Notes under the pieces: model-generated
Database searches by the model: none
Seen by the model: the letters and a program-made list of their open reading frames with translations, nothing else
What the model was told of the DNA's origin: nothing
Sequence record: MZ502379.1
DNA: 64,000 bases
Source of the DNA: Escherichia phage vB_EcoM_Shinka
Reading direction: 5' to 3' (one strand)
Shown: one piece after another, positions 1 through 64,000 of the stretch
How the letters are laid out: every line of letters starts with the position of its first letter
How positions within the stretch are numbered: position 1 is the first letter of the stretch
Position numbers and translations under genes: made by a program

Positions 1-2178
1 TTAGGCCGCAAGGGCCTTCATAGTTTTAGCGATTTGGGAAACTTCATCATCACTTAAAGAGTTGCGATAACCGATGAAGTCGGAAACAATGCGGAATTTC
101 TTGGTAAACTCAGCAACCATTTTATCACTGTTTTTTGAAGCATTATTTGATAATACATCAAAAAGATTAGTTACTGTCCAGATGTCATGACCAATGGTAT
201 CTTTTCCACCATTAAAATATACACCCTGTAATGAACTAACCATATTAGCGAGTCGTGTATATTCTTCAGAAACTTCATCTACACTGAAGTACTTCATCAT
301 AAAATCTAACTCAGGATACTTGATAATTTTATCAATATATCGTTTAGCTGAACTTGAATAACCTACATACTTATCATAATCTACATCATCAAAAGCATCT
401 ACATATAAATCACGCAAAGCTTCAAAAATACATTGGCACTGACCGAGTTCTTTTACCTTTTTCTGTAAAAGCGGACGAATAACATAAAATTCATTAATGC
501 CAATAAGATTAGCCATACGAATCAAAATATTCATAGATGGATGACAAAGCGATGTAGTACCATCCATAGAGAAAATATCAGAACGATGCATATACGCTAC
601 ATAACCAGTAATTTCATCTGCTTCTGATGTGAGCGTAAATAATTCCTCTTTTTCCCAGCGCCCGTCTTTAATTTCAAACTTAAATGCTGTAGCAGCTTTA
701 GGACGAGGTGCTTTACTTTTAACTACCTTTGGAATATAACTTTTTACTAAAGCTTCAATTTCTGACAAATAATGAATGTTAACTTCATCACTTTCAAACA
801 TCGCCATAATATCAGGAAGCAAATCAATCTGCGATTCTACTTCTGGATTAATAAACAGAAGGCGTTCATTGTGATGAATATTCAAAGTGTTATTAAATTC
901 ACTATCATCTAATGCACGTGCTAATCCACGGACAATATTAACACGATTTTTAATATTATCAATAACAATATTAATTTTTGTTGTATTAATACCAAACAGA
1001 CGATAACTTGATGCAACGGCTGAAGTTTCATGACTTTGCTTAATGCGCTTCAGTCGAGGGTCAAGATTTACTTCATACACAACTCCTGCATTGCATAACT
1101 TACTATCAGGTTCAAACATGCTTTGCATCTTCTTATATGACAGATTTTTAGTCGTAAATTTGACTGAATTACTAATCATATAATCTCGAGCAGAATACCC
1201 CATCTTCATCAATTCACGATATGTATGACGGGGAGATGTGGATTCTTTAAATCGTTTTACATCTTCATTAAATGCTTTCTCACTGAGTTCTTTAACTCGT
1301 TCAATAATATTTTTACGAGTACGATCATCCAGTGAAAGAGCCTCGCGAGATGGAGCAATATCAAGTGAACCCATTGGAAACTTAATGTAATTCACTTCAT
1401 TGCGAATGCTTAGCCAGTTACGGTCTCTAATAACACCATCGATAGGATAAACAATACCGCCATAGATAGCATATAATCCACCACGATCAGGCCAGTATCT
1501 TTCTGGATTTACACCGTAATAGTCATCAAAATCCGGAAAATAATCAATTTCGCGGTCAAGACCATTAATGATAGCCAAATCTTTGAATGGTCGCATGATA
1601 TAAGAAACTTCATAAGCAAAGTTTCTAAAGTCTTTTTCTTCAACTGGAACTACGATTTCAATACCAGTTTTATCATCTGGACCCATTTCTTTTACGAATG
1701 TAGGTTTAATTTGTGGACCATCACCATCCATGTAAGCTACATAACCACGAATTTCACCTTTATGATACGAAGTAATACTAAATGTATCAGTATAACTAAA
1801 CGGAGATTTAGAACCTAAACCAAACCCGCCAATAAAGTCATTAGATTCAGCCTTAGATGAACTGAAGTATGAATTATATAACCCAGGAGAATTATCATCA
1901 CCCTGAATATCAAAATCACTCATACCCGGACCAAAATCTCGACAAACAAATCGCGGATCTAATCGTCCTGGAACTTGTATGATAAATTTTTCAGGATTTC
2001 CATTAAGTGCATGGGCATCAATCATATTAGTAATTAATTCACGGACTACTGCACGAATCTTGTTTGTATACAAATCAGATGACAGAATTTTAAATACTTT
2101 AGGAGATGCTGTGATGCTAAATGCTTTTGATTTAGAACCATTGCCAAGAATTGTTTCTTTTTCAGTGGTGATAATCAT
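1..2178 (-). CDS. rIIA: rIIA protein, complete (725 aa)
   Basis: Full-length ORF whose stop codon is at window position 1-3; length and sequence match T-even rIIA as I recall it; followed by rIIA.1 and gene 39 in canonical order. Confidence 0.92.
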
Positions 2179-2188
2179 AATTTCCTCA

Positions 2189-2392
2189 TTAATTCATATT
2201 ACGCTTAATAACTTCAGCAACTTCTAGTAATTCATCTTTAGTTGCAGTGTCGGATTGAATTTTATCTCTAATATCTTTAAAGCGGTTTTTAAATTCTTCG
2301 GCTTCTCCCATATCGAAAAAGCGTTGAATGATTCTATATTCTCGATGAACTGCTTTATCAAAAAGTTCTAAATTTACTTTATATGATTTCAT
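2189..2392 (-). CDS. rIIA.1: small hypothetical protein at the rIIA.1 position (67 aa)
   Basis: ORF directly upstream of rIIA, preceded by an early promoter; position matches T4 rIIA.1. Confidence 0.65.
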
Positions 2393-2417
2393 TTCAATAT
2401 CCTCATTTGCCCAATTA

Positions 2418-2447
2418 ATTATACCACATCCTTGTGGTAAAGTAAAC
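2418..2447 (-). promoter_or_regulatory. T4-type early promoter (GTTTAC, 18 nt, TATAAT with TGG extension)
   Basis: Minus strand reads GTTTAC-tttaccacaaggatgtgg-TATAAT; spacer contains the imperfect palindrome ccacaNNNNtgtgg; near-identical copy at 49100-49129. Confidence 0.7.
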
Positions 2448-4267
2448 TACTGGCTCATCCATTCTTTACGAAGGTCAGCATTATCTCCCATGAGCATTTC
2501 AAAAAGCTCTTTCCAGTTCTCAGGAAGTTTAACAACATCATATACTGGGTTTTGAATCATCTCACGATATTCAGATTTTTCCAAAGAGCCAAGTCCTTTA
2601 ATATAACGGATGCTATGTTTAGGTAGAGCATCTTTGGCACTCTCATATTCAGCGACTGTATAAAACCATTCTTGTTTTTTACCGACCTGAGCGATGATTA
2701 CAGGAGTTTTGACAAAGCGAATTCGTCCTTGCTCAAACAATTCTGGCCAATTACTAAAAAACCCGAGCAGAGAAGGATAAATGCTTCCTAGGCCATCATG
2801 GTCAGCATCAGTCATAATAGCGATATTATGATAATTCAAGTTTTCAGCTTTTTCACCGAGAACTAATCCAGTGATTGCGCAAATATCAAATAGTTCTTTG
2901 TTTTTAAGCATATCTGCATAAGACATACCCCAACTGTTGAGAACTTTACCGCGCAATGGATAACCACCGTGAAGTTCTTTATCACGAACATCAATAAGAT
3001 ATCCGATAGCCGAATCACCCTCAGTCAAGAAAAGAGTAGTGTCAGCATCTTTACCACAAAGATTCGCTTTGATATGTTTATGAACCTTAGCTTTAGAAGC
3101 CTTTTTAGCTGCTTTAGTTTCTGCTGCTTTTTCTGCCGCCAATTTACGAGCCAAAGCAGCTTCAATAATCGGCATTAGAATTGCTTCATTATTCAAAATA
3201 GCACGTGAAATCTTTTTAGCATCAAGTTGAATATGACTACGAATTTCGCCAAATGGAGAAGTCAAACGCTCTTTAGTTTGAGAATCAAATCGCATGTTTT
3301 TCATATCACGAACAAACATAACGATTGTCAAACATTCTTTAACGCGTGCTTTAGTCACATCAATTTTGAACTTACGTTTGATTTGTGGAATAAGGTCTTC
3401 ACAAATATCATCCATAACACAGTCAATGTGATGGCCACCATTCTTAGTATGAATGTTATTAACGTATGTTAATTGACGAAAACCATCCGGTGAACGACCA
3501 ACTGCAATAGAACAGTTTTCTTGTTCTTGAACGATAGCATGCTCATCATATTGGCGTGCATATTTCTTAAAATTGCCCTGAACCTTTTTACCATTAAAGG
3601 TAAATTGAATATCAGGATAAACAACAGCAAGTGTCTGGAGACGATCTAATGTAATGTCAAGATAAACTTGAGATAATTCATTAGTTTCAAATGACATAAA
3701 ATCTGGAATGAAAGTAACACGAGTTCCTTTCCATTTTCCAGGAATAGTTTCCCATGATTTATTTTCCATGCCATTTGAACAACGAACTACAATATTATTT
3801 TGACCATCACCAGTTTCACCGACAAACATCACAGAAAAAATGTTTGTCAAACTAGAACCAACACCATTCATACCGCCAGTGACGCGTTCTTTATCATCAC
3901 CGAAGTTACCACCTGCTTTTGGAATAGTCCATGCAGCAACAGGACCAGGAATTTCTTCACCGGTAGGTGTTTTAACCATCGCCTGCGGAATACCACGACC
4001 GTTATCTTCAACTGTTACTTGATTGTTTTTAATAGTAACATTAATTTTATTTGCGAATTTAAACTTAGTACGAATACCTTCATCTACTGAGTTATCGATA
4101 ATTTCATCAATAAGCTTAACAAGACCAGGTACATACTGAACACTTTCCCATTTACCAAACAGAAAGCGCTCATGCATTTCATTAGCAGAAGAGCCAATAT
4201 ACATGCCACTACGCTTTTTGATATGCTCAATATCGCTCAGAATTTTAATTTCATTCTTAATCATCAC
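2447..4267 (-). CDS. 39: DNA topoisomerase II large subunit, GyrB-like ATPase plus Toprim, with the gene-60 segment fused in frame (606 aa)
   Basis: N-terminal GHKL ATPase region; C-terminal 115 aa (NIAIMTDADHDGLGSIYPS...KEWMSQ) correspond to T4 gp60; one uninterrupted ORF. Confidence 0.93.
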   Translation of the reverse strand: MMIKNEIKILSDIEHIKKRSGMYIGSSANEMHERFLFGKWESVQYVPGLVKLIDEIIDNSVDEGIRTKFKFANKINVTIKNNQVTVEDNGRGIPQAMVKTPTGEEIPGPVAAWTIPKAGGNFGDDKERVTGGMNGVGSSLTNIFSVMFVGETGDGQNNIVVRCSNGMENKSWETIPGKWKGTRVTFIPDFMSFETNELSQVYLDITLDRLQTLAVVYPDIQFTFNGKKVQGNFKKYARQYDEHAIVQEQENCSIAVGRSPDGFRQLTYVNNIHTKNGGHHIDCVMDDICEDLIPQIKRKFKIDVTKARVKECLTIVMFVRDMKNMRFDSQTKERLTSPFGEIRSHIQLDAKKISRAILNNEAILMPIIEAALARKLAAEKAAETKAAKKASKAKVHKHIKANLCGKDADTTLFLTEGDSAIGYLIDVRDKELHGGYPLRGKVLNSWGMSYADMLKNKELFDICAITGLVLGEKAENLNYHNIAIMTDADHDGLGSIYPSLLGFFSNWPELFEQGRIRFVKTPVIIAQVGKKQEWFYTVAEYESAKDALPKHSIRYIKGLGSLEKSEYREMIQNPVYDVVKLPENWKELFEMLMGDNADLRKEWMSQ

Positions 4268-4291
4268 TTATCCTCGTTTGGTTTCGGGAAT

Positions 4292-4317
4292 ATTATACTC
4301 CGGTAATCATAAAGCTA
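4292..4317 (-). promoter_or_regulatory. candidate MotA-dependent middle promoter for gene 39
   Basis: Minus strand reads tTAGCTTTA (MotA-box-like), 12 nt, TATAAT, upstream of the gene 39 start. Confidence 0.35.
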
Positions 4318-4334
4318 AAGGCCCGAAGGCCTTT
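4317..4334 (-). terminator. stable hairpin with UUCG tetraloop (terminator/mRNA stabiliser)
   Basis: aaaggcc-cgaa-ggccttt on plus strand (7-bp stem); loop is UUCG on the mRNA strand; U-rich flank. Confidence 0.55.
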
Positions 4335-4603
4335 TATTTAAAACGAATAGTTGAATCCTTAAAGAACAGCCCAGAACATACTGTTCCTTCTACTTTCTGC
4401 CCGGTAGGTCCAATAGCACGAAATCCAGTATGCTGGAAATCATTTTCAGAGCAACCGAACCAGTTATATCCAGTGATTTCAATATTAGTAAACCCACTTG
4501 AAGACAAAACTTTGGTTGCATTATCAGCATCAGTACATCCTACTAAAGATACTGCTAATACTAATGCCGCGATAGAACGATTAACATATTTCATAATTTT
4601 CAC
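4334..4603 (-). CDS. small lipoprotein-like protein (89 aa)
   Basis: N-terminal signal peptide with lipobox-like LVGC; in the 39.1/39.2 region. Confidence 0.6.
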   Translation of the reverse strand: MKIMKYVNRSIAALVLAVSLVGCTDADNATKVLSSSGFTNIEITGYNWFGCSENDFQHTGFRAIGPTGQKVEGTVCSGLFFKDSTIRFK

Positions 4604-4971
4604 TTAAATTTAATGGCTTGAAGAAGACTAATAACTCTCAAGCGACTTCTTTCATCTTTAACTGTAAAAGAAAGAGGGTCACCAGACTTCATAGTAATAG
4701 TGCATTCAAAATCAAAATCTTCGGAAACTTCTTTGAAGAAGTCAAATTCTTCATCATAAATTAAAACTTCACTCCGAAGACTGTGAAGAGTTTTTCCGTC
4801 ATTTCCAGATGCTGTACTAATCATTGTAACATTATTACCTTTCATATCTTCAACGATAAATTCGCTTGTAGATATTACAGCATTAATAGAACCATTCCTA
4901 TAAATAGCAGAAAATAGATATTTCTTTTCTTCACCTTCGCGAATGCGATATTTCTTACCGATTTTAAACAT
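4600..4971 (-). CDS. hypothetical protein (123 aa)
   Basis: ORF with start/stop overlap to its neighbour (translational coupling). Confidence 0.55.
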   Translation of the reverse strand: MFKIGKKYRIREGEEKKYLFSAIYRNGSINAVISTSEFIVEDMKGNNVTMISTASGNDGKTLHSLRSEVLIYDEEFDFFKEVSEDFDFECTITMKSGDPLSFTVKDERSRLRVISLLQAIKFK

Positions 4972-4973
4972 AA

Positions 4974-5150
4974 TTACCCTTTAAGTAAGTCGTAAAATCC
5001 GCCATTCACATGCTTAGGGGCAGAGACTAACCGAATAGCAATCCGATGACAATCAGGACATACATCAGTATCTCTTTCAGAAATTTTCTTGATTTTTTCG
5101 TATTCTTTTGCGCAGTCTTTTGATTGACATTTATAATCATAAAGCGGCAT
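4974..5150 (-). CDS. small zinc-ribbon protein, CxxC-x(n)-CxxC (58 aa)
   Basis: Hand translation: MPLYDYKCQSKDCAKEYEKIKKISERDTDVCPDCHRIAIRLVSAPKHVNGGFYDLLKG; below the 60-aa cutoff of the ORF track. Confidence 0.5.
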   Translation of the reverse strand: MPLYDYKCQSKDCAKEYEKIKKISERDTDVCPDCHRIAIRLVSAPKHVNGGFYDLLKG

Positions 5151-5152
5151 AA

Positions 5153-5566
5153 TTATTCCTTAAAGTGAGCTTTCAACATCTGATACAAGGACCACGCCTG
5201 TTCATCATTTTCAATAGTAACTTTCATTACAGGGAATTTAGATTGATCAGTTATCGGTGCAGATTCTTCCTGCTCTTCAGCTGCCTGGTATGGATTTTCA
5301 ACTTCATTAAAGAATTCAGCTTCATTCGATGAAAGCCAAATAAAATCTTCATCCAAAATATCTTTACCAGAAGATAGTACTAAATTTCCAGCAAATGACA
5401 TAATTTTAATAGGACGCCCAAGAGCATCCACATCTAAAATTTTAAAAGGATGCATACCTAAACGGCGTGCATAGATTCCGTTATCAGTATGGTCTTTAAT
5501 AAAATTTTCTTGAGCTTGTTTATTTTTAAATTGATACCATTTATTAACTTCAAATCTAATAGCCAT
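5153..5566 (-). CDS. hypothetical protein (137 aa), in the goF/comC-alpha position
   Basis: ORF in the 39-motB interval; identity with goF not verified. Confidence 0.5.
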
Positions 5567-5784
5567 TAATAAATTTCCTTCCAGTAAGTTGTGCCATCTT
5601 CAGTGATTTCACGGAATACACCATAAATTGGTTGTTTATCACCGACTTTCTCATATACATAAACCGAAGTCAAGTGAGTAAACTTGATAGTGTGTTCCTT
5701 TTGAACTACTACCAAATCTGGATCGAATAATACATCTTCAAATTCATCATTAGTGCAATTCTGAACAATTTTACGTTTCATCAT
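5566..5784 (-). CDS. hypothetical protein (72 aa), in the cef position
   Basis: Small ORF preceded by a promoter-like cassette; size close to T4 Cef but not verified. Confidence 0.45.
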
Positions 5785-5882
5785 AATTTCCTCATTAATT
5801 GAACATTGGAGCGATGCGTTTCAGAAGAGTATCAGCGCACCTTTAACGAATTATCCATTTTATTCTTCAAGTTGTTTTCTGT

Positions 5883-5925
5883 ATCAGTAGTTGATATTGA
5901 TATAGTACCATAATCAACTACTGAT
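5883..5925. repeat. perfect 13-bp inverted repeat (atcagtagttgat / atcaactactgat) with 17-nt spacer
   Basis: Read directly; spacer carries a tatagtacca motif that recurs in promoter cassettes at 26231-26278 and 52066-52110. Confidence 0.8.
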
Positions 5926-5955
5926 GTATATAGTTTTATGAAAAAATTTTAAACT

Positions 5956-6447
5956 TTATGCATAGCGAGCTTTGCTGTAGTGTTTAATCCAACTTTCAGG
6001 AATGACTTTGTATGTTCCTAAAAATACCGCGTTGTATAACTTAACGCCATCTTCTACCCATTGATCAGTAATGTATGCACACATAGCGCGAGTACGCTGA
6101 GGAAGTGGTTGTCCACCTTCGGTAAATTCAAACTCATAAGGAGCAATGAACTTGATAGCTTGACCAAGTTTCCACTTAAAGTCTACACCTACATGCGAAG
6201 TATCAATCGTTTCAATTCCTTTAGCAGGAACAGCTTTCAAAAACGCAGGCTCAAGAAATTTCCATCGAACATAACCAAACTGGGGCTTAGACATTCCATC
6301 TTTAGCAATGATACGTACTTTTACTTCAGAATCTTCATCTTTAACACCGTGTTTAAGCTGAATGCTTACAACTTCGACCAATTTTCCTGCTGCTTTAGAA
6401 CGGGATTTATCAGATACACGAGCAATTTCACCGATATTAATATTCAT
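5956..6447 (-). CDS. motB: MotB-like protein (163 aa)
   Basis: Position between the cef-like ORF and dexA; length matches T4 MotB; shares a C-terminal domain with the next ORF. Confidence 0.6.
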   Translation of the reverse strand: MNINIGEIARVSDKSRSKAAGKLVEVVSIQLKHGVKDEDSEVKVRIIAKDGMSKPQFGYVRWKFLEPAFLKAVPAKGIETIDTSHVGVDFKWKLGQAIKFIAPYEFEFTEGGQPLPQRTRAMCAYITDQWVEDGVKLYNAVFLGTYKVIPESWIKHYSKARYA

Positions 6448-6520
6448 AATTATCTCTCACTTGTTAAAAAGATTTTATACTCCACAGGACCATTATACTC
6501 TGGTCCCAAGAGTTTGTAAA

Positions 6521-7069
6521 CTAGCTTACACGAACATTAATCACTGCGCTACGAGGAACTACAGAGTATTCTCCAGCATGAACTACGTTCAGAAGTTCAA
6601 CGCCATCTTCAATCCACTGGTCTGTTACCCAACCACAGATAGGATTATCAAAAGGACGACGGATAGACACAGCAGCACACAACAGGTCTGTAGGGTCTTG
6701 TTCTTCAACTTCTTGGAACAGGATGAACTCATCTTCATAAACCAGGTTTTTCTTTATTTTGTTATTATCTAACCGGCGACCGTGGATGACGTAAGATTTG
6801 TCAAACCACTCACTTTTGGCAAATTCTTCAACAATAAATTCGCCTTCGCCAAAAACATCAGTCAGAGTTTTATGACCAGAAATCAAGGCATTAGTTTTAA
6901 TTTTAGGTTCAACCAGTTTGTAGGTTTTGCCGATTTCAATAGCGGTAGTCATAGTAGGTTCCTTAATTTCCAGTGGTTTAACAGGGCATACATAAGTGCT
7001 TACAACATCAAAATCAATCAGTTTAGCTACCGGATTTGGTATGTATTCAGGATTATAATTAAATTTCAT
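6521..7069 (-). CDS. MotB paralog (182 aa) sharing the C-terminal domain
   Basis: C-terminus ...CGWVTDQWIEDGVELLNVVHAGEYSVVP aligns with ...CAYITDQWVEDGVKLYNAVFLGTYKVIP of the previous ORF. Confidence 0.6.
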   Translation of the reverse strand: MKFNYNPEYIPNPVAKLIDFDVVSTYVCPVKPLEIKEPTMTTAIEIGKTYKLVEPKIKTNALISGHKTLTDVFGEGEFIVEEFAKSEWFDKSYVIHGRRLDNNKIKKNLVYEDEFILFQEVEEQDPTDLLCAAVSIRRPFDNPICGWVTDQWIEDGVELLNVVHAGEYSVVPRSAVINVRVS

Positions 7070-7071
7070 AA

Positions 7072-7572
7072 TTATCTCATTTCAATAAAATCTACGAGTT
7101 CAGCATGCGATTTGCGGAACATTACTTGGTGCCCACCAATGATAACTTCATCTTCAGGAACTTCGTATACAGCGAGATAAAATCCTTTAGAAGATAATTC
7201 TTCCCGCTCTTCTCGTGTGAACCATCTCATCATATCATATTCACTAGCGAAAGCAAAATGATAAAGACCTATAAACCATCCTGGAATATGATATTCTACT
7301 CCAACATAATCTTTCTTGAACTTAGTATTAATTACTATATTAGCGTTTTTAACTAATAGTTTATCTTCGTGTGGTAAAGGAATTCTTTTATTATTATCGC
7401 TATGATGCATAAAATTAGGTCTGTCATAACCTACGTGTAATAGCCACTCTTCGCTCAATGAATCTATTATACTCCTGTACGGCGTTATTTGAACACAAAG
7501 ATTTCGACGTATTGTTATAGCATCTTCATAATCAAGAATACTAAACGATGATTCAACACGATAAATTTTCAT
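7072..7572 (-). CDS. hypothetical protein (start corrected to MKIYRVESS, about 166 aa)
   Basis: The track ORF extends into the promoter at 7600-7629; internal ATG preceded by GAGGA is the likely start. Confidence 0.55.
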   Translation of the reverse strand: MKIYRVESSFSILDYEDAITIRRNLCVQITPYRSIIDSLSEEWLLHVGYDRPNFMHHSDNNKRIPLPHEDKLLVKNANIVINTKFKKDYVGVEYHIPGWFIGLYHFAFASEYDMMRWFTREEREELSSKGFYLAVYEVPEDEVIIGGHQVMFRKSHAELVDFIEMR

Positions 7573-7599
7573 TTTATTATCCTCAGTAGCTATGGTGTT

Positions 7600-7629
7600 A
7601 TAATACCACAACTAACCGAGGAAGTAAAC
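7600..7629 (-). promoter_or_regulatory. T4-type early promoter
   Basis: Minus strand GTTTAC-ttcctcggttagttgtgg-TATTAT. Confidence 0.65.
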
Positions 7630-7635
7630 AACTTT

Positions 7636-8319
7636 TTATCGTTTTGTTGGAAGAGATAGAGGATCGCAATCTTCCTCTGACGGAGCATCTTCAAGACCCA
7701 TAGCATATCGCAAAGCATACTTCATCATCAGAATATCTTTCGCACAGTCATGAATAGAATCATGCGCAACGAATCCATCTAAAGTTCCTTTTGGAAGAGG
7801 ACACGTGGTCATATCACGAACAAGTAGAAGTGCTTCAATTCTGGTACGAATATCACGCTGATTCCAGAATTTACATGGTTCTAACTTAAATGTGTCAAGC
7901 TCATTCTCAGAAACACCATTAAGACGTTGAATATCACGAATGAGATCGACTAAAATTGGAAAATCAAACGACATTCCACGGCACCAGCCTTGAGATTTCC
8001 AAGGATCGATATTATGTGCATTGATGTAATCATTAAATTTTGCAATACCATCGATAGTGCTTACATCTTCATCTGATGGTGCAATATTTTTTCGAGCTTC
8101 AGGAGATTGGTTCTTCCACCATTCAATAGTGCTTTTAGTAAAAAGACGATGTCCTTTTTGGCTTTTTAAATCAAATTTGATTTTAATGCCGCGTGAAACT
8201 AATTCATCAAATGTTTCAACTACTTCTGGGTTAGGGTCAAAAGCAATTACAGCTAAATCAATAACAGCTGCCTTTTCGCCGCTTCCCATTGTTTCAAAAT
8301 CTATAATAAAATCAAACAT
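7636..8319 (-). CDS. dexA: exonuclease A, DEDD 3'-5' exonuclease (227 aa)
   Basis: Length and sequence consistent with T4 DexA; conserved position upstream of dda. Confidence 0.88.
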   Translation of the reverse strand: MFDFIIDFETMGSGEKAAVIDLAVIAFDPNPEVVETFDELVSRGIKIKFDLKSQKGHRLFTKSTIEWWKNQSPEARKNIAPSDEDVSTIDGIAKFNDYINAHNIDPWKSQGWCRGMSFDFPILVDLIRDIQRLNGVSENELDTFKLEPCKFWNQRDIRTRIEALLLVRDMTTCPLPKGTLDGFVAHDSIHDCAKDILMMKYALRYAMGLEDAPSEEDCDPLSLPTKR

Positions 8320-8561
8320 TAAATTTTCCTTGCTAAATCGCGAATTTGACCTACAGTATAATCTTGAATATAAACTTTATTAATAGGTTCATCAATAAAT
8401 TTTGCCATAGATTCAATATCTTTTTGTATTTCTTCAAGACTGTATACTATCTTTAAAGCTTTTTCGCGAATAGTAATATTTTCAGGACCCTGATTTTCTT
8501 CAATGACAGCTTTAACATTTGTCATAAGAGATTTAAACTGGTACCAACTCAATTCAATCAT
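8319..8561 (-). CDS. hypothetical protein (80 aa)
   Basis: Tightly packed small ORF between dexA and dda. Confidence 0.5.
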   Translation of the reverse strand: MIELSWYQFKSLMTNVKAVIEENQGPENITIREKALKIVYSLEEIQKDIESMAKFIDEPINKVYIQDYTVGQIRDLARKI

Positions 8562-8814
8562 TAATAATCGCCTTATAAAGATAGCTAATTTCGCCTAAAA
8601 TATAATCATTGATTGTAACAGTTTTCACTTCACCACAAAAGAATTCTAACGCAATTAAATCTCGTTCAATTTCTTCTAATTGAAGCCTCAACTTACTAGA
8701 TTCTATTTTTACAGTTTCACGATTTTTGCTATAAGCTATTTCATAAATTTCGCTTACTTTATCTTGAAGAAGATAAAACTGATCTTTAGTTATTTCCACG
8801 AATAGCTTCCTCAA
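8554..8814 (-). CDS. hypothetical protein (86 aa)
   Basis: Tightly packed small ORF between dexA and dda. Confidence 0.5.
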   Translation of the reverse strand: MRKLFVEITKDQFYLLQDKVSEIYEIAYSKNRETVKIESSKLRLQLEEIERDLIALEFFCGEVKTVTINDYILGEISYLYKAIIND

Positions 8815-9046
8815 ATTTAATTAGTAATTTACAGACACTTTCATCTAATGTAATTACCGTATCTGTATTACTGTGATATGATTGTTTTTCAATTCGTTTA
8901 ATTGCTAATATAGTATCACTTATAAGATAAAGCTTATGAAGGAGCTCAGCTCCTGTTACCATAACATTAAGATTATCTTGCTTATTAGTATGCTTCCTTA
9001 TACCATCTATTAGACGATTTAAATATTTTGAATTGATGTTAATCAT
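8786..9046 (-). CDS. hypothetical protein (86 aa)
   Basis: Tightly packed small ORF between dexA and dda. Confidence 0.5.
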   Translation of the reverse strand: MININSKYLNRLIDGIRKHTNKQDNLNVMVTGAELLHKLYLISDTILAIKRIEKQSYHSNTDTVITLDESVCKLLIKFEEAIRGNN

Positions 9047-9052
9047 ATAGCC

Positions 9053-10372
9053 TCACACATAAAACACATCATAACGACCACGGGTAACACCAACATAAAG
9101 AAGTTGTTGGGCCAATTCAGCATCTGCATAATGAATACAAGGCGTATAAATGAAAGCACGGTCTACAGACATACCCTGAGCTTTATGGAATGTTGATGCA
9201 GGAAGTGCTTTCACTTTACTAAACTGTGATTTAGCATCCCAAAAATCACTCCATGGAGCTTTTCCGCCTTTGTTCCAATTTTTATAAGTTTCTGCTGTTT
9301 TACCTAAAAATAGATTAAACTTATATAACTCTTCATCAGATGAAATTATTTTAATCTTTTCACGATAATATTCATCATCGCCGTAAGTTTCTACTGTTAA
9401 ATCCCAATGACGAATTAGATATTCCCCAGGAACACCACGAGCTTTAACAAACGTTGATGTATACTCAGCTTCTATAATACGAACTAATTGTCCGTTATTA
9501 AAAATAATTTCTGATACAGGCTTTCCATCAATTTTATATGTTTTAATTAACGGTTCTTGCATTACAATAATTTCACCGACAATAAAATCTTTATCAGTTT
9601 CAAAAATCTTTTTACGAATAATGCTATTTAACTTGTCAACAGATTTATTCGTAAATGCCATTACGCGATTTTCAAACAAATCATCTAGTGATTTGACGAT
9701 TGAAAAATAATTTACCATAAAATCGCGTAAAGCGGTATCACCAGTAAATCCACGTACTCCATGACCGTCAACAACTTTATCATAAATCCACTTACCGTTG
9801 CGAACATCAGTAGCTACATCAATAATAGGAGCATTACTGCGTTTAACTTCAGTAAGTTCACACTGATAAAAATCTTTGTGTGTAAAGAATGGACTGATAT
9901 AAGCAGTATTTTCTCCTGGATCAACAGGTCTAATTTGCTTATTATCACCTATTCCAATTATAGTACACCAAGGTGGAATAGTTGAAAGCAGAATTTTAAA
10001 TAGCTTTCTATCATACATTGACACTTCGTCGCAGATTAATACTCTGCATTTAGCTAAATCCGGTACTTCTTTTTGTTCAAAAAGAACGTTTTCTTCATAT
10101 GTTACTGGGTTAATTTTAAGAATGCTATGAATAGTACTTGCTTCTTTCCCTGATAGTTTTGAAAGAATCTTTTTAGCCGCATGAGTAGGAGCTGCTAAAA
10201 TAATACCAGTTTCACCCGTAGATATTAAAGCTTCAATGATGAACTTAGTAAGAGTAGTCTTACCGGTACCAGCAGGTCCATTAATAGTTACATGATGTTT
10301 CTTTTCTTTAATAGCCTTCATAACAATGTTAAAGGCATTTTTCTGGCCTTCGGTCAAATCATCAAATGTCAT
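9053..10372 (-). CDS. dda: Dda DNA helicase, SF1B (439 aa)
   Basis: Walker A GPAGTGKT; length 439 aa as in T4 Dda; canonical position. Confidence 0.95.
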   Translation of the reverse strand: MTFDDLTEGQKNAFNIVMKAIKEKKHHVTINGPAGTGKTTLTKFIIEALISTGETGIILAAPTHAAKKILSKLSGKEASTIHSILKINPVTYEENVLFEQKEVPDLAKCRVLICDEVSMYDRKLFKILLSTIPPWCTIIGIGDNKQIRPVDPGENTAYISPFFTHKDFYQCELTEVKRSNAPIIDVATDVRNGKWIYDKVVDGHGVRGFTGDTALRDFMVNYFSIVKSLDDLFENRVMAFTNKSVDKLNSIIRKKIFETDKDFIVGEIIVMQEPLIKTYKIDGKPVSEIIFNNGQLVRIIEAEYTSTFVKARGVPGEYLIRHWDLTVETYGDDEYYREKIKIISSDEELYKFNLFLGKTAETYKNWNKGGKAPWSDFWDAKSQFSKVKALPASTFHKAQGMSVDRAFIYTPCIHYADAELAQQLLYVGVTRGRYDVFYV

Positions 10373-10680
10373 CGTAAATTCCCTGCAATTGGTATACTAA
10401 CAATACGCCCAGTATCTAAAATTCGCTGATATAATCTTTGTGTGTCTACGTCAGGCTTAACATGTTTAACTTCTATTTTATTAAACCAAAACTTGCGTGG
10501 AGTCTCAACTAATCTTGGAATTCCCTTACCTAAAGCTAATCGATACTGCTCTTTAAGAGTAGTAAATACTTTATCAGCAATATTCCATTCAAAAAATACA
10601 GCAGGACGATGTTCATCAAGCGGAACTGGCGCCGTAAATCCGTCTTTGTCTCGGTAAACTATCACATATACATAAACCAT
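10369..10680 (-). CDS. dda.1: hypothetical protein (103 aa)
   Basis: ORF overlapping the dda start by 4 nt. Confidence 0.6.
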   Translation of the reverse strand: MVYVYVIVYRDKDGFTAPVPLDEHRPAVFFEWNIADKVFTTLKEQYRLALGKGIPRLVETPRKFWFNKIEVKHVKPDVDTQRLYQRILDTGRIVSIPIAGNLR

Positions 10681-10681
10681 A

Positions 10682-11428
10682 TTATCCTCGGATAAGTTTA
10701 AAAATTGAACAATTTAGCGGGTATCCTCTTTTCAGTTTAAGTTTATCAATAAAAGACAAGTTTTGATACCGCTCTACACCTTGAATAATTTTATCACACA
10801 TATCATATTGCATTTCTGCTTCTGACAACTTTTTCACAATTTTCCAATCCGAGCCTTTAAGAAGAACGTTCAATTTAACAACTTCAGCGCCTTCTGCTAT
10901 GCGAGAACCATCAATACGAGCTTTAAGTGCTATAATCCTTAGCTTAATGTCAGAGGTCTGTTTTGATTTAGAAAGCTGAGAAATGTGTTCAATTCGGTTT
11001 TCACGTTTTTTCTGTATAGCTTTAATTTGATTATAAGTCTTTTTGATTTTAGCCCATTTCTTTTCATCTAAATTTAGTTTATGAACTTTTTTCGCAGATG
11101 AACGACCAATTCGCAAAGCAAATAAATCACGCTTTTCAATCAACTCCTCTAAAGTATAATCAGAACGAAATGTATTATACTTTTTCTTTACTGCAATAAC
11201 ATTCCCTTTAATGTATCCAACGTTATTATCAAAACGTTCTAATGATAATTTCTCTCCTTCAATACGATTATCAAAAGGTTCTCCTGAGTAGGCACAAACT
11301 TTTTGATCTAAAATGTTCTTAATGTAATTGAAGTCTAAGTTAAAATCTTTAGAACGTCTTTTTGCAGATGCCTGAGTATGCTCTAAACGACGTTTAATTT
11401 TACGAATTTGATTATTAGACAGCTTCAT
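10682..11428 (-). CDS. srd: hypothetical protein at the srd position (248 aa); contains a C...ERxDNN segment
   Basis: Position between dda.1 and modA; size near T4 Srd; identity not verified. Confidence 0.5.
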   Translation of the reverse strand: MKLSNNQIRKIKRRLEHTQASAKRRSKDFNLDFNYIKNILDQKVCAYSGEPFDNRIEGEKLSLERFDNNVGYIKGNVIAVKKKYNTFRSDYTLEELIEKRDLFALRIGRSSAKKVHKLNLDEKKWAKIKKTYNQIKAIQKKRENRIEHISQLSKSKQTSDIKLRIIALKARIDGSRIAEGAEVVKLNVLLKGSDWKIVKKLSEAEMQYDMCDKIIQGVERYQNLSFIDKLKLKRGYPLNCSIFKLIRG

Positions 11429-11464
11429 ATTTTTCTCACATCTTACGGACGGTTAACTACTTAT

Positions 11465-11494
11465 ACTATAACATTTTTACCTTAACTTGTAAAC
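11465..11494 (-). promoter_or_regulatory. T4-type early promoter
   Basis: Minus strand GTTTAC-aagttaaggtaaaaatgt-TATAGT. Confidence 0.55.
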
Positions 11495-11551
11495 AACTTT
11501 ATGTAAAAATGCTTTAAAACTTTCATGGTATAATGAATCTAAGTCCTTCCA

Positions 11552-12154
11552 TTATAGATTAAATCCTTCAAAATCAAGAGTATAGATAGTGTATGTTGAA
11601 TACTTTTTGTACTCATATCTATCTGCAATTCTAAATACACTTCCAGCTGGTATCATTACTTCTTGTTCATCTGAAACTAATTCCATATTACGATAACGAT
11701 GGCTATCCGGAAACTTAAAGTTTGGATTGTATTCTTTACAACGTAGAGCTTTTATAGCATACTCCTGGAAATTGAATACCATAGGAGCTTTGAATTCAAA
11801 AATAACTTGTGTGTTATACTCTAAACCGGAAGCAAAATGTAGAGCTATATTTTTATCATATGAAGCTGATACGACTTTATCAAATGTAATAATATCAATT
11901 CCTTGATTTAATACTTGCTTAGTCTCAGCTGGAACACCTCTCCAAAGAGGTTTATCGTTTGGTTCCAAACGAGATTTGATTATTTCATTTAACCAAGTAT
12001 GGTCATCTGGTTTATTAGTAATACAATGAATTAAAAGTTCAATTTCAGATAAATTAAACCCTTCAGAAAGTAATTCTTCACGAATAGAAGCACGCCCCGA
12101 TGCATCCATTGATTTTATTTTAAAATCTTTTAGTTGCATTACTGAGTATTTCAT
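11552..12154 (-). CDS. modA: ADP-ribosyltransferase ModA (200 aa)
   Basis: Length and position match T4 ModA; paralogous to the following ORF. Confidence 0.8.
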   Translation of the reverse strand: MKYSVMQLKDFKIKSMDASGRASIREELLSEGFNLSEIELLIHCITNKPDDHTWLNEIIKSRLEPNDKPLWRGVPAETKQVLNQGIDIITFDKVVSASYDKNIALHFASGLEYNTQVIFEFKAPMVFNFQEYAIKALRCKEYNPNFKFPDSHRYRNMELVSDEQEVMIPAGSVFRIADRYEYKKYSTYTIYTLDFEGFNL

Positions 12155-12762
12155 TCAACTACCTCAATATCATAAACTTTAAATGTTCCAAATGAATCGT
12201 GTAATTTTTCTTTTGAAATAGAAGTTATTCTATACTTTCCAATTGGAATCATCCATTCTTGTTCACGCACAATCATCATTAAGTTATCAGTACGCTCTGA
12301 ATCTAGCCCATCAGTATCTTCATACGTGTACTTAAACTCAGTATTAGGAGAAGAAAGTATAATATCGCTGATATGGTCAGAATAATTAAAAGCTTTATCA
12401 GTTTTTAAGCGAAATATTATTTCAGTGAAATACTCAACATAAGAAAAACCACATGCTGTGTGCAAACTAGTAGTAAATGAATCTACCCTATTCGTTGAAA
12501 ACACTTCTCCAACTTGTAAATCTTTAATGAGTTCTTTTGTCGATTTTGATATACCACGATATAACTGATAAGGTGATTTAGTTAAATGCTTTTTAACGAT
12601 TTTATTCAACTGCCGATGAAGAGCTTCATTCTTTTTAGCTTCCATACATTGCCAAAGAATTGACTGCTCAAAGTCAGTAAATTTTTCACAGACTTTTTTA
12701 TACATATCATATTGAAAATCAACGCTTTCAGCTTTTATAGAATAACTGTTCAACATCTGCAA
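12151..12762 (-). CDS. modB: ADP-ribosyltransferase ModB (203 aa)
   Basis: Paralog directly upstream of modA with 4-nt overlap. Confidence 0.75.
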   Translation of the reverse strand: MQMLNSYSIKAESVDFQYDMYKKVCEKFTDFEQSILWQCMEAKKNEALHRQLNKIVKKHLTKSPYQLYRGISKSTKELIKDLQVGEVFSTNRVDSFTTSLHTACGFSYVEYFTEIIFRLKTDKAFNYSDHISDIILSSPNTEFKYTYEDTDGLDSERTDNLMMIVREQEWMIPIGKYRITSISKEKLHDSFGTFKVYDIEVVE

Positions 12763-12801
12763 GATTAATAATCATGATAGCCTCCGTATACTTCAGAAGC
12801 T

Positions 12802-12831
12802 ATCATATCATCGTTAGAAAGGAAAGTAAAC
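12802..12831 (-). promoter_or_regulatory. T4-type early promoter
   Basis: Minus strand GTTTAC-tttcctttctaacgatga-TATGAT. Confidence 0.55.
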
Positions 12832-12842
12832 AACTTTTTGAA

Positions 12843-13025
12843 TTATTTTGCCCAGGGAGCCCAAGGCGGAGGGTCAAGATGGTATGAAGCTAGTTCTTCT
12901 AGAAGAGCATCTGGGGCTTCAATTCCATAATTCTGTAATACTATACGGTACTCTTTCTTATAATCACTAGAATCATTCTGGTTATTCGTAGAATGATTAT
13001 CTTCTAACATCTCAAATAAATCCAT
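12843..13025 (-). CDS. small acidic hypothetical protein (60 aa)
   Basis: ORF in the srh/mrh region. Confidence 0.45.
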   Translation of the reverse strand: MDLFEMLEDNHSTNNQNDSSDYKKEYRIVLQNYGIEAPDALLEELASYHLDPPPWAPWAK

Positions 13026-13033
13026 ATTAATTC

Positions 13034-13504
13034 CTAGCGATAAAAACCAAATTGACGATTAGCTTCAATAATCTTTCTTTCTTCTTCGGACATTCTCCAA
13101 CGTAGTCCAACATCAAAATGAGCCCAGACCATCTTAACAAATGCATTTATATCTTTAATATCTTCAATAATGAATGTTTTACTTTTAGAAGGTTGACTCA
13201 CTAATTTAACTTTATCATCTTCAAACAGGTCAAAAAGACCATATTCATGAGCTCTTTTATAGCCTTTAATAGTTAAAGCTTCAGAAGAAGAAAACGGTGA
13301 ATCTGTATTCTGCAAAATATCTTCAGTATGCTTTATAATTAGAATAACATTTTCTGGATATTTTCTTTCTTTTATATCTTTAATTAAAAAATCCGGATTT
13401 TCTGCTAAAGGAATAATTAATGAGCATTTTTTACCAAGAGTATTTACTGATTTACCTTCTTTAGACATGAATTCTACTGAATAATGTTTTGCTACTTCAA
13501 TCAT
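13034..13504 (-). CDS. hypothetical protein (156 aa)
   Basis: ORF in the mrh region. Confidence 0.55.
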
Positions 13505-13662
13505 GTGATTTCCTTTTGCCTACTAATGGGACCATCGGGAATTTTGTTTTCCTGGATATATTTCTCATTTTCTTCCATCATTTTACTGCCAATTTTAAGA
13601 AGCAAATCCAGTGCTTCATTTGCTTTTGCTTTAGCCTCTTCTAACGTTATATCTTTGTTCAT
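13501..13662 (-). CDS. small hypothetical protein (53 aa)
   Basis: Hand translation [53 protein letters not shown]; ATGA overlaps at both ends. Confidence 0.4.
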
Positions 13663-13862
13663 GATTTATCACCATAGATGTCTCTCATCAATTTAAGCGC
13701 TGAGCGTTCTAATTTCTTTTCTTTCTCAGCACTAATCATTGATTTCATCCATTCTTCCGATTCGTTCTGCATTTCTTTATTTGCTTGTTCAACCCAACCA
13801 TCATCAATATACATTGAGTTTGGTCTATTGAACCATTCAAGAATCTTCTTGGGAGCTTTCAT
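13659..13862 (-). CDS. hypothetical protein (67 aa)
   Basis: ORF in the mrh region. Confidence 0.5.
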
Positions 13863-14334
13863 TTATTTTACCTAAAACAATAGTAGGAGCATCGTCAAAT
13901 TTATGAATTTTTAGTAAATTTGGATTTAACTTATTCCATAAAGAGGTAATAAAATATGATAGCGCACTTTCGTCCGTAATTATAAATTTATTTCCTTTAT
14001 CTATTTTCCAATCATATATTGAATCATATGAATAGAAGGATAACGGTTTATTATTATAATATGCTTCACTAACATCAATATAGTTAGATTTAGTAAATGC
14101 TTGAATTGCCATAAATGGAGAATTTTGTACAGTTTCAATAATTCCGATCTTTTTAAGTTTTATTTCAACATCTTCTGGAATTGGCATTGAAATAAAATCT
14201 TCTACTAGATACATGTTATTGTCATATCTTTTATCAATCATTACTGCTACGGTAATTGGAACATCCTTGACAAACGCCATACTAATACTATTGATAAACA
14301 TTTCAAACAAAATTGCTTCCATAATTTTCCTCAA
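13837..14334 (-). CDS. hypothetical protein (165 aa)
   Basis: ORF in the mrh region. Confidence 0.55.
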
Positions 14335-14672
14335 TCACAAGATGTAGATGAACAACTAGAATCACAAGAACTTCCACATGAATCACCTGCCCATACGTGA
14401 ACAGGAACATTTGTATCATATGAATCAGAACTAGACTGTGTTTTCTGTGCATTAGATGATGTAGTAGGTGTTGACCAGCGCCAAGGATTTTTATAATATT
14501 CTTGGGCTTCTTCATAAGTCATAGTAACTGCTTCTACTGTTCCATCTCCCATATAAACATACTCAACTACAGTTAAAGGAAGGTAGTCATTTGAAATAGG
14601 AACTACACCTTCTCCGGGAGTTGTAGAGAAAAAATCTGTAAAGAAACTTTTAAACCAATTAAAGATAAACAT
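14331..14672 (-). CDS. hypothetical protein with hydrophobic N-terminus and Cys/Ser-rich tail (113 aa)
   Basis: C-terminus [18 protein letters not shown]. Confidence 0.5.
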
Positions 14673-14878
14673 TACAAAAAGCCTTTCTTGAATTCGACTT
14701 GCTTCTCACCATAATCATATCGAATTTCTGCATTAAATTCGACAGAACCATCTGCGTACATCATAAATGAATGCACAACAACTTCTGTAGACCATGGTTG
14801 TAGTTCATATTTCTTCATTACGTGTCGTGAAATGATAATATCTAAATCTTCATTCGGTTTAATCCAACGATTTAACAT
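14672..14878 (-). CDS. hypothetical protein (68 aa)
   Basis: ORF with GAGGAG SD downstream of the early promoter at 14905-14934. Confidence 0.55.
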   Translation of the reverse strand: MLNRWIKPNEDLDIIISRHVMKKYELQPWSTEVVVHSFMMYADGSVEFNAEIRYDYGEKQVEFKKGFL

Positions 14879-14904
14879 AGCGCTCTCCTCTATAAGATAA
14901 TTCT

Positions 14905-14934
14905 ATTATACCATACTCATTTTGGAAAGTAAAC
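14905..14934 (-). promoter_or_regulatory. T4-type early promoter
   Basis: Minus strand GTTTAC-tttccaaaatgagtatgg-TATAAT. Confidence 0.7.
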
Positions 14935-14948
14935 CATTTAAATGAAAA

Positions 14949-14970
14949 AAGGACTCCCGAAGGAGTCCTT
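14949..14970 (-). terminator. rho-independent terminator downstream of soc (UUCG tetraloop)
   Basis: aaggactcc-cgaa-ggagtcctt, 9-bp stem, followed on the mRNA strand by a U-tract. Confidence 0.8.
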
Positions 14971-14976
14971 GAATTA

Positions 14977-15222
14977 TTAACCACCAGTTACTTTCCACAA
15001 ATCTTCGTTTGCAGCAATCCATTCAGTACGCTGATTTTCTTCATATACAGTAGTATATGCTGCTTTTTCTGAAGGGAACGTCTGGTAATGAGCACCAGAA
15101 ATTTTGTGAACGTCAGAATAAAGAGGGAAAGCTACTGAAATTTCCTTTCCTTCAATTTTCTTATTTCCATCTAATTTCTGCTCAAATGTTTTGATATTAA
15201 CATAACCGCGAGTACTAGCCAT
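14977..15222 (-). CDS. soc: small outer capsid protein Soc (81 aa)
   Basis: MASTRGYVNIKTFEQKLDGNKKIEG... matches T4 Soc. Confidence 0.95.
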   Translation of the reverse strand: MASTRGYVNIKTFEQKLDGNKKIEGKEISVAFPLYSDVHKISGAHYQTFPSEKAAYTTVYEENQRTEWIAANEDLWKVTGG

Positions 15223-15252
15223 GTAATTCTCCTTTTATTTAAATTACATGAT

Positions 15253-15260
15253 TATTTATA
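15253..15260 (-). promoter_or_regulatory. late promoter TATAAATA for soc
   Basis: Plus strand tatttata; about 25 nt upstream of the soc ATG with a GGAG SD between. Confidence 0.7.
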
Positions 15261-15290
15261 ATAAATTCTCGCGGCTTTTAAGACGAGCTG

Positions 15291-15809
15291 TTAATAACCT
15301 CGGTCTTGACGAGCGAAATTTTCAGCATTTTTCAGATAATAAAGTTTAAAGATTTCTTCAGCCGTAAGACCGAGGCCTTGGAACATGTTCAGAACGAAAT
15401 GAAGAATATCAATCATTTCGAATTTAATTTCCAACTGGTCTTGTGGAGACAAATCAGTAATCAGAGTTTCACGTCGTTCACCATGTTGAGCTTTCCAAGG
15501 CTTCCATACAGCAGATGCATCTTTTTCACCATTGCTCATACCACCAAGAGAAGTCAGAAGTTCGCGGAATTCATCATCAATATAATCTTTCTGATTACGC
15601 AGCCAATCAACAACTTCACCTGCAGTAGCCAAATCATCAGGATGACGGTTATATTCAGGTTTATCTTTAGCTAAACGAATCTGCAGAGATTTCTGCATGT
15701 CAAGCATTACCTGCAGCGGGTCTTTTTCATCACCGAGAATATCCCAATATTCATTTTGAGCTTTATCAGCGCCTTCGATCAGTTGACTACATTCGTTAAA
15801 GTAAGCCAT
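15291..15809 (-). CDS. 56: dCTPase/dCDPase, MazG-like (start at MAYFNE)
   Basis: Sequence consistent with T4 gp56; first 5 codons of the track ORF are likely spurious. Confidence 0.9.
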   Translation of the reverse strand: MAYFNECSQLIEGADKAQNEYWDILGDEKDPLQVMLDMQKSLQIRLAKDKPEYNRHPDDLATAGEVVDWLRNQKDYIDDEFRELLTSLGGMSNGEKDASAVWKPWKAQHGERRETLITDLSPQDQLEIKFEMIDILHFVLNMFQGLGLTAEEIFKLYYLKNAENFARQDRGY

Positions 15810-15843
15810 TATTTTTCCTTTCAATTCATCAATAAGTTAAATA

Positions 15844-15869
15844 ATTATATCATTTGAGTATGTAAGCAA

Positions 15870-15870
<1 letters not shown>
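15844..15870 (-). promoter_or_regulatory. candidate MotA-dependent middle promoter for gene 56
   Basis: Minus strand TTGCTTAC, 13 nt, TATAAT. Confidence 0.45.
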
Positions 15871-17209
<1,339 letters not shown>

Positions 17210-17234
17210 TATATCATCCTCAGCAATTTATTTT

Positions 17235-17264
17235 ATAATACCATAACAAGCTGAGAAAGTAAAC
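17235..17264 (-). promoter_or_regulatory. T4-type early promoter for the nuclease-like ORF and dam
   Basis: Minus strand GTTTAC-tttctcagcttgttatgg-TATTAT. Confidence 0.65.
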
Positions 17265-17308
17265 AAATTTATGAAATTTGTGATAAATATTAATTTAAAG
17301 GAGGACAT

Positions 17309-17365
17309 ATGGCACAAAAATTAATGGCACTTGTTAATGCCATAAAAGGTAATAAAAACGTATAG
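17309..17365 (+). CDS. plus-strand mini-ORF (18 aa) with strong SD
   Basis: AAGGAGG 6 nt upstream of ATG; MAQKLMALVNAIKGNKNV; may continue into the next ORF via a frameshift or sequencing error. Confidence 0.25.
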   Translation: MAQKLMALVNAIKGNKNV

Positions 17366-17382
17366 CTTTTACTATTTCTGCT

Positions 17383-17508
17383 ATGGTAGGAATTTTACTC
17401 TGGAACTTTATTTTATCACCAATTGCAATTGCGCATGGTGTTAATATTCCAGTAGTTACTCTTGATACATTCGTAGATCTAGCATTTGCTTTAGTTGGGT
17501 TAATTTAA
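17383..17508 (+). CDS. plus-strand small hydrophobic peptide (41 aa)
   Basis: MVGILLWNFILSPIAIAHGVNIPVVTLDTFVDLAFALVGLI; convergent with and abutting the gene 61 3' end. Confidence 0.3.
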   Translation: MVGILLWNFILSPIAIAHGVNIPVVTLDTFVDLAFALVGLI

Positions 17509-18533
17509 ATCTTGGCATATTTAGATAACCGCATTTTAGCCATTAACCCCTGGGCAATATTATTTTTCATATATTCCATAATTTGTTCAGGGGTTGCACC
17601 TTCCTTTCTAATCATATCATTAACATCTTTTGATTTCCAGGGAGATTTATCCCAAAACATAACCCTTTCTCCTGCATCAACTAATTTAGTCATTCGCTTG
17701 ATAGTGTCAGGGTGACGAGGCTCATTATCTAAAACCCACACTCGTCTATCTTTAAATGGAACAACTTCTAGGTCTAATTGACCACCCGTAATAGCTATAC
17801 CATTTTCAATAAAAAGTGAATCTATAGGTCCTTCTAGAACATATACATCACCATCTTTAACTCGTTCGACTCCATATATTTTTGTTGCCTCAGGATAAGC
17901 TTTGATGGTGATATATTTTTGAGGAGCATCTTTCTTTAATGCACGTCCTTGAAAAGACTCAGCTTTTCCATTAGCATTATAAATTGGAATAACAAGACGA
18001 GGCTCAGAAATTTCCTTTTTGTATGTTCCCGGTGCTATGCTATTAACTAATTTAGGCCATTCGGTTGTAAACCAAAGATATTTCCATTTATCCTTTGGAA
18101 TACAACGAGCTTTTACATATTTTATAATTGGATGGTCTTCCGCCAGTTTATCTAATCTAACACATGACGGAAGAGATTTAATTATTTTCTTCTCAGGATG
18201 TTTAGGAAGTTCTTTAGGTTTTTCTACTGGACGACTTTTACCTTTTTCTTTTCTTATTTCAAAGATATACTCACGATATAAATCAGGTTCAAACTCCTTT
18301 AAATATATTCCGATTGGCGCATGATAGTTACAGTTATAACAATGAATATTTCCTTCATTATTATCACCATAATACCATCCACGCGCTTTATTTTGGTCGG
18401 TTTTTGAATCTCCACAAACTGGGCATCTAAACCGTAATTTAAAAGTTGAACTATTATTTACTTGTGTGAATTTAGGTAAATGAGCTAATGCACGATATGC
18501 AAACTCATTATCAATCCAAGCTATTGATGACAT
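17505..18533 (-). CDS. 61: DNA primase, zinc-binding domain plus Toprim (342 aa)
   Basis: CPVCGD...CYNCNYH zinc ribbon, Toprim EGPIDSL; 342 aa as T4 gp61. Confidence 0.95.
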   Translation of the reverse strand: MSSIAWIDNEFAYRALAHLPKFTQVNNSSTFKLRFRCPVCGDSKTDQNKARGWYYGDNNEGNIHCYNCNYHAPIGIYLKEFEPDLYREYIFEIRKEKGKSRPVEKPKELPKHPEKKIIKSLPSCVRLDKLAEDHPIIKYVKARCIPKDKWKYLWFTTEWPKLVNSIAPGTYKKEISEPRLVIPIYNANGKAESFQGRALKKDAPQKYITIKAYPEATKIYGVERVKDGDVYVLEGPIDSLFIENGIAITGGQLDLEVVPFKDRRVWVLDNEPRHPDTIKRMTKLVDAGERVMFWDKSPWKSKDVNDMIRKEGATPEQIMEYMKNNIAQGLMAKMRLSKYAKI

Positions 18534-18700
18534 TCTTTACTCTTCTTTTTCTTTAGATTCCTCTTTTTTCTTTTAGGAATCTGTTCAGGACCTTTATTTA
18601 CTACAGCACCTGATGTTGTTCCAGTAGAGATATTTTCAGGATTACCACCTGAATCTCCAGCAACCATATCTTCTTTAATAAATTCTTTATATGTTTTCAT
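18521..18700 (-). CDS. small basic protein (59 aa), 61.1-like
   Basis: Hand translation MKTYKEFIKEDMVAGDSGGNPENISTGTTSG...KRKKRNLKKKKSKECHQ; overlaps the gene 61 start. Confidence 0.45.
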   Translation of the reverse strand: MKTYKEFIKEDMVAGDSGGNPENISTGTTSGAVVNKGPEQIPKRKKRNLKKKKSKECHQ

Positions 18701-18701
18701 A

Positions 18702-19058
18702 TTAACCTCTATTCATAAAAGCATTAAAAATTTGGTCATCAATAGATGGAATAGCAACCTTTTCGGCATCATTTAGCAAATCATTAATTTCATCAGATAG
18801 CATAACACATGTGCCTTTATTTCCTGTAATTGTTACTGCACAATTACGAACGTTTTCTTTATTAAATTTTAGGTTAATATTTTCGTAATGAAAATCCTTT
18901 AATGCTGAATATATTTTTAAAATAAAATTGTCTTTTACTACAATAAACCCAACCTCACTATTAAAACGTGGTTCATGGAAACTGTAATAAACCTTTTCAT
19001 CTATAAAATCGTATGAAATTTTTTCCATTTTTAAATATGAAAATTCAGAACTATACAT
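18702..19058 (-). CDS. hypothetical protein (118 aa)
   Basis: ORF in the 61-41 interval. Confidence 0.55.
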   Translation of the reverse strand: MYSSEFSYLKMEKISYDFIDEKVYYSFHEPRFNSEVGFIVVKDNFILKIYSALKDFHYENINLKFNKENVRNCAVTITGNKGTCVMLSDEINDLLNDAEKVAIPSIDDQIFNAFMNRG

Positions 19059-19070
19059 ACTAACCTCTAA

Positions 19071-19364
19071 TTACTCACCTACCACTTCAGCGATGATATT
19101 TTTATTATTAAAGTTTTTATCGCAATACAGAACATAATTATACTGCATTACACCACCAGATTTAAGTTGTTTTTGCACTTCAGCTTTCATTTCAGGACGA
19201 TCACGTTCAACGATATTCATAATATCCGCTTCAATTTGAATTTCAACTTCAGTCTGATCTGCAGTCATAGACCATTCGCACAAATCTTTGTCATAACCCG
19301 CCATAGCAGGCTGAGCAGCGCAAGAAGATAAAGCAAAAATTGCAGCAAAGATAAATTTTTTCAT
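19071..19364 (-). CDS. sp: spackle periplasmic protein (97 aa)
   Basis: Signal peptide MKKFIFAAIFALSSCAAQPAMA; 97 aa; position between 61 and 41 as for T4 sp (61.3). Confidence 0.7.
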   Translation of the reverse strand: MKKFIFAAIFALSSCAAQPAMAGYDKDLCEWSMTADQTEVEIQIEADIMNIVERDRPEMKAEVQKQLKSGGVMQYNYVLYCDKNFNNKNIIAEVVGE

Positions 19365-19424
19365 GATAATCTCCTCAGTAGTTTATGTTTATATAGTATC
19401 TCAATTTCCAATAAAAGTAAACAG

Positions 19425-19724
19425 TTATTTTAAAACTTCTGCATAATCACATGTTACAAACTGTTTCTCTAACTTGGCGATTTTACGAAAGTATCTTTTG
19501 CATTGACGAATCTGTCGCTTTGTAGGGCGCACAGCAAACTTAATAAATTCCACTCGACCAAATGGAGGGCTTTCTTCTGCCGGAATATCTAATACTAATT
19601 CCCACGTATCTGCAATAAGTGCTTTGAATTGAGTATTTTTCCTGACATTATACGGAGTAGGTTTAAATAAAACGATATGCATATTATCCTCGGCAATCCA
19701 CTTCACATACCTTCTTGTCATCAA
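19425..19724 (-). CDS. hypothetical protein (99 aa)
   Basis: ORF in the 61-41 interval. Confidence 0.5.
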   Translation of the reverse strand: MMTRRYVKWIAEDNMHIVLFKPTPYNVRKNTQFKALIADTWELVLDIPAEESPPFGRVEFIKFAVRPTKRQIRQCKRYFRKIAKLEKQFVTCDYAEVLK

Positions 19725-19866
19725 TGAAAGCTTTAACTAGTGCTTTATTAACTTCAGCATATTGAGTAGTAGCCCATTGAACGTCATCTTTCATCATTGT
19801 GATCTCTTTAGTAAACATGCTTTCGTTCTTAAACCACCCCATAAAAACTACCTTTACCAATTCCAT
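19684..19866 (-). CDS. hypothetical protein (60 aa)
   Basis: ORF in the 61-41 interval. Confidence 0.4.
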   Translation of the reverse strand: MELVKVVFMGWFKNESMFTKEITMMKDDVQWATTQYAEVNKALVKAFIDDKKVCEVDCRG

Positions 19867-19924
19867 AACAATCTCCTCATTTAACCAACAAGACTACTAT
19901 ACCATAGTCTTGTCAGCTTGTAAA

Positions 19925-21352
19925 CTAAAATTTTAATTCATTTGCCAAAGCATCTAACTGAGCTCGAGCGGATTCGTTTCTTTGATAGCGATTCTGTTCA
20001 GCCTGAATTTGCTGTGAACCTGCTACTTCGTTCACTTCAGTTGGAGTAGAATCTTGTTCAATTTCTACCCATTTCTGATTTCCTTTTTGAACACCCATCA
20101 AAAACTTATTCCATTTATTCTTATCACCGTATCGTGATTTGATTTGCTTAATGAGTTGTTGTTCAGCAGCTGCTAGCTCCTCGGTTTCAATGACCGCAAG
20201 CATAAAATCAGCTGTTGCTGGAAGACCGGCAGATTCTGCAATATCGCTCATGTTAACATCAGAAGAATCCCAAGCTTGTTTACCAACCTGTGCTGCAGTC
20301 CAAAGAACAGTTTCGGTTTCAACAGCAAGAGCACGTAATTCCTCTGCAATGGCTTTAACAGTTGTGTAACTATTTTCTGAGTAAACTCTAATGCGGCAAG
20401 ATTTACAAATACCCAGATAGTCGACAATAATGATTGTTGGAACAAAATTCTTCTTGAGCTTTAATTCGTTTAAAAGCGATCGAAATGTATTAGCATCTGC
20501 TCCACCAGTAGGATACTGTTTAACTATTAAACGACCGAGAGTAGATTTCTCGCGCCATTTTTCCATTTTTCCTTTATACTCAGCGTAAGAAATATGCCCG
20601 TCATCAATGTCATCAAGAGAAACATCAAGCATATTAGCATCAATACGCTTAGCACAGACTTCTTCTGCCATTTCCATGGAAATGTAAAGAACATTATGTC
20701 CGAGCTGCAAATAATCTGCTGCCAATGAACACAGACCTAATGACTTACCGACGTTAACACCAGCCATTAAAACGTTCAGTGTTCCAGTTTCAGCTCCACC
20801 TTTAGTAATTTTATTTAGAATTTTGAGTCTAAATGGAACCTTACGAGCTTTATTCATATAAGATAGCCAACGTGCTTCGTAGTCATCCATCCAATCATGA
20901 CCAACGTAACTATCAAATGAAATTGATAATGCTTGGCGCATGATGTCAGGAATAGCACCTACATCTGGCATTTTCTTATTTCGTTTTTCCGGAGGAAGCT
21001 CAGCATTAGTTTGAATTTCGATTATTTTAGACGTAGCATTAAACATCGCCCTTTGCTGAACATATTTTTCTGTTTCTTTTATTAACCAACTGTGGTCTTC
21101 CGGAGAATCAGCCAGTTTTGAAATAAGTGTTTTTACACCAGAATATTCTGTTTCAGTAAATGAACTATTTTCTAATGCAACATTTAACGCATTAATAGAT
21201 GGAACGCTATGATACTCATTAACATGAGATTTAATTAATTTGAATGTATTTTTAGCTGGACCACTTTCAAAATATTCTGAATCCATATATGGCCAAACTT
21301 TTGAAAAATAAGCTTGATCAAATATGAGATGAGAAAGAATAATTTCTACCAC
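19925..21352 (-). CDS. 41: replicative DNA helicase, DnaB-like (475 aa)
   Basis: Walker A GVNVGKS; 475 aa as T4 gp41. Confidence 0.95.
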   Translation of the reverse strand: MVEIILSHLIFDQAYFSKVWPYMDSEYFESGPAKNTFKLIKSHVNEYHSVPSINALNVALENSSFTETEYSGVKTLISKLADSPEDHSWLIKETEKYVQQRAMFNATSKIIEIQTNAELPPEKRNKKMPDVGAIPDIMRQALSISFDSYVGHDWMDDYEARWLSYMNKARKVPFRLKILNKITKGGAETGTLNVLMAGVNVGKSLGLCSLAADYLQLGHNVLYISMEMAEEVCAKRIDANMLDVSLDDIDDGHISYAEYKGKMEKWREKSTLGRLIVKQYPTGGADANTFRSLLNELKLKKNFVPTIIIVDYLGICKSCRIRVYSENSYTTVKAIAEELRALAVETETVLWTAAQVGKQAWDSSDVNMSDIAESAGLPATADFMLAVIETEELAAAEQQLIKQIKSRYGDKNKWNKFLMGVQKGNQKWVEIEQDSTPTEVNEVAGSQQIQAEQNRYQRNESARAQLDALANELKF

Positions 21353-21361
21353 ACTTACTCC

Positions 21362-21724
21362 TTAAAAGAATTTAAACTTTTTCTTTGACCTTTTATTGAA
21401 TGCATCTTGCAGTTGCATTGTAATACATTTTTCTACATGAGGAGCTAACTCAGCTTTTCTTTCTTGGTCAAGAACAGCAAAGTCCATTACAACCTTTCCA
21501 TCAACCCAATCCAGTTTAGTTACATACACTATATGTGTAGAACCATCTTCTAGTTTAATGACAATCTCCTGGATAACATTTTCCATAGCGGATTTAATTA
21601 TCTTAAGAGACTCATTAAAAAGACGTTCTTTTCTTTCTTCTTCCCCCTCCGAAGAGGGGGATTCATCGATAATTTCTAGATCTAAATCTAAATCATCTTT
21701 ATTCATTAAATTCTTCCATATCAC
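21362..21724 (-). CDS. 40: head vertex assembly chaperone gp40 (120 aa)
   Basis: Position between uvsX and 41; overlaps uvsX as in T4. Confidence 0.8.
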   Translation of the reverse strand: MIWKNLMNKDDLDLDLEIIDESPSSEGEEERKERLFNESLKIIKSAMENVIQEIVIKLEDGSTHIVYVTKLDWVDGKVVMDFAVLDQERKAELAPHVEKCITMQLQDAFNKRSKKKFKFF

Positions 21725-22880
21725 TTAACTGTTCGAGGTCAGTTTCTAAATCAGCAGCTGATTTACTTTTACTTTCTGGAGATTTAAATTTTTCAACCTT
21801 TGAGTTAATCAATTCATCAACTTCAGCTTCAACAATTTCATTACTATCAATAGCACCTAACTGATAAGCACGTTTAATAGCATCTCGGAATGGTTGATGC
21901 TTAAATAAAGGACCCCAGAATGTAGTGCAGTTAGTATCTTTTGCACGCCAAGATTTTTCTTCGCGAATCATCTCGCCGGTTTCTTCATCAAGAAATTCAC
22001 GAGCATACCAACCATTTTTAGGTTTTACCACAAATCCTAATTCTAGAGCCATATCTAACAATCCAGAATAAGGATCGATACCACCGTCAAATTTAACATC
22101 AATAAAGAATTTACTTTTTTCTTTAACGGTACGAGATTTTTCTACATTTAGAACAAATTGATACCCCTGAAGATCAGAACCATCTTTAATCTGACGCTTA
22201 CCGATAATGAATACGGTATCAGCCGAATACATTACGCCTGTACCACCTGTCATCACGGTTTTACTAAACATTTCAATGGTTTCAATTGTATGGTTAACTG
22301 CAACACATGGAATATTTTTAATGCTAAAATAAGGAGTAACAATACGGAATAATGACTTCAGCGATTTAGCACGAGTCATATCTGCCACAGATTTTTCATT
22401 CAAGGCATCTTCCGTTTCTTTCTTGGAAGCCATATTACCAATTGAGTCGATGAATACAATAACCTTTTCACCACGCTCAATAGCTTCAAGCTGGTTCACC
22501 ATATCAATTTTCAGCTGTTCAACTGACTGAATTGGCGTATGAATTACTCGTTCCGGGTCAACTCCCATAGATCGCAAATAAGCTGGAGTAATACCAAATT
22601 CGCTATCATAGAATAGACAAACCGCGTCAGGATATTTGTTCAAATATGCCGCAACCATAGTCAAAGACATATTTGATTTAAAGTGTTTAGAAGGTCCTGC
22701 GAAAATAGTTAAACCAGACTGCATTCCACCATCAATCGCACCAGAAATAGCGATATTAAGCATTGGAATTTTTGTACGAATTACATCCTTTTCATTAAAG
22801 AATTTAGATGTAGTCAGTTCAGCAGTCATTTTAGAAGTGGAAGCTTTAATCAAACGGGATTTTAAATCTGCAATAGACAT
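21699..22880 (-). CDS. uvsX: UvsX recombinase, RecA-like (393 aa)
   Basis: RecA-fold core with GPSKHFKS Walker A; near-identical to T4 UvsX over most of its length. Confidence 0.95.
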   Translation of the reverse strand: MSIADLKSRLIKASTSKMTAELTTSKFFNEKDVIRTKIPMLNIAISGAIDGGMQSGLTIFAGPSKHFKSNMSLTMVAAYLNKYPDAVCLFYDSEFGITPAYLRSMGVDPERVIHTPIQSVEQLKIDMVNQLEAIERGEKVIVFIDSIGNMASKKETEDALNEKSVADMTRAKSLKSLFRIVTPYFSIKNIPCVAVNHTIETIEMFSKTVMTGGTGVMYSADTVFIIGKRQIKDGSDLQGYQFVLNVEKSRTVKEKSKFFIDVKFDGGIDPYSGLLDMALELGFVVKPKNGWYAREFLDEETGEMIREEKSWRAKDTNCTTFWGPLFKHQPFRDAIKRAYQLGAIDSNEIVEAEVDELINSKVEKFKSPESKSKSAADLETDLEQLSDMEEFNE

Positions 22881-22957
22881 TCATTTTTTCCATAGGCATC
22901 ATTATATTTTCCTCACTGGTTAAAGATAGAGTAATTATAACACAATAAATTTAGGCA

Positions 22958-23800
22958 TTAATCAACTGCTATTGGATGAATAGCATTAAACTTATGAAAT
23001 GCTTCTGATTTTTCTTTACGAGAAACACACATGCGAAGAACCTTTAATGGCTCGTCTTCTTCACCCAACGATTTTCGTTTTTCAATATTAGAAGTTTTCC
23101 AACGAGCTTGCTCTGGAAACTCTCTATTGATTTGCTCAAGCGCTCTATTATGTTTAGAATTACTGCGAATTGAACTACATCCGCCAGGAGCTTGTGCTTT
23201 TCCAGATACAACCAGATATTTGAACAAGGCCAAATGCGGATAACCTTGATTAATTAAATTGAGAAATGCATACATATCTTCACACAAATCAATTTTTCCA
23301 TACCCAATTTGTTCTGTCGTAAGTTTTCCGAGGTCATACCATGTATTCGTGAATCCATATGAATTTTCACGATAATTACCCCAAGATGAAGTAATTTTAA
23401 AAATAGGTAGACGAGCATGGCCATGATAATACCCACAATCCATGGCATCCTCAACATATTGAATCAATTCATAGAACTGTTCACGAGTCAATTGATTGAC
23501 TTTATCCACACAACGACGATCATCTCTTTTTCGCATTGAACTCATACGAATAGTAGTATCATCGTCAATCATCCAGATTCGTTGACCTGCATACATATCA
23601 GTAATTGCTTTACGAGTACCAGCAATTCCGTTTACATCATCAGGAATAGTTATAATTTTAGCTCTAGACCCATAAGCATCATAATAAGCTTTTTCTTCAT
23701 GTTCACGCACTACAATATGTGGTTCATAATCAGTCGGAAACATATTAAGGGCAGAAACTGCCCCTACACGCTGATAACTTGGAATTACGAATTGAATCAT
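22958..23800 (-). CDS. GT-A fold glycosyltransferase, probably the T2/T6-type beta-glucosyl-HMC alpha-glucosyltransferase (280 aa)
   Basis: N-terminal VIPSYQR and DDD (DxD) motifs; occupies the locus where T4 encodes beta-gt but is unrelated in sequence. Confidence 0.6.
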   Translation of the reverse strand: MIQFVIPSYQRVGAVSALNMFPTDYEPHIVVREHEEKAYYDAYGSRAKIITIPDDVNGIAGTRKAITDMYAGQRIWMIDDDTTIRMSSMRKRDDRRCVDKVNQLTREQFYELIQYVEDAMDCGYYHGHARLPIFKITSSWGNYRENSYGFTNTWYDLGKLTTEQIGYGKIDLCEDMYAFLNLINQGYPHLALFKYLVVSGKAQAPGGCSSIRSNSKHNRALEQINREFPEQARWKTSNIEKRKSLGEEDEPLKVLRMCVSRKEKSEAFHKFNAIHPIAVD

Positions 23801-23818
23801 TTAAGTGCCTTACATTTG

Positions 23819-24439
23819 TCAAAATGGTATCTTGTCATATTTGGCCCACGTCCTTTTAGTCCGCAATGCGGACATATTTTTTTCTATCAAATTATGAGGT
23901 TTTCCTTTACGATTTTTAGACATCGTTTCTTTAATTATTTTAGCTTTTTCTGCGCCAAAAATTTCTTCATAAGTTTTACCAGAATTTTCCTTTGCTCGAT
24001 TTATAATTCCATATGCCTGTTCATTTTTACCATACATTGGATTACCTTCGCCTTTCATTCTTTTAGAATGATCAGGACGCTTGATTCCACGAAAGGCATT
24101 TCCGCACTTATATCTTTCTTCTGGAGATAATTTTTTACCGTACATTCCATTTAATTTGCCTGGAAAACTTCCTCCCCATGCTTCATTCTTTAAATTATAT
24201 GAATCCGGACAATTAGCAGCATCTAAACAGGTTAAAATAATTTCTTCAACCTGTCTAAACATTGGTCCTTCATATAATATTTCTTTATTAAAGGATTTTA
24301 TTCCATATTTCTTTTTAGCATGTTGCCAAACTACACCCGAACCATCATAATTCGGGTTGTGACCATCATGACTTCCTATATACCACTTTTTAGTTTTAGG
24401 ATGTTTATACTTATAAACATGTGGCACATTTACTTCCAT
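23819..24439 (-). CDS. GIY-YIG homing endonuclease, Seg-like (206 aa)
   Basis: N-terminal VYKYKHPKTKKWYIGS GIY-YIG module; NUMOD3-like repeats (GMYGKKLSPEE, GEGNPMYGK); overlaps the gene 42 3' end. Confidence 0.7.
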   Translation of the reverse strand: MEVNVPHVYKYKHPKTKKWYIGSHDGHNPNYDGSGVVWQHAKKKYGIKSFNKEILYEGPMFRQVEEIILTCLDAANCPDSYNLKNEAWGGSFPGKLNGMYGKKLSPEERYKCGNAFRGIKRPDHSKRMKGEGNPMYGKNEQAYGIINRAKENSGKTYEEIFGAEKAKIIKETMSKNRKGKPHNLIEKNMSALRTKRTWAKYDKIPF

Positions 24440-25170
24440 TTTCCAGTATAATCCTTTTTAGCAATATGAGTTTCACCGGTGTTCCACCAATGGTCAACTA
24501 AATAAAACTGATTTTCGTACACATGAAGACTTCCAACGTTCCATATAATAGAACCCGCTTTATATTGCCGCGATGGGTCGCCTGCATTCAAATCAGATAC
24601 TAATTTATCTAGTACGTATTTTTGCCATGCATAATCATTACGATAGCCTGCCCAGCAGTCATTGCTTCTCATGTTAACAACTGCATTGACTTTCTTATCA
24701 CGAATCAGGTACTGTACTGTATTAGTACACATGAAATCTGACATGCCATCTTTATTGTAGTCAAACTGCATAGATGGACGAGTATAAATCATGATACCAC
24801 GCCGAGAATCAGGATTTTGACCAAGTTCAGCTAAACACATGTCATATTGAGCATAGTTATCTTCTGACCAGATAGCCCAACCATAATTCGAGTTAATTTC
24901 ACCTTTAGAAGATGCTACTTGTTGCCAAATCTTCGGTGTTTCACCCGGAATATCTTTAACGAACAAGCTCTTAGATTTATACCATTCAAGTTCACGCTGA
25001 ATGTATTCATCATTAAGAGCGCCAAAAATAAACGGTTCATCTGCTACAAATGATGCGCCAATAATTTCAATAGTTTTAACACCAGTTTTATCAACTACGA
25101 AATCTTTTTCTTTTAATGCAAGCCCCAAATGAAGACGGATTTCTTCAACTGTCATAGAGTCACTAATCAT
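24430..25170 (-). CDS. 42: dCMP hydroxymethylase (246 aa)
   Basis: Thymidylate-synthase-like fold; 246 aa as T4 gp42. Confidence 0.93.
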   Translation of the reverse strand: MISDSMTVEEIRLHLGLALKEKDFVVDKTGVKTIEIIGASFVADEPFIFGALNDEYIQRELEWYKSKSLFVKDIPGETPKIWQQVASSKGEINSNYGWAIWSEDNYAQYDMCLAELGQNPDSRRGIMIYTRPSMQFDYNKDGMSDFMCTNTVQYLIRDKKVNAVVNMRSNDCWAGYRNDYAWQKYVLDKLVSDLNAGDPSRQYKAGSIIWNVGSLHVYENQFYLVDHWWNTGETHIAKKDYTGKWK

Positions 25171-25323
25171 TTAAACCTCAATTGATACATTCATATTTAA
25201 CTTGTAACAGTAATAAACTCCAACCTAAAATAATAGTTGGAATCATAAGAGGAACCGTTACACTATAGTATATACTTATTATAATCATCAAGATTAAAAG
25301 CAACACTGCTATAATTTTGCTTT

Positions 25324-25575
25324 TCATTCCTTCTCTCTGATGATAATTACCTGATTTGGTTGTGCAGACTTTTTAGTTTCACCCGCAATTGACCAAATAA
25401 ATGTAATAAACCAACCAATAATTGACCAGTTAAACAGTAAAGATGCGAAAAAGATTCCTACTGTCGATTTTGACCCACGCATCAAAGCAATAAACCATGG
25501 AAGCATGTATATAATAATAGCCAACACGCCTGAAACTAAAACCATAAAAATTGAACCTGCTACTAAAGTTTCCAT
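25324..25575 (-). CDS. imm: immunity (superinfection exclusion) membrane protein Imm (83 aa)
   Basis: Two hydrophobic segments; 83 aa; position downstream of 43. Confidence 0.8.
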   Translation of the reverse strand: METLVAGSIFMVLVSGVLAIIIYMLPWFIALMRGSKSTVGIFFASLLFNWSIIGWFITFIWSIAGETKKSAQPNQVIIIREKE

Positions 25576-25582
25576 GTTTTCC

Positions 25583-25963
25583 TCACTTAGTCAAATTTTT
25601 TACGCATGAATTATAAGAATTCACTACATACTCCATCGGAGCATTTTTACCAGTACGCCATTGGTAATTATTAGCCCAATTAGCCCAAATTTCGGCGCAG
25701 TAGTTTTCAATTTTTTCTTCGTGTGTAATTACATCAGAATTACGATATGCTTGAGCAGATTCATCTGGACGAATAGCTTCGTCAAAATTCGCCTGCATTT
25801 GTTCGACTGTTTGCTTTGGAGCTTCTTTATAACACTTGACATTAGGATTATAAAATTTGCTTGAACAGTTTACAATTTTTCCTACATCAGACTGATTTAC
25901 TACCGGTCCTTGAGCTACACAACCAGTAAGACCTAATGCAATAACCAAAATAGCGATTTTCAT
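25583..25963 (-). CDS. lipoprotein-like protein (126 aa)
   Basis: Signal peptide plus lipobox LTGC. Confidence 0.55.
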   Translation of the reverse strand: MKIAILVIALGLTGCVAQGPVVNQSDVGKIVNCSSKFYNPNVKCYKEAPKQTVEQMQANFDEAIRPDESAQAYRNSDVITHEEKIENYCAEIWANWANNYQWRTGKNAPMEYVVNSYNSCVKNLTK

Positions 25964-26016
25964 AATAATTTCCTCAAATGCAAGTAGTAATTACTCCAGT
26001 AGTGCTTATGCAGGTA

Positions 26017-26211
26017 TTACCCCATTTGCACACCTAAAGATCCATTTGTATTCACATGAAGATTATCATCAATTTTAACTGATATTTTACCATTAGTGTG
26101 AATAACGGTGCTAGATTCAATCACAGGTTGAGTATCATTTTCAACACTAACAAATGGAACTGCTGCTAATGCAACTAAACAAACTGCTAAGCATCCCATA
26201 ACAATTTTCAT
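26017..26211 (-). CDS. small secreted/membrane protein (start corrected to MKIVMG)
   Basis: Signal-peptide-like N-terminus; the track start appears to be a non-ATG codon. Confidence 0.45.
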   Translation of the reverse strand: MKIVMGCLAVCLVALAAVPFVSVENDTQPVIESSTVIHTNGKISVKIDDNLHVNTNGSLGVQMG

Positions 26212-26248
26212 TTCATTCTCCAAATCCGTATCAGTAGTTGATAGTTGT

Positions 26249-26278
26249 ATAGTACCATGGAAGAACAGTCTTGTAAAC
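26249..26278 (-). promoter_or_regulatory. T4-type early promoter with conserved leader (copy of 52081-52110)
   Basis: Minus strand GTTTAC-aagactgttcttccatgg-TACTAT followed by ACAACTATCAACTAC leader. Confidence 0.6.
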
Positions 26279-26364
26279 AGTTTTGTGAAAATTTTTTAGG
26301 GAATTCTAAATGTCCAGAATCATCTGTTTTTCATAAGTATAGATTTATATTACTTGTATGAAAA

Positions 26365-26382
26365 AGGGACCCGGAGGTCCCT
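26365..26382 (-). terminator. hairpin terminator downstream of gene 43
   Basis: gggacc-cgga-ggtccc with A-run on plus strand (U-tract on mRNA). Confidence 0.65.
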
Positions 26383-26394
26383 AGATTTATTCTA

Positions 26395-29091
26395 TCAGCC
26401 AAACAGGAAGTCTAACGAAGCTTTTTCTTCATAGTCCATACCAGCCGATTCACACATGCCCGCAAGCGGTTTAACAAACGATTTTTGGAACAAAGTTGAG
26501 TAGTCAATCCAAGACAGTACGTCAGAACGAATTTCTTTTGGAAGTTCTGTACCCGACGGCCAAGCAATGCATTTGTCACCAAATGGATTTCCTTCACGCA
26601 ATGGAAGAACCATTACTTTATTTCCATCCAAAATTGGAGCTACACCTAAACCGCTAACAGCTCGACGATAAGTTAGCACACCGCGAATATGGAACGGGCA
26701 TTTAAATCCTGGCCAACCTTTATCATCATATTTCGCTATATCGTTCGCAGTTTTTACTTCAGCAATAACTTTATAGTCAAGTTGACGATATTCTTTCTCG
26801 AAGTTCTTGTAGTATTCTTGGACAGACTCTTCACCTTCTTGAAGAATACGACGAATACTTTCTTCGAGAGCTTCTTGGACCGCTTTAGGCGTTGAACTCT
26901 GCTGAGTTTCCATACCCATGATTTTTAGATGCGGTTCAGCAAATCGTTTATCTTCCATATCATAAACGTTCAGAGCATAACGCTTTTTCGCTTTCCAAAA
27001 TCCACCAATACCCTTTGAACCAAGTGGAGGGCAAGAAATAGCTTCACGGTCCATATGCATCAGATGCTCGCGGTTATTCATATAATCACATAACTCACGA
27101 TATGCAACATCAATCATAGGTTCCATCTTTTTCTTACCGAACTGATTCATAAATTCAACCAAATCGTTCTGCTCTTTGAATCGGTCAAGACCAACTTTTT
27201 CAATAACTTTATCTACACAAACATATACCGAATCAGTATCACCTGCTGCGATGAAATCTTCGCCATTAGTTCCACATACTTTATTCAGATACTCATTAAT
27301 TTTACGAGCAATCCACTGAATACCAACTTGGCCGAAAATTGTGATAGCAGTAGCATTTCGCAAATCATAGTAACGGAAATGAATATTACCAAGAGCACCA
27401 TAAAGACTGTTAATAAGAATTTTACGGTTCAGCTGATTTGTATTAGCAAGTGTAGCAGCTTTTTCACATTCCTCAATCAGACTATTGAGAACAGATTCAG
27501 TATAATTCGACAGTTCATTTAAGAAATCATCACTGAACTTAACATATCGTTCAACTTCTGGTTTAGTTGAACAAGACCCTGCGCCTTTCATAATAATCTT
27601 TTTAATAGCTTCGGCATTCATTTCTTCAGCGAACATTTTCTTTTTCCAGTCTTTACGCTGGAAAAATACTTTAGCGATTTCCTTTGGAATGATACCTTCT
27701 TGATGCTTATCATACATCCATCCATTCGGAGAACAAGAATATTCATCACTCGGTTTAGGAGCTGTTCCTGCAATATATTCATGAATTGGATGAACTTTAA
27801 ACTGACCACGAATAGTCTCAGGACTAATGTTAACCTGACGAATAATGCTCGGATACAGAGACGTCAAGTCAAAACTCATAATATATCGACGAGCAATTGG
27901 TTTAGGTTCAAATACGAATGCACCCGGAAAACTCTGTTTAACGTGCGAACCCTGTTGAGGAATAACCTTATGTTCACCTTTCAATGAGTTAAAAATAATA
28001 GCATCCCAAGTTTTAATAGGACTCATTACACCAGAAAAAGGCATTTTAGCATAATAAGACATACTTAAAACTAGATCGATAAACCCGCGAATTTTATCAA
28101 TTGCTTGAACTGATTCTACGTCAATGATGTTATAACTAATGTATCGTTGATGATTAGTCTCACGAAGTTTATTAATAGGACCATCATACGGTAATTTACC
28201 TTTTTTGGTTTCATGTTGAGCAACTGATTCCAAAGAGAATGACGGCAAATTAGTAAAAGCGAATTTCTTGTACAAATCTAAATAATCAAGAATAGATACG
28301 CCATCAATAGAATAAATTTCTTTGCTACCGTACATATTTTGAATTAGTTTAGATTTTACTCGACCGATTGGAGAGAAGCGTTTCATACTACGTTCACCGA
28401 GAACCATTTTAACACGATTCATGATATACGGAACGTCAAATCCCTCAATATTCCAACCAGTAAAAATAGCAGGTCGTTTCTGTTCCCAGAGATTGATATA
28501 TTCCATGAGCATATCACGCTCATTATCGAATGGCATATAAATTACTCGGTCAAGAATTTCTTGAGGAACTTCATCACCACCTTCACAGTCAAGCTTAGCA
28601 GCTAACTTTGCATCCCATTTTGATACTGAACCGTACATTGAATTCAAAAGGTCGAAAACATAAAAACGATCATCAATTGAATCATAATGAGTGATAGCAT
28701 CAATTTCATATTCAGCTTTCATTGGATCAGGAAATTTATCACCAGTAACCTCAATGTCACAGTTAGCTACACGAACAAATTTTCGGTCATAAACAATTTC
28801 TGAACCATACGTATCACTGATATAAGCGAGTTTAAAATCGTTCATACCAAGAGCTTCGAGACCGATGTCTTCCATTCGCTTCATCCAATCTCGAGCATCT
28901 TTCATTGATGGAAATTTTTGAGGAGCGCAATTTTTACCATAGATGTCTTTGTACTTTGACTCTTCCTTACAATGTCTAAACATAGTTGGAAGATATTCTA
29001 CTTCGCGAGTACGTTCCTTTCCATTTTCATCAATATAACGTTCAACAATGTTATTTCCGACTGTTTCGATAGAGATATAAAATTCTTTCAT
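26395..29091 (-). CDS. 43: DNA polymerase, family B (898 aa)
   Basis: 898 aa; exonuclease and polymerase motifs (DTDS, YGDTDS-like); matches T4 gp43. Confidence 0.97.
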   Translation of the reverse strand: MKEFYISIETVGNNIVERYIDENGKERTREVEYLPTMFRHCKEESKYKDIYGKNCAPQKFPSMKDARDWMKRMEDIGLEALGMNDFKLAYISDTYGSEIVYDRKFVRVANCDIEVTGDKFPDPMKAEYEIDAITHYDSIDDRFYVFDLLNSMYGSVSKWDAKLAAKLDCEGGDEVPQEILDRVIYMPFDNERDMLMEYINLWEQKRPAIFTGWNIEGFDVPYIMNRVKMVLGERSMKRFSPIGRVKSKLIQNMYGSKEIYSIDGVSILDYLDLYKKFAFTNLPSFSLESVAQHETKKGKLPYDGPINKLRETNHQRYISYNIIDVESVQAIDKIRGFIDLVLSMSYYAKMPFSGVMSPIKTWDAIIFNSLKGEHKVIPQQGSHVKQSFPGAFVFEPKPIARRYIMSFDLTSLYPSIIRQVNISPETIRGQFKVHPIHEYIAGTAPKPSDEYSCSPNGWMYDKHQEGIIPKEIAKVFFQRKDWKKKMFAEEMNAEAIKKIIMKGAGSCSTKPEVERYVKFSDDFLNELSNYTESVLNSLIEECEKAATLANTNQLNRKILINSLYGALGNIHFRYYDLRNATAITIFGQVGIQWIARKINEYLNKVCGTNGEDFIAAGDTDSVYVCVDKVIEKVGLDRFKEQNDLVEFMNQFGKKKMEPMIDVAYRELCDYMNNREHLMHMDREAISCPPLGSKGIGGFWKAKKRYALNVYDMEDKRFAEPHLKIMGMETQQSSTPKAVQEALEESIRRILQEGEESVQEYYKNFEKEYRQLDYKVIAEVKTANDIAKYDDKGWPGFKCPFHIRGVLTYRRAVSGLGVAPILDGNKVMVLPLREGNPFGDKCIAWPSGTELPKEIRSDVLSWIDYSTLFQKSFVKPLAGMCESAGMDYEEKASLDFLFG

Positions 29092-29135
29092 AGATATTCC
29101 TTAGTTTATAGCCCGAGTTATTAGGCTCTTGATAT
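29092..29135 (-). promoter_or_regulatory. gene 43 translational operator (hairpin plus SD)
   Basis: mRNA reads GAGCCUAAUAACUCGGGCUAUAAACUAAGGAAUAUCUAUG, matching the gp43 autoregulatory operator as I recall it. Confidence 0.55.
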
Positions 29136-29149
29136 ATTATACTCCAAAT

Positions 29150-29167
29150 AAGGGGCCGAAGCCCCTT
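29150..29167 (-). terminator. hairpin with UUCG tetraloop
   Basis: aaggggc-cgaa-gcccctt. Confidence 0.55.
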
Positions 29168-29169
29168 GC

Positions 29170-29391
29170 TTAAATTAGTACTATTTGTCGGGTGAAAATT
29201 GTCAATCCATCTGCATTAATTGACTTAACGACTGCAGTAAAGTGTTTTTGTTCTGGGTGAACTAATTTTTGAAATTCTACCTGAAATTTTAGTTGAAGGT
29301 TTTCTGGTAAATCGAAAAGTGTTTCTGTTGCAGAAAGATTATATTTTTCTTTAAGAGACGCCATGTATTCTTGCGGAGTTATAGCAGTCAT
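29170..29391 (-). CDS. small hypothetical protein between regA and 43 (about 73 aa from MTAITPQEY)
   Basis: ORF whose likely ATG abuts the regA stop; the track N-terminus overlaps regA. Confidence 0.4.
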   Translation of the reverse strand: MTAITPQEYMASLKEKYNLSATETLFDLPENLQLKFQVEFQKLVHPEQKHFTAVVKSINADGLTIFTRQIVLI

Positions 29392-29392
29392 A

Positions 29393-29761
29393 TTAATTAC
29401 CAATCGTATATTTAGGAACGAGTTTCCATTCATGTTTTTGTTTAAAAGAAATAACTCGGAAGTTATTAGTTAAATCTTTCATAAAAGTTCTTTGACCAGG
29501 AACGATTTCAATCAGTCCCCAATCTTCTAATAGCCATGCAATCGAATCACGACGAACTTCATCTTCTTCTGTCATTTCAACCTGGCGACCATCCATACGA
29601 AGCATTTCTTTAAAATGAACGATATAGTATAGTCCTTTTTTCTGAAGAATATGACAGGACTGATACAGAACTTTATCTTTATTATTAGCAATTCCCATAC
29701 GAGTCAAAGTTTCTTTTACTTTCAGAAAATCTTCAGGTTTTTTAAGAGTAATTTCAATCAT
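29393..29761 (-). CDS. regA: translational repressor RegA (122 aa)
   Basis: 122 aa; sequence consistent with T4 RegA; last gene of the 45-44-62-regA cluster. Confidence 0.92.
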   Translation of the reverse strand: MIEITLKKPEDFLKVKETLTRMGIANNKDKVLYQSCHILQKKGLYYIVHFKEMLRMDGRQVEMTEEDEVRRDSIAWLLEDWGLIEIVPGQRTFMKDLTNNFRVISFKQKHEWKLVPKYTIGN

Positions 29762-29762
29762 T

Positions 29763-30326
29763 TTACCATTCCAATGCTAGTTTTTTGAGTTGTTTCTGTT
29801 CTTTTACGTTCTTAGTCACTTCTTTCAAAAAATCATCCGTGACTAAACCTTTTAGTTCTTTTAATACTAAAGGAAGTTTTCCATTTTTAGTAAGAATTGA
29901 TTTATAGTTAATTGCATCATTTGTATTAACTTGATACCGCTTAGCAAGTAACTTAATAATCAATACTTCGGTGGAATCTTCAACCAGTTTTGCCCATTTA
30001 CCATATCTTTTACCACGAGGAACTGCAGCCATTAGATAATTAAAATGAGCTTCATCACTTAATCCAGAACCGATTAAATTCATAGCATATACAGCTGGCA
30101 TGCACTCTGGAAATTGTGATAATGCATTTTCAACCATGAATTTTGAATAATCTTTTTGAGCAATAGAGCATTTAGTTTTATTATTAATAGCTCCAATTAT
30201 TTCAAAAAATTCATTTTCAGCTTTTTCTTTAAAAGAATCAGCAGCGGATTGGACAGCTGTCCAATCTTTTGAATACCAAGCAACTTGATGCTCGTTTAAT
30301 TGAATATCATCTTCAAATAAGCTCAT
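29763..30326 (-). CDS. 62: clamp loader small subunit gp62 (187 aa)
   Basis: Position and length match T4 gp62. Confidence 0.9.
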
Positions 30327-30327
30327 A

Positions 30328-31287
30328 TCACTTCCACTGCATTTCGCATGCTAATTGAATGAAAAGATAAGCTAAATGCAATTCAGTATTAGCTGCAATA
30401 CCATGATACTGATTATTTTCGCCTACAATTTCGTACATACGAATAATACTCTGCGGAGTTACACGTGAATAGATTTCTTCGGCAAGTTTACCAACGAACC
30501 ACGAATAATCAGCTGCATATTTTGGTGCTAAAGCTCTGAGTTGTTTAACATCTTTATTTTTGAGAGACTCAAGAACATCATCAATAGCACCACGATCGTT
30601 AGTAACCAGTGATAAAATACCAGCATCCAAAACACCTTTAGATGAATAACTATCGAGCTCGCCAATAGTTTTACGAAAATCAGGAAAATTCTTTTTAACC
30701 AAAGCTGCTACAACTTTCATATCAGCTATAGCAATTCCTTCATGCTTACAGATTTCAGTCAATCGACGAATCATCTGCTTCATCATTTCAATTTTATCTT
30801 CATCGGTCGGTTGACCGAACGTAATAACTCGGCAGCGTGACTGAAGTGGTTTAATAATACCATCAATATTGTTAGCAGTAATAATAATACTACAGTTTGA
30901 ACTATAAGCTTCCATAAAGGAACGAAGATGTCGCTGAGATTCTGCTAAACCTGAACGGTCAAATTCATCAATAACGATTACTTTTTGACGACCATCAAAT
31001 GAAGCGGCGCTGGCAAAATTAGTCAAAGGACCACGAACGAAATCAATTTTACAATCTGAACCATTCACAAACATCATATCAGCATTTACATCATGACACA
31101 ATGCTTTTGCTACAGTTGTTTTACCTGTTCCTGGAGAAGGAGAATGAAGAATAATATGTGGAATCTTACCTTTACTTGTAATAGATTTAAAGGTTTCTTT
31201 ATCAAAGGCGGGAAGAATACATTCATCGATAGTAGATGGACGATATTTCTGTTCAAGAATGTGTTCTTTTTCATTTACGGTAATCAT
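30328..31287 (-). CDS. 44: clamp loader ATPase gp44, AAA+ (319 aa from MITVNE)
   Basis: Walker [14 protein letters not shown] Walker B. Confidence 0.95.
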
Positions 31288-31321
31288 AATTTCCTCATTC
31301 AAGTTTTAGTGTAAATTATAA

Positions 31322-31335
31322 AGGGCCGAAGCCCT
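31322..31335 (-). terminator. hairpin with UUCG tetraloop between genes 45 and 44
   Basis: agggc-cgaa-gccct. Confidence 0.5.
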
Positions 31336-31338
31336 CTA

Positions 31339-32025
31339 TTAAAAATCATGGGTAGAATCAGCTTCAAGAGCTACTACATAATTCGCATGTTCACCTTCAA
31401 ATTTAGCAGCGCCTTGTTTACCTTTTGCCCAAAGCAGAAGTTTATAATTTCCTGGTTGCATTTTCATATTTGCCATATTGATAATGAAATTAAATGTGTT
31501 TTCACCATCATAATCACCAAGAGTCAAAGAATATTTAACACGAGTCAAAGCAGAATCTTCTACTTTATTAAAACCGTTAATTACGATTTTACCTTCTTTT
31601 ACTGTGATAGCAATTGTATCAATCTGCAGACCGCGAGATACACGCAACAACTGTTGAAGGTCTTCAGCTTTAATTTCGGTAACAACAGATGCTACCGGGA
31701 ATGGAATTGGTTTATTAGGAGCAACTACTGTACTCGGATCGGCTGCTGGCCAAAAAATTGTTGAACGGGCATCAGCAATTTTAATATTTCCATCTTCTGA
31801 CTGGGAAATTTCTGCATCATCATTAACTAGCGACAGAATACCGAGAAAACCGTTCAAATCGTAAATTGCTACATCAAAATCAATAACGTCAGAAATATTT
31901 GCTTCCGCGTAAGTTGTACCATTAACTGCGCGAGTCATAATAAATTGACCGGATTTAAGCATAATGCCAGAGTTAATAGTAGCGAAATTTTTAAGCAGAG
32001 CAGTAGTATCTTTAGACAGTTTCAT
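31339..32025 (-). CDS. 45: sliding clamp gp45 (228 aa)
   Basis: 228 aa; matches T4 gp45. Confidence 0.95.
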   Translation of the reverse strand: MKLSKDTTALLKNFATINSGIMLKSGQFIMTRAVNGTTYAEANISDVIDFDVAIYDLNGFLGILSLVNDDAEISQSEDGNIKIADARSTIFWPAADPSTVVAPNKPIPFPVASVVTEIKAEDLQQLLRVSRGLQIDTIAITVKEGKIVINGFNKVEDSALTRVKYSLTLGDYDGENTFNFIINMANMKMQPGNYKLLLWAKGKQGAAKFEGEHANYVVALEADSTHDF

Positions 32026-32054
32026 GTAATTTCCTTCAATTCAAATGAGATTTA

Positions 32055-32081
32055 ATTTTATAACTAATTTAATAAAGCAAT
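32055..32081 (-). promoter_or_regulatory. candidate MotA-dependent middle promoter for gene 45
   Basis: Minus strand TTGCTTTA, 12 nt, TAAAAT. Confidence 0.4.
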
Positions 32082-32470
32082 TAACGATTAAAATCAGCCG
32101 CAATTGTTTCCGCAACAATTTGAGCAGCAACAATTAGACGTTCATCTGCATTACCGCAATAATCATCTTCAAGACGTTCACCACATGAAGTCATAATAAA
32201 TTTAGCACCGGCGTTTAGGGATTCTGTAGTATGTTTGCGCATTAGTTCAATCCATTTATTACTTACTTCACGATCGATAGCTTCATAATACGCATGACGA
32301 GCAGGTGCAGATTTAATTTTGTTCTGAATAACTTCCATTGCGTTATCAGAAAGAGACAAAACCCATGCTCGACGAATTTTATTTTGGTTTTGTGGATTTG
32401 ATTCAGAACGCACGTGTTTTGGCTGAATATCTTTTACATCAACAGTATAATTCACAGTAATTTTAGTCAT
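32081..32470 (-). CDS. rpbA: RNA polymerase binding protein RpbA (129 aa)
   Basis: Position upstream of 45; 129 aa. Confidence 0.8.
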
Positions 32471-32479
32471 AATACACCT

Positions 32480-32668
32480 TTAGTCATAATAATCAGTAAC
32501 AGTCCAAGCTTCATTTCTATTGGACATTATTTTTGTATATTCTGCTTTAAATGCATTCCTAAGCATAGATTCAGTAACTATATGCTCTTCATTAGAAAAA
32601 TTATTTCTCAGAATATATCGTTTTATTTCAGGAATAGTTAATAGATGCTGTCCGGTTGAATATTCCAT
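32480..32668 (-). CDS. hypothetical protein (62 aa)
   Basis: Small ORF between 46 and rpbA. Confidence 0.45.
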   Translation of the reverse strand: MEYSTGQHLLTIPEIKRYILRNNFSNEEHIVTESMLRNAFKAEYTKIMSNRNEAWTVTDYYD

Positions 32669-32723
32669 GTTTTTCCTCCATAGAGATTATACTCTAATAA
32701 ATTAAAGCATAATCTCTTATAAA

Positions 32724-34406
32724 TTAAACCATTACAGTAAATCGACCAACTTTCTTCATTTGAAGATGCTGACCGTATGCTTGTGGGTCATGGTCTCTAT
32801 GCGAAATAACAAAAACATTAGTATTTTTTAAACTATCTAAAATAGTTGAAATAGCTTTTACACCTTCAACGTCGGTCGCTGAATCAAAAACTTCATCAAG
32901 AATTAGTGTGTTTATTTTAACACCTGAAACTTTTTCAGCAATATCACGCCAAGTAAATAAAAGAGCAATATCAATTCGTGCTTTTTCACCTTGACTGAAT
33001 GAAGCATAACTAAAATCTTCACGACCACGGGATTTAATTGTCTCATTAAATTCTTCATCTAATGTAAACACATAATCCGCTTCCATTATTTTAAGATAAT
33101 AGTTAATCTGCTTATTAAATAATGGAATGTACTTTTTAATAATAGCACCTTTAATACCAGAATCTTTGAGCATATCAGTCAAAATTCCTCGGTGGTATTT
33201 TTCCATTACTAAATTAGTTTTTGTCTTAACAATTTTATCAAGTTCTTCTTGAAGCAGTGCTATTTCATCAGCATGGTCAATAAACTCAGAAGATGCTTTT
33301 TCTATAGCCGCTTTAACTTTTTTAGCTTTATCTACCGTCGTGATTAGAGATTGCTTTTTATTGCGAATATCATTTGCCAACGACTGCTGGGTTTTAATAT
33401 TATCTCGGTATTCATCAACAAGAACTTTTAAATTATCACGATGTGTTGAAAGCTGTTCAAACGAATGCGTGCATTCAGAAACTTTATCTTTAATTTTAGA
33501 AACAACTTTATCACCGGAACTCAATTGTGACAAGCAGGTTGGACATAATCCACCTTCGTGATACATATTAATGACTTTATTATACGAGTCAATTTTTGAT
33601 TTAATTAAAACTGCTTCTTGACCGATTTTATTAAATGCATCAGTCGGGTCTTCGTCTAAAACAATATTAACTAATCTTTCATTAGCTTCTTCTATTTCCG
33701 ATTTTAGCGTTCTAGCTTCTTTTGCCAAATCATCATACATATTTTGCAGACGAGTAAGATTGTCACCCGTTAATTTTTTCTGGCGTTCAACGTTATCATT
33801 ATATATTTTAATTTGTTGGATAATACTATCTTTTTTAACATCAAGCACTTGGTTTTGTGAATTTAATTCACGTATTAGTGCTTTATTAAGCTTATCCATT
33901 TCAGCTAATGTTCCTACCTCAAGCAGGTCTTCCACAAGCTTTCTTCGTGCAGGGGTCGACAAACCCATGAAAGGGGTATACCCTGCTGTACCAAGGACAA
34001 CAATCTGCTTGAAACTGGCATATGACATTCCGATAAGCTGTTCAAATTCTGCTTGGAAATCTTTACTGCTGGCAGATTCATTAAGACGTGTACCGTTAAC
34101 GGTGATTTCGAAAACGTTTGGTTTTTGTCCTCTTTTGATATAGTACTTTTTCTCATCATATTCCATCCACAGTTCAACTAAAAGTTCTTTCTTATTTGTG
34201 CTGTTTATTAATTGACCTTTCTTTACATCACGAAATGGCTTGCCAAAAAGCCCAAATGTGATGGCTTCTAACATAGTAGACTTACCACCGCCATTTCGTC
34301 CAGTAATAAGAGTTTTTTGAACCTTATCTAGTTGAATGTCAATAGGATTTCCACCTACTGACATTATATTTTGATACCTAACTCGGTTTAGTTTAAAATT
34401 CTTCAC
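32724..34406 (-). CDS. 46: recombination nuclease ATPase subunit, Rad50/SbcC-like (560 aa)
   Basis: Walker A GRNGGGKST, central coiled coil, CPTC zinc hook, C-terminal Walker B/D-loop. Confidence 0.95.
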   Translation of the reverse strand: MKNFKLNRVRYQNIMSVGGNPIDIQLDKVQKTLITGRNGGGKSTMLEAITFGLFGKPFRDVKKGQLINSTNKKELLVELWMEYDEKKYYIKRGQKPNVFEITVNGTRLNESASSKDFQAEFEQLIGMSYASFKQIVVLGTAGYTPFMGLSTPARRKLVEDLLEVGTLAEMDKLNKALIRELNSQNQVLDVKKDSIIQQIKIYNDNVERQKKLTGDNLTRLQNMYDDLAKEARTLKSEIEEANERLVNIVLDEDPTDAFNKIGQEAVLIKSKIDSYNKVINMYHEGGLCPTCLSQLSSGDKVVSKIKDKVSECTHSFEQLSTHRDNLKVLVDEYRDNIKTQQSLANDIRNKKQSLITTVDKAKKVKAAIEKASSEFIDHADEIALLQEELDKIVKTKTNLVMEKYHRGILTDMLKDSGIKGAIIKKYIPLFNKQINYYLKIMEADYVFTLDEEFNETIKSRGREDFSYASFSQGEKARIDIALLFTWRDIAEKVSGVKINTLILDEVFDSATDVEGVKAISTILDSLKNTNVFVISHRDHDPQAYGQHLQMKKVGRFTVMV

Positions 34407-34666
34407 AAAAGATTCCTTTTAATGTATCTTTTAGACCATTCTATCATATCATCATAATCTAAAAAGTATTCATCAAATTCAGCCATGCAAACAACGCCTT
34501 GTGCTGCTTTTGATGTGATATAAATTATTCCAACATATCTAGAATCTTCTTCGGTGTAATCAATATTTGCTATGAATTCATCATTAATGTCAAATGTCGA
34601 AAACTTCACAGTATGCATCCTTAATACAAGATACAGCCATATCTTGTAATGATTTAGGTGTGTCAT
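34403..34666 (-). CDS. hypothetical protein (87 aa)
   Basis: ORF between 47 and 46; overlaps the next ORF. Confidence 0.45.
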   Translation of the reverse strand: MTHLNHYKIWLYLVLRMHTVKFSTFDINDEFIANIDYTEEDSRYVGIIYITSKAAQGVVCMAEFDEYFLDYDDMIEWSKRYIKRNLL

Positions 34667-34853
34667 TATCTAAAATGTTGAAGTTAAAAGATACAGCCCA
34701 ATCTGTACAGACCGTAACCTTTTTAATACAATTATCTTCAACCTCTAACGGTTCAAACCAATATTCAATAATTTCTTTATGACCAATATCATCTTTTACT
34801 TCGCATTCAAAATGCTTACTCATCATAACATTTTTAAATTCATCAAAAGTCAT
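34590..34853 (-). CDS. hypothetical protein (87 aa)
   Basis: ORF between 47 and 46. Confidence 0.45.
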   Translation of the reverse strand: MTFDEFKNVMMSKHFECEVKDDIGHKEIIEYWFEPLEVEDNCIKKVTVCTDWAVSFNFNILDNDTPKSLQDMAVSCIKDAYCEVFDI

Positions 34854-35869
34854 TGTGTTGCCTCTACATATAGCTGGTTTGCATATTGAATAAGTGCTTC
34901 GCGATCAGAATCAGTGATGTCTGGAATTGCATTAATGTATTCTTCCATCAACGTCTGAAGAGATTGAACTTCAACTTCTTCACTTTCATCTGACTCGACA
35001 GAGTTATCAATTTTTGACACAACTCGTAATGAATGCACAACTTTTTCTAGTTCAGATTCGAACTTCGTCAGATTTTTGTCTACTTCAGTTACTATAACAC
35101 GTACTGATAGATTTGTAAAATCTTTATAGTCAATTTTTCCTTTAAATGGATAATGAATTCTACGATGCCAGGTAGTATTGTTTGGAATAAATTCCATTCG
35201 TTCTGTTTCTGTATCAAACATCCAGAACCCGCGAGGGTCATTCTCGTCACCTGCAGTTAGTGTCCATGGTGTCCCAATATATCTGACGTTAGCAGCCTCA
35301 GAGATAGTATGGAAGTGACCAGACCACACCTCTTTATAAGTCTTAAGGAAATCAGGTTCAAGACCATGAGATTTCATTCCTTTATAAAAATAAAATCCAT
35401 TCAGTTCCCAGTGACCAACGCAAAAAGAAGCAGATGAAGTTTTGATGTGTTCAAGAATTTCACCAGTATTTTCTTCACACATCCAAGGAATTAAATCAAT
35501 TAAACATCCGTCAAAATCTACCGTAGTAGGCTTATCATATACTTTAACATTAGGATATTTAGCCAAAAGCTCAGTAGAGGCATTTGGAGTTAAAGTATTT
35601 TTAAAGTGCATATCATGATTTCCTACAACAGTATGTAGGGTAATACCAGCATCATCAAGCATTTGAACTATTTCACGAGCGAACTCCATAGTTTTATGCG
35701 TGATTGCTTTTCGCACATCAAAAATATCGCCGTATTGAATCCAGGTAGTAATTCCATTTTTCTTAGAATATTCTATTGCTTGTTTAATTCCATCCAACTG
35801 AATGGATTGAACCCACTCATCATCGGCTTTAACGCCTAAATGCCAATCACCTAAATTTAAAATTTTCAT
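34850..35869 (-). CDS. 47: recombination nuclease subunit, Mre11/SbcD-like phosphoesterase (339 aa)
   Basis: Metallophosphatase motifs (DWHLG, GDIFD, GNHD). Confidence 0.95.
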   Translation of the reverse strand: MKILNLGDWHLGVKADDEWVQSIQLDGIKQAIEYSKKNGITTWIQYGDIFDVRKAITHKTMEFAREIVQMLDDAGITLHTVVGNHDMHFKNTLTPNASTELLAKYPNVKVYDKPTTVDFDGCLIDLIPWMCEENTGEILEHIKTSSASFCVGHWELNGFYFYKGMKSHGLEPDFLKTYKEVWSGHFHTISEAANVRYIGTPWTLTAGDENDPRGFWMFDTETERMEFIPNNTTWHRRIHYPFKGKIDYKDFTNLSVRVIVTEVDKNLTKFESELEKVVHSLRVVSKIDNSVESDESEEVEVQSLQTLMEEYINAIPDITDSDREALIQYANQLYVEATQ

Positions 35870-36006
35870 ATATCAAGAACCGTCATTGAAATGCAAAATA
35901 AAATTATTGAAATAAACCCATCTGGCGTGCTAAAGAACCCAATCCAACATGCTCTAGTGAATAGATAAAATGCAAGAAAAAGTATCACATATCCAAGAAA
36001 TATCAT
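35866..36006 (-). CDS. small hydrophobic membrane peptide (46 aa)
   Basis: Hand translation MIFLGYVILFLAFYLFTRACWIGFFSTPDGFISIILFCISMTVLDI; GGAG SD; stop overlaps the gene 47 ATG. Confidence 0.4.
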   Translation of the reverse strand: MIFLGYVILFLAFYLFTRACWIGFFSTPDGFISIILFCISMTVLDI

Positions 36007-36029
36007 TATATCAAACTCCGTATAAAGCT

Positions 36030-36047
36030 AAAGGGCCGAAGCCCTTT
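36030..36047 (-). terminator. hairpin with UUCG tetraloop at the alpha-gt 3' end
   Basis: aaagggc-cgaa-gcccttt. Confidence 0.55.
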
Positions 36048-37248
36048 ATTTTGTAATAATGTCAAACTGTTCTTTAAAGCAGAAGCTTGAATCTTGATGC
36101 TGATACAAAAATTCATAAGCTTTTTCGCGTTCGCGGTCATAAAGAGCTCGGTCAGATGACAGTTCTTTAATACGTTCGAATGTTGATTCCATGTCATTTT
36201 CATCAAACCAAATGATACCGCTATCATGCGAGGTCAAAGGAGTACTATCAACACGGAATTTTAAATTTTCGCCAGTAGATTTCCAAAATACCGGAATTGT
36301 TCCACATGCACCAAGCTCGAGATGAGTATATTCTAAAGAGCGCTGTAGATATTTTTTATCCAACTTACTCAGCTGATAACCAAAACCGGATTTACTCATG
36401 CGTTCAAGCATTTCGCTATTTACATAACGGTCAAGAATTTGCGTTGGCAAATTAGGAGCAATTTTAATTTGGTCTACTTGATGAAGACGATAATACTCGT
36501 ATGGAATTCCTTTTTCTTTAATAGGAATGAACGCTGGAGAACGTTCCAGACCTTCCATAATAGTACTTAGTCCTGCAGGTTTAAGATGCTTTTCATGAAA
36601 ATCAAACATCTGATAAAAACCTTTCCATGTAGTCGTACGACCAATCCAACGGTTGATATTCATGTTAATTTCAGAAACATCTTTCCAGTAGGTTGACCGA
36701 ACCTTCGCAATATCCATAGGAGGCTGAAAGTTATATACAGTCGGCGCTTCTTCAATATCATCAAACAGAGAAACTGTTTCTGGATACCATTCTTTCATCA
36801 GAACTTTATTAAAATCACCATTATCAGAATGGCTAAAAATAACATCAGCTCGACGAACAGTTTCTTCTAATCCCAAATTTCGACGCAAAGAAAGAGAAGA
36901 ATGGTCATGTTGATAAACTACAACACGAACAGAAGGTTTAATGTTATCAATAATTTTTTTATAGTTATTAATAGTGTCTTCTTCAACCGAAGTAGCAGGA
37001 ACTGAATTAATAATTAGAATATCACAATCATTTACCAGCTTAAGTGTTTTATCATATTCTTTTGCCAATAAAACCGGAATTGAAAATGATTTATAATCAT
37101 GCGCGCAATTACGAGTAAATGATTTATCTTTAGCATAAACCAAAGTTACTTCATGACCATTTTTAATAAACCAATCACGTTGCTCGAGTGAGAATTTTGT
37201 TACACCACAACCTTCAAGACCTCGAGCCATAAAAATACATACTTTCAT
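36046..37248 (-). CDS. agt: DNA alpha-glucosyltransferase (400 aa)
   Basis: 400 aa; closely matches T4 alpha-gt as I recall it. Confidence 0.92.
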   Translation of the reverse strand: MKVCIFMARGLEGCGVTKFSLEQRDWFIKNGHEVTLVYAKDKSFTRNCAHDYKSFSIPVLLAKEYDKTLKLVNDCDILIINSVPATSVEEDTINNYKKIIDNIKPSVRVVVYQHDHSSLSLRRNLGLEETVRRADVIFSHSDNGDFNKVLMKEWYPETVSLFDDIEEAPTVYNFQPPMDIAKVRSTYWKDVSEINMNINRWIGRTTTWKGFYQMFDFHEKHLKPAGLSTIMEGLERSPAFIPIKEKGIPYEYYRLHQVDQIKIAPNLPTQILDRYVNSEMLERMSKSGFGYQLSKLDKKYLQRSLEYTHLELGACGTIPVFWKSTGENLKFRVDSTPLTSHDSGIIWFDENDMESTFERIKELSSDRALYDREREKAYEFLYQHQDSSFCFKEQFDIITK

Positions 37249-37272
37249 TTAATATCCTCTTTGTTTTGGTTT

Positions 37273-37298
37273 ATTTTACCAAAAATTTATAAAGCAAT
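37273..37298 (-). promoter_or_regulatory. candidate MotA-dependent middle promoter for alpha-gt
   Basis: Minus strand TTGCTTTA, 11 nt, TAAAAT. Confidence 0.4.
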
Positions 37299-37318
37299 AT
37301 AGGAGCCGAAGCTCCTAT
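37299..37318 (-). terminator. hairpin with UUCG tetraloop
   Basis: ataggagc-cgaa-gctcctat, 8-bp stem. Confidence 0.55.
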
Positions 37319-37506
37319 CCACATAATACGCCATACAGAGGCTCGTTAGAACTTTTAAATTTTATGCGCTTATATTTTATAGTTCCTTCTGCTTTAGCTT
37401 TATCATGAGACTCTTTAAAGCGTCTCATCATTTCCTCTTGAGAGGAACGAATTTTATTATAATCTATTTCAGAAGTCTGGTGTTCATCTTTCATAACTGC
37501 CACCAT
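37315..37506 (-). CDS. hypothetical protein (63 aa)
   Basis: Small ORF between 55 and alpha-gt. Confidence 0.45.
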   Translation of the reverse strand: MVAVMKDEHQTSEIDYNKIRSSQEEMMRRFKESHDKAKAEGTIKYKRIKFKSSNEPLYGVLCG

Positions 37507-37697
37507 TTTTTGACTTGATAAGAATCAACCCACACTTTCATATTGGGGTCTGCTCTTACAATAGGAGGATTAACTTCTTTAATTGAACTATCATGGTATT
37601 CTTTTTCAGAAATTTTCACACAAAGATGACCATTCAAAGATTCAGTAAATCCTGCATTATTTTTAAGACGCTTGAATTTTACGTGTGTAAGCATCAA
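37491..37697 (-). CDS. hypothetical protein (68 aa)
   Basis: Small ORF between 55 and alpha-gt. Confidence 0.45.
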   Translation of the reverse strand: MMLTHVKFKRLKNNAGFTESLNGHLCVKISEKEYHDSSIKEVNPPIVRADPNMKVWVDSYQVKKWWQL

Positions 37698-37980
37698 TCA
37701 TATCCTCAATCTGTGATCTAGTAGTCTTCCAAAGAATACTGATGAGTTCATCGTTATATGGCTGTTTTAGAATATCCCGACTTTTCTTGATAGCATATTC
37801 GTATTGAGCAAAATTATTATTTTCAGCTGCGATCTGAGCGTGCTTATAAAGACGATTCAGTTCGCGTTTGTTTTTAGACAATAACTTATTTGCTTTTCTT
37901 TCTGCTTCAAGACGGTTCTTTTCTTCAATAGAAGAAATAAGCTTTTCCACTTCATCATTAATTTCGGGTTTATCAGTCAT
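37663..37980 (-). CDS. hypothetical protein (105 aa)
   Basis: ORF between 55 and alpha-gt. Confidence 0.5.
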   Translation of the reverse strand: MTDKPEINDEVEKLISSIEEKNRLEAERKANKLLSKNKRELNRLYKHAQIAAENNNFAQYEYAIKKSRDILKQPYNDELISILWKTTRSQIEDMIDAYTRKIQAS

Positions 37981-37981
37981 A

Positions 37982-38200
37982 TTATTTCTCTAATATAAAA
38001 TAAAAATCATCATCTGTTAAATGATACCTGTAATTTAATTCTACACCATTAGATTTAAAAGCGGTATCATACGGATTTTCTGGATCAATATCAATGTCAA
38101 GAGCTAAAACTTCCCTGAGATACATTTTAAGTAAATAGGGAATAGCTTCAACTTCAGGTATTTCTTCCAAGAATCCGGAGAGGTTAATCGTTAGCCTCAT
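37982..38200 (-). CDS. hypothetical protein (72 aa)
   Basis: ORF between 55 and alpha-gt. Confidence 0.45.
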
Positions 38201-38741
38201 ATAAAAAATCCAAACTAGGAGAATCGTCTACAACACTTTTCTTTTCAGCCCCCGGTGTTCTATAGGTTGATTCTTCGTAATGCGTCATTTTATCGTAGAT
38301 GTCTTGAATAAAAGTTTCATCTACTAACGCAACCATATCGTCGTCACGGCTGTCATAGACATTGTGAACGAAGTAACTGTATTTCTTTGCAACTTCCTTA
38401 CGTTCTTTTTTAATACGTTGGACGAATGCATTAAAACAAGCTTGAGTTATATATGCATGCGGGTTTTTATATTTCGTTTCATCAAAATTGTGAAGCCCCT
38501 TAATAGAAGCTTCTATACCATCTGCAATCATTTCTTGTTTCCAAGACTGGGTGTATCCTGAAAAGTTGAAACGTTTAGATAAGCCTTCTGCAATAAGCAT
38601 AATGGCTAATCCGATAGTATCATTCTGACGAACTACTTTATTTGGGTCTTTATTATTTGCTAATTCTGTTTTCCAATCAATAATAGCTTGTAAAAGCTCT
38701 TTATTGTTTACGTAATTATATTTAGGCTTAGTTTCTGACAT
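38184..38741 (-). CDS. 55: late sigma factor gp55 (185 aa from MSETKPK)
   Basis: Sequence and length consistent with T4 gp55. Confidence 0.92.
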
Positions 38742-38819
38742 TTTCACCTCTTAGCTCAATTCATAGATCTATTATATCATAATATTTGAAGATCTATCTT
38801 AAAGCATAGAGGATATCAG

Positions 38820-39089
38820 TTATCTAAGTAAACAGTATGCTTGGAACACTTTTTCCATCATCTTTTTAAATTCATGAATATCTATGTAATGACTAGTTAA
38901 ATCAGCATGATATAAAAAGTCTAAAAACTTTTCATGTGTACTAACATATTCACTTTCATTTAATTCAGAAACATGGCTTTCCCAATATCCAACACCAGTC
39001 TTATTTGGGAAAAATGAAATTTTCATGTATTTGTCAACATAGAAAATGCCATAATTTTCAATAGTAATAGAAATATTAATAAATTTCAT
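38820..39089 (-). CDS. hypothetical protein (89 aa)
   Basis: 55.x-region ORF. Confidence 0.5.
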   Translation of the reverse strand: MKFINISITIENYGIFYVDKYMKISFFPNKTGVGYWESHVSELNESEYVSTHEKFLDFLYHADLTSHYIDIHEFKKMMEKVFQAYCLLR

Positions 39090-39301
39090 ACATTCATCAA
39101 CTTAGCCGCTTCAAGAGCTGCATCTAGTGAATCAAATTGATCAACATATTCAATCAATTCGCCATAATTAGCATATAACCACCATTGGCTAAATTCATAC
39201 TCAAGGATGAATCCGTTTCCTTCAATTTGAGTTAAACCAATGCCATTTGTATTTACTTCATACCCAGCAAGACGTAAATCGTTAATAAGAGCTTCGTTCA
39301 T
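39086..39301 (-). CDS. hypothetical protein (71 aa)
   Basis: 55.x-region ORF. Confidence 0.5.
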   Translation of the reverse strand: MNEALINDLRLAGYEVNTNGIGLTQIEGNGFILEYEFSQWWLYANYGELIEYVDQFDSLDAALEAAKLMNV

Positions 39302-39303
39302 AA

Positions 39304-39630
39304 TTATACCTTAGTAATTTTCAGGTCTGCAAATTTTTTCTTGCGTTGATTTTTCATGCGACGAATAGTTTTATCGGAAATTTCATGCTTTTGATAAGCT
39401 TTAGATTCTACACCAAAAGCTTTAACATCAAATTCTGACAAGATATATTGAACCAACAATTCACGGACAGTATTGCGTCCAATCTTCTGATCATTCTGTT
39501 TCATCGTCTGATGAAGCTCTTTTTCCCATTTATCCAAAATTTGAGGAGTTACAATATCGCCTTTTTCTAGCAAAGAAACTACTTTATCATATGCGTAAGA
39601 ATTAATGACGTTTTTAATTTGAATAGTCAT
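39304..39630 (-). CDS. hypothetical protein (108 aa)
   Basis: 55.x-region ORF. Confidence 0.5.
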   Translation of the reverse strand: MTIQIKNVINSYAYDKVVSLLEKGDIVTPQILDKWEKELHQTMKQNDQKIGRNTVRELLVQYILSEFDVKAFGVESKAYQKHEISDKTIRRMKNQRKKKFADLKITKV

Positions 39631-39668
39631 ACATTATCCTCAATTACGTTAAAATTTTATTATCCAAA

Positions 39669-39684
39669 AAGGGCCGAAGCCCTT
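39669..39684 (-). terminator. hairpin with UUCG tetraloop
   Basis: aagggc-cgaa-gccctt. Confidence 0.5.
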
Positions 39685-39883
39685 AGCTAAACTTTTTGGC
39701 ACCCTTCCAGCCTTCGTACATCATTGCGACTGACAATGACAAAGCTCCTTCACATGCTGCATACTTATTATTCCAGAACCAATTTAGAAAAACTTCATCC
39801 TCAATACCATTGTGTTTCATGTTCTGGAAAAATTTGGCGCGTTCTTCAGCAATTCGCTGTGATAATTTAGATTCAGGATTCAT
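39683..39883 (-). CDS. hypothetical protein (66 aa)
   Basis: 55.x-region ORF. Confidence 0.45.
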   Translation of the reverse strand: MNPESKLSQRIAEERAKFFQNMKHNGIEDEVFLNWFWNNKYAACEGALSLSVAMMYEGWKGAKKFS

Positions 39884-40102
39884 TTAAATTTCCCACCAAT
39901 TGCCATTTTCATCAATAAATTTAATCCAGTCATTTACTGACCACTTGGTCGTATCGCCTTTTGGAGTAACATTTAAAGTATATAGTCCTTGCTTAAAAAG
40001 CATTCGTTTGATATTCATATTTTCCTCAGCTGTAACGATAACACTCGTTTGATTTACGTTTAGCAACTCGTTGAGAAGTATTATAATCAAAATCATCGTC
40101 AA
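39884..40102 (-). CDS. hypothetical protein (72 aa)
   Basis: 55.x-region ORF. Confidence 0.45.
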   Translation of the reverse strand: MTMILIIILLNELLNVNQTSVIVTAEENMNIKRMLFKQGLYTLNVTPKGDTTKWSVNDWIKFIDENGNWWEI

Positions 40103-40358
40103 TGTAAACTGATTTTTTCAACTTTCTTACTTCACCACGTAATTGGCGATTTAGCTCATCTTTAACTTCTGAATCAATGCCTTTCATTCTACGCCATTTA
40201 TCTGAGCGAAAAATGTTTTCAACCATATCTTTATGACTTACACCATCAGGAGCTTTACGCTTTCCGAAATAGTCATAATCACGTACTTTTAAATCTTTAC
40301 GACGATACGTTTTACCCATGGAGTTTAATTTCCTTAGCAACTGAACTAAATGCAGCAC
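40026..40358 (-). CDS. basic hypothetical protein (110 aa, start uncertain)
   Basis: Lys/Arg-rich ORF; overlaps its neighbour, so the true start may be internal. Confidence 0.4.
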   Translation of the reverse strand: MLHLVQLLRKLNSMGKTYRRKDLKVRDYDYFGKRKAPDGVSHKDMVENIFRSDKWRRMKGIDSEVKDELNRQLRGEVRKLKKSVYIDDDFDYNTSQRVAKRKSNECYRYS

Positions 40359-40494
40359 GATCGCAAATCATGCGTTTATGTAACTTGAGTATAATATAGC
40401 AAACTTCAAAACTATTTACATGAGTAACACGAACAGCATTACCATTAATGAGATAATACTGTCCCTTTTTAATTTCTTTATCAACCATAACCAT
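40312..40494 (-). CDS. hypothetical protein (60 aa)
   Basis: ORF downstream of the early promoter at 40525-40554. Confidence 0.45.
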   Translation of the reverse strand: MVMVDKEIKKGQYYLINGNAVRVTHVNSFEVCYIILKLHKRMICDRAAFSSVAKEIKLHG

Positions 40495-40524
40495 ATCAAT
40501 TCCTCAAAGGTAATTCATATGTTA

Positions 40525-40554
40525 ATAATACCACGGTTTGAACTTGTTGTAAAC
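40525..40554 (-). promoter_or_regulatory. T4-type early promoter
   Basis: Minus strand GTTTAC-aacaagttcaaaccgtgg-TATTAT. Confidence 0.65.
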
Positions 40555-40635
40555 AACTTTGTGAAAAATATTTCAGGGAATGATAAGAAAGGAACGATAG
40601 CTTAGAATGGTAATATACAGAATGTAAGAAAGAAA

Positions 40636-40648
40636 GGCCCAGAGGGCC
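40636..40648 (-). terminator. short GC hairpin
   Basis: ggccc-aga-gggcc. Confidence 0.35.
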
Positions 40649-40652
40649 CATC

Positions 40653-40976
40653 TTAGTCTTCTATGATATCTCTATCATATCCAAGTGAAATGAGAGTTTC
40701 TTTGAAGTGTTTAATGTTCTTTTGTCTGGAATCATTAATGAAAATGACTGGATAACGAATGTTAAGAGATGTGAATCCAGCGCGTTTAGCAAGAGATACA
40801 ATCAGTTGACGATCATACTCAATATTACCATTATTAGTAAGAACTTTATAAAAAGTAAAAGGAGCATTGAGCTCCTTTAGAAGTTTTGTAACTGATTGAC
40901 ATCCAGGACAACGACCTACTTCATCTGGAATTCCATAGACTTCAATCTTATTCTTTAAGTTCGAGTTTTGTTCCAC
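40653..40976 (-). CDS. nrdH: glutaredoxin-like NrdH (start uncertain, possibly GTG)
   Basis: CPGC redox motif (EVGRCPGCQS); the N-terminal part of the track ORF overlaps the upstream gene and is likely spurious. Confidence 0.6.
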   Translation of the reverse strand: MEQNSNLKNKIEVYGIPDEVGRCPGCQSVTKLLKELNAPFTFYKVLTNNGNIEYDRQLIVSLAKRAGFTSLNIRYPVIFINDSRQKNIKHFKETLISLGYDRDIIED

Positions 40977-41259
40977 GAGAAATAATTCCTTGGTAAGCCC
41001 AATAAGGAGGATTAACAGAATCCTCACCAGAGTTTTCTTCAGGAAAATAAACCTGGATAACGAAGCCGGATTCATCAAAGGTAAAATAAACCGTAGGCAG
41101 TTCACCTAACAAATCGGCACGAGCGTTGATTTCTTCGAGGTCTTGTTCACGTCCAGCCCAGAAGCTTGGGTTCAGACTACATTCATAGAAATAATAGTCA
41201 TTACCGAACATATCAAAACCATTCCAACTCTCTACTACATACCGCTCAAAACTAATCAT
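40948..41259 (-). CDS. hypothetical protein (103 aa)
   Basis: 55.x-region ORF. Confidence 0.5.
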   Translation of the reverse strand: MISFERYVVESWNGFDMFGNDYYFYECSLNPSFWAGREQDLEEINARADLLGELPTVYFTFDESGFVIQVYFPEENSGEDSVNPPYWAYQGIISRGTKLELKE

Positions 41260-41261
41260 AA

Positions 41262-41477
41262 TTAAGCCTTTTTATCAAGAACCGCATTCAGCTTGTTAGT
41301 AATTTTATCCAGACGCTCATTGAACTCACTAGAAGATAAGCCCTTTTCTGGAGAAATTAAACTAATCACGAAAAATACAACAATAAAAGGAATAAGAAAA
41401 ATAGCTCCAACTGCCATAAACAGAAAGAACGTTACAGTTGTAAGAAAATCAGCTAAACCTTTACGAAATTTATACAT
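41262..41477 (-). CDS. small membrane protein (71 aa)
   Basis: One long hydrophobic segment. Confidence 0.5.
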   Translation of the reverse strand: MYKFRKGLADFLTTVTFFLFMAVGAIFLIPFIVVFFVISLISPEKGLSSSEFNERLDKITNKLNAVLDKKA

Positions 41478-41592
41478 ATTTTACCCTTAATTGATTAACC
41501 AAGCATTGATAAGCACTAAACTATATTGCGAATAAAATTCTGGACCAAAATGAAAAATCATATCATTTATAGTATCCATAATGTAATTCAAT

Positions 41593-42063
41593 TTAATCAT
41601 GTGTCCACACCCCATCGGTATTTGACCAAAGTCGCTGATTATCTGATCCTCGCCACAGCTTTTTAGTCGGAAGATTTTTCTCATACTTCCCATCAATAAT
41701 AACATCAACATATTTAAGCATTTCTAGTTGTTTAATATCTTCAAACTTATATCCTGTCCACAACCAAATGCTTTTATTGGGATAAAGATTTTTAATAGTT
41801 TGAACCACAGAGTGAATCACGTCTCTGTTATCAGGATAAAGAGGGTCACCTCCGGTTATAGTTAATCCTTCTATATAATCATTATTCAAACATTCAATTA
41901 ATTGTTCTAGTGTTTCACCAGTGAATGGAACACCATTTCTAGCATTCCATGTTGATTTATTATAACACCCTTCACATTTATGCAAACAACCTGTAACGAA
42001 AAGAACGGTCCTGCAGCCAGGACCATTAACAAAATCGCAAGGATAAAATCTATCATAATTCAT
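41593..42063 (-). CDS. nrdG: anaerobic ribonucleotide reductase activating protein, radical SAM (156 aa)
   Basis: CxxxCxxC-type cluster (GCLHKCEGC); 156 aa; overlaps the nrdD stop. Confidence 0.92.
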   Translation of the reverse strand: MNYDRFYPCDFVNGPGCRTVLFVTGCLHKCEGCYNKSTWNARNGVPFTGETLEQLIECLNNDYIEGLTITGGDPLYPDNRDVIHSVVQTIKNLYPNKSIWLWTGYKFEDIKQLEMLKYVDVIIDGKYEKNLPTKKLWRGSDNQRLWSNTDGVWTHD

Positions 42064-43877
42064 TGGTGCTTAACCCTATGCATGATTTCTTTATTTTTGC
42101 CGAGATTAAATCCGCGTTCGTTCGGATTTCCCAAATAACCACATGTTCTTCTTATTGTGTTCATCTTTTTAGGATCAGTTTCTCCACAAATAGAACAAAC
42201 AAATCCGTTTTCAGTAGGAGTCATTTCATGGGTACTTCCACATGTAAAACATTTATCTACTGGCATATTAACACCAAAATAATCTAAATGTTGTGCAGCA
42301 TAATCCCAGACAGCCTCAAGACCTTTTAAGTTATTTTTCATATCAGGAAGTTCAACATAAGAAATGTGACCACCTGTCGCAATGAAATGATATGGCGCTT
42401 CACGAGAAATCTTTTCAAACGGAGTAACATTTTCTTCTACTGAAACGTGGAAACTGTTAGTGTACCAGCCTTTATCAGTAACATCCTTTACACTTCCATA
42501 TTTTTCTGTATCAAGTTTACAGAAGCGATAGCACAGGTTTTCAGCAGGAGTAGAATACAAACTAAAAGCAAAACCAGTTCTTTCAGTCCACTGTTTAAGA
42601 TGAGCATTCATTTTAGTTAAAATTTCTTGCCCAATATCACGACCGACAAGAATATTCAATTCGTGAATACCAATGTATCCTAAAGACACTGAACTTCTAC
42701 CGTTTTTAAATAACTCAATTATGTCGTCATCAGGTTTAAGACGAACCCCGAATGCACCTTCTTGGTAAAGAATAGGAGCAACAGTTGCTTTAACTCCTTT
42801 TAAGGAACTAATTCTACACATCAAAGCTTCAAAACATAAATCCATTCGTTCATTAAATAATTCGATAAATTTCTGTTCATTGAACTGTGTTCCAATATAA
42901 GAATCTAACGCGATGCGAGGAAGATTCAATGTTACAACACCAAGATTATTACGTCCATCAAGAATTTCATTGCCAGTCGAATCTTTCCATACGCTCAAGA
43001 AACTACGGCAACCCATTGGAGAAACAGGAACAGATGAACCAGTGATAGCTTTATTGTTCTTAGCTGAAATAATATCAGGATACATCCTTTTGCTTGCACA
43101 CTCTAGAGCAAGCTGCTTAATATCATAGTTCGGATCGTCTTTATAAAGATTAACACCTTCTTCAACGAACATAACAAGCTTAGGGAAAATAGGAGTTATC
43201 CCATCACGACCGAGACCTTTAATACGATTTTTCAGAATTGCTTTCTGAATCATTCGTTCAGTCCAGTCAGTTCCCGTACCAAATGTAATTGTTACAAAAG
43301 GAGTCTGTCCGTTTGAACTAAAGAGAGTGTTTACTTCATATTCATAAGCTTGGAATGCATCGTATACATCTTTTTCTGTTTTAGATTGAGCATAATTCAA
43401 CGCATCAGCGATTTGCCATTTTTCTGCATCCTCAATATGTTTTGCATAGGTGCGTTTAACATAAGGAGAAAGTACTTTATCTACATTCGCAAAAGTCGTT
43501 CCGCCATATTGATGGGAAGCAACTTGCGCAGTAATTTGTGCCATAATTGCAGTAGCAACACCGATTGATTTAGGAGTTTCAATCTGTGCATTACCAAGCT
43601 TAAATCCGTTCTCAAGCATTCCTTTTAAATCTACTAAACAACAATTAGTAAAAGGCAATGATATACTGTAATCTAAATCATGAAAATGAATTAATCCAAC
43701 ATTATGGGCATTTACAATATGACTTGGAAGAATACGACAAGCGATATGTTTAGAAACAATACCGGCCATTAAATCTCTTTTTGTTGGAAAGACGCGAGAA
43801 TCTTTGTTGGCGTTTTCTGTATTTAATTCTTTATCTTTATTTGAAATAAAATTTAAAACATCTTTTTCTAAAGACAT
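42060..43877 (-). CDS. nrdD: anaerobic ribonucleoside-triphosphate reductase, uninterrupted (605 aa)
   Basis: C-terminal glycyl-radical region and Zn site (CFTCGSTHEM...CSICG); no intron. Confidence 0.95.
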   Translation of the reverse strand: MSLEKDVLNFISNKDKELNTENANKDSRVFPTKRDLMAGIVSKHIACRILPSHIVNAHNVGLIHFHDLDYSISLPFTNCCLVDLKGMLENGFKLGNAQIETPKSIGVATAIMAQITAQVASHQYGGTTFANVDKVLSPYVKRTYAKHIEDAEKWQIADALNYAQSKTEKDVYDAFQAYEYEVNTLFSSNGQTPFVTITFGTGTDWTERMIQKAILKNRIKGLGRDGITPIFPKLVMFVEEGVNLYKDDPNYDIKQLALECASKRMYPDIISAKNNKAITGSSVPVSPMGCRSFLSVWKDSTGNEILDGRNNLGVVTLNLPRIALDSYIGTQFNEQKFIELFNERMDLCFEALMCRISSLKGVKATVAPILYQEGAFGVRLKPDDDIIELFKNGRSSVSLGYIGIHELNILVGRDIGQEILTKMNAHLKQWTERTGFAFSLYSTPAENLCYRFCKLDTEKYGSVKDVTDKGWYTNSFHVSVEENVTPFEKISREAPYHFIATGGHISYVELPDMKNNLKGLEAVWDYAAQHLDYFGVNMPVDKCFTCGSTHEMTPTENGFVCSICGETDPKKMNTIRRTCGYLGNPNERGFNLGKNKEIMHRVKHQ

Positions 43878-44689
43878 AATTCTAATTTATCCTTTTGAAA
43901 TTCTTCGTCTAAATATGGGTTCCAACCCATTTTAAACCTTTTGATGAAATTATCAATTCTAAATTTCGGTAAGTTTAAATCCGCAAAAATAGATGATTTA
44001 CTTTTAAAATCTGGACTTAAATAATCATATAAAATTTCTGCGTATTTTAACCATAATATACAAGTACCAGATTTAATTGCTCTCGGAGTTTTCCAAGGTT
44101 TTACACCATACATCGGATTTCCACTTCCTTTATGCCTGATAGAAGATGAAATTCCAATTTTAATTTTAGCTTCCTTTGTATGCGAAAATCCACGATGTGG
44201 ATTTTCTTTCCAGTATTTTTTAGAAGCTTCTGATATTTTCTTTCTGGCTAAATTAGTATGATGCTTTCCATAAAATCCATGATTTTTGCCTTTATTACGA
44301 TTTCTTTTAATCATGGTTATTGATTGCTTTTCTCTAGTTTCTTTAGAAGGAGAAATACCATATGTTGTAAATTGGCCATCAGCATATGCTAAATTAAAAT
44401 ACTCTTTATTCCATACATCTTTTTCTATATTCTTTTGAAATTCAGCTTCAATGCTAGTTATTTGTTCATCTCCGACTAATTGAAAATATAATATTTCAAC
44501 TTTCGGCGTTTCTTTCAATAAGGCTTTTTGAAATTCGGAAGATGACGAAGACGAATAATAAAATTTACCATTTTTATCAATAATATTCGTTCCATCAAAA
44601 GTGCAATTGGTTTTACTTCCAATGTAATAATATGGTGGGATTTTAGCATTAATTCTATTAATAAATGATAGTTTATATACTACATTCAT
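43868..44689 (-). CDS. GIY-YIG homing endonuclease, Seg-like (273 aa)
   Basis: N-terminal YKLSFINRINAKIPPYYYIGS GIY-YIG module; NUMOD3-like repeats (GFYGKHHTNLARKK, GSGNPMYGVK); overlaps the nrdD start. Confidence 0.7.
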   Translation of the reverse strand: MNVVYKLSFINRINAKIPPYYYIGSKTNCTFDGTNIIDKNGKFYYSSSSSSEFQKALLKETPKVEILYFQLVGDEQITSIEAEFQKNIEKDVWNKEYFNLAYADGQFTTYGISPSKETREKQSITMIKRNRNKGKNHGFYGKHHTNLARKKISEASKKYWKENPHRGFSHTKEAKIKIGISSSIRHKGSGNPMYGVKPWKTPRAIKSGTCILWLKYAEILYDYLSPDFKSKSSIFADLNLPKFRIDNFIKRFKMGWNPYLDEEFQKDKLELCL

Positions 44690-45159
44690 TTTAAACTCTT
44701 TCTAAGCTGCTTCTTAAATGAAGCTATTAATTGTGTTTTGGTGTCAGATTCATTATATTCAAATCCTCTTTGAAGCATCTCGGCCATCATTTCCTCTTTT
44801 CCTAAACGAGAAAATTCCTTTGATTTATCTCCAACAAAGTTAGGGTGAATATTATTTTGGGTGTAATCGGATTTTAAATAAGTAAGTAAATTTTCTAACC
44901 ATTCAAGATAATCAACACCTTGTCCCTTTAAGCCAGAACGATTAAATTTATGCTTCATTTGACCTTCTGCGGCATTGCATAGATTACAAAGCAATCCACG
45001 TACCTTTCCTGCTTTTGGTCCATTTAATTCATGGTCATGATCAAGATGATTAGCTTGAACATCAGGATTTAGTTCTCGTTGGCAAATTAAGCATTTACCG
45101 TTTTGTGCATTATAAAATTTTTGTTTTTCTTCTTTGTATAATTTGCCAGTCAATAACAT
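44686..45159 (-). CDS. 49: endonuclease VII, Holliday junction resolvase (157 aa)
   Basis: Near-identical to T4 EndoVII as I recall it (MLLTGKLYKEEKQKFY...). Confidence 0.95.
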   Translation of the reverse strand: MLLTGKLYKEEKQKFYNAQNGKCLICQRELNPDVQANHLDHDHELNGPKAGKVRGLLCNLCNAAEGQMKHKFNRSGLKGQGVDYLEWLENLLTYLKSDYTQNNIHPNFVGDKSKEFSRLGKEEMMAEMLQRGFEYNESDTKTQLIASFKKQLRKSLK

Positions 45160-45166
45160 AATAAAA

Positions 45167-45189
45167 CCCTTACCTTAAATAGATAAGGG
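45167..45189 (-). terminator. hairpin downstream of pin
   Basis: ccctta-(11 nt)-taaggg with U-rich flank. Confidence 0.4.
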
Positions 45190-45201
45190 TATTTATTATT
45201 T

Positions 45202-45705
45202 TTAAGTATTGTAAAACATTCGATGCAATCGTTTATATTGCTGAATCATTCGGTCAGAAAAAGAAATTTGGGTTTCAAGCCATTCAATATATTCTGCCGC
45301 AGCTTGCATCAAATTTCCTTCATAGCCATCGTTATTTTCTTGTGCAGCTAATTTAGCTAATGCGTATGAAATACGTTCACCTTGAAAAGCGGCTTTAGGC
45401 TTCTGAACATCTTGGCTAGTTCTCTCTACAACTTCTTCAATTTCGCCATTTTCAACGGATTCAGTATTCCACAAACACCAGTATGTAATTGGCTTATCAT
45501 AGATGTTAATAATCTTTCCGTCGGAAAGTTCAATTTCAATAATTCCAGTATCAGGTTCTATATCATCTTCACATTCTTTTGCAAGTTCACGAACTTTAAA
45601 GACAGTACCTGCACTAAGTTCCGGCCAGTAATTACATAGCCCTGTATCAACACGATTAATTCTAAACCACTTATCTACTGTAATCATGTCCCATCTCCAT
45701 ATCAA
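45202..45705 (-). CDS. pin: hypothetical protein at the pin (protease inhibitor) position (167 aa)
   Basis: Position between 49 and nrdC; size close to T4 Pin; identity not verified. Confidence 0.5.
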   Translation of the reverse strand: MIWRWDMITVDKWFRINRVDTGLCNYWPELSAGTVFKVRELAKECEDDIEPDTGIIEIELSDGKIINIYDKPITYWCLWNTESVENGEIEEVVERTSQDVQKPKAAFQGERISYALAKLAAQENNDGYEGNLMQAAAEYIEWLETQISFSDRMIQQYKRLHRMFYNT

Positions 45706-45982
45706 TTAAGTCATTTATCGTTGGTTCATTATATACTGTTTCTTCATCAGTGTAAACCGGTTCTTCCGGCTCTGGCTCTACAGTTTCCCATCTAGCCGCC
45801 CACCAAGGTTTAACCCCGAAGCTTATTAAGTTCTTCATAATCAATCCAGGATTCTAATCCTGATGGCAAATCAGATTCAATTTCCCAAAGAAGCTCTTCA
45901 ATTTTCTGAAGACGATCTAGTTCTTCGGCTGGAATAGTAACCATTGACGGAGTTCTTGATACATTAATATCGTAAATCATAT

Positions 45983-46198
45983 TTACCCCAATTTAACCAT
46001 ACAATCGCCGTATTTCCACTTAGAAATAGACTTTTCACCATTAGAATAATAAACTTCGAGTTTAGCACGATTATTTTTAATTTGAATAACCTTGGCTGTC
46101 ATCAAAGTTCCATACCCATAGTAAACTGCAACTTCATCACCTACATATACCGCGCTTCCGCGGTAATCATGAATATAGTCAGTTCCTTCGAGCATCAT
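45983..46198 (-). CDS. hypothetical protein (71 aa)
   Basis: ORF overlapping the nrdC stop. Confidence 0.5.
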   Translation of the reverse strand: MMLEGTDYIHDYRGSAVYVGDEVAVYYGYGTLMTAKVIQIKNNRAKLEVYYSNGEKSISKWKYGDCMVKLG

Positions 46199-46458
46199 TT
46201 AAAATATTCTCGCAGTTGGTCAAATCCACCAATATGACTTCCATCAGGAGCAAATACCTGGGGCATTGTCAAGCCGATTTGAGTATCACGACCTAGTTTA
46301 GTCAGAAGCTCAGCAATTTTCTCATCATCAAAAACACCTTTTTCCGGCATAATGTTGATAAATTCAAACGGCTGTTTCTTCACGGTCAAAAGACGTTTTG
46401 CATTATCGCAATACACACATTTATGAATGTTGCTATCATAACCATATACTTTAAACAT
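46195..46458 (-). CDS. nrdC: thioredoxin/glutaredoxin NrdC (87 aa)
   Basis: CVYC redox motif; 87 aa as T4 NrdC. Confidence 0.9.
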   Translation of the reverse strand: MFKVYGYDSNIHKCVYCDNAKRLLTVKKQPFEFINIMPEKGVFDDEKIAELLTKLGRDTQIGLTMPQVFAPDGSHIGGFDQLREYFK

Positions 46459-46459
46459 A

Positions 46460-46702
46460 TTATTCCTTAATTCCTAGTACTTGTTTAAAAGTCTCGTCGT
46501 AATCAAGACTTTGGCCCGTTTGTTCTTTATGTTTGTATATAATATCACTTACTTCTGATAGCATATTTTTATATGAACGAGTTAAAGCAGATTTAAGCAC
46601 GCTGTATCTATCAGGAAATTTACCATGTTCATTATAATAAGCTATTGCTAATTCACGGACTGCCTTTTCAGCAGCCTCCATATATTCTTTACGCTTGGTC
46701 AT
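46460..46702 (-). CDS. hypothetical protein (80 aa)
   Basis: nrdC.x-region ORF. Confidence 0.5.
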
Positions 46703-46704
46703 TT

Positions 46705-47094
46705 TTAATCCAAAATATTATTAGGCATTGGTTGAACACTCACAAGTTCTTTAAAGAACTCAGTAGAGTCAGGCAATTTAACCATTTCCGGAGCATGCTT
46801 ACTGAATTTATGTTTACATTGACGGCATTTATATTCAAGCTCTGGTTTACGCCAGTTAATCAATTGAACTTGTTCAGTACCGCATTCAGGGCAATTAGGA
46901 ACGTTTTTAGAAGCTCTTTCACGTCGTTCAACCATAGCCATAATAGCATCCCATGCTGGAGGTTTAAAATCTAAATCGTCGCAGCCGTGAATCTTTCCAC
47001 GCATTTCCATATCATCTTCCTCACCAGCCATAATAATTTTAATTAAACTGGAATTACTTGAAGCTGCAATGTCTTCTAATAAACGCTTTTTCAT
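46705..47094 (-). CDS. zinc-ribbon protein (129 aa)
   Basis: CPECG...CRQCKHKF. Confidence 0.55.
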
Positions 47095-48017
47095 TTCAAT
47101 ACCTCAATAGCATTACGTAAACCATTTGCTTTGGCGGTTAAAGCCTTAAGAACTTTAGTATGCTCTTCAATCTGTTTTTCAACTTCAATCAAACGGGCAC
47201 TGAGATATTCGCGTTCTTCTTTCATAGTATCATTTCCATGATTGGATTTTGGGGTAGGTTTAAATTCACTAGGGTCCTTTAATTTAATAACAAATTTAGT
47301 TTCAAACAGCGAAAGACCATAATTCGTATTATCATCAAAGGATTTGACTACATCCATATCAGATAATAACACGCGTAAATTATAAGCCAAAGAACTAATA
47401 GTTTCATTGTGTTTATTAGCTTCGCGTGGTTTCATATACGGAAGATTTTTATATATCTCGTGCGGAGCACAAATGATAATTGACAATTCAAATTGCCCAT
47501 TCTGGGACGATGGAGTGAATTTAGCCGTAACCCAGTCTTTTACATTCACATTAATAGTACGGTTATCACCATGACAAAACAGTCTACGAGAATGCTTAAA
47601 AAGCATATTCACGTTATTATTGAATTCGTGTGAAAATTCACTAGCAAATTTTTCTTTACTATCTTTAGAAAACCATTCTTCTAAATAAGTTCTTTTCACG
47701 TCGTTAATAATATTAAATGTAACAACACTAGCATTTGATACATTAGTCTCAATGTAGCTTGGATACATAAATTTTTTAACATTATTAACAGCTATCACAG
47801 AAGATAGTAATCGGGAACGTTTGAACCACTCGAGCAAAGAACCAAGAGAATGTGAATACGCATTTTGTGTATCTTTACAAATATGGTTTTCCCATCCAAT
47901 ATAGTCTAAAAAATCACGAAGAATATTATTGATTACTGCTCTGTGTCCTATCTGATAATTACGATGTTTAGTAATAAGACTGTCAAAATAATCAATATAA
48001 TGTTTACGAGTTTTCAT
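47091..48017 (-). CDS. hypothetical protein with C-terminal coiled coil (308 aa); member of a tandem paralog array
   Basis: Starts MKTRKHY; shared architecture with the next two ORFs. Confidence 0.6.
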   Translation of the reverse strand: MKTRKHYIDYFDSLITKHRNYQIGHRAVINNILRDFLDYIGWENHICKDTQNAYSHSLGSLLEWFKRSRLLSSVIAVNNVKKFMYPSYIETNVSNASVVTFNIINDVKRTYLEEWFSKDSKEKFASEFSHEFNNNVNMLFKHSRRLFCHGDNRTINVNVKDWVTAKFTPSSQNGQFELSIIICAPHEIYKNLPYMKPREANKHNETISSLAYNLRVLLSDMDVVKSFDDNTNYGLSLFETKFVIKLKDPSEFKPTPKSNHGNDTMKEEREYLSARLIEVEKQIEEHTKVLKALTAKANGLRNAIEVLK

Positions 48018-48069
48018 GTTCTTCTCACTTGGTTAATGATTTATACTCCGAGCCATCCTTGGCTTTAAA

Positions 48070-49071
48070 TTACTTAATTAACTGTAAAGCTTGTTCCAGA
48101 CGATCAAGACGATTAACAGATTCTTCCCAAATCCTTTTAGCCTGCTCATATTCTTTCTGCGCTTTATTAGAAATTTCTAGAACTTCTTTATAAGCTTTTT
48201 CTAGTGCAATAACTTCTGGACGAATTTCTATCGGTTCAGGTGAATCATCAAGACATTCCATTAGTTCCTCAAGGGTAGTTTCTTCTTTAGGAGTATTCAC
48301 AATTTCATCACATTTTTGTTGGTAAATTTCTTTATCAGTAGGTGAATAAGCACATTTCACTTCACGAAGGCTAATTACGAGTTTATATCCTTCCCAACCG
48401 CATATATTCTTAAAAGGATATGTATGAATATTTTCTACTGTTTCCATACAAAGTAATGCGGTCTCTAATTGACGAGTTATAGTGCTAGCAATTGAGAAAA
48501 ATTTATTAATATTCTTTTGGTTAGTTTCTGGTGTAAAAAATCCATAATTCACAAAAATAGATACTTTATTTTTATCAAGTTCATATTCTTTTATGATAAT
48601 CATATCAGAAGCCAAAGGATGAATTTGACGATAATCGCCATAACATAATTTAGAAGCTGATTTTAGAATTTGTTTCTTAAAAAGTCTGAAATTACTGATC
48701 CAACGACGAGTAAAAATATTCTCAGGGTCTTCTTTAATATTAAGATGATAAGAATTAACATCACCGAACCAATTGTATCCTACTACATCTTTAGTTCGTT
48801 TAATTTCTTTCCCAAAATTACCAAGAATATCCCGATTAACCAAATATGAAAGAAGACGAGACTCTTTAAAGGTTTTCTTGATAACATCTTTATCTACACG
48901 GCTAGAAATTTTACGAATTTCATGAATAAATTTAGTAGAAGAAACAATACTTGCATCAACACTATTGAGCCATTGATTGATAATAGAAAGAACGCTATTT
49001 TGGCCAAACATCGGTATAGCTTTATCATCAATAACGCTATTGAATGATTTGATATATTCGTTACGAGTCAT
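48070..49071 (-). CDS. hypothetical protein with C-terminal coiled coil (start corrected to MTRNEY, 333 aa)
   Basis: The track N-terminus runs through the promoter at 49100-49129; GAGGAG SD precedes the internal ATG. Confidence 0.6.
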   Translation of the reverse strand: MTRNEYIKSFNSVIDDKAIPMFGQNSVLSIINQWLNSVDASIVSSTKFIHEIRKISSRVDKDVIKKTFKESRLLSYLVNRDILGNFGKEIKRTKDVVGYNWFGDVNSYHLNIKEDPENIFTRRWISNFRLFKKQILKSASKLCYGDYRQIHPLASDMIIIKEYELDKNKVSIFVNYGFFTPETNQKNINKFFSIASTITRQLETALLCMETVENIHTYPFKNICGWEGYKLVISLREVKCAYSPTDKEIYQQKCDEIVNTPKEETTLEELMECLDDSPEPIEIRPEVIALEKAYKEVLEISNKAQKEYEQAKRIWEESVNRLDRLEQALQLIK

Positions 49072-49099
49072 AATAATCTCCTCAGTAGAAAGTAAAAAC

Positions 49100-49129
49100 A
49101 TTATACCACATCCTTGTGGCAAAGTAAAC
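49100..49129 (-). promoter_or_regulatory. T4-type early promoter (near-copy of 2418-2447)
   Basis: Minus strand GTTTAC-tttgccacaaggatgtgg-TATAAT. Confidence 0.7.
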
Positions 49130-50157
49130 TAGTTCAGTGCATTTAGTGCATTGTTCAGTTTAGAACGTTGCTTTGTCAGATTTTGAACCCTTGACTGAGC
49201 TTGTTCTAACGCCTTTTCAGCTTCTAGCATTTCATTGGTCGCTTTAACGAGTTCATCATCTACTGCCTTAAGAGACTTTTCAATCGCATCAGCGTGCCAT
49301 TTTTCTACAGGTTTAAAATTTGAATTTTCAGTAGGAAGAAAACTCACTTTATTAAGTTTACATGCATCTATGTTACTTGAACTGTACATCCAACATTTAG
49401 GATCGTTTGATAAGTAATTGGATAAATTTAAATTTAAGGTATCTTGCACTTCCTGCTTTTTCTCTTGAACAATTTCATCCTTTCTCAAAAATTCATATTT
49501 AAATGAAACGATCATATCAAGTTCATATGTTGTTGTATGTTCCCAATTTCGCTCAAAACGAGGTAAAATCTTAGATTGAACAGCAGCAACAACATCCATA
49601 TACTTAAATGCTTCTGTCAGCTGTGATTTAAGACATTCACAAATTGAAAGAGAATTTTTAGTATTAGGCTTAAAGCTAATTCGTGCAGTTCTATTATTTT
49701 CTTTTAACGGTCTTACTTCCATCTGAAGAGTATAACCATCAAATTTCAGGTTCTTTAAGTTAATGTCAGAACCTTTTAATCGACTAGCCGTCGACAAAAT
49801 TTGCTTTAATTGTCTACGGAACAGAGCAATAAATCTCCATTCAATTCGATAATGATTTGGATTGAAAAATCCAGATGATAAATCGACCTTACTTTGACCA
49901 ACGCCTTGAACAATCAAAGGATTTTTATAATCAATAGTTTTACAGAAATCGGTGAGCTGTTCACGAGCAGTCATTTGTGTAATATACCCTGCTTTACTAA
50001 AATTACGCACCCATTCACTGCTATTCGTATACTTAAAGTGATGAATAACACGATTAACTTTATCAGGGTCTAAATTATTTTCACACAAAAATGTCATAAC
50101 ATCACGAGTATAGCTGGCATTACGAACCATATCTTCAATTTGAGAACGAGTTTTCAT
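49129..50157 (-). CDS. hypothetical protein with C-terminal coiled coil (342 aa); paralog array member
   Basis: Starts MKTRSQIEDM. Confidence 0.6.
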   Translation of the reverse strand: MKTRSQIEDMVRNASYTRDVMTFLCENNLDPDKVNRVIHHFKYTNSSEWVRNFSKAGYITQMTAREQLTDFCKTIDYKNPLIVQGVGQSKVDLSSGFFNPNHYRIEWRFIALFRRQLKQILSTASRLKGSDINLKNLKFDGYTLQMEVRPLKENNRTARISFKPNTKNSLSICECLKSQLTEAFKYMDVVAAVQSKILPRFERNWEHTTTYELDMIVSFKYEFLRKDEIVQEKKQEVQDTLNLNLSNYLSNDPKCWMYSSSNIDACKLNKVSFLPTENSNFKPVEKWHADAIEKSLKAVDDELVKATNEMLEAEKALEQAQSRVQNLTKQRSKLNNALNALN

Positions 50158-50165
50158 GGTGTTCC

Positions 50166-51068
50166 TTAAGATTTAAGTAAATCAACGATTTTAATTAATT
50201 TTTCACGCTCAGATTTAGCTTTACTACTCAATCCAGATAGTCTGAAAATTTCATCATCATATTGCTGAATAGAAATATTTAGCTCTTCAATCTGCTTATT
50301 AAAATAAGCAATTTGTTCAGAATGTTTTTCATTACTGCGAACTGGTACAGGTTTTGTAGGTAATTTAGATGAACTGGATTCATCCGGGCGATAAATTAAA
50401 ATACAACTTGAACCAATCGGACATTTAGCACCAGATGAATATTCTAATGTTCCAGCTTCTTTTAAAACTTCAAAAGCTAAACAGAGATGATGCCCCATAT
50501 TGACATAATCTGTAGAGTGAGCTCTGATGTAATAATCATCTCCACGAGTACTAAATTTAAAGCATTTAAGGTCTTCTGTATTATTGGTCTTAAAAATCAT
50601 TTGTTTATCTAGACCTTTAGCTAATCGAGCGCCTAATGCTAATAATCGTCGTTGATTTTCCCACAAATCCGCAATCATTTGGTCAAATGATAATTTCGGC
50701 ATTAGTCGACCATAAAGGTCATATCCTTTATTATAATTGCGAAGGATTTCACTCGCATTAATACGAGACAACGCTCCAATTTTATTAAGGGCTTTCATGA
50801 TGCGATTAGATAAACCCATTCCAGATCCGTTTGTTCGTTGCAAATGTTTATCTAATCCAAACCCAATATCAACTTTAAATTTATCTAAAATTTCAGCATG
50901 AACATCTCTGTCAATAACATTCAAATCCAAAGTTGGGTTAAATCTATGAAAAAATTTATCTGGCTCTCCACGACGAAGTACAGTCCATTCATTTAATTTT
51001 TTATTAACTAAAGATTTAATTACTGCATTGACATTATTAATTACTACTGACATATTTTTCTCACTCAA
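50166..51068 (-). CDS. hypothetical protein with C-terminal coiled coil (300 aa)
   Basis: nrdC.x-region ORF. Confidence 0.55.
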   Translation of the reverse strand: MSEKNMSVVINNVNAVIKSLVNKKLNEWTVLRRGEPDKFFHRFNPTLDLNVIDRDVHAEILDKFKVDIGFGLDKHLQRTNGSGMGLSNRIMKALNKIGALSRINASEILRNYNKGYDLYGRLMPKLSFDQMIADLWENQRRLLALGARLAKGLDKQMIFKTNNTEDLKCFKFSTRGDDYYIRAHSTDYVNMGHHLCLAFEVLKEAGTLEYSSGAKCPIGSSCILIYRPDESSSSKLPTKPVPVRSNEKHSEQIAYFNKQIEELNISIQQYDDEIFRLSGLSSKAKSEREKLIKIVDLLKS

Positions 51069-51469
51069 TTTTCAATTTTACTAAATACACAGAATATGAT
51101 GGAAAAGACTATATAAGCACCGCATACAGATTGAACTAATACCATTCCAAAGAACCAAACAATATTATCAAACAATGTCTGTTTTACGTCGAAAGGACGT
51201 AAACTTACAGTAATATTATCGCCTTTTTCTATTGATGAATACATCTCTGGTGAAATATATTCACTAAATCTATAACCGTCTTTGAGTTCATATACGGCAA
51301 TAAACGATAAACTAGACCCCTTTCCTTGAGTTCCTGTAAGGGTATTAACTACAGTAACATCATAATCTTTATAATGCATATAATCATTAATTGCATAATA
51401 ACCATATGCAACTACTACACATAAACAACATATCAATAAATTCAATCTTTTAATTATCAACTGTTTCAT
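51065..51469 (-). CDS. membrane protein (134 aa)
   Basis: N- and C-terminal hydrophobic segments. Confidence 0.55.
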   Translation of the reverse strand: MKQLIIKRLNLLICCLCVVVAYGYYAINDYMHYKDYDVTVVNTLTGTQGKGSSLSFIAVYELKDGYRFSEYISPEMYSSIEKGDNITVSLRPFDVKQTLFDNIVWFFGMVLVQSVCGAYIVFSIIFCVFSKIEN

Positions 51470-51524
51470 AATAATCTCAATTAAAAGGGCTTAGAACCAT
51501 TATACCATCCTTGGTATAAAGCGG

Positions 51525-52052
51525 TTATGCGAGTACCGTCTTTAACCGTTCTTCAAACTTCCGAAGAGTATTTTGGCGTTCAGCTCTTTGCTTTTTGTAA
51601 GTTTCAATACGCTCTGAAATGAGAGTGTATCGTTCATTTACTGATTCTTTCATAAAATCAGGAATTTCACGAGAAGCTTTAATCTCGTCAAATTTATCAA
51701 TAACTGCTTGCTCTTCAGCAATTAAGTTATCATACATCAAAATATCTTTCTTGATGAACTCAATATCTTCTTGAGTTACACGAGATAATTTAGATGCTTT
51801 ATCCTTTTTGTACTGTTCGTTAGTATCACGAGACCAGTGTAATGTACGATTTTTATTCGTATTCTTGTAAATTTCTACAATACCAATCTCATCGATAATA
51901 ACGATCCAATTCCAACGAGATTTGTAAATTTGTCCTCCGTCAACCGTGATTTCACCTCCGATTGAGATGTCATTAAAGAACTTGCTTTGTGCTTCAGATT
52001 TAAATTTACCATCGTTGTAATTTACCAGGTTGAAAATATCTTTAGCGTTCAT
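51525..52052 (-). CDS. hypothetical protein with C-terminal coiled coil (175 aa)
   Basis: ORF with GGAGG SD downstream of the promoter at 52081-52110. Confidence 0.55.
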   Translation of the reverse strand: MNAKDIFNLVNYNDGKFKSEAQSKFFNDISIGGEITVDGGQIYKSRWNWIVIIDEIGIVEIYKNTNKNRTLHWSRDTNEQYKKDKASKLSRVTQEDIEFIKKDILMYDNLIAEEQAVIDKFDEIKASREIPDFMKESVNERYTLISERIETYKKQRAERQNTLRKFEERLKTVLA

Positions 52053-52080
52053 TTTGTGTTCCTCCGTAGTTGATAGTTGT

Positions 52081-52110
52081 ATAGTACCACAGAGGAACAG
52101 TCTTGTAAAC
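52081..52110 (-). promoter_or_regulatory. T4-type early promoter with conserved leader (copy of 26249-26278)
   Basis: Minus strand GTTTAC-aagactgttcctctgtgg-TACTAT followed by ACAACTATCAACTAC. Confidence 0.6.
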
Positions 52111-52112
52111 CA

Positions 52113-52427
52113 CTAAAAGAAACTTCTTTCACAATTTTTTCCACTGAACCATGCGCTTACCGCTTTCTTAGTCTCAGGAGCAGTGTTATCCATAAACCAT
52201 TCAAAGGCAGCCTTTTTATGATTCTGGAGGGCTTCTCGGGCTTTAATCTGCTCACGGTCTATTAACACTAACATATGAGCCTTTCTTGTCACCATGGGCT
52301 TCTTATGATTTTTTGAATACTCCCAATCATTTGTCCAACGCATTGTCGTTGCGAATTGAAATACAGCTTCTTTAATTTTAGTTTCGTAAATTTCACGAGC
52401 CTTTGAGTATAACATCATTACCTCCAT
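52113..52427 (-). CDS. hypothetical protein (104 aa)
   Basis: nrdC.x-region ORF. Confidence 0.5.
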   Translation of the reverse strand: MEVMMLYSKAREIYETKIKEAVFQFATTMRWTNDWEYSKNHKKPMVTRKAHMLVLIDREQIKAREALQNHKKAAFEWFMDNTAPETKKAVSAWFSGKNCERSFF

Positions 52428-52516
52428 TTACCAGTTTAATTCTAGTCATCTTTTTGATGGCAGTCCATATAATCTATTTCTGAACTGCCTTTTTATCTTA
52501 GAAGGCCTCTTATGAA

Positions 52517-52822
52517 TTATTTCAGAAGAGTAACCTCAGCGATTTCTTCCCAACCGTTTTTGTCGGTCATAATAAAGTCAGCAAGATAAAGAGCAGTACG
52601 CAGTGAAACATTGCGTAAACGATTAACATTGACTTTCATCCATGATAATGCTTTATAAGTTTCTTCATCAGAAAGACCGCGTTTTTGCATCATGTCAGTT
52701 GAAAGAATAACATCTTCAACCCTGACCATAATTTCTTCATTAGTGTGAACACCCAAATCCAAATAAACTGAGCGGGACACTAATGCTTGTAAATGTGGAG
52801 CAAGTTTAGTACCACAGCTCAA
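52517..52822 (-). CDS. hypothetical protein (start uncertain)
   Basis: The track start is probably a non-ATG codon inside the promoter-like sequence; an internal Met (MVRVEDV) is a plausible start. Confidence 0.4.
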   Translation of the reverse strand: MSCGTKLAPHLQALVSRSVYLDLGVHTNEEIMVRVEDVILSTDMMQKRGLSDEETYKALSWMKVNVNRLRNVSLRTALYLADFIMTDKNGWEEIAEVTLLK

Positions 52823-52835
52823 ACGGAAAGTAAAC
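52806..52835 (-). promoter_or_regulatory. possible early promoter (weak -10)
   Basis: Minus strand GTTTAC, 18 nt, TACTAA. Confidence 0.3.
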
Positions 52836-52850
52836 CGGTAAAATGAAAAA

Positions 52851-52868
52851 AGTCTCCCGAAGGAGACT
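52851..52868 (-). terminator. rho-independent terminator (UUCG tetraloop)
   Basis: agtctcc-cgaa-ggagact with U-tract on the mRNA strand. Confidence 0.7.
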
Positions 52869-52872
52869 AATG

Positions 52873-53259
52873 TTATTCGAGGGAAAGAAGATACTTACTC
52901 TGGTAAAACATTCCAGTAATATCATCTATCGTGCTTTGGATGGCTGGAGGCATTTCTTTATAAATGCTGTTAGATTGGTCTAGTATGCGATCAATCATTT
53001 TAATTGTGTCGGTAGGAAGTTTACTGGCATCTGGAATTGAAGGTGTGTATTTTCTACCAGAATACCCCAAATATTGCTCACCAAATTTATCAATCAAATC
53101 TGGCAACTCGGAGAAAATAAAATCGTATGCTTTGTGTCTAGCATAACTTTTAGTTTCAAAATGTGCAGAATGAAAATAAGCTTGTGCAGCCATTAATAAA
53201 CCTAAGTATTCATCTGCCTTTGAAGGTTTTCCACTTTGTGAAAAGTCGCTGAATTTCAT
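52873..53259 (-). CDS. hypothetical protein (128 aa)
   Basis: ORF immediately upstream of rI. Confidence 0.5.
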   Translation of the reverse strand: MKFSDFSQSGKPSKADEYLGLLMAAQAYFHSAHFETKSYARHKAYDFIFSELPDLIDKFGEQYLGYSGRKYTPSIPDASKLPTDTIKMIDRILDQSNSIYKEMPPAIQSTIDDITGMFYQSKYLLSLE

Positions 53260-53549
53260 TCAGTCTCCAATTTAATGTTCATAATTCTAGCGTATGATTG
53301 TGCCATCTCCGCGCCTCGCTCTATACATTCAAAATCAGAAGAGCACGGGTCATTTTTATAGGTCGTTCTCATAAAACTATAGAATTGTTCAGACGATTCT
53401 ACGCTTTTATTTTCAAAAAGCATATAAACGTGCCTAATACCAGATTCCATAAATTTATCAAAATGAGGATCGACATTCGCTTCAATCGATGGAGATAAAA
53501 CAAATGACAATCCTAGCATGGCAAATAGTGCCGTTGCTTTTAAGGCCAT
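53256..53549 (-). CDS. rI: lysis inhibition regulator RI (97 aa)
   Basis: N-terminal signal-anchor MALKATALFAMLGLSFVLSPSIEA; 97 aa as T4 RI. Confidence 0.88.
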   Translation of the reverse strand: MALKATALFAMLGLSFVLSPSIEANVDPHFDKFMESGIRHVYMLFENKSVESSEQFYSFMRTTYKNDPCSSDFECIERGAEMAQSYARIMNIKLETE

Positions 53550-53561
53550 AAAGGCCTCCTA

Positions 53562-53774
53562 TCATTTTTGTCCTGTATTTACTTTATGCCGATGCACGGC
53601 CTTAACTTTATCAAGGTATTTTTCAAAATTTCGCAATCTAGTATAGTCTGCCGGAGATTGGTTGAGTGATACCTCTCGACGCAAAGCTGAAATAACATTT
53701 CCAACTTCCCTACGAATTTCATCTAATTGAAGAACAGTAAGATTGCGAAGTTGCTTTTCAGTTAATTGTAGCAT
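53562..53774 (-). CDS. hypothetical protein (70 aa)
   Basis: ORF between tk and rI. Confidence 0.5.
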
Positions 53775-53799
53775 ATATACCCCTTTAGTTAGATAAACC

Positions 53800-53807
53800 T
53801 ATTTATA
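53800..53807 (-). promoter_or_regulatory. candidate late promoter TATAAATA
   Basis: Plus strand tatttata about 25 nt upstream of the ATG at 53774, with AAAGGGG SD. Confidence 0.4.
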
Positions 53808-53816
53808 ACTTTTGCA

Positions 53817-54398
53817 CTAACCGAGCTTTTTAGTTAATTCATTCCAATGTTTTCTACACAAAGAAACATAAATTTCATCACCAATACAGATTTGATTACC
53901 TTCTTTAACTGGTGTTCCATCTTCCATTAATCGAGCTGTCATAATCGCTTTTTTGCCGCAATGACAAACTGCCTTTAGTTCAATAAGTTTATCTGCAATC
54001 GCTAAAAGTTCTTTAGAACCTTCAAACAATTTTCCAGCGAAATCAGTCCTTAATCCATAAGCCATAACAGGAACATTATATGTATCAACAATTCGACTTA
54101 ATTGATGCACTTGTTCAGTTTTTAAAAACTGAGCTTCATCTACAAATACGCAATGAATATCTTTTTGTGCTTCAGCCCATTTATAGAACTCGAAAATATC
54201 CATATCATCTGTAATAATATTCGCTTCCTGTTTAATTCCAATGCGAGAAACAACTTCACAGACAGAATCGCGAGTATCAATAGCAGGCTTAAGAACTAAT
54301 ACACTCATTCCACGTTCTTTATAATTATGTGCAGCAGTCAAAAGAGAAGCAGATTTTCCAGCATTCATTGCTGCATAAGTAAAAATTAAACTCGCCAT
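53817..54398 (-). CDS. tk: thymidine kinase (193 aa)
   Basis: P-loop NAGKS, C-terminal zinc ribbon; 193 aa as T4 Tk. Confidence 0.95.
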   Translation of the reverse strand: MASLIFTYAAMNAGKSASLLTAAHNYKERGMSVLVLKPAIDTRDSVCEVVSRIGIKQEANIITDDMDIFEFYKWAEAQKDIHCVFVDEAQFLKTEQVHQLSRIVDTYNVPVMAYGLRTDFAGKLFEGSKELLAIADKLIELKAVCHCGKKAIMTARLMEDGTPVKEGNQICIGDEIYVSLCRKHWNELTKKLG

Positions 54399-54407
54399 AT
54401 CACCTTC

Positions 54408-54593
54408 TTAAAGCGTATTCACATAAGCTATTAATTCATTTTCTTTCTTATCAAACCGATCAGCAAATTCTTCCTGCTGTTCGGGAGATAGCGGGCCGTA
54501 TTCATCATAAAAGGTGTTTGCTTCTATATGCTCATCTAGAAGTTCATGGATAAGCTCAAACAATTTATCTTTTTGTTCTTTACTCAGACTCAT
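54408..54593 (-). CDS. acidic hypothetical protein (61 aa)
   Basis: tk.x-region ORF. Confidence 0.5.
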   Translation of the reverse strand: MSLSKEQKDKLFELIHELLDEHIEANTFYDEYGPLSPEQQEEFADRFDKKENELIAYVNTL

Positions 54594-54763
54594 ATATTAA
54601 TTTCCAGGAGTTTTAAAATAATTCGCTTTTGCTTAAATATTTCCATAGTTAAATGACCAGTATCTTTTTGACCGATTCCAATGGCAAAACCTTTATTAAC
54701 AGCGAGTTCAATTAAATTATCAAGCTCACGTAACACTTCGTATTGTAACTCAAAACTATTCAT
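54590..54763 (-). CDS. small hypothetical protein (57 aa)
   Basis: Hand translation MNSFELQYEVLRELDNLIELAVNKGFAIGIGQKDTGHLTMEIFKQKRIILKLLEINI; ATGA overlap with the downstream ORF. Confidence 0.4.
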   Translation of the reverse strand: MNSFELQYEVLRELDNLIELAVNKGFAIGIGQKDTGHLTMEIFKQKRIILKLLEINI

Positions 54764-54969
54764 TTTGGTTTACCTTCTTTAACGAAATCAGGATAAGGAT
54801 AAAATCCTGAATAAAATCCTTCACCTTTATGATTGATGCATCCTTTATTAGAACAATAGCACCAATAATCGAAATCACAAGCCATTTCATCATTACATAA
54901 AGCAAAAACAACAGGCCATTTACACTTTTCACAATGGGCATTTTTAAGAATACTAGTTTGGCTCATAAC
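54760..54969 (-). CDS. Cys-rich small protein (about 69 aa from MVMSQTS)
   Basis: HCEKCKW...CNDEMACDFDYWCYCSNKGCINH; preferred over the overlapping alternative-frame ORF 54756-54941. Confidence 0.45.
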   Translation of the reverse strand, partial: VMSQTSILKNAHCEKCKWPVVFALCNDEMACDFDYWCYCSNKGCINHKGEGFYSGFYPYPDFVKEGKPK

Positions 54970-55175
54970 CATGTAACCTTTAAGCAATATTCTTCTACAT
55001 GTTGTTTACGACCTTTCTTATCAATAAAGGTATATTCAACGAATGTTCCAATGTAGTCTTTATCTACATCATGTGGACTATTAATTGGACATTTAGTACG
55101 GCAAATGCGTTCCCATTGACGAATAATTTCCACTTTGTTTTTAGGATCAAACGGATGTGGGTAATGTACTTTCAT
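54963..55175 (-). CDS. hypothetical protein (70 aa)
   Basis: tk.x-region ORF. Confidence 0.5.
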   Translation of the reverse strand: MKVHYPHPFDPKNKVEIIRQWERICRTKCPINSPHDVDKDYIGTFVEYTFIDKKGRKQHVEEYCLKVTWL

Positions 55176-55626
55176 AATCCACCACTATTAAATCAATATC
55201 AGGAGTAAACATGTCGATTAATTTAGAAACCTTATCCCAATCGCCGCCAGCAATACCACAACCTATGCGTGGAATGTAAATTACTGGTTTAAACAAAAGG
55301 GTTTCTGCCTGTAGATTTAATTCTATCATGCAGTTTACTAAAGCACCATAATCAAGATTAGGACCTGGTTCGTATTGCGTATACAGGTTATAGCATATAC
55401 CAAAACCATTAGGTTTATGTTTAAAAACAATAGACATATCGCCTAATTTATCACGAGAACCGTACTCAGTAGTGGTTTTATCTATTTCTAAAATTTTGGG
55501 ATAGGCTCTTGCTAATTGACCAGCTACACCTGAACCCATAGTATGAAAACAATTGCACCCGTGCGCAATAATATTACCTTGAAGAAATAGGGCGACAATA
55601 TCGCCCTTGATATATTTTACAATCAT
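55147..55626 (-). CDS. macro domain protein (159 aa)
   Basis: Macro-domain-like Gly-rich motifs (HGCNCFHTMGSGVAG, GCGIAGGDW). Confidence 0.7.
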   Translation of the reverse strand: MIVKYIKGDIVALFLQGNIIAHGCNCFHTMGSGVAGQLARAYPKILEIDKTTTEYGSRDKLGDMSIVFKHKPNGFGICYNLYTQYEPGPNLDYGALVNCMIELNLQAETLLFKPVIYIPRIGCGIAGGDWDKVSKLIDMFTPDIDLIVVDYESTLPTSV

Positions 55627-55967
55627 CTAGTACTCAATCCTCGATTATAAGAATCTACCAAACGGTCAACCATTGAATGACAAGCGGCTTTATCTTTCTC
55701 CTCCGCAACTGAACATTCTAAGGTATTCCACTTTTTAGCATATCGTTTTAACAATGTATCATTTTTGTATCTGCTTGATTTATCTCTTTCTCCGTCTTTA
55801 TATGCATATATTAATTTCTGCGCAAATTCAGCTTGACATGCTTTATTTTTCCCGCAATAATCCGCTGCAGTACGGTTTACATATTCTCTAATTTCAGTAT
55901 ATGATGATGTATCTGCTAACGCAGAAAATGAAATTAATCCTATACATAAAACCAAAATTTTAGTCAT
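55623..55967 (-). CDS. vs: secreted protein at the vs position (114 aa)
   Basis: Signal peptide MTKILVLCIGLISFSALA; position upstream of regB; identity with Vs not verified. Confidence 0.55.
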   Translation of the reverse strand: MTKILVLCIGLISFSALADTSSYTEIREYVNRTAADYCGKNKACQAEFAQKLIYAYKDGERDKSSRYKNDTLLKRYAKKWNTLECSVAEEKDKAACHSMVDRLVDSYNRGLSTR

Positions 55968-56505
55968 TTACTATTTCCAAAAGTTTATTATTTTTAAGGT
56001 AATTAGCCTTTTCTAGGACTTCAGAAGCATATTTAGAACCTGCTTTAACATTCCATCCCGAATTATAAGAGGATATTGCTTTTCTTATATCGCCCTTATG
56101 TATATTTAACCAATAAGAAAGTTCAATGTACGCCCAGGAAGCTGAATTGGACCGTTTATTCAACATTCTTTTTATTTCAGCATCGGTCATATTATAACCA
56201 AGTTCCTTAACTCTTGCTCGCATAGTAGGCAAATAATTTTGGAACATTCCGTAGGCGTGATGCTTTGCTTTAGATTTTAAATTAACTCCGCCAGAGCTTT
56301 CTTGCCATAAAATAGCAGCCATTATATGACCCAATCCGCTCTTGTGGATATTTTTGTGTGTTTTATATTTTCCATCCTTAGAAAATTGTTCCCCGAATTG
56401 ATACGCGTAACGCATGTTATCGAGTTGGACATTACTGAAAGTATGCTCGGAGCTATGTGCCATCATTGAAATGGCCAATAGACCAGCGAGTAGTGCTTTT
56501 CTCAT
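55960..56505 (-). CDS. secreted SLT-domain lytic transglycosylase-like protein (181 aa)
   Basis: Signal peptide; ILWQESSGG (catalytic E-S), GMFQ and SYNSG motifs. Confidence 0.65.
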   Translation of the reverse strand: MRKALLAGLLAISMMAHSSEHTFSNVQLDNMRYAYQFGEQFSKDGKYKTHKNIHKSGLGHIMAAILWQESSGGVNLKSKAKHHAYGMFQNYLPTMRARVKELGYNMTDAEIKRMLNKRSNSASWAYIELSYWLNIHKGDIRKAISSYNSGWNVKAGSKYASEVLEKANYLKNNKLLEIVND

Positions 56506-56512
56506 GCTTACC

Positions 56513-56974
56513 TCATTGAGTTTTAATTACTGCTTTAGAAGCCTTTCCTGGTAAACGACGACTGTTGATAATTGCCATCCTGCATTGAAGTGACGGGTCT
56601 TTGAACTTCTCATTAGGCTTACAAACCGTAAATCCAAGCCAAAGATTTCCATCTGTGATTTCTAAACGTCCAGGACGATATTCAACCCCATCAATAAAAT
56701 CCTCGTCAATGTCAGGACGCGGAGGCATACTCAGGAATTCATTAACTTCTAAAACATGGTCTTTTATTTTATGGAATAATTCAAAAACATATGTCTCATC
56801 AATCTCCCGTTGAATTGCACGATCAAGAAGATGTTGAGAATATTTTAGATGAAACGATGAGACTCCTGCTGCTTTTGATGCCTCACGAATCTCATTGTTA
56901 ATTTGACGAAACTCCGACTCAAAGTGACGACGAAGCTTATTTCGACGGATAAAAACTTCTGTATTGATAGTCAT
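56513..56974 (-). CDS. regB: RegB endoribonuclease (153 aa)
   Basis: 153 aa; sequence consistent with T4 RegB; early promoter immediately upstream. Confidence 0.9.
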   Translation of the reverse strand: MTINTEVFIRRNKLRRHFESEFRQINNEIREASKAAGVSSFHLKYSQHLLDRAIQREIDETYVFELFHKIKDHVLEVNEFLSMPPRPDIDEDFIDGVEYRPGRLEITDGNLWLGFTVCKPNEKFKDPSLQCRMAIINSRRLPGKASKAVIKTQ

Positions 56975-57001
56975 GTTGTTCTCCTCTTAACTGATAGAAA
57001 A

Positions 57002-57031
57002 ATTATACCACAGTCAAGAGGAAAAGTAAAC
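57002..57031 (-). promoter_or_regulatory. T4-type early promoter for regB
   Basis: Minus strand GTTTAC-ttttcctcttgactgtgg-TATAAT. Confidence 0.7.
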
Positions 57032-57033
57032 AG

Positions 57034-57354
57034 TTATTCTTTAAATCTAATCAATTTATTCATAGACTTTGAAACTTCTGCACGAACCTCATGTAAGTTT
57101 TTAAGCTGTTCAAGACGCTGCTCATAGTAAGCAATTTCATCTTCTTCGAGACAGTCCTGTGAATCTTCTTTAAGATAGCGTGCATAGTCCTGGAAAGCTT
57201 TACGGACTACTTCCTGGAAGTCATCAAGACTTTGAATTTTCTTAGGAGCGGCAGATACACGACGAGGGGCAGTATAATACTCATAACCAAACCCTGCACT
57301 TAATTGAGCCATTAGTATTTTTCCTCTGGTTGGAACACAGCACGGCAAGCCCAC
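57034..57354 (-). CDS. hypothetical protein (106 aa)
   Basis: ORF upstream of regB. Confidence 0.5.
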
Positions 57355-57614
57355 ATACTTGCTTCTTTGAGTTTCGTTTTAGCAATAGTTAACTGATCGA
57401 GGCTTTCGGCGTAATTCTTCGCGAGTTCATCATCTTCACAGCTATCAAATGCTTCCCAGAATTCATCGTATAAAGCGTCAAAGATAAGTCCTAAACGAAC
57501 TTCAGCGTCTTTGATAGCATTCACTTTACCGATTTTCTCTTCAGTATGCGGCTTATAACCTTTAATGTCTTCAATCATATTTGACTTCCTCACCAGTACA
57601 TAAATCGTATTCAA
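57312..57614 (-). CDS. hypothetical protein (100 aa)
   Basis: ORF upstream of regB. Confidence 0.5.
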
Positions 57615-57792
57615 CTAAACGAATAGGTTCATGAATGCCATATCCCTGAACAGAAATTTCTGTAGTAGGATAAATTCCATCAATATCACCCATATTCCAC
57701 GCTTCGTTAAATTGCTGTTCGCCTGAATTACTAAACCACTCGGCGAAAGCATTTAGCACATCTTTAGAACCTTCAATAATTATCTTTGCCAT
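57571..57792 (-). CDS. hypothetical protein (73 aa)
   Basis: ORF upstream of regB. Confidence 0.45.
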   Translation of the reverse strand: MAKIIIEGSKDVLNAFAEWFSNSGEQQFNEAWNMGDIDGIYPTTEISVQGYGIHEPIRLVEYDLCTGEEVKYD

Positions 57793-58154
57793 TATAAGCT
57801 CTCAGTAAAGGTACGAGCAATAACGTCGCGCTGCTGTTCCGGAGTCAGAGAGTTAAAGCGAACTGCATAACCGGATACACGGATGGTCAGCTGCGGATAT
57901 TTTTCCGGATGCTTAACTGCATCTTCCAGAGTTTCACGACGCAGAACGTTAACGTTTAGGTGTTGACCACCTTCAATTTTAACTGTAGGCTGTGGCTCAA
58001 TTTCAATTTCACGAGCATGCAAACCGTAGAAAATTTCTGGGTCTACAAAAGAGTCCTCTTTAAAGGTTTTAGAGACAATAATTCGTGCTTGAATACCATC
58101 TTCAAAATAAATAGTACCTTTATGTGTGCCTTCAAGAATTTGATATGCTTTCAT
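57792..58154 (-). CDS. autonomous glycyl radical cofactor, GrcA/YfiD-like (120 aa)
   Basis: C-terminal [60 protein letters not shown] is the glycyl-radical module as in E. coli GrcA; its DNA is visibly more GC-rich. Confidence 0.85.
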
Positions 58155-58161
58155 ATAAACC

Positions 58162-58488
58162 TCAATTAGAAAATAAATTTATCCAAGATTGTTCTTTAAT
58201 TAAAAATGGCTCAGAATCATATGCCATTAAACTTTGGGTGATTAGTCCTTTAAAAGGTCCATCAATAAATTCCATGGTAAAATATGGAATTTTATTCATT
58301 AACTGTGCGTTAGGAGCAGTGCACAAAACTCTGCATCCTTTGAATACACCTTTTTGTAATTTGTATTGCTTGGGATAAAATTCGCTTAAAATGTTGTTAT
58401 TTGCCAAAATTTCAAAATGATTTACCAATTTATTTTTAATAGTTTTTGGCGAAAAATAGAGATATTCGAAAAGCTGTGTGTCTGTCAT
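58162..58488 (-). CDS. hypothetical protein (about 108 aa from MTDTQLF)
   Basis: Start corrected to the ATG that overlaps the upstream stop (ATGA). Confidence 0.45.
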
Positions 58489-59075
58489 TATTGCATTCCG
58501 ATTACGAAAAACTGTGGACGAGTAATACCACCAATGCAACATTTACTATTACAGCAGTAGTGTACAGTGTCAATATGGACGCTATAAATCTTATCCATAT
58601 CAGGAGATTTGACAGGCTCATCAATTATATACAAAATTCGCGAAAGCGATAAACCTCTGAACTTGCTTCCTTTATTACCAATAAAACTGCGCACAGAATC
58701 AGTAAATAAACGAAAACGTATATCATCATTAGAATAACGCGAAAATTCCTTTTTAATGTTATTTGCAGAAATTTTAGCGTAAGCTGAAGTATTAGAAAGA
58801 ACAATAACTGTTCCGCCATCATACAGCCAATTAGCAGCAAAGTTAGTCACAGCAATTGATTTACCGGATTGACGTCCACCATCTATACGAAGTGTGCAAT
58901 ACTGTTTAAGTAAGTCTTCAAATGGTGGGATATAATCGTTTTTACAAATTTCTTCTACTCTAGCATCAGAATGGTGTGTAAAAGCATTCATCAGGGATAG
59001 ATAAGGACCAGTTAAAAATGTTCTCATTTTATTCTCTCTAAATTTGGGCCATTCCGTGGCGCATGAATTGTCCAT
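58488..59075 (-). CDS. small P-loop NTPase-like protein (195 aa; start may be MRTF at 59027)
   Basis: Walker A-like DGGRQSGKS and Walker B-like ILYIIDE. Confidence 0.5.
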   Translation of the reverse strand: MDNSCATEWPKFRENKMRTFLTGPYLSLMNAFTHHSDARVEEICKNDYIPPFEDLLKQYCTLRIDGGRQSGKSIAVTNFAANWLYDGGTVIVLSNTSAYAKISANNIKKEFSRYSNDDIRFRLFTDSVRSFIGNKGSKFRGLSLSRILYIIDEPVKSPDMDKIYSVHIDTVHYCCNSKCCIGGITRPQFFVIGMQ

Positions 59076-59204
59076 TTCTGTATTTACCCATTACCGCACT
59101 CAGGCTCGACCTTATTACAGGTTGGCGGGAATCCCTCATAGAATCATGAGGTCCAGGTTGTTCCCATATTATTTGAATGTAAATAGGTCTGAGTATTCGC
59201 TTTA

Positions 59205-59783
59205 TTAGGAATTACGGGCTGCATTAGCAACGGCATACGCGTACTGAACATTAGCGTCTTTAAACGTACCTTTAGAGGTATCTAGTTCTGCCTTAAAGCC
59301 GCCTTTAGCCATAACATCGGCAAATTCTTTACGGAAAGCCATTGCATCAAGACCTTTCCATGATGATTTATGCTTGGCAAATTCAAGACCAGCGTAGTTG
59401 ACAGCCTTAGCTAATTTATTATCAATAACCCATTTACCGGCTTTAGGCACAAACACCGGGCCTTTCTGTTTGGAGAATAGTTTTAAATTCCAGCGACGAA
59501 GGTCACCGTCAGCTTTAACAAAAGCTGCGTCCAAGTTACTAGCAACAACATCTTGAATATGGCCAAATTTAAGCCCATCAACTTCAATATTTAGATCGGT
59601 ACGCCAGCGAAGTCCTTCCCAAGCGAAGGCTTTAAAGTCGGAAGCCTTTGTAGCTAAGTACCGTTCAATAGGAGCTGTTTTAGGGTCAAAGCCGTTTCCA
59701 GATCGGTATGTCCACTCATCTTTGTTAATGCCTTTGGCCTTTACTACAGAAGCTTCGGCAATAAATTCTTGATATGTTTTCAT
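59205..59783 (-). CDS. ipIII: internal head protein, IPIII-like, with capsid targeting sequence (192 aa)
   Basis: N-terminal MKTYQEFIAE CTS with predicted prohead-protease cleavage after Glu. Confidence 0.8.
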   Translation of the reverse strand: MKTYQEFIAEASVVKAKGINKDEWTYRSGNGFDPKTAPIERYLATKASDFKAFAWEGLRWRTDLNIEVDGLKFGHIQDVVASNLDAAFVKADGDLRRWNLKLFSKQKGPVFVPKAGKWVIDNKLAKAVNYAGLEFAKHKSSWKGLDAMAFRKEFADVMAKGGFKAELDTSKGTFKDANVQYAYAVANAARNS

Positions 59784-59811
59784 GTGTTTCCTTGTTTGTT
59801 TTGATAGAGTA

Positions 59812-59841
59812 ATTATACCATATTAATACTTAAGCGTAAAC
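59812..59841 (-). promoter_or_regulatory. T4-type early promoter upstream of the IPIII-like gene
   Basis: Minus strand GTTTAC, 18 nt, TATAAT. Confidence 0.6.
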
Positions 59842-59844
59842 CGT

Positions 59845-60105
59845 TTAAGCTTTACCGCCAGAAATAATTCCGAAGTTGTTAAAATCATATCCAATATCGT
59901 CAACATCTACTTTAGGACTTGCTACAACATAAGCAATTTCACTACGTTTTGCACAGGTGTTGATTTCTTTACCATCGCCACCTAAGAAAGAATACCCATT
60001 ACGTTTTAATGAGCCAAAGTCTTCCGCATCACCAATGAAAGCTTTAACTTTAAATTTAGAACCTTTGGCATCTGCTTCAACGATAAATTCTTGATACATT
60101 TTCAT
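59845..60105 (-). CDS. small internal protein with capsid targeting sequence (86 aa)
   Basis: N-terminal MKMYQEFIVEA CTS-like. Confidence 0.65.
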   Translation of the reverse strand: MKMYQEFIVEADAKGSKFKVKAFIGDAEDFGSLKRNGYSFLGGDGKEINTCAKRSEIAYVVASPKVDVDDIGYDFNNFGIISGGKA

Positions 60106-60111
60106 TTTTCC

Positions 60112-60222
60112 TTAGTAAATTGATTTACCAAAGTATTTGTACCAAGTCGGACGTTGAGCAATTTTTTCATCTAAGCGTGCTTGACTTATCGCAATGGACG
60201 CTTCGGACGGGACATAATTTCC
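60112..60222 (-). pseudogene. denV: denV (endonuclease V, pyrimidine-dimer glycosylase) 3' remnant
   Basis: Only ...[31 protein letters not shown] matches the C-terminal about 35 aa of T4 DenV; upstream is unrelated and occupied by a promoter and an internal-protein gene. Confidence 0.7.
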
Positions 60223-60242
60223 TCCAAGTAGTTGATGAATGT

Positions 60243-60272
60243 ATAGTATCAAAACCCTTGGAGGAAGTAAAC
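60243..60272 (-). promoter_or_regulatory. T4-type early promoter lying where denV 5' sequence would be
   Basis: Minus strand GTTTAC-ttcctccaagggttttga-TACTAT. Confidence 0.5.
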
Positions 60273-60274
60273 AA

Positions 60275-61515
<1,241 letters not shown>

Positions 61516-61534
<19 letters not shown>

Positions 61535-62004
61535 TCAGTGATAAAGTTATTTAAATTTTGAACGTATTTCTTTTCATCAAAAATCTTTTGTTGTCTGCGT
61601 AGCCGCCATGGCATTTCAATGAACGTGTACCATATCCCAGATAATATTGCTGCTGTAAAAATATTAACAAGTATGGTTAAAAGAATCCAATCTCCTATTC
61701 TGTCCATTGGATTTTTTATAAAAAAGTAAAATACGAATGATGTCACAGGAAGACTAATAATATACCACAGAATCATAATTTTATCTGTGAACCAATCAGC
61801 GTTCGTTAACTTAGCGCGACCATTATGAATACACACGAATTTATCATCTGTTATAATAGATGGCTTAGCTGCTTGATATCCCATTCTAAACTCCCTAATC
61901 AACAAATTTTTCATATCTTCGGAACAACCATTCCAGTCAACTCTATCAACTGAAATGCCATCATCCCCATCATCTAAATCATACCAGCGAGTTTTTAAAA
62001 TCAT
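61516..62004 (-). CDS. membrane protein (162 aa)
   Basis: e.x-region ORF with hydrophobic segments. Confidence 0.5.
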
Positions 62005-62363
62005 TTAATTTTCCTACAATCACTCACAAACTCTTCCATTGATTCTTTTTCAATATAAGACATGTAGCTATTATATTCCTTTAATTGTATTTTGTAATCC
62101 TTTTTTCTTTGCCAATTTATTTTAAAATTATCATAATGAAAATATAACATTGTACCAAAGAATGAAAATAATGAAATAATTTTAGTATAGTGAAGTTCAC
62201 TCCAAACTTCTATTATATTTACTGTGCCGTCAATGTTTAAAATAAGACAGTCAATTAACAATCCAAAAAGACTACCCGCAAGAGCTGCAGCCAACGCCAC
62301 AGCAAAAATTAAAAATGACTCAGGAAGAGAATATTTGACTTTATTTAGTTTTGGCTTTTGCAT
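62001..62363 (-). CDS. membrane protein (120 aa)
   Basis: e.x-region ORF with hydrophobic segments. Confidence 0.5.
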   Translation of the reverse strand: MQKPKLNKVKYSLPESFLIFAVALAAALAGSLFGLLIDCLILNIDGTVNIIEVWSELHYTKIISLFSFFGTMLYFHYDNFKINWQRKKDYKIQLKEYNSYMSYIEKESMEEFVSDCRKIK

Positions 62364-62758
62364 CGTGATTCCTTAACAAATTTCATAATTTCATCAAATT
62401 CATACGCAGCAAGTTTAAGCTGGTGTTCCTTTTTAATCTTTTTACACTGTGCTTTCCAATCACGTACGCGTTTACGATAATGTCTTCCTTGATACCAGTA
62501 TCCTACCCAATTTACAGGTACTAATAAAAATGGAACTATCATTGGAAGAATTAATGTTGACGCAAATATTATATTAGATTCAATATCAGTCATAACATCT
62601 ATAACTATTCCAACCCCCAGTAGAATTACAAATGATACAGCTATTACAGGACCTATTAATACATCAGTAGAAATTAGCTGGCGCTTTAATTCATACTTCA
62701 ACGGTTTACTTGGAAGATACATTGATGGCTTTGACATATTCTCTACATTCCTTAACAA
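62345..62758 (-). CDS. membrane protein (137 aa)
   Basis: e.x-region ORF with hydrophobic segments. Confidence 0.5.
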   Translation of the reverse strand: MLRNVENMSKPSMYLPSKPLKYELKRQLISTDVLIGPVIAVSFVILLGVGIVIDVMTDIESNIIFASTLILPMIVPFLLVPVNWVGYWYQGRHYRKRVRDWKAQCKKIKKEHQLKLAAYEFDEIMKFVKESRCKSQN

Positions 62759-63314
62759 ATTTTTCTAATAATAAATCGCTTTCAAAATTGGGATTTTCTA
62801 CGAATTTATCAAAAAGATCATCAACAATATTCAAGATATTCCTTTTACTAAGAATACGTTTATTTTCATGCTTCGTTTCAGAATCAACTATAAGAGTAAA
62901 GAAATATTTCTTGCCCTGAAATTTTACAGTAGTATCAATATAGAATAAATTTGACTTTTGTAAATTACGTTTAAACCATGCGTCACTTAAACTATAAACA
63001 CCGAGATAATCAAAATCGTCGTTTAAATAACATACTGTCCATTCAGGAGAAATGAAATCAGTAAATTCAACATCAAAATCACACGTCAATGAATGAATTG
63101 ATTCAATACTGTTAATAAGTATTCCAGGACGTATTAAAGACTTTTTACCTCTGGAAAATCTTCCAGAAAGACTTTCATTAGTTTCATATGAAGAACCCCA
63201 ATAATAATTACGCCCTTCTGCCATACGTTTAAGAGCATTTAGTAATTGGTCTGGAACATCAACTTGTCTTTGGAACTCTTCAAACATTGAATTGAAATCA
63301 CTTTGCATTTTCAT
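62706..63314 (-). CDS. hypothetical protein (202 aa)
   Basis: e.x-region ORF. Confidence 0.5.
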   Translation of the reverse strand: MKMQSDFNSMFEEFQRQVDVPDQLLNALKRMAEGRNYYWGSSYETNESLSGRFSRGKKSLIRPGILINSIESIHSLTCDFDVEFTDFISPEWTVCYLNDDFDYLGVYSLSDAWFKRNLQKSNLFYIDTTVKFQGKKYFFTLIVDSETKHENKRILSKRNILNIVDDLFDKFVENPNFESDLLLEKFVKECREYVKAINVSSK

Positions 63315-63335
63315 TCCTATTTACTCTAAGTAATA

Positions 63336-63350
63336 GGGGCCCGAAGCCCC
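63336..63350 (-). terminator. hairpin with CGAA/UUCG-type loop
   Basis: ggggc-ccgaa-gcccc. Confidence 0.45.
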
Positions 63351-63356
63351 TTATCA

Positions 63357-63950
63357 TTATTTCAGAGAATTAATATATTCCTGAACATCGGCAGAGGTAG
63401 TTTCAACCCCAGAAATATTGCCATTAAAGGTTTCAACTCGGGCAAGAGTATCTTCAATATCAACTTTAGTCAGTGCTGCAATTTCAACTACATCATCAGC
63501 AGTACTAATTCCAAGGGCATTCGCAGCACGAGTTTCACGGATATATTCCAATTTAACTGCAAGTTCTTGGCGAGCATCATCTAACTCAACTACTTTCTTG
63601 GCGATTTCAATTCGCATTTCAGCATACCCATCAGCTTTAGTAGTCAACTGCTCAGCTGTTCGACGATATAGCAAGCCGAGTTTAGCATGCATTGTTACAT
63701 CTTGACCTTCGGAAAGAAGCTTGCGAATTTCACGCTCTTTTGATTCGGCCTGCTTATTCTTTTCGACAATAAGTTCACGAATACGCTTTTCTTCATTAAT
63801 AGATTTAACAGAAGCAGTTTTTAGGTCTTTAATTTTATCAAGCAGTTTTGCTGCTGCGGCAGTATACTGTTCTTCAACAGATAGATTTTTAGCCATAGCA
63901 GAACCAAGTTTAGTGCGAATAAACTCAACAATTTTCTTCAGTGTGTTCAT
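63357..63950 (-). CDS. coiled-coil protein, possibly PspA/IM30-like (197 aa)
   Basis: Long heptad-like helical sequence; similarity to PspA is an impression only. Confidence 0.4.
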
Positions 63951-64000
63951 AGTAGTTCCTTAGGTTGATTAAGATTTAAAATCCATGAGAGTATTATACC

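Follow-up and report, generated by a model that had tools for sequence, protein, structure and literature searches.

A predicted SegG-type homing endonuclease gene at the gene 49/nrdD junction of T4-like phages

The junction of gene 49 and nrdD in Escherichia phage vB_EcoM_Shinka (MZ502379.1; we analysed a 64,000-nt stretch, here called the window) is occupied by an open reading frame, the 49/nrdD ORF, that is probably a free-standing, modular homing endonuclease gene. Its product would cut the 5′ end of nrdD in phages that lack the gene, which would thereby spread with a linked segment of nrdD. The nuclease activity, the location of the cut and the resistance of the linked allele are what we infer here.

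As the first-pass annotation had described, a 273-aa ORF lies between nrdD and gene 49 and overlaps the nrdD start, and nrdD itself is uninterrupted and abuts nrdG (Table 1). The start of the ORF and the stop of gene 49 share 4 nt, as ATGA, and the nrdD ATG is located 10 nt inside the 3′ end of the ORF. An Rfam scan of the window gave zero matches, which indicates that no group I intron is present, and the nrdD–nrdG gap of the window is without any ORF, so the annotation was also right that nrdD lacks an intron and that no mob gene separates it from nrdG. At the same locus T4 has mobC and the I-TevII intron. The nrdD start coincides with the gene 49 stop in T4, and the same holds for every IMG/VR T4-like locus in which nrdD follows gene 49. 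Therefore, the 49/nrdD ORF is an insertion, and it lies exactly at the 49/nrdD ATGA junction. Its GC content is 0.26–0.30, versus 0.35–0.38 in nrdD. A chance ORF was ruled out by the existence of homologues and by conservation in 49 phage records, where the copies are 95–99.9% identical.

Table 1. Features of the gene 49/nrdD region, in window coordinates
Feature	Position	Strand	Basis
49/nrdD ORF (free-standing homing endonuclease gene, predicted)	43868..44689	-	ORF list; 273 aa, ATG start; span includes stop codon
SegG-type GIY-YIG catalytic domain, N-terminal, ~aa 1–105	44375..44689	-	Tyr5, Tyr22-Ile23-Gly24, Glu81, Asn99
NUMOD3-repeat linker, ~aa 113–200	44090..44353	-	Pfam NUMOD3, E 6.5e-7 at aa 130–153
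C-terminal tail, ~aa 201–273	43871..44089	-	Conserved in P0002/L049
Gene 49 (endonuclease VII)	44686..45159	-	Pfam Endonuclease_7 and Endonuc-dimeris
nrdD, uninterrupted, 605 aa	42060..43877	-	Pfam NRDD, 1–562 of 562 positions, E 1e-170; Gly_radical
Divergent nrdD 5′ segment, nt 1–237, codons 1–79	43641..43877	-	Linked to the 49/nrdD ORF
nrdG	41593..42063	-	4-nt overlap with nrdD stop; neither mobC nor segH in between
Terminator-like hairpin, upstream of gene 49	45166..45190	-	Annotated as a terminator in the fPS-2 and Lutter records

The hairpin upstream of gene 49 probably marks the start of a co-transcribed block of gene 49, the endonuclease gene and nrdD. We searched for a dedicated promoter of the 49/nrdD ORF and found none: sigma-70-like promoter matches were at chance level (12 found, 9.1 ± 2.5 expected), and no TATAAATA late promoter lies near the ORF. 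In this respect the ORF resembles segG and other genes, which have been described as promoter-less cassettes (PMC2988022). The last codons of the ORF hold an AAGGA Shine–Dalgarno-like motif and the nrdD ATG (...CAAAAGGATAAATTAGAATTATGTCT), and the layout is the same in L049, a distant T4-like contig.

The predicted protein has the modular layout of I-TevI, with NUMOD3 motifs that follow the nuclease domain. An alignment of 12 family sequences shows no variation at V-V-Tyr5 and Tyr22-Ile23-Gly24, the counterparts of Tyr6, Tyr17 and Gly19 of I-TevI, and hhalign placed the YIG onto that of I-TevI. Glu81 and Asn99, likewise invariant, were aligned with I-TevI Glu75 and Asn90, and the three-stranded sheet with helices of the GIY-YIG fold was predicted. 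The protein differs from I-TevI in that none of its Arg residues was aligned by hhalign to the helix 1 Arg27, which has no counterpart in the aligned SegA–E type proteins either; the family and SegG share an invariant Arg12 and Lys26, which might substitute for the missing canonical Arg. The Pfam GIY-YIG model (PF01541) did not match at E values up to 0.1, a result that carries little weight since T4 SegG, a proven GIY-YIG member, matched nothing in Pfam at E up to 1; the model fails to cover the SegG subfamily. A sequence search of the PDB returned nothing, a Foldseek search of the structure model against the PDB returned nothing significant, and the NCBIfam match (TIGR01453, 'group I intron endonuclease', E 2e-4) was below cut-off. 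When the C-terminal half was scanned alone against Pfam, two NUMOD3 stretches appeared; this linker region is common to canonical GIY-YIG and HNH-type endonucleases. Residues 194–273 had zero Pfam matches, neither I-TevI_DNA-bd nor a zinc finger being found in the protein, as a further difference from I-TevI. The C-terminal half is of low confidence in the structure model, where the tail is helical with pLDDT below 50, and the tail is presumably the DNA-binding domain that gives DNA specificity. The conserved residues, together with the SegG homology described below, agree with the earlier prediction of a free-standing GIY-YIG-type homing endonuclease gene.

Elsewhere in the window, another Seg-like ORF (23819..24439) is 37% identical to SegA, in line with the description of the 49/nrdD ORF as a second GIY-YIG gene. 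A phmmer comparison with all other window ORFs found no paralogue of the 49/nrdD ORF.

BLASTP against the Seg proteins identified T4 SegG as the nearest characterised relative (43% identity over the N-terminal 111 aa, E 2e-26), and the family HMM matched it with E 3e-36. The two share the motif layout MN(I/V)VY...R...PPYYYIGSK...Y(W/Y)SS...E...YFN and the absence of a PF01541 match, and both are promoter-less cassettes that directly precede a co-oriented DNA-metabolism gene. However, the similarity ends at about residue 126: the 49/nrdD ORF has 273 aa versus 210 aa in SegG, with NUMOD3 repeats and a different tail, and it lies at 49/nrdD whereas segG lies between genes 32 and 59, so its target is presumably different. 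By sequence comparison of the catalytic domain, the protein falls in the SegG subfamily but is not a SegG orthologue, and the 'SegG' label in the JK42 record is a family-level name only. SegG is listed among the active enzymes, its target being gene 32, the neighbour of its own gene (PMC2988022). A literature search found no paper on the 49/nrdD ORF protein and no named endonuclease at 49/nrdD.

The first-pass annotation had also proposed a SegH-type identity, which the comparison overturned. Both are Seg-class free-standing genes that adjoin nrdD among the genes for anaerobic ribonucleotide reductase; both encode NUMOD3 motifs and are sporadically distributed (segH in 73 records), and BLASTP gives a weak match (E 0.006, 25% identity). 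We established the identity of SegH through the original authors' GenBank records, which were found by BLAST; these segH deposits, AY262138 (RB3), AY262139 (LZ2) and AY262137 (T6), share 99.9% identity with the ORF that fPS-2 has between nrdD and nrdG. Authentic segH thus occupies the other side of nrdD, the nrdD–nrdG gap, in RB3, LZ2, T6, fPS-2 and others, and it coexists with the 49/nrdD ORF in fPS-2, vB_Eco_F26 and Pu-Krd-SF phages. The BLASTP match spans the NUMOD3 motifs only, while the catalytic and C-terminal domains have no similarity; all-against-all BLASTP grouped SegH with SegA–E, whose type of catalytic domain it has, and paired the 49/nrdD ORF with SegG alone. Locus, BLASTP and clustering together refute orthology, and we give the idea that the ORF is SegH or its orthologue practically no credence. 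The intron-encoded I-TevI and I-TevII of T4 also differ from the 49/nrdD ORF, which lies outside any intron next to an intron-less nrdD.

Full copies of the 49/nrdD ORF were found in 48 of about 896 T4-like records, all of them at the 49/nrdD junction. The carriers belong to both Tequatrovirus and Mosigvirus, with near-identical sequence across the two genera. Such sporadic presence at one exact site is a trait of free-standing homing endonuclease genes, and relatives of the ORF are located inside split uvsX and denV-like genes, behaviour typical of mobile endonuclease genes. All eight copies that we checked are intact, with pN/pS mostly 0.05–0.3, which indicates purifying selection on the whole ORF and not just its 3′ end. 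We considered whether the ORF is instead an immobile or catalytically dead relic, kept for the translation of nrdD or because it was recruited to a different function, for example in DNA binding or regulation. Since its 3′ end contains the ribosome-binding site and ATG of nrdD, a clean deletion would be constrained, an argument made also for embedded promoters (PMC2988022); moreover, the canonical Arg is absent and the Y-x-G-S-S of relatives is replaced by a run of Ser (YYSSSSSS). However, active T4 SegG likewise has Y-W-S-S at this position and likewise lacks the Arg, all five catalytic residues (Tyr, Tyr, Gly, Glu, Asn) are conserved, and a clean in-frame loss is seen in phage OLB35. Together with the selection on the whole ORF and the near-identity in two genera, these points make a relic unlikely.

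The 5′ end of nrdD differs between carriers and non-carriers. Nucleotides 1–237 of the window nrdD look foreign, at about 65% identity to those of T4 and other non-carriers, versus 97–100% just downstream; the tract ends sharply at nt 237, contains both synonymous and non-synonymous differences, and is most divergent at nt 1–60. Across records, the 5′ allele is at least 95% identical in 49 and 60–80% identical in 999, and 48 of the 49 also carry the 49/nrdD ORF, the last one having its scar. The allele is thus completely linked to the ORF, which ruled out an unrelated old polymorphism. Flanking sequence carried along as a co-conversion tract or resistant allele is a hallmark of homing genes. 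The best match to the tract among non-carriers reaches only about 75% (Citrobacter/Moonvirus), and no donor lineage was found. The I-TevII intron, placed at about nrdD codon 180 by the tblastn exon junction, is outside the tract.

The target site likely lies in nrdD nt 1–237 of non-carrier genomes, a position that we infer from the pattern of divergence. An active homing endonuclease might instead have its target elsewhere, at the 49/nrdD junction, in gene 49 or at a distant site, with the divergent segment as hitch-hiking donor DNA. The insertion destroys the ancestral junction sequence, the most divergent block of nrdD is right at the junction, and the cuts made by free-standing endonucleases can lie hundreds to thousands of bp away from the genes that encode them (PMC2988022). 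However, gene 49 is 99–100% identical between carriers and non-carriers up to the junction, with no sign of conversion or escape, and in L049 the break in the resident nrdD, at about codon 55, falls within the divergent tract. We therefore hold a target elsewhere to be quite improbable.

In the enzyme that we propose to cut nrdD, a SegG-type GIY-YIG catalytic domain is followed by NUMOD3 repeats and a private C-terminal tail that presumably sets specificity. Its gene now occupies the start codon and the ribosome-binding context of nrdD in T4 (the ATGA with gene 49), and nrdD in turn would be translated from a ribosome-binding site and start in the last codons of the gene. In a mixed infection with a phage lacking the ORF, the enzyme would cut the non-carrier DNA in or next to the first ~240 bp of nrdD, and recombinational repair off the carrier genome would copy in the endonuclease gene along with the carrier nrdD 5′ segment; that segment would presumably be a poor substrate for the enzyme. 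Sandegren and colleagues are said to have reported in 2005 that SegH and Hef also cut the genomes that carry them; resistance of the linked allele is accordingly not assured.

Two records depart from the common arrangement. In OLB35, codons 1–7 of the 49/nrdD ORF run on in frame into the linked nrdD allele; this is the sole such record, and it is flagged UNVERIFIED. L049 has a frame-broken copy of the ORF at this locus, and ahead of the copy stand 55 codons left over from the 5′ end of the resident nrdD. Its linked nrdD 5′ allele is 67% identical in nucleotides to the window allele and 61% to T4, a marginal difference that is suggestive only of a common origin of the L049 and window segments. 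These records raise a more specific possibility, which we advance tentatively and rate at somewhat under even chances: the mobile unit may be a cassette of ~1.06 kb (43641–44689) made up of the endonuclease gene and a replacement, cleavage-resistant nrdD 5′ end, with the 3′ end of the gene supplying the nrdD start signals and with L049 and OLB35 as stages. If so, L049 would still show the first step of invasion: the cassette would have inserted near codon 55 of the resident nrdD, whose old 5′ end persists as a stub, and the form seen in Tequatrovirus and Mosigvirus would have been derived from this by tidying up. OLB35 would close the cycle, with the gene gone, the resistant allele retained and the NrdD N-terminus chimeric, and three stages of the life cycle of a homing endonuclease would then be seen at one locus.

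In T-even phages, I-TevII, MobC and SegH were already known to hit the cluster of anaerobic ribonucleotide reductase genes. To these the 49/nrdD ORF would add a fourth, independent endonuclease gene. It is an element of a well-described kind that changes no concept, and many records already say 'homing endonuclease'; the varying database labels ('hypothetical protein', 'SegG', '24.6 kDa protein') could be unified. The SegG-type catalytic domain on a different DNA-binding part would be a natural test of retargeting by domain swap in GIY-YIG enzymes, and the genome set, which has one loss scar and one decayed copy beside the carriers and non-carriers, suits measurement of homing, co-conversion and marker exclusion at nrdD.

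On the minus strand, gene 49, a 273-aa ORF (hereafter the 49/nrdD ORF), nrdD and nrdG follow one another in a T4-like (Tequatrovirus) segment that shares ~97-98% identity with phages including MLP2 and AV121. The layout described in the first-pass annotation was confirmed by the ORF list and the sequence: the gene 49 stop and the ATG of the 49/nrdD ORF share an ATGA overlap, the ATG of nrdD lies 10 nt within the 3' end of the ORF, and the 605-aa nrdD is intron-less, matches the full-length NrdD family and abuts nrdG directly, with no Rfam family of any kind, and so no group I intron, detected across the whole window. In T4, by contrast, mobC separates nrdG from nrdD and the I-TevII intron interrupts nrdD. 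There the ATG of nrdD overlaps the gene 49 stop without an intervening ORF, and the same direct junction was found in every IMG/VR T4-like locus in which nrdD follows gene 49; the 49/nrdD ORF is therefore an exact 812-nt insertion at this junction, reaching as far as the nrdD ATG (window 43878-44689). The ORF is poorer in GC (0.26-0.30) than nrdD (0.35-0.38). At another place in the window (2447-4264, minus strand), a single 605-aa ORF resembling the large subunit of topoisomerase II (MIKNEIKILSDIEHIKKRSGMYIGS...) occupies the place of T4 genes 39 and 60, between which T4 carries mobA and 60.1; the gene 60 split and the bypass element are therefore presumably absent from the window.

Coordinates of the genes around the 49/nrdD ORF and of split-uvsX loci with related endonuclease genes
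Feature	Position	Strand	Source or content
gene 49 (endonuclease VII)	44686..45159	-	ORF list; Pfam confirms endonuclease VII
49/nrdD ORF, 273 aa	43868..44689	-	ORF list
nrdD, 605 aa, uninterrupted	42060..43877	-	ORF list; Pfam NrdD full-length
nrdG, abutting nrdD	41593..42063	-	ORF list; Pfam NrdG
split-uvsX loci	L050:3029-5656; L051 and L052:2532-4995; L053		SegG-family relatives P0013, P0008

No dedicated promoter for the 49/nrdD ORF was apparent: sigma-70-like matches were no more frequent than expected by chance, and the T4 late-promoter consensus was not found near it. Since a terminator-like hairpin also lies upstream of gene 49, the ORF appears to be a cassette without a promoter of its own, transcribed by read-through from gene 49, as described for segG and several others (Edgell et al. 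review, PMC2988022). It has taken up the translational coupling context of T4 nrdD and supplies a new one for nrdD.

Pfam recognized only NUMOD3 repeats, in the middle of the protein, with no match to PF01541 (GIY-YIG); NCBIfam gave a sub-threshold 'group I intron endonuclease', PHROGs gave 'homing endonuclease' families (phrog_7504, E 3e-34, residues 1-125), and a PDB sequence search returned no match. We then compared all Seg proteins of the T4 record directly with the 49/nrdD ORF. T4 SegG, the free-standing homing endonuclease encoded between genes 32 and 59, was 43% identical over the N-terminal 111 residues (E 2e-26), with no similarity past residue ~126. An HMM of the N-domain family matched SegG at 3e-36, and SegA (1.5e-6), SegB (3e-5), SegE (1e-4) and I-TevII (1.6e-3) weakly. 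T4 SegG itself has no Pfam match at all, so the missing PF01541 is a property of the subfamily and not evidence against a GIY-YIG fold. Consistently, profile-profile comparison with canonical GIY-YIG domains (87.6% probability, E 3.5e-6) aligned Tyr22-Ile-Gly24 with the YIG motif, Glu81 with I-TevI Glu75 and Asn99 with I-TevI Asn90, all of which, like Tyr5, are invariant across the family, in support of the earlier GIY-YIG assignment. No residue aligns with the canonical Arg27, for which two invariant residues, Arg12 and Lys26, may stand in. The last ~75 residues belong to no recognizable family and were poorly modelled.

A search through all 1.84 billion representatives retrieved 299 relatives at E up to 0.001, a single one of which, a fragment, scored 1e-30 or better. 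Most match the N-domain alone; in a few the similarity is confined to the NUMOD3 and tail part, and these have canonical GIY-YIG or HNH-like N-termini, a pattern that reads as the shuffled modular build typical of such endonucleases. In our judgement the 49/nrdD ORF is a genuine gene for an uncharacterised free-standing homing endonuclease of the SegG family.

The correspondence to SegH that the first-pass annotation raised as a possibility was refuted, and the similarity to characterised Seg proteins is chiefly with SegG. In Yersinia phage fPS-2 (L002:5001-9486), the 49/nrdD ORF coexists with an I-TevII-type intron ORF inside nrdD and with an ORF between nrdD and nrdG that is 99.9% identical to segH of RB3, LZ2 and T6 (AY262138, AY262139, AY262137). 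This SegH matches the 49/nrdD ORF across NUMOD3 motifs only (E 0.006), and in an all-against-all comparison it grouped with SegA-E, whereas the 49/nrdD ORF paired with SegG only.

Three endonuclease genes are thus crowded into one fPS-2 operon, and vB_Eco_F26 and Pu-Krd-SF phages also combine several of them. The annotated fPS-2 SegH (L002:8752-9483, 244 aa, start MGSGTL...) aligns with the SegE-type GIY-YIG Pfam model at positions 61-111 only and so appears to have neither the GIY nor the YIG strand; its start codon may have been wrongly placed, or the domain may be truncated. The window holds another Seg-like ORF (23819-24439, minus strand, 206 aa, weak NUMOD3) that is 37% identical to T4 SegA. 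It is flanked by a 280-aa ORF (22958-23800) and gene 42, whereas T4 segA adjoins uvsX directly.

The 49/nrdD ORF was matched by 49 phage records, with a full copy in 48, out of ~896 records matching the region, counts that include RefSeq/GenBank duplicates. Carriers occur in Tequatrovirus and Mosigvirus (JK42, AV109), with a constant insertion site and a length of 822 nt throughout. All eight copies analysed were intact, and their pN/pS values, mostly 0.05-0.3, indicate purifying selection. Selection over the whole ORF, the retained catalytic residues and the gene's presence in two genera speak against a dead or domesticated relic, though such a relic is possible.

Carriers share a distinct nrdD 5' segment. 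Nucleotides 1-237 are 95-100% identical among carriers, whereas their identity to T4 and all other genomes without the ORF is only ~65%; directly after nt 237 it rises to 97-100%. Towards gene 49, identity between carriers and non-carriers stays at 99-100% as far as the junction. The differences include many synonymous changes within conserved peptides and thus reflect different ancestry, not merely escape mutations. In the phage collection this segment was found at ≥95% identity in 49 records, 48 of which also carry the ORF, at 80-90% in 3 and at 60-80% in 999.

The 49th record, Escherichia phage OLB35 (a Mosigvirus; MH992122.1, flagged UNVERIFIED), has the linked allele without the endonuclease gene. 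Its nrdD start, MNVVYKL-LYFISNKDKEL, fuses endonuclease codons 1-7 in frame to the linked allele (L056:2480-2560), a junction unique in the collection that looks like precise gene loss leaving a chimeric NrdD N-terminus. A metagenomic contig of a more distant T4-like phage (L049, Logan SRR27536177; flanks ~68% identical) holds a frame-broken, 58% identical copy at the same locus. The order there (L049:2188-3180) is gene 49, 55 codons left over from the 5' end of the resident nrdD, the broken copy and a complete nrdD, whose start, preceded by an AAGGA motif, again lies within the final codons of the endonuclease gene. This layout suggests a cassette that carried in its own nrdD 5' end. The sporadic distribution over two genera, the purifying selection, the linked allele, the scar, the decayed copy and the relatives in split genes described below are signs that the gene is, or recently was, mobile.

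Characterised Seg enzymes, including SegG, are active, cut a neighbouring gene at a distance and are inherited via double-strand-break repair with co-conversion of flanks (PMC2988022). By analogy, the protein would cut non-carrier nrdD alleles within or beside the first ~240 bp, and repair templated by a co-infecting carrier genome would then bring in both the gene and that genome's nrdD 5' segment. The nrdD side is the likely target, judging from the divergence pattern, from the break near codon 55 in L049 and from a gene 49 flank that is unchanged, although a cut at the 49/nrdD junction itself or elsewhere is possible. The cleavage activity, the position of the cut and the resistance of the linked allele are putative.

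In other phage contigs, N-domain family members lie between the two halves of a split uvsX and between fragments of a denV-like gene. P0013 and P0008, SegG-family relatives, separate a RecA_N half from a UvsX_C half in contigs of T4-like or cyanophage-like type. The flanking halves give weak Hint and intein-splicing matches, and such a locus may be a 'fractured gene' in which remnants of a split intein surround a GIY-YIG endonuclease gene. The relative P0004 (L054:2675-4467) lies between two short ORFs with weak Pyr_excise (denV-like) matches and appears to split a repair gene.

Many GenBank records already label the 49/nrdD ORF 'homing endonuclease'. Naming is inconsistent: it is 'SegG homing endonuclease' in Shigella phage JK42 (MK962756.1, L060:2062-2883) and 'hypothetical protein' or 'putative 24.6 kDa protein' in other records, and the adjoining nrdD of the Killian record is labelled 'endolysin'. 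A literature search found no paper on an endonuclease at 49/nrdD, a locus without earlier description in the papers searched. Its most interesting aspects are the proposed cassette structure and the three putative life-cycle stages at one locus.

Follow-up and report, generated by a model that had tools for sequence, protein, structure and literature searches.

Four diverged paralogs with C-terminal coiled coils, including an ortholog of the T4 anti-Dsr1 gene nrdC.5, between nrdC and rI of Escherichia phage vB_EcoM_Shinka

Phage anti-defence proteins have mostly been discovered singly. The region between nrdC and rI of Escherichia phage vB_EcoM_Shinka (MZ502379.1) raises the question of whether several may lie side by side as members of one family: an earlier note had described four large ORFs in this region as tandem diverged paralogs with C-terminal coiled coils, and had taken them for accessory genes of a host-range or anti-defence type under diversifying selection. 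The window, a stretch of 64,000 nucleotides, belongs to a Tequatrovirus. We found the ORFs where the note had placed them, all on the minus strand and between nrdC (46195-46458) and rI (53256-53549):

47091..48017, minus strand: nrdC.3, paralog A, 308 aa; ORF, named after the RB32 and T4 annotations; phrog_1435, E 6e-101
48070..49071, minus strand: nrdC.4, paralog B, 333 aa; ORF with a GAGGAG Shine-Dalgarno; phrog_1435, E 6e-168; PF26897 in homologs
49129..50157, minus strand: nrdC.5, paralog C, 342 aa; Pfam DUF7235, E 2.4e-120; ortholog of the T4 anti-Dsr1 gene
50166..51053, minus strand: nrdC.6, paralog D, 295 aa; phrog_2257, E 2e-152; PF26899 in homologs; model with pLDDT 77

The start of nrdC.4 is the ATG at 49071, which is preceded by the Shine-Dalgarno and yields 333 aa; a longer reading in the ORF list begins at TTG 49122, inside a promoter. 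The fourth ORF had been given as 300 aa, a length that it reaches only from TTG 51068; the ATG at 51053, which relatives use, makes it 295 aa. The promoter upstream of nrdC.4 is a match to the T4 early consensus:

49100..49129, minus strand: T4 early-promoter consensus GTTTACTTTGCCACAAGGATGTGGTATAAT, upstream of nrdC.4; pattern match

The pattern GTTTAC-N16-19-TANAAT gave eight matches, all on the minus strand, versus 0.38 expected, and a generic scan for sigma-70 promoters and terminators showed no enrichment. As nrdC.5 was also classed as an early gene by Srikant et al. 2022 (PMC9391042), we regard nrdC.3 to nrdC.6 as, at least partly, early genes.

Mutual similarity of the four proteins is found on formal alignment, but except for nrdC.3 and nrdC.4 it takes profiles or structures to see it. 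BLASTP linked no other pair, and this one weakly (23% over 173 aa, E 0.002), whereas hhalign joined the nrdC.3 and nrdC.4 families with a probability of 99% and an E value of 4e-17. The local hhalign match between nrdC.5 and nrdC.4 (probability 82%, E 1e-5) is colinear, pairing aa 50-195 with 65-217, and scores 44.9, where none of 25 column shuffles exceeded 19.9. A direct local profile comparison of nrdC.5 with nrdC.3 was no better than its shuffle control, and their link is therefore transitive, via nrdC.4. The nrdC.6 family matched a merged nrdC.3/4/5 profile with a probability of 83% and an E value of 9.6e-6 over 135 colinear columns. Colinear profile similarity extends to nrdC.3, nrdC.4, nrdC.5 and nrdC.6, and it lies above the shuffle controls for nrdC.5 with nrdC.4 and for nrdC.6 with the merged profile. 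Common motifs are an N-terminal M(K)TR, W..FR...IL.SASRL and a terminal L..AL.LLK. The similar N-termini remarked on previously are present in three of the proteins, as MKTR in nrdC.3 and nrdC.5 and as MTR in nrdC.4, with M1, T3 and R4 invariant in 24 sequences from these three families; nrdC.6 begins MSVV. A search for DNA repeats found no paralog-to-paralog similarity above chance, so the array has undergone no recent duplication or gene conversion. The four genes are ancient, strongly diverged paralogs of one superfamily, and the claim of diverged tandem paralogs is borne out by profile comparison and Foldseek.

The nrdC.6 protein is a predicted member, on the strength of E values between about 1e-5 and 1e-4 and of models that reach pLDDT 70-77. 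It could instead be an unrelated neighbour of three paralogs, its length and coiled-coil tail having converged on theirs: compared with the nrdC.3, nrdC.4 or nrdC.5 family singly, it gave no significant hhalign match (best E 0.002-0.005, probability 7-14%), it does not carry the M(K)TR motif, and its modelled C-terminus is a hairpin rather than a single helix. We nevertheless consider convergence improbable, because the match to the merged profile scores 46.7, where 25 shuffles reached no more than 21.7 and the reversed alignment 15.3, and because this match falls in the N-terminal half, outside the coil. AlphaFold monomer models of nrdC.5 and nrdC.6 also have their secondary-structure elements in identical order, and Foldseek ties the nrdC.5 model to the nrdC.6 of phage JS10 directly (E 1.8e-4, probability 1.0) as well as through six proteins of about 304-374 aa that both models match, from T4-like phages of Erwinia, Klebsiella, Pectobacterium, Yersinia, Acinetobacter and Citrobacter. 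This fold comparison covers the models of nrdC.5 and nrdC.6 only, at pLDDT 70-77 and with low TM-scores (0.3-0.45), the latter presumably caused by flexible linkers. The predicted domain order of each protein is a variable N-terminal helical domain, a conserved long helix, a beta-beta-alpha-beta-beta two-layer sandwich, a linker and a coil; the linker before the C-terminal coil is disordered and partly acidic.

C-terminal coiled coils are present as the note had described, the top-scoring 28-aa heptad window being C-terminal in all four proteins:

47094..47225, minus strand: C-terminal coiled-coil segment of nrdC.3, about aa 265-308; heptad window
48073..48219, minus strand: C-terminal coiled-coil segment of nrdC.4, about aa 285-333; heptad window; WEESTNRLDRLEQALELLK
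49132..49302, minus strand: C-terminal coiled-coil helix of nrdC.5, aa 286-342; heptad score and model
50169..50330, minus strand: C-terminal helical hairpin of nrdC.6, aa 242-295; model and conserved motif

The best windows lie at aa 270-305 in nrdC.3, from 289 in nrdC.4, at 285-342 in nrdC.5 and from 250 in nrdC.6, and the fraction of 200 shuffles reaching the observed score was 0.01, 0.005, 0 and 0.05, respectively (the nrdC.5 score is 0.90). The nrdC.5 model has one 56-residue helix here (286-341), the nrdC.6 model a hairpin of helices 242-271 and 277-294. Heptad periodicity in a long helix is conserved in relatives, and in all four proteins the conservation of the coil equals or exceeds that of the remainder (column conservation in nrdC.3: 0.86 versus 0.78). 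In the nrdC.4 coil, WEESTNRLDRLEQALELLK is nearly invariant among homologs with just 40-50% overall identity, and in the nrdC.6 hairpin the family motif DDEIFRL...AK.ER...LLK is invariant or almost so. Length differences between families within the C-terminal helix amount to a net seven residues, that is, one heptad. Through this coil the proteins would probably form dimers or higher oligomers.

Pfam and PHROGs keep these proteins in three separate families of unknown function, PF23882 and PHROG 2351 for nrdC.5, PF26897 and PHROG 1435 for nrdC.3 and nrdC.4, and PF26899 and PHROG 2257 for nrdC.6, which our profile and fold comparison unites, giving grounds to merge them. The nrdC.5 protein matches DUF7235 (PF23882) with 402 bits across profile positions 1-307 of 307 (gathering threshold 30 bits), and nrdC.3 and nrdC.4 both span positions 1-334 of PHROG 1435. 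The PF26897 and PF26899 labels are borne by database homologs with 90-98% identity, and a natural nrdC.5::nrdC.3 chimera (P0056) is labelled likewise. A HMMER search over 1.84 billion representative proteins with the nrdC.5 profile matched just 13 proteins, and thus provided no bridge to annotated families. In Pfam, NCBIfam and PADLOC there was no significant catalytic domain, and a sequence search of the PDB returned no solved relative, coiled-coil noise being the only result in either case; domains of NAD+ reconstitution enzymes, as in NARP1/NARP2-type escape from SIR2 defences, were not recognisable. A tail terminator or tail completion identity (lambda gpU or SPP1 gp17 type), which calls for a family or strong fold match together with a place in the late structural module, was considered and rejected.

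What one member of the family does is known from T4. There, nrdC.5 counters Dsr1, a SIR2 defence protein: supplied from a plasmid, it rescues infection by the deletion mutant on MG1655 with dsr1 (PMC9391042). The Shinka ORF at 49129-50157 is the ortholog of this gene, with 93.6% identity over 342 aa, the same neighbours (gene order nrdC.6-nrdC.5-nrdC.4 in both phages) and the same Pfam family. Among the four paralogs this is the one phenotype, obtained with the T4 rather than the Shinka allele. The anti-defence role proposed before is shown by experiment for the T4 ortholog of nrdC.5; since that ortholog switches off a bacterial immune protein, nrdC.3, nrdC.4 and nrdC.6 are good candidates for a like role. 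Srikant et al. 2022 (PMC9391042) reported the phenotype without domain analysis, mechanism or paralogs, whereas here the protein is placed in a superfamily; the literature that we searched gave no mechanism by which nrdC.5 blocks Dsr1, and the domain map provides a basis for asking how this happens. The published anti-Dsr1 gene has three adjacent paralogs, which makes for three concrete candidates in phages with genetic tools.

Further counter-defence genes in the neighbourhood are pin and gp49.2, the latter acting against OLD (PMC13096335). The known T-even anti-defence clusters, namely the dmd-tifA-adfA "anti-TA island" (PMC9391042) and gp49.2 beside nrdC (PMC13096335), likewise group small, accessory early genes, which differ between relatives and are each directed against one host defence. 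In contrast to those clusters, which hold unrelated genes, nrdC.3-nrdC.6 is one family expanded in place with a common coiled-coil tail.

We think it probable that the four paralogs oligomerise through their coiled coils and bind host immune proteins, with one target each, a role extrapolated from nrdC.5 to the other three. The oligomer would capture the immune protein stoichiometrically before the latter is triggered; none of the four has a catalytic domain. By analogy to DSAD1 and DSR2, nrdC.5 may bind the SIR2-TPR protein Dsr1 directly, and nrdC.3, nrdC.4 and nrdC.6 would bind other targets. DSAD1, an SPbeta-type phage inhibitor of DSR2, serves as the working analogy for the action of nrdC.5, being a non-enzymatic phage protein that neutralises a SIR2 NADase; no sequence or fold similarity to it was seen. 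Common ancestry does not imply a common role, and nrdC.5 could be the sole counter-defence protein, the others acting elsewhere in host takeover, for instance on the RNA polymerase, on the nucleoid or at the cell envelope; we consider this unlikely, though a serious contender. Very improbable in our judgement is a decoy, in which the central domain would imitate a virion protein and fill the sensor domain of a host immune protein that normally detects a late structural protein. On the more tentative reading given below, in which every paralog neutralises a different host sensor or effector, nrdC.3, nrdC.4 and nrdC.6 would count as three anti-defence proteins not described so far; specificity would then reside in the variable N-terminal domain, and the coil, matched to the target in oligomeric state, would contribute avidity.

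Diversifying selection, the other part of the earlier proposal, is unsupported by the gene-wide pairwise dN/dS values. Relative to T4, RB32, HY01 and one metagenomic relative these are low, at 0.03-0.27 for nrdC.3-5 and 0.06-0.12 for nrdC.6, and at the gene-wide level no sign of positive selection or an arms race appears within Tequatrovirus. The genes nrdC.3 to nrdC.6 are under purifying selection, which is looser than that on gp49, nrdC and nrdC.8 (dN/dS 0-0.06).

The accessory nature of the region is reflected in the copy number, which runs from one to four in the relatives that were sampled. In the sampled Straboviridae the family adjoins nrdC, with one copy in distant genera and two to four in coliphage genera. 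Relatives present as a single copy occur in T4-like phages that infect Klebsiella, Citrobacter, Serratia and Acinetobacter; a related-locus search with nrdC.3 returned two loci only. The HMMs of the four families miss the genes that stand as one copy in CF1, Roth34, Muldoon and Octan, to which single-sequence hhalign gave weak, colinear hints (best E 2e-4). In the Moonvirus CF1, the gene adjoining nrdC shares 95% identity with a Merlin gene whose length equals that of the Merlin structure match. Tentatively, and with well under even confidence, we propose that the slot adjoining nrdC in several Straboviridae genera houses one family of immune antagonists with coiled-coil tails, quick to diverge and able to expand, with a different sensor or effector for each paralog. 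The family would then be a general scaffold for new inhibitors arising by duplication and paralog exchange, as in the nrdC.5::nrdC.3 chimera, and if the paralogs hit different systems, the locus would exemplify the diversification of immune antagonists through tandem duplication in a bacterial virus. As a separate observation, one protein (P0230) joins the nrdC.5 coil to an unrelated N-terminus; its contig measures 803 bp, and the fusion may be an artefact of assembly.

The array comprises four minus-strand ORFs between nrdC and rI, whose names were taken from the RB32 and T4 annotations:

47091-48017, minus strand, nrdC.3 (308 aa)
48070-49071, minus strand, nrdC.4 (333 aa)
49129-50157, minus strand, nrdC.5 (342 aa)
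50166-51053, minus strand, nrdC.6 (295 aa)
49100-49129, minus strand, T4 early-promoter consensus upstream of nrdC.4
46195-46458, nrdC, one flank of the array
53256-53549, rI, the other flank

The 300 aa that an earlier note gave for nrdC.6 correspond to a TTG start at 51068; relatives use the ATG at 51053. For nrdC.4, a mechanical ORF call of 350 aa begins within the promoter, and a GAGGAG Shine-Dalgarno sequence precedes the ATG at 49071. The 3,978-bp interval has matches in 506 phage records, headed by Escherichia phage vB_EcoM_JB75 (99.6%), with RB32 at 96.8%. The genes were annotated long ago and one has a published role. That they form an array of four ORFs with C-terminal coiled coils, as the earlier note had it, is confirmed by the ORFs themselves, heptad scores, structure models and profile comparisons.

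By direct sequence comparison the four proteins are barely related. BLASTP among them matched only nrdC.3 and nrdC.4 (23% over 173 aa, E 0.002), which PHROGs places in one family, with nrdC.5 and nrdC.6 each in a separate one; Pfam recognises nrdC.5 alone, as DUF7235. Profile comparison gave Prob 99% (E 4e-17) for nrdC.3-nrdC.4 and, once the nrdC.5 family had been widened by three distant members and a 300-aa RB69 relative, Prob 82% (E 1e-5) for nrdC.5-nrdC.4, colinear over ~130 columns. Direct local comparison of the nrdC.5 and nrdC.3 profiles did not score above control, so that their link is transitive via nrdC.4. nrdC.6 had no significant match to any single family and matched the merged nrdC.3/4/5 profile across its N-terminal half (Prob 83%, E 9.6e-6, 135 colinear columns). 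The scores of 46.7 for nrdC.6 against the merged profile and 44.9 for nrdC.5-nrdC.4 compare with at most 21.7 for column-shuffled and reversed controls. Motifs common in the alignment are an M(K)TR N-terminus, a W..FR...IL.SASRL helix, QL..AL..M.TV and a final L..AL.LLK. No DNA similarity was found among the paralogs, which argues that the duplications are old.

The models of nrdC.5 (pLDDT 70) and nrdC.6 (pLDDT 77) have a common order of elements: a helical domain at the N-terminus, then a long helix, a beta-beta-alpha-beta-beta sandwich, a disordered linker and finally C-terminal helices. In BFVD, the nrdC.5 model matches JS10 nrdC.6 (E 1.8e-4), and both models match the same six proteins of ~304-374 aa (E 4e-7 to 6e-4), from Erwinia phage Cronus, Klebsiella phage Mineola, Pectobacterium phage PM2, Yersinia phage fHe-Yen9-01, Acinetobacter phage Acj61 and Citrobacter phage Merlin. 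The low TM-scores (0.3-0.45) are what flexible linkers between domains would lead one to expect. nrdC.6 very probably belongs to one superfamily with nrdC.3-5, and the unity of nrdC.3, nrdC.4 and nrdC.5 is more secure still. The joining of three database families into a single superfamily is new.

Coiled coils were scored in 28-residue windows as hydrophobics at a/d minus hydrophobics elsewhere minus Pro/Gly. The top window is C-terminal in all four proteins, and the share of 200 shuffles scoring at least as high was 0.01, 0.005, 0 and 0.05 for nrdC.3, nrdC.4, nrdC.5 and nrdC.6; the flanking nrdC.2 and nrdC.7 did not exceed their own shuffle means. The C-terminus is a single 56-residue helix (286-341) in the AlphaFold model of nrdC.5 and a helical hairpin (242-271 and 277-294) in that of nrdC.6. 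Between families, indels within the C-terminal helix amount to a net seven residues, or one heptad. The coil segment is conserved no less than the remainder of each protein (column conservation 0.69-0.86 versus 0.64-0.78). nrdC.8 (51525-52052, minus strand, 175 aa) likewise has a long, charged helical stretch at its C-terminus, its weak heptad peak being non-significant against shuffles (fraction 0.23); in contrast to the four paralogs its sequence is highly conserved, with 83% identity in RB69.

Four copies are present in T4, RB32, HY01 and this window, three each in RB69 and JS98, two in ESCO47, and one in ACG-C40 besides an nrdC.5'/nrdC.3' remnant. The nrdC.5 family is tiny, with 13 representatives in 1.84 billion proteins. 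In the distant genera of CF1, Roth34, Muldoon and Octan, a single 324-371-aa ORF with a coiled-coil tail lies close upstream of nrdC; no such ORF was found near nrdC in GEC-3S. The CF1 gene shares 95% identity with a Merlin gene whose length equals that of the Merlin structure match. Between this window and CF1, nrdC is 74% identical while the adjoining family is beyond BLAST range, indicating fast divergence between genera. A natural in-frame chimera joining nrdC.5 (from aa 146) to nrdC.3 (from aa 136) (protein P0056), together with the ACG-C40 remnant (L007, 6802-7213), in which nrdC.4 is gone, indicates that inter-paralog recombination alters copy number. Shigella phage Sf25 nrdC.6 (P0121, 378 aa) carries an internal tandem duplication of ~249 nt spanning the beta-alpha-beta part and linker. 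A 173-aa protein (P0230) on an 803-bp metagenome contig (L015) has the nrdC.5 C-terminal coiled coil behind an N-terminus without match in the window, attributable either to shuffling of domains or to a chimeric assembly. The T4 reference nrdC.6, annotated at 275 aa, is frameshifted within the coiled coil (L002, AF158101, ~4250-4365), and its +2 frame goes on with ISIQQYDDEIFRLSGLSSKAKSEREKLIKIVDLLKS, matching this window; the frameshift arose either by mutation of the laboratory strain or through a sequencing error.

Pairwise dN/dS of window genes against four relatives was 0.03-0.27 for nrdC.3-5 and 0.06-0.12 for nrdC.6, compared with 0-0.06 for gp49, nrdC and nrdC.8. Constraint on the four paralogs is relaxed; the comparison detected no gene-wide positive selection, and the diversifying selection proposed in the earlier note is not borne out at these values. 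nrdC.3 falls into two allele classes within Tequatrovirus, at >90% and ~60% amino-acid identity (139 records at at least 80%, 137 of them >90%, and several hundred near 60%). The HY01 copy (L006, 6501-7430) differs from 47091-48017 with a dS of 1.17 against 0.09-0.3 in adjacent genes, suggesting that recombination has replaced the allele. The zinc-ribbon gene nrdC.2 (46705-47094, minus strand; 129 aa here versus 104 aa in T4) is another replaced allele, given just 78-83% identity to the T4, RB32, HY01 and ACG-C40 copies and a dS of 0.8-1.0.

Pfam, NCBIfam, PADLOC and PDB sequence searches found no enzyme domain or solved relative of the four proteins. Srikant et al. (PMC9391042) showed that dsr1, which encodes a SIR2-TPR defence protein, blocks a T4 deletion clone on ECOR17, and that T4 nrdC.5 supplied on a plasmid rescues plating on dsr1-carrying MG1655; a preprint (PMC12803255) reports recognition of major capsid proteins by the TPR sensor of Dsr1. 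We found no later literature on how nrdC.5 works, nor any on nrdC.3, nrdC.4 or nrdC.6. The early-promoter consensus has eight matches in the window versus 0.38 expected, all on the minus strand; the sites at 2418-2447 and 49100-49129 are identical at all but one of 30 nt. Most economically, the array would encode an early, non-enzymatic, coiled-coil oligomeric family that binds host immune proteins, with an anti-defence role established for one member, through its T4 ortholog, and inferred for three. Diversifying selection aside, the host-range or anti-defence interpretation of the earlier note is largely right, and the superfamily yields three candidate anti-defence paralogs, nrdC.3, nrdC.4 and nrdC.6.

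The array adjoins the locus of gp49.2, which in T6 inhibits OLD (PMC13096335). Where T4 has 49.2 and 49.3, this phage carries a pair of small ORFs (56 and 71 aa; 45810-46198, minus strand) with no T4 counterpart, and may therefore be without the OLD inhibitor or have a different one. On the other side, nrdC.10 (52538-52822, minus strand) retains its last ~95 residues only (T4 aa 222-316, 98% identical); its 5' part is absent, as are nrdC.11 and T4's mobD block, indicating a deletion between nrdC.9 and rI.-1.

Follow-up and report, generated by a model that had tools for sequence, protein, structure and literature searches.

The vs.6 gene, located on the minus strand of the 64,000-nt stretch of DNA analysed here (the window), is as a whole best explained as a GrcA homologue of the T4 Y06I type that acts as a spare part for PFL, and as a mosaic gene whose radical domain has been overwritten by host sequence. 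We put the probability of this reading at about 85%. In this mosaic, the AT-rich 5′ part and a few codons at the 3′ end come from an ancient phage-lineage gene, and host chromosomal grcA has replaced the approximately 170–185 nt that encode the radical domain, via homologous recombination or gene conversion. The relevant features, by window position, are as follows.

57792–58154, minus strand: vs.6, an entry of the ORF list, 120 aa; phage autonomous glycyl-radical cofactor, homologue of T4 Y06I and GrcA.
57977–58154, minus strand: phage-type 5′ part, codons 1–59, AT-rich (GC 0.34); homologous to the N-terminal region of GrcA but diverged, with relationships that mirror phage taxonomy.
57792–57976, minus strand: host-derived tract of 185 nt, codons 60–120 and the stop codon, with 97.3% identity to E. 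coli grcA; encodes EGGQHLNV...RVSGYAV...TESL.
57820–57956, minus strand: longest exact run against E. coli grcA, 137 nt, flanked by mismatches at 57819 and 57957.
57792–57806, minus strand: final 15 nt of vs.6, with a cluster of differences from E. coli (GAG AGC TTA TAA against GAA AGC CTG TAA); here the 3′ boundary of the patch varies among phages.
57790–57794, minus strand: TAATG overlap, with one base common to the vs.6 stop codon (57794–57792) and the vs.5 start codon ATG (57792–57790).
58160–58163, minus strand: GAGG, resembling a Shine-Dalgarno sequence, located 5 nt ahead of the ATG of vs.6 and overlapping the stop codon of vs.7, TGA (58164–58162); putative function assigned from its position.

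The gene runs from an ATG at 58154–58152 to a TAA at 57794–57792 and is tightly packed among small early genes, with vs.7 (58162–58542) upstream and vs.5 (57571–57792) downstream. The TAATG overlap suggests translational coupling of vs.6 and vs.5, which would also limit the 3′ end of the patch. A scan for promoters and terminators around vs.6 gave counts that were not above those of shuffled sequences. By megablast, vs.6 is matched by 741 phage records, nearly all of Tevenvirinae and variously annotated as vs.6, grcA or “pyruvate formate-lyase”, the best match being Escherichia phage slur04 (99.7% nucleotide identity). The encoded protein is 100% identical to Vs.6 of RB32 and differs by one amino acid, at residue 73, from T4 Vs.6 (Y06I in UniProt). 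This near-identity, together with the predominance of Tevenvirinae among the matches, identifies the window as that of a Tequatrovirus and the ORF as the well-known, already characterised T4-type vs.6, the conservation of which across T4-like phages was pointed out by Nolan et al. 2006 (PMC1524935).

The product of vs.6 is a small stand-alone protein of the kind represented by the GrcA/YfiD spare parts, i.e. of about 14 kDa and consisting essentially of a Gly_radical domain. This domain (Pfam PF01228) is detected at residues 61–101, scoring 66.8 bits (cutoff 22.2; E=2.8e-18). The top match in a phmmer search of the PDB is E. coli GrcA (6OWR, E=8.6e-42, residues 22–120 of Vs.6). Residues 697–759 of PflB (1H16/1CM5) align end-to-end with the radical domain (E=5e-26), and other PFL-family glycyl radical enzymes come after PflB in the list of matches. 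The radical motif, RVSGYAV, is also of the PFL type, within a domain colinear with PflB 697–759. Residues 60–120 are 100% identical to E. coli GrcA (6OWR), as an initial annotation made from the sequence had recognised in describing the C-terminal 60 or so residues as the E. coli GrcA radical domain.

Homology to GrcA is also found outside the radical domain. The N-terminal part taken alone (aa 22–60 against GrcA 28–67) displays 35% identity over 40 aa by BLASTP (E=5e-6), and residues 20–120 of Vs.6 align to positions 25–126 of the NCBIfam profile TIGR04365. Judged by these alignments and by that with 6OWR, the vs.6 ORF is a full-length, N-terminally diverged GrcA homologue, and no host domain attached to an unrelated peptide. 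The TIGR04365 score of 153.3 bits lies below the equivalog cutoff of 170 bits because the N-terminal part has diverged. By this sequence criterion, Vs.6 is best named a phage GrcA-like paralogue and not a strict equivalog.

The nucleotide sequence of the gene is divided into two clearly distinct parts. Gene nt 179–363 (window 57976–57792) match grcA with 97.3% identity (blastn, E=2e-81) in each of 5,426 complete genomes of E. coli, with 5 mismatches over 185 nt, all of them synonymous and 3 of them within the last 10 nt. In pairwise alignment with E. coli grcA, the 5′ breakpoint is abrupt, at ...AAAA|TTGAAGGTGG, with identity collapsing upstream of TTGAAGGTGG (46% over the last 31 codons of the 5′ part), and similarity ends immediately past the vs.6 stop codon. 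Base composition changes accordingly, in a patchy manner that matches the donor: GC content is 0.48 in the tract and 0.49 in the corresponding tract of E. coli, against 0.34 in the N-terminal part of vs.6 and 0.342 in the window. The region 57792–57980, which the initial annotation had singled out as GC-rich, has a GC content of 0.460 compared to a mean of 0.342 (sd 0.041) for segments of 189 nt, only 0.14% of which are as high, and the highest value of all such segments in the 64 kb (0.487) is reached at 57810–57998. Both the predicted nucleotide match to grcA and the GC shift were thus borne out, and the boundary of the tract, previously placed at 57980, was measured at 57976, 4 nt away. GC3 is 0.40 in the tract, compared to 0.20 in the 5′ half of vs.6 and 0.24 in the 50 long ORFs of the window, and codon choice within the tract is host-like, with CTG for 4 of 6 leucines (background 9%) and CCG for 3 of 3 prolines (background 16%). 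Donors other than grcA were also considered. Places in E. coli other than grcA match at only 60–80%, and pflB/tdcE are about 80% identical to the tract of a related phage, which designates grcA as the donor.

That nucleotide similarity with grcA is restricted to the last 185 nt of the gene, with a step in GC content at the same edge, could also be the outcome of a single event, in which a fragment encoding the host radical domain was captured onto an unrelated phage N-terminal peptide to yield a new chimera. Such an origin appears very unlikely in view of the homology between the N-terminal halves of Vs.6 and GrcA. Moreover, diverged full-length homologues of vs.6 with old radical domains are present in Slopekvirus, Pseudotevenvirus, Krischvirus, T5-like, Asteriusvirus and Aeromonas phages, i.e. 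in T4-like, T5-like and jumbo phages, so that the architecture of the gene is older than the patch. The last 10–15 nt of the gene also consist of phage-type codons (GAG AGT CTA/TTA) which are common to several genera, including Slopekvirus and Pseudotevenvirus. The recent capture from a host proposed in the initial annotation therefore holds for the 3′ half of the gene, which is indeed recently host-derived, but as a patch within an old phage gene and not as a module on a foreign N-terminus.

The origin of the tract was examined by comparing 21 phage vs.6 homologues, including that of the window (from Tequatrovirus, Mosigvirus, Jiaodavirus, Slopekvirus, Pseudotevenvirus, Krischvirus, T5-like phages (Tequintavirus), Asteriusvirus and Aeromonas phages), with grcA from 80 loci of a genome collection, mostly of Enterobacterales, to which E. 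coli, K. pneumoniae and K. aerogenes were added. The nearest host sequence to the window tract is that of E. coli (nucleotide identity 0.97), followed by another Escherichia species (0.96), Citrobacter (0.90) and Salmonella and Klebsiella (about 0.84), identities thus dropping in phylogenetic order. Tracts of Tequatrovirus and Mosigvirus share 96–98% of 180 nt with E. coli grcA. The tract of OES_C-2 reaches 99.5% over a match of 185 nt, and that of RB32 is identical to E. coli grcA across its first 164 nt.

A second donor is apparent in Jiaodavirus, a genus of Klebsiella phages. Here the tract starts at the same 5′ position and has a GC content of 0.56–0.57 against 0.35 for the N-terminal part, and it encodes the Klebsiella-type residues LLDAVEH instead of LEDAVKH. 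Over 165 nt, the tracts of Nispero and PSE-D1 share 161 positions with grcA of K. pneumoniae and 144–146 with that of E. coli; in the two remaining Jiaodavirus copies, 154 and 158 of 165 positions agree with K. pneumoniae. The corresponding values for the window tract are 163/165 for E. coli and 143/165 for K. pneumoniae. The same dichotomy is evident on a larger scale: grcA of E. coli is matched at 95% identity or more by 638 phage records, and that of K. pneumoniae at 95–99% by 106, with just 80–90% identity between either group and grcA of the other host. In all of these records (638 and 106), the alignment begins at grcA nt 199–202, and searches with E. coli and K. pneumoniae grcA found no host-like 5′ half of grcA in any phage. 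Nor was there any phage record with more than 90% identity to grcA of S. enterica, i.e. with a tract of Salmonella type. A tract of K. pneumoniae type is present both in PSE-D1, a “Salmonella” Jiaodavirus, and in Nispero, a phage of K. aerogenes, and the Tequatrovirus PYPS2T, isolated on Yersinia, has the E. coli tract; the tract therefore follows the history of the phage lineage and not the host of isolation.

Different relationships are observed outside the tract. Compared with the window, nucleotide identity of the 5′ part reaches 0.98 in RB32 and 0.90 in Mosigvirus, and drops to 0.74–0.76 in Jiaodavirus and about 0.60 in Slopekvirus and Pseudotevenvirus. In the comparison between the window and Mosigvirus, the tract forms an island of identity (0.97–1.00), with vs.5 downstream at about 0.70 only. 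Thus, the gene consists of a discrete tract nearest to a host allele, flanked by sequence of the phage lineage, and the tract clusters by host while the remainder clusters by phage lineage. In neighbour-joining analysis of the tract, Escherichia grouped with Tequatrovirus and Mosigvirus in 99% of bootstrap replicates, and tracts of Tevenvirinae phages were never monophyletic (0/300). The Klebsiella–Jiaodavirus arm of this incongruence is weaker, with bootstrap values of 58–62% for a short tract of 165–185 nt and only one allele each of K. pneumoniae and K. aerogenes.

The extreme conservation of the radical domain as a protein, in Enterobacterales as well as in phages, might be taken to mean that the tract was inherited vertically and involved no recent transfer, its near-identity to host grcA being upheld by selection on protein, codon usage or mRNA. 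The nucleotide data make this scarcely credible. Diverged copies of vs.6 in other phage lineages are 59–83% identical to E. coli grcA, and at most 84% identical to grcA of any sampled host. Krischvirus, T5-like phages and Asteriusvirus, all isolated on E. coli, encode nearly the same domain with a nucleotide identity to E. coli grcA of 65–75%; such nucleotide identity as is found in the window is therefore not demanded by protein function. Among codons for the same amino acid, 55 of 59 are identical to E. coli in the window tract, compared to 30 of 59 in Slopekvirus (Fisher test, p=3e-7), and old phage copies with almost the same peptide share only about 50% of synonymous codons. In addition, the tracts of Tequatrovirus and Jiaodavirus each fit their own host genus at synonymous sites, the bootstrap analysis provides no instance of phage monophyly, and composition and codon choice of the tract resemble the host and not the remaining phage sequence.

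Replacement of a patch within an older phage gene thus remains the preferred explanation for the evolution of vs.6. The presence of the E. coli allele in Tequatrovirus and Mosigvirus, and of the K. pneumoniae allele in Jiaodavirus, shows at least two independent host-to-phage replacements, one from Escherichia and one from Klebsiella. The E. coli-type tract may have entered Tequatrovirus and Mosigvirus separately, or it may have entered once and then spread from phage to phage. As to the direction of transfer, the N-terminal and C-terminal parts of E. coli grcA have similar identities to their counterparts in Citrobacter (0.88 and 0.93) and Salmonella (0.85 and 0.84), and this lack of discontinuity with regard to bacterial relatives indicates transfer from host to phage.

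The 5′ edge of the patch would represent the point at which homology between phage and host begins, with sequences further upstream too dissimilar to recombine. The 3′ endpoint differs among OES_C-2, fFiEco06, T4, RB32, the window and Mosigvirus, and all four combinations of GAA or GAG with AGC or AGT are present. Retention of phage-type sequence at this edge may be due to the overlapping vs.5 start codon and the associated ribosome-binding region. Since T-even phages break down the DNA of their host and recombine very actively, even across short homologies, events of this type are mechanistically unsurprising. It is tempting to speculate that the vs.6 tract is repeatedly refreshed by grcA of the main growth host of each lineage, possibly as an adaptation matching Vs.6 to PflA and PflB and thereby favouring formate supply to NrdD, but we consider this extended scenario doubtful, if possible.

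With regard to function, YfiD and T4 Y06I are described as the only two validated spare-part proteins in PMC8683613, which cites Wagner et al. 2001. According to the same source, the PFL-activating enzyme introduces the radical into YfiD and Y06I, and the complex with oxygen-cleaved PFL regains activity in vitro. Since the radical domain of Vs.6 is residue-for-residue that of E. coli GrcA, the same mechanism as for T4 Y06I may by analogy be proposed for the window protein. By extension from T4 Y06I, host PflA would install a glycyl radical on the glycine of the RVSGYAV motif, and radicalised Vs.6 would then dock onto host PFL whose C-terminal radical domain has been cleaved by oxygen, restoring catalysis. 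Fermentative production of acetyl-CoA and formate could thereby be maintained in micro-oxic infected cells. The role in repair of host PflB put forward in the initial annotation is in keeping with what PMC8683613 reports for T4 Y06I, from which the window protein differs by 1 residue.

Alternatively, Vs.6 could be mainly a decoy or modulator, which would titrate host PflA or compete with GrcA and PflB in order to redirect fermentation. A radical domain identical to that of the host, and hence a perfect substrate for PflA, combined with a divergent N-terminal region whose N-terminus is 7 residues shorter, is compatible with this idea, as is the TIGR04365 score below the cutoff for GrcA equivalogs. 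The literature searched yielded no in vivo results on vs.6, and in particular no phenotype during infection. Nevertheless, such a role is improbable given the reactivation of cleaved PFL by T4 Y06I in vitro, as reported in PMC8683613, and the retention of the gene in many lytic phage lineages, beside genes of anaerobic nucleotide metabolism.

This last association raises the question of the relationship of Vs.6 with the anaerobic ribonucleotide reductase. The window encodes both NrdD (42060–43877) and NrdG (41593–42063), with vs.6 about 14 kb away from nrdD. In other phages, vs.6 homologues are found within nrdD-nrdG-vs.6-nrdC-nrdH clusters (Aeromonas phages) or immediately after nrdD (Asteriusvirus UE-S1). 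A role of vs.6 in nucleotide metabolism was put forward as a speculation in Nolan et al. 2006 (PMC1524935), and spare parts for further glycyl radical enzymes are deemed conceivable in PMC8683613. All of this could be read as an indication that Vs.6 replaces the oxygen-cleaved C-terminal radical segment of phage NrdD after activation by NrdG; repair of oxygen-cleaved NrdD had also been suggested in the initial annotation. A comparison of Vs.6 with the window NrdD by BLASTP gave no similarity (best E=5.4) and nothing at the C-terminus, where the glycyl-radical segment of NrdD is located. No class III RNR was found among the 34 PDB matches of Vs.6 (E≤0.01), in which PflB 697–759 spans the whole radical domain. 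The radical motifs also differ, with PFL-type RVSGYAV in Vs.6 and RTCGYLG in NrdD, and the tract is host grcA sequence that evolved to fit PflB and PflA. Repair of NrdD was accordingly rejected on sequence grounds and appears quite implausible as a function of Vs.6, the more so as formate supply accounts equally well for the observed synteny.

An indirect connection between the spare-part function for PFL and NrdD may be envisaged instead. Formate is the electron donor of the class III RNRs of T4 and E. coli (PMC4390871). PFL is the enzyme from which formate arises in fermentation. As formate derived from PFL would be the reductant of NrdD, preservation of PFL by Vs.6 under micro-oxic stress may help to sustain dNTP synthesis without oxygen. 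Such a functional connection is suggested by the repeated proximity of vs.6 homologues to nrdD and nrdG in Aeromonas phages and Asteriusvirus, and a link from vs.6 to NrdD via formate is plausible on this basis. The metabolic hypothesis can thus be stated in sharper and testable form: phage GrcA would keep PFL active, thereby providing formate for NrdD.

Both the vs.6 gene and its biochemical role were already known, and the host-tracking mosaic described here is a further example of a known process. No earlier description of the vs.6 mosaic was found in the searchable literature, but key papers on T4 lie outside this search, and prior mention is possible. What vs.6 offers is a very clean and quantifiable case, in the best-studied lytic phages, of a phage gene partly overwritten by DNA from the host chromosome. 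The breakpoint is common, and the donor depends on the host genus, with E. coli as the source in some lineages and K. pneumoniae in others. Such a case is relevant to the frequency of recombination between strictly virulent phages and the host DNA that they degrade, to the ways in which auxiliary metabolic genes remain compatible with their host partners, and to the question of whether the principal host of a phage lineage can be inferred from short host-identical tracts. If repeated overwriting does take place, the tract would constitute a natural and datable record of recombination between lytic phages and fragments of the host chromosome. It could then serve as a marker of host of origin, and as a handle for measuring rates of host-to-phage conversion.

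The closest known system is T4 Vs.6 (Y06I), found at the same locus (vs.7-vs.6-vs.5-vs.4, near regB) and identical to the window gene at 119 of 120 residues and 354 of 363 nt. The two differ at residue 73, which is arginine in the window, as in E. coli GrcA, and histidine in T4, and slightly in the synonymous pattern at the 3′ end of the tract. E. coli GrcA/YfiD (6OWR; TIGR04365) is the same over residues 60–120, with 100% identity at the protein and 97% at the DNA level, homologous over residues 20–59, and has the same RVSGYAV motif. The N-terminal part of Vs.6 differs, being 7 residues shorter and having an identity to that of GrcA of just 35% or so, and the score is 153 bits against the cutoff of 170. 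Unlike grcA, vs.6 is a phage gene whose 5′ half is AT-rich and which is translationally packed with early genes on either side. The C-terminal glycyl-radical domain of PflB (residues 697–759; PDB 1H16/2PFL; E=5e-26) is the domain that Vs.6 and GrcA replace, but Vs.6 is a stand-alone protein of 14 kDa.

In evolutionary terms, a precedent is found in the cyanophage psbA and psbD genes, which display patchy %G+C and intragenic recombination with host alleles, and for which phage copies cluster by host group (Zeidner et al. 2005; Sullivan et al. 2006, PMC1484495). Like these, vs.6 is an auxiliary metabolic gene with patchy %G+C, recombination with host alleles, and clustering of the exchanged tract by host. 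In contrast to psbA and psbD, vs.6 resides in T-even coliphages and features a single block of approximately 170–185 nt with a 5′ breakpoint common to two genera. Identity to the donor reaches up to 98–100%, and only the host-to-phage direction of transfer is evident.

The two halves of the vs.6 homologue, the phage-type 5′ half (N-part) and the 3′ half encoding the radical domain, disagree in their relationships among Slopekvirus 150040, Miller and EC-F1 (loci L085, L086 and L096 of the collected set, homologue at 301-663). EC-F1 and Miller, which belong to one genus, share an identity of 0.89 in the N-part and 0.83 in the radical-domain part, whereas the corresponding values for EC-F1 and Slopekvirus 150040 are 0.82 and 0.94. 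This incongruence suggests that an additional exchange may have occurred at the same breakpoint within vs.6, with donors not near any sampled host, the best sampled-host identity being only 0.83-0.84. In the window, a short inverted repeat, AGGTG-TTGAC-CACCT (57958-57972, + strand), is located just within the 5′ edge of the host-like tract, among its first 20 nt. It derives from GGTGGTCAACACCT, the codons for GGQH, is found in host and phage sequences alike, and was picked out by a terminator scan on the non-coding strand.

Several of the records compared carry labels or annotations that call for comment. A 5.37 Mb K. pneumoniae record (CP125156.1, L099), labelled "plasmid unnamed2" in a "plasmids" collection, is evidently a chromosome. 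In "plasmid 2" of K. aerogenes NCTC10006 (LR134122.1, L100), from the same collection, one extra A in an A-run of grcA, probably a sequencing error, truncates the annotated CDS. Proteins 98-99% identical to Vs.6 of the window occur in records named as Hafnia, Proteus and Pseudomonas phages (H42, H49, H52), which appear to be Tequatrovirus-like genomes bearing unexpected host labels. The annotated CDS of Morganella phage vB_Mm5 (L087, 37-690) comprises 217 aa, its vs.6-like part starting at an internal "MYGYQV..." preceded by about 97 additional in-frame residues; this represents either fusion to an upstream domain or a start codon called too far upstream. An HNH endonuclease gene lies directly downstream.

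Downstream of vs.6 in the window, the following genes were recognised:

57312-57614, - strand, ORF with Acb2_Tad1_hairpin domain, two genes downstream of vs.6, at the position of T4 vs.4
56513-56974, regB, beyond the preceding ORF
55960-56505, vs.1, with SLT domain, alongside regB

Its Pfam match (E=1.2e-19) identifies the first of these as the anti-CBASS cyclic-nucleotide sponge Acb2.

Homologues of vs.6 are also contained in anaerobic nucleotide-reduction clusters, in the order nrdD-nrdG-vs.6-nrdC-nrdH in Aeromonas phages (AsFcp_4, L091, 2001-3453; and L092), and immediately 3′ of nrdD in Escherichia phage UE-S1, a jumbo Asteriusvirus (L089, 1-657). The nrdD locus of the window comprises:

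43868-44689, - strand, 273-aa ORF with NUMOD3 motif (E=6.5e-7)
42060-43877, - strand, nrdD, 605 aa

The former, whose 3′ end overlaps the start of nrdD, looks like a homing endonuclease. The nrdD gene of T4 is interrupted by a group I intron; that of the window is a single unbroken ORF.
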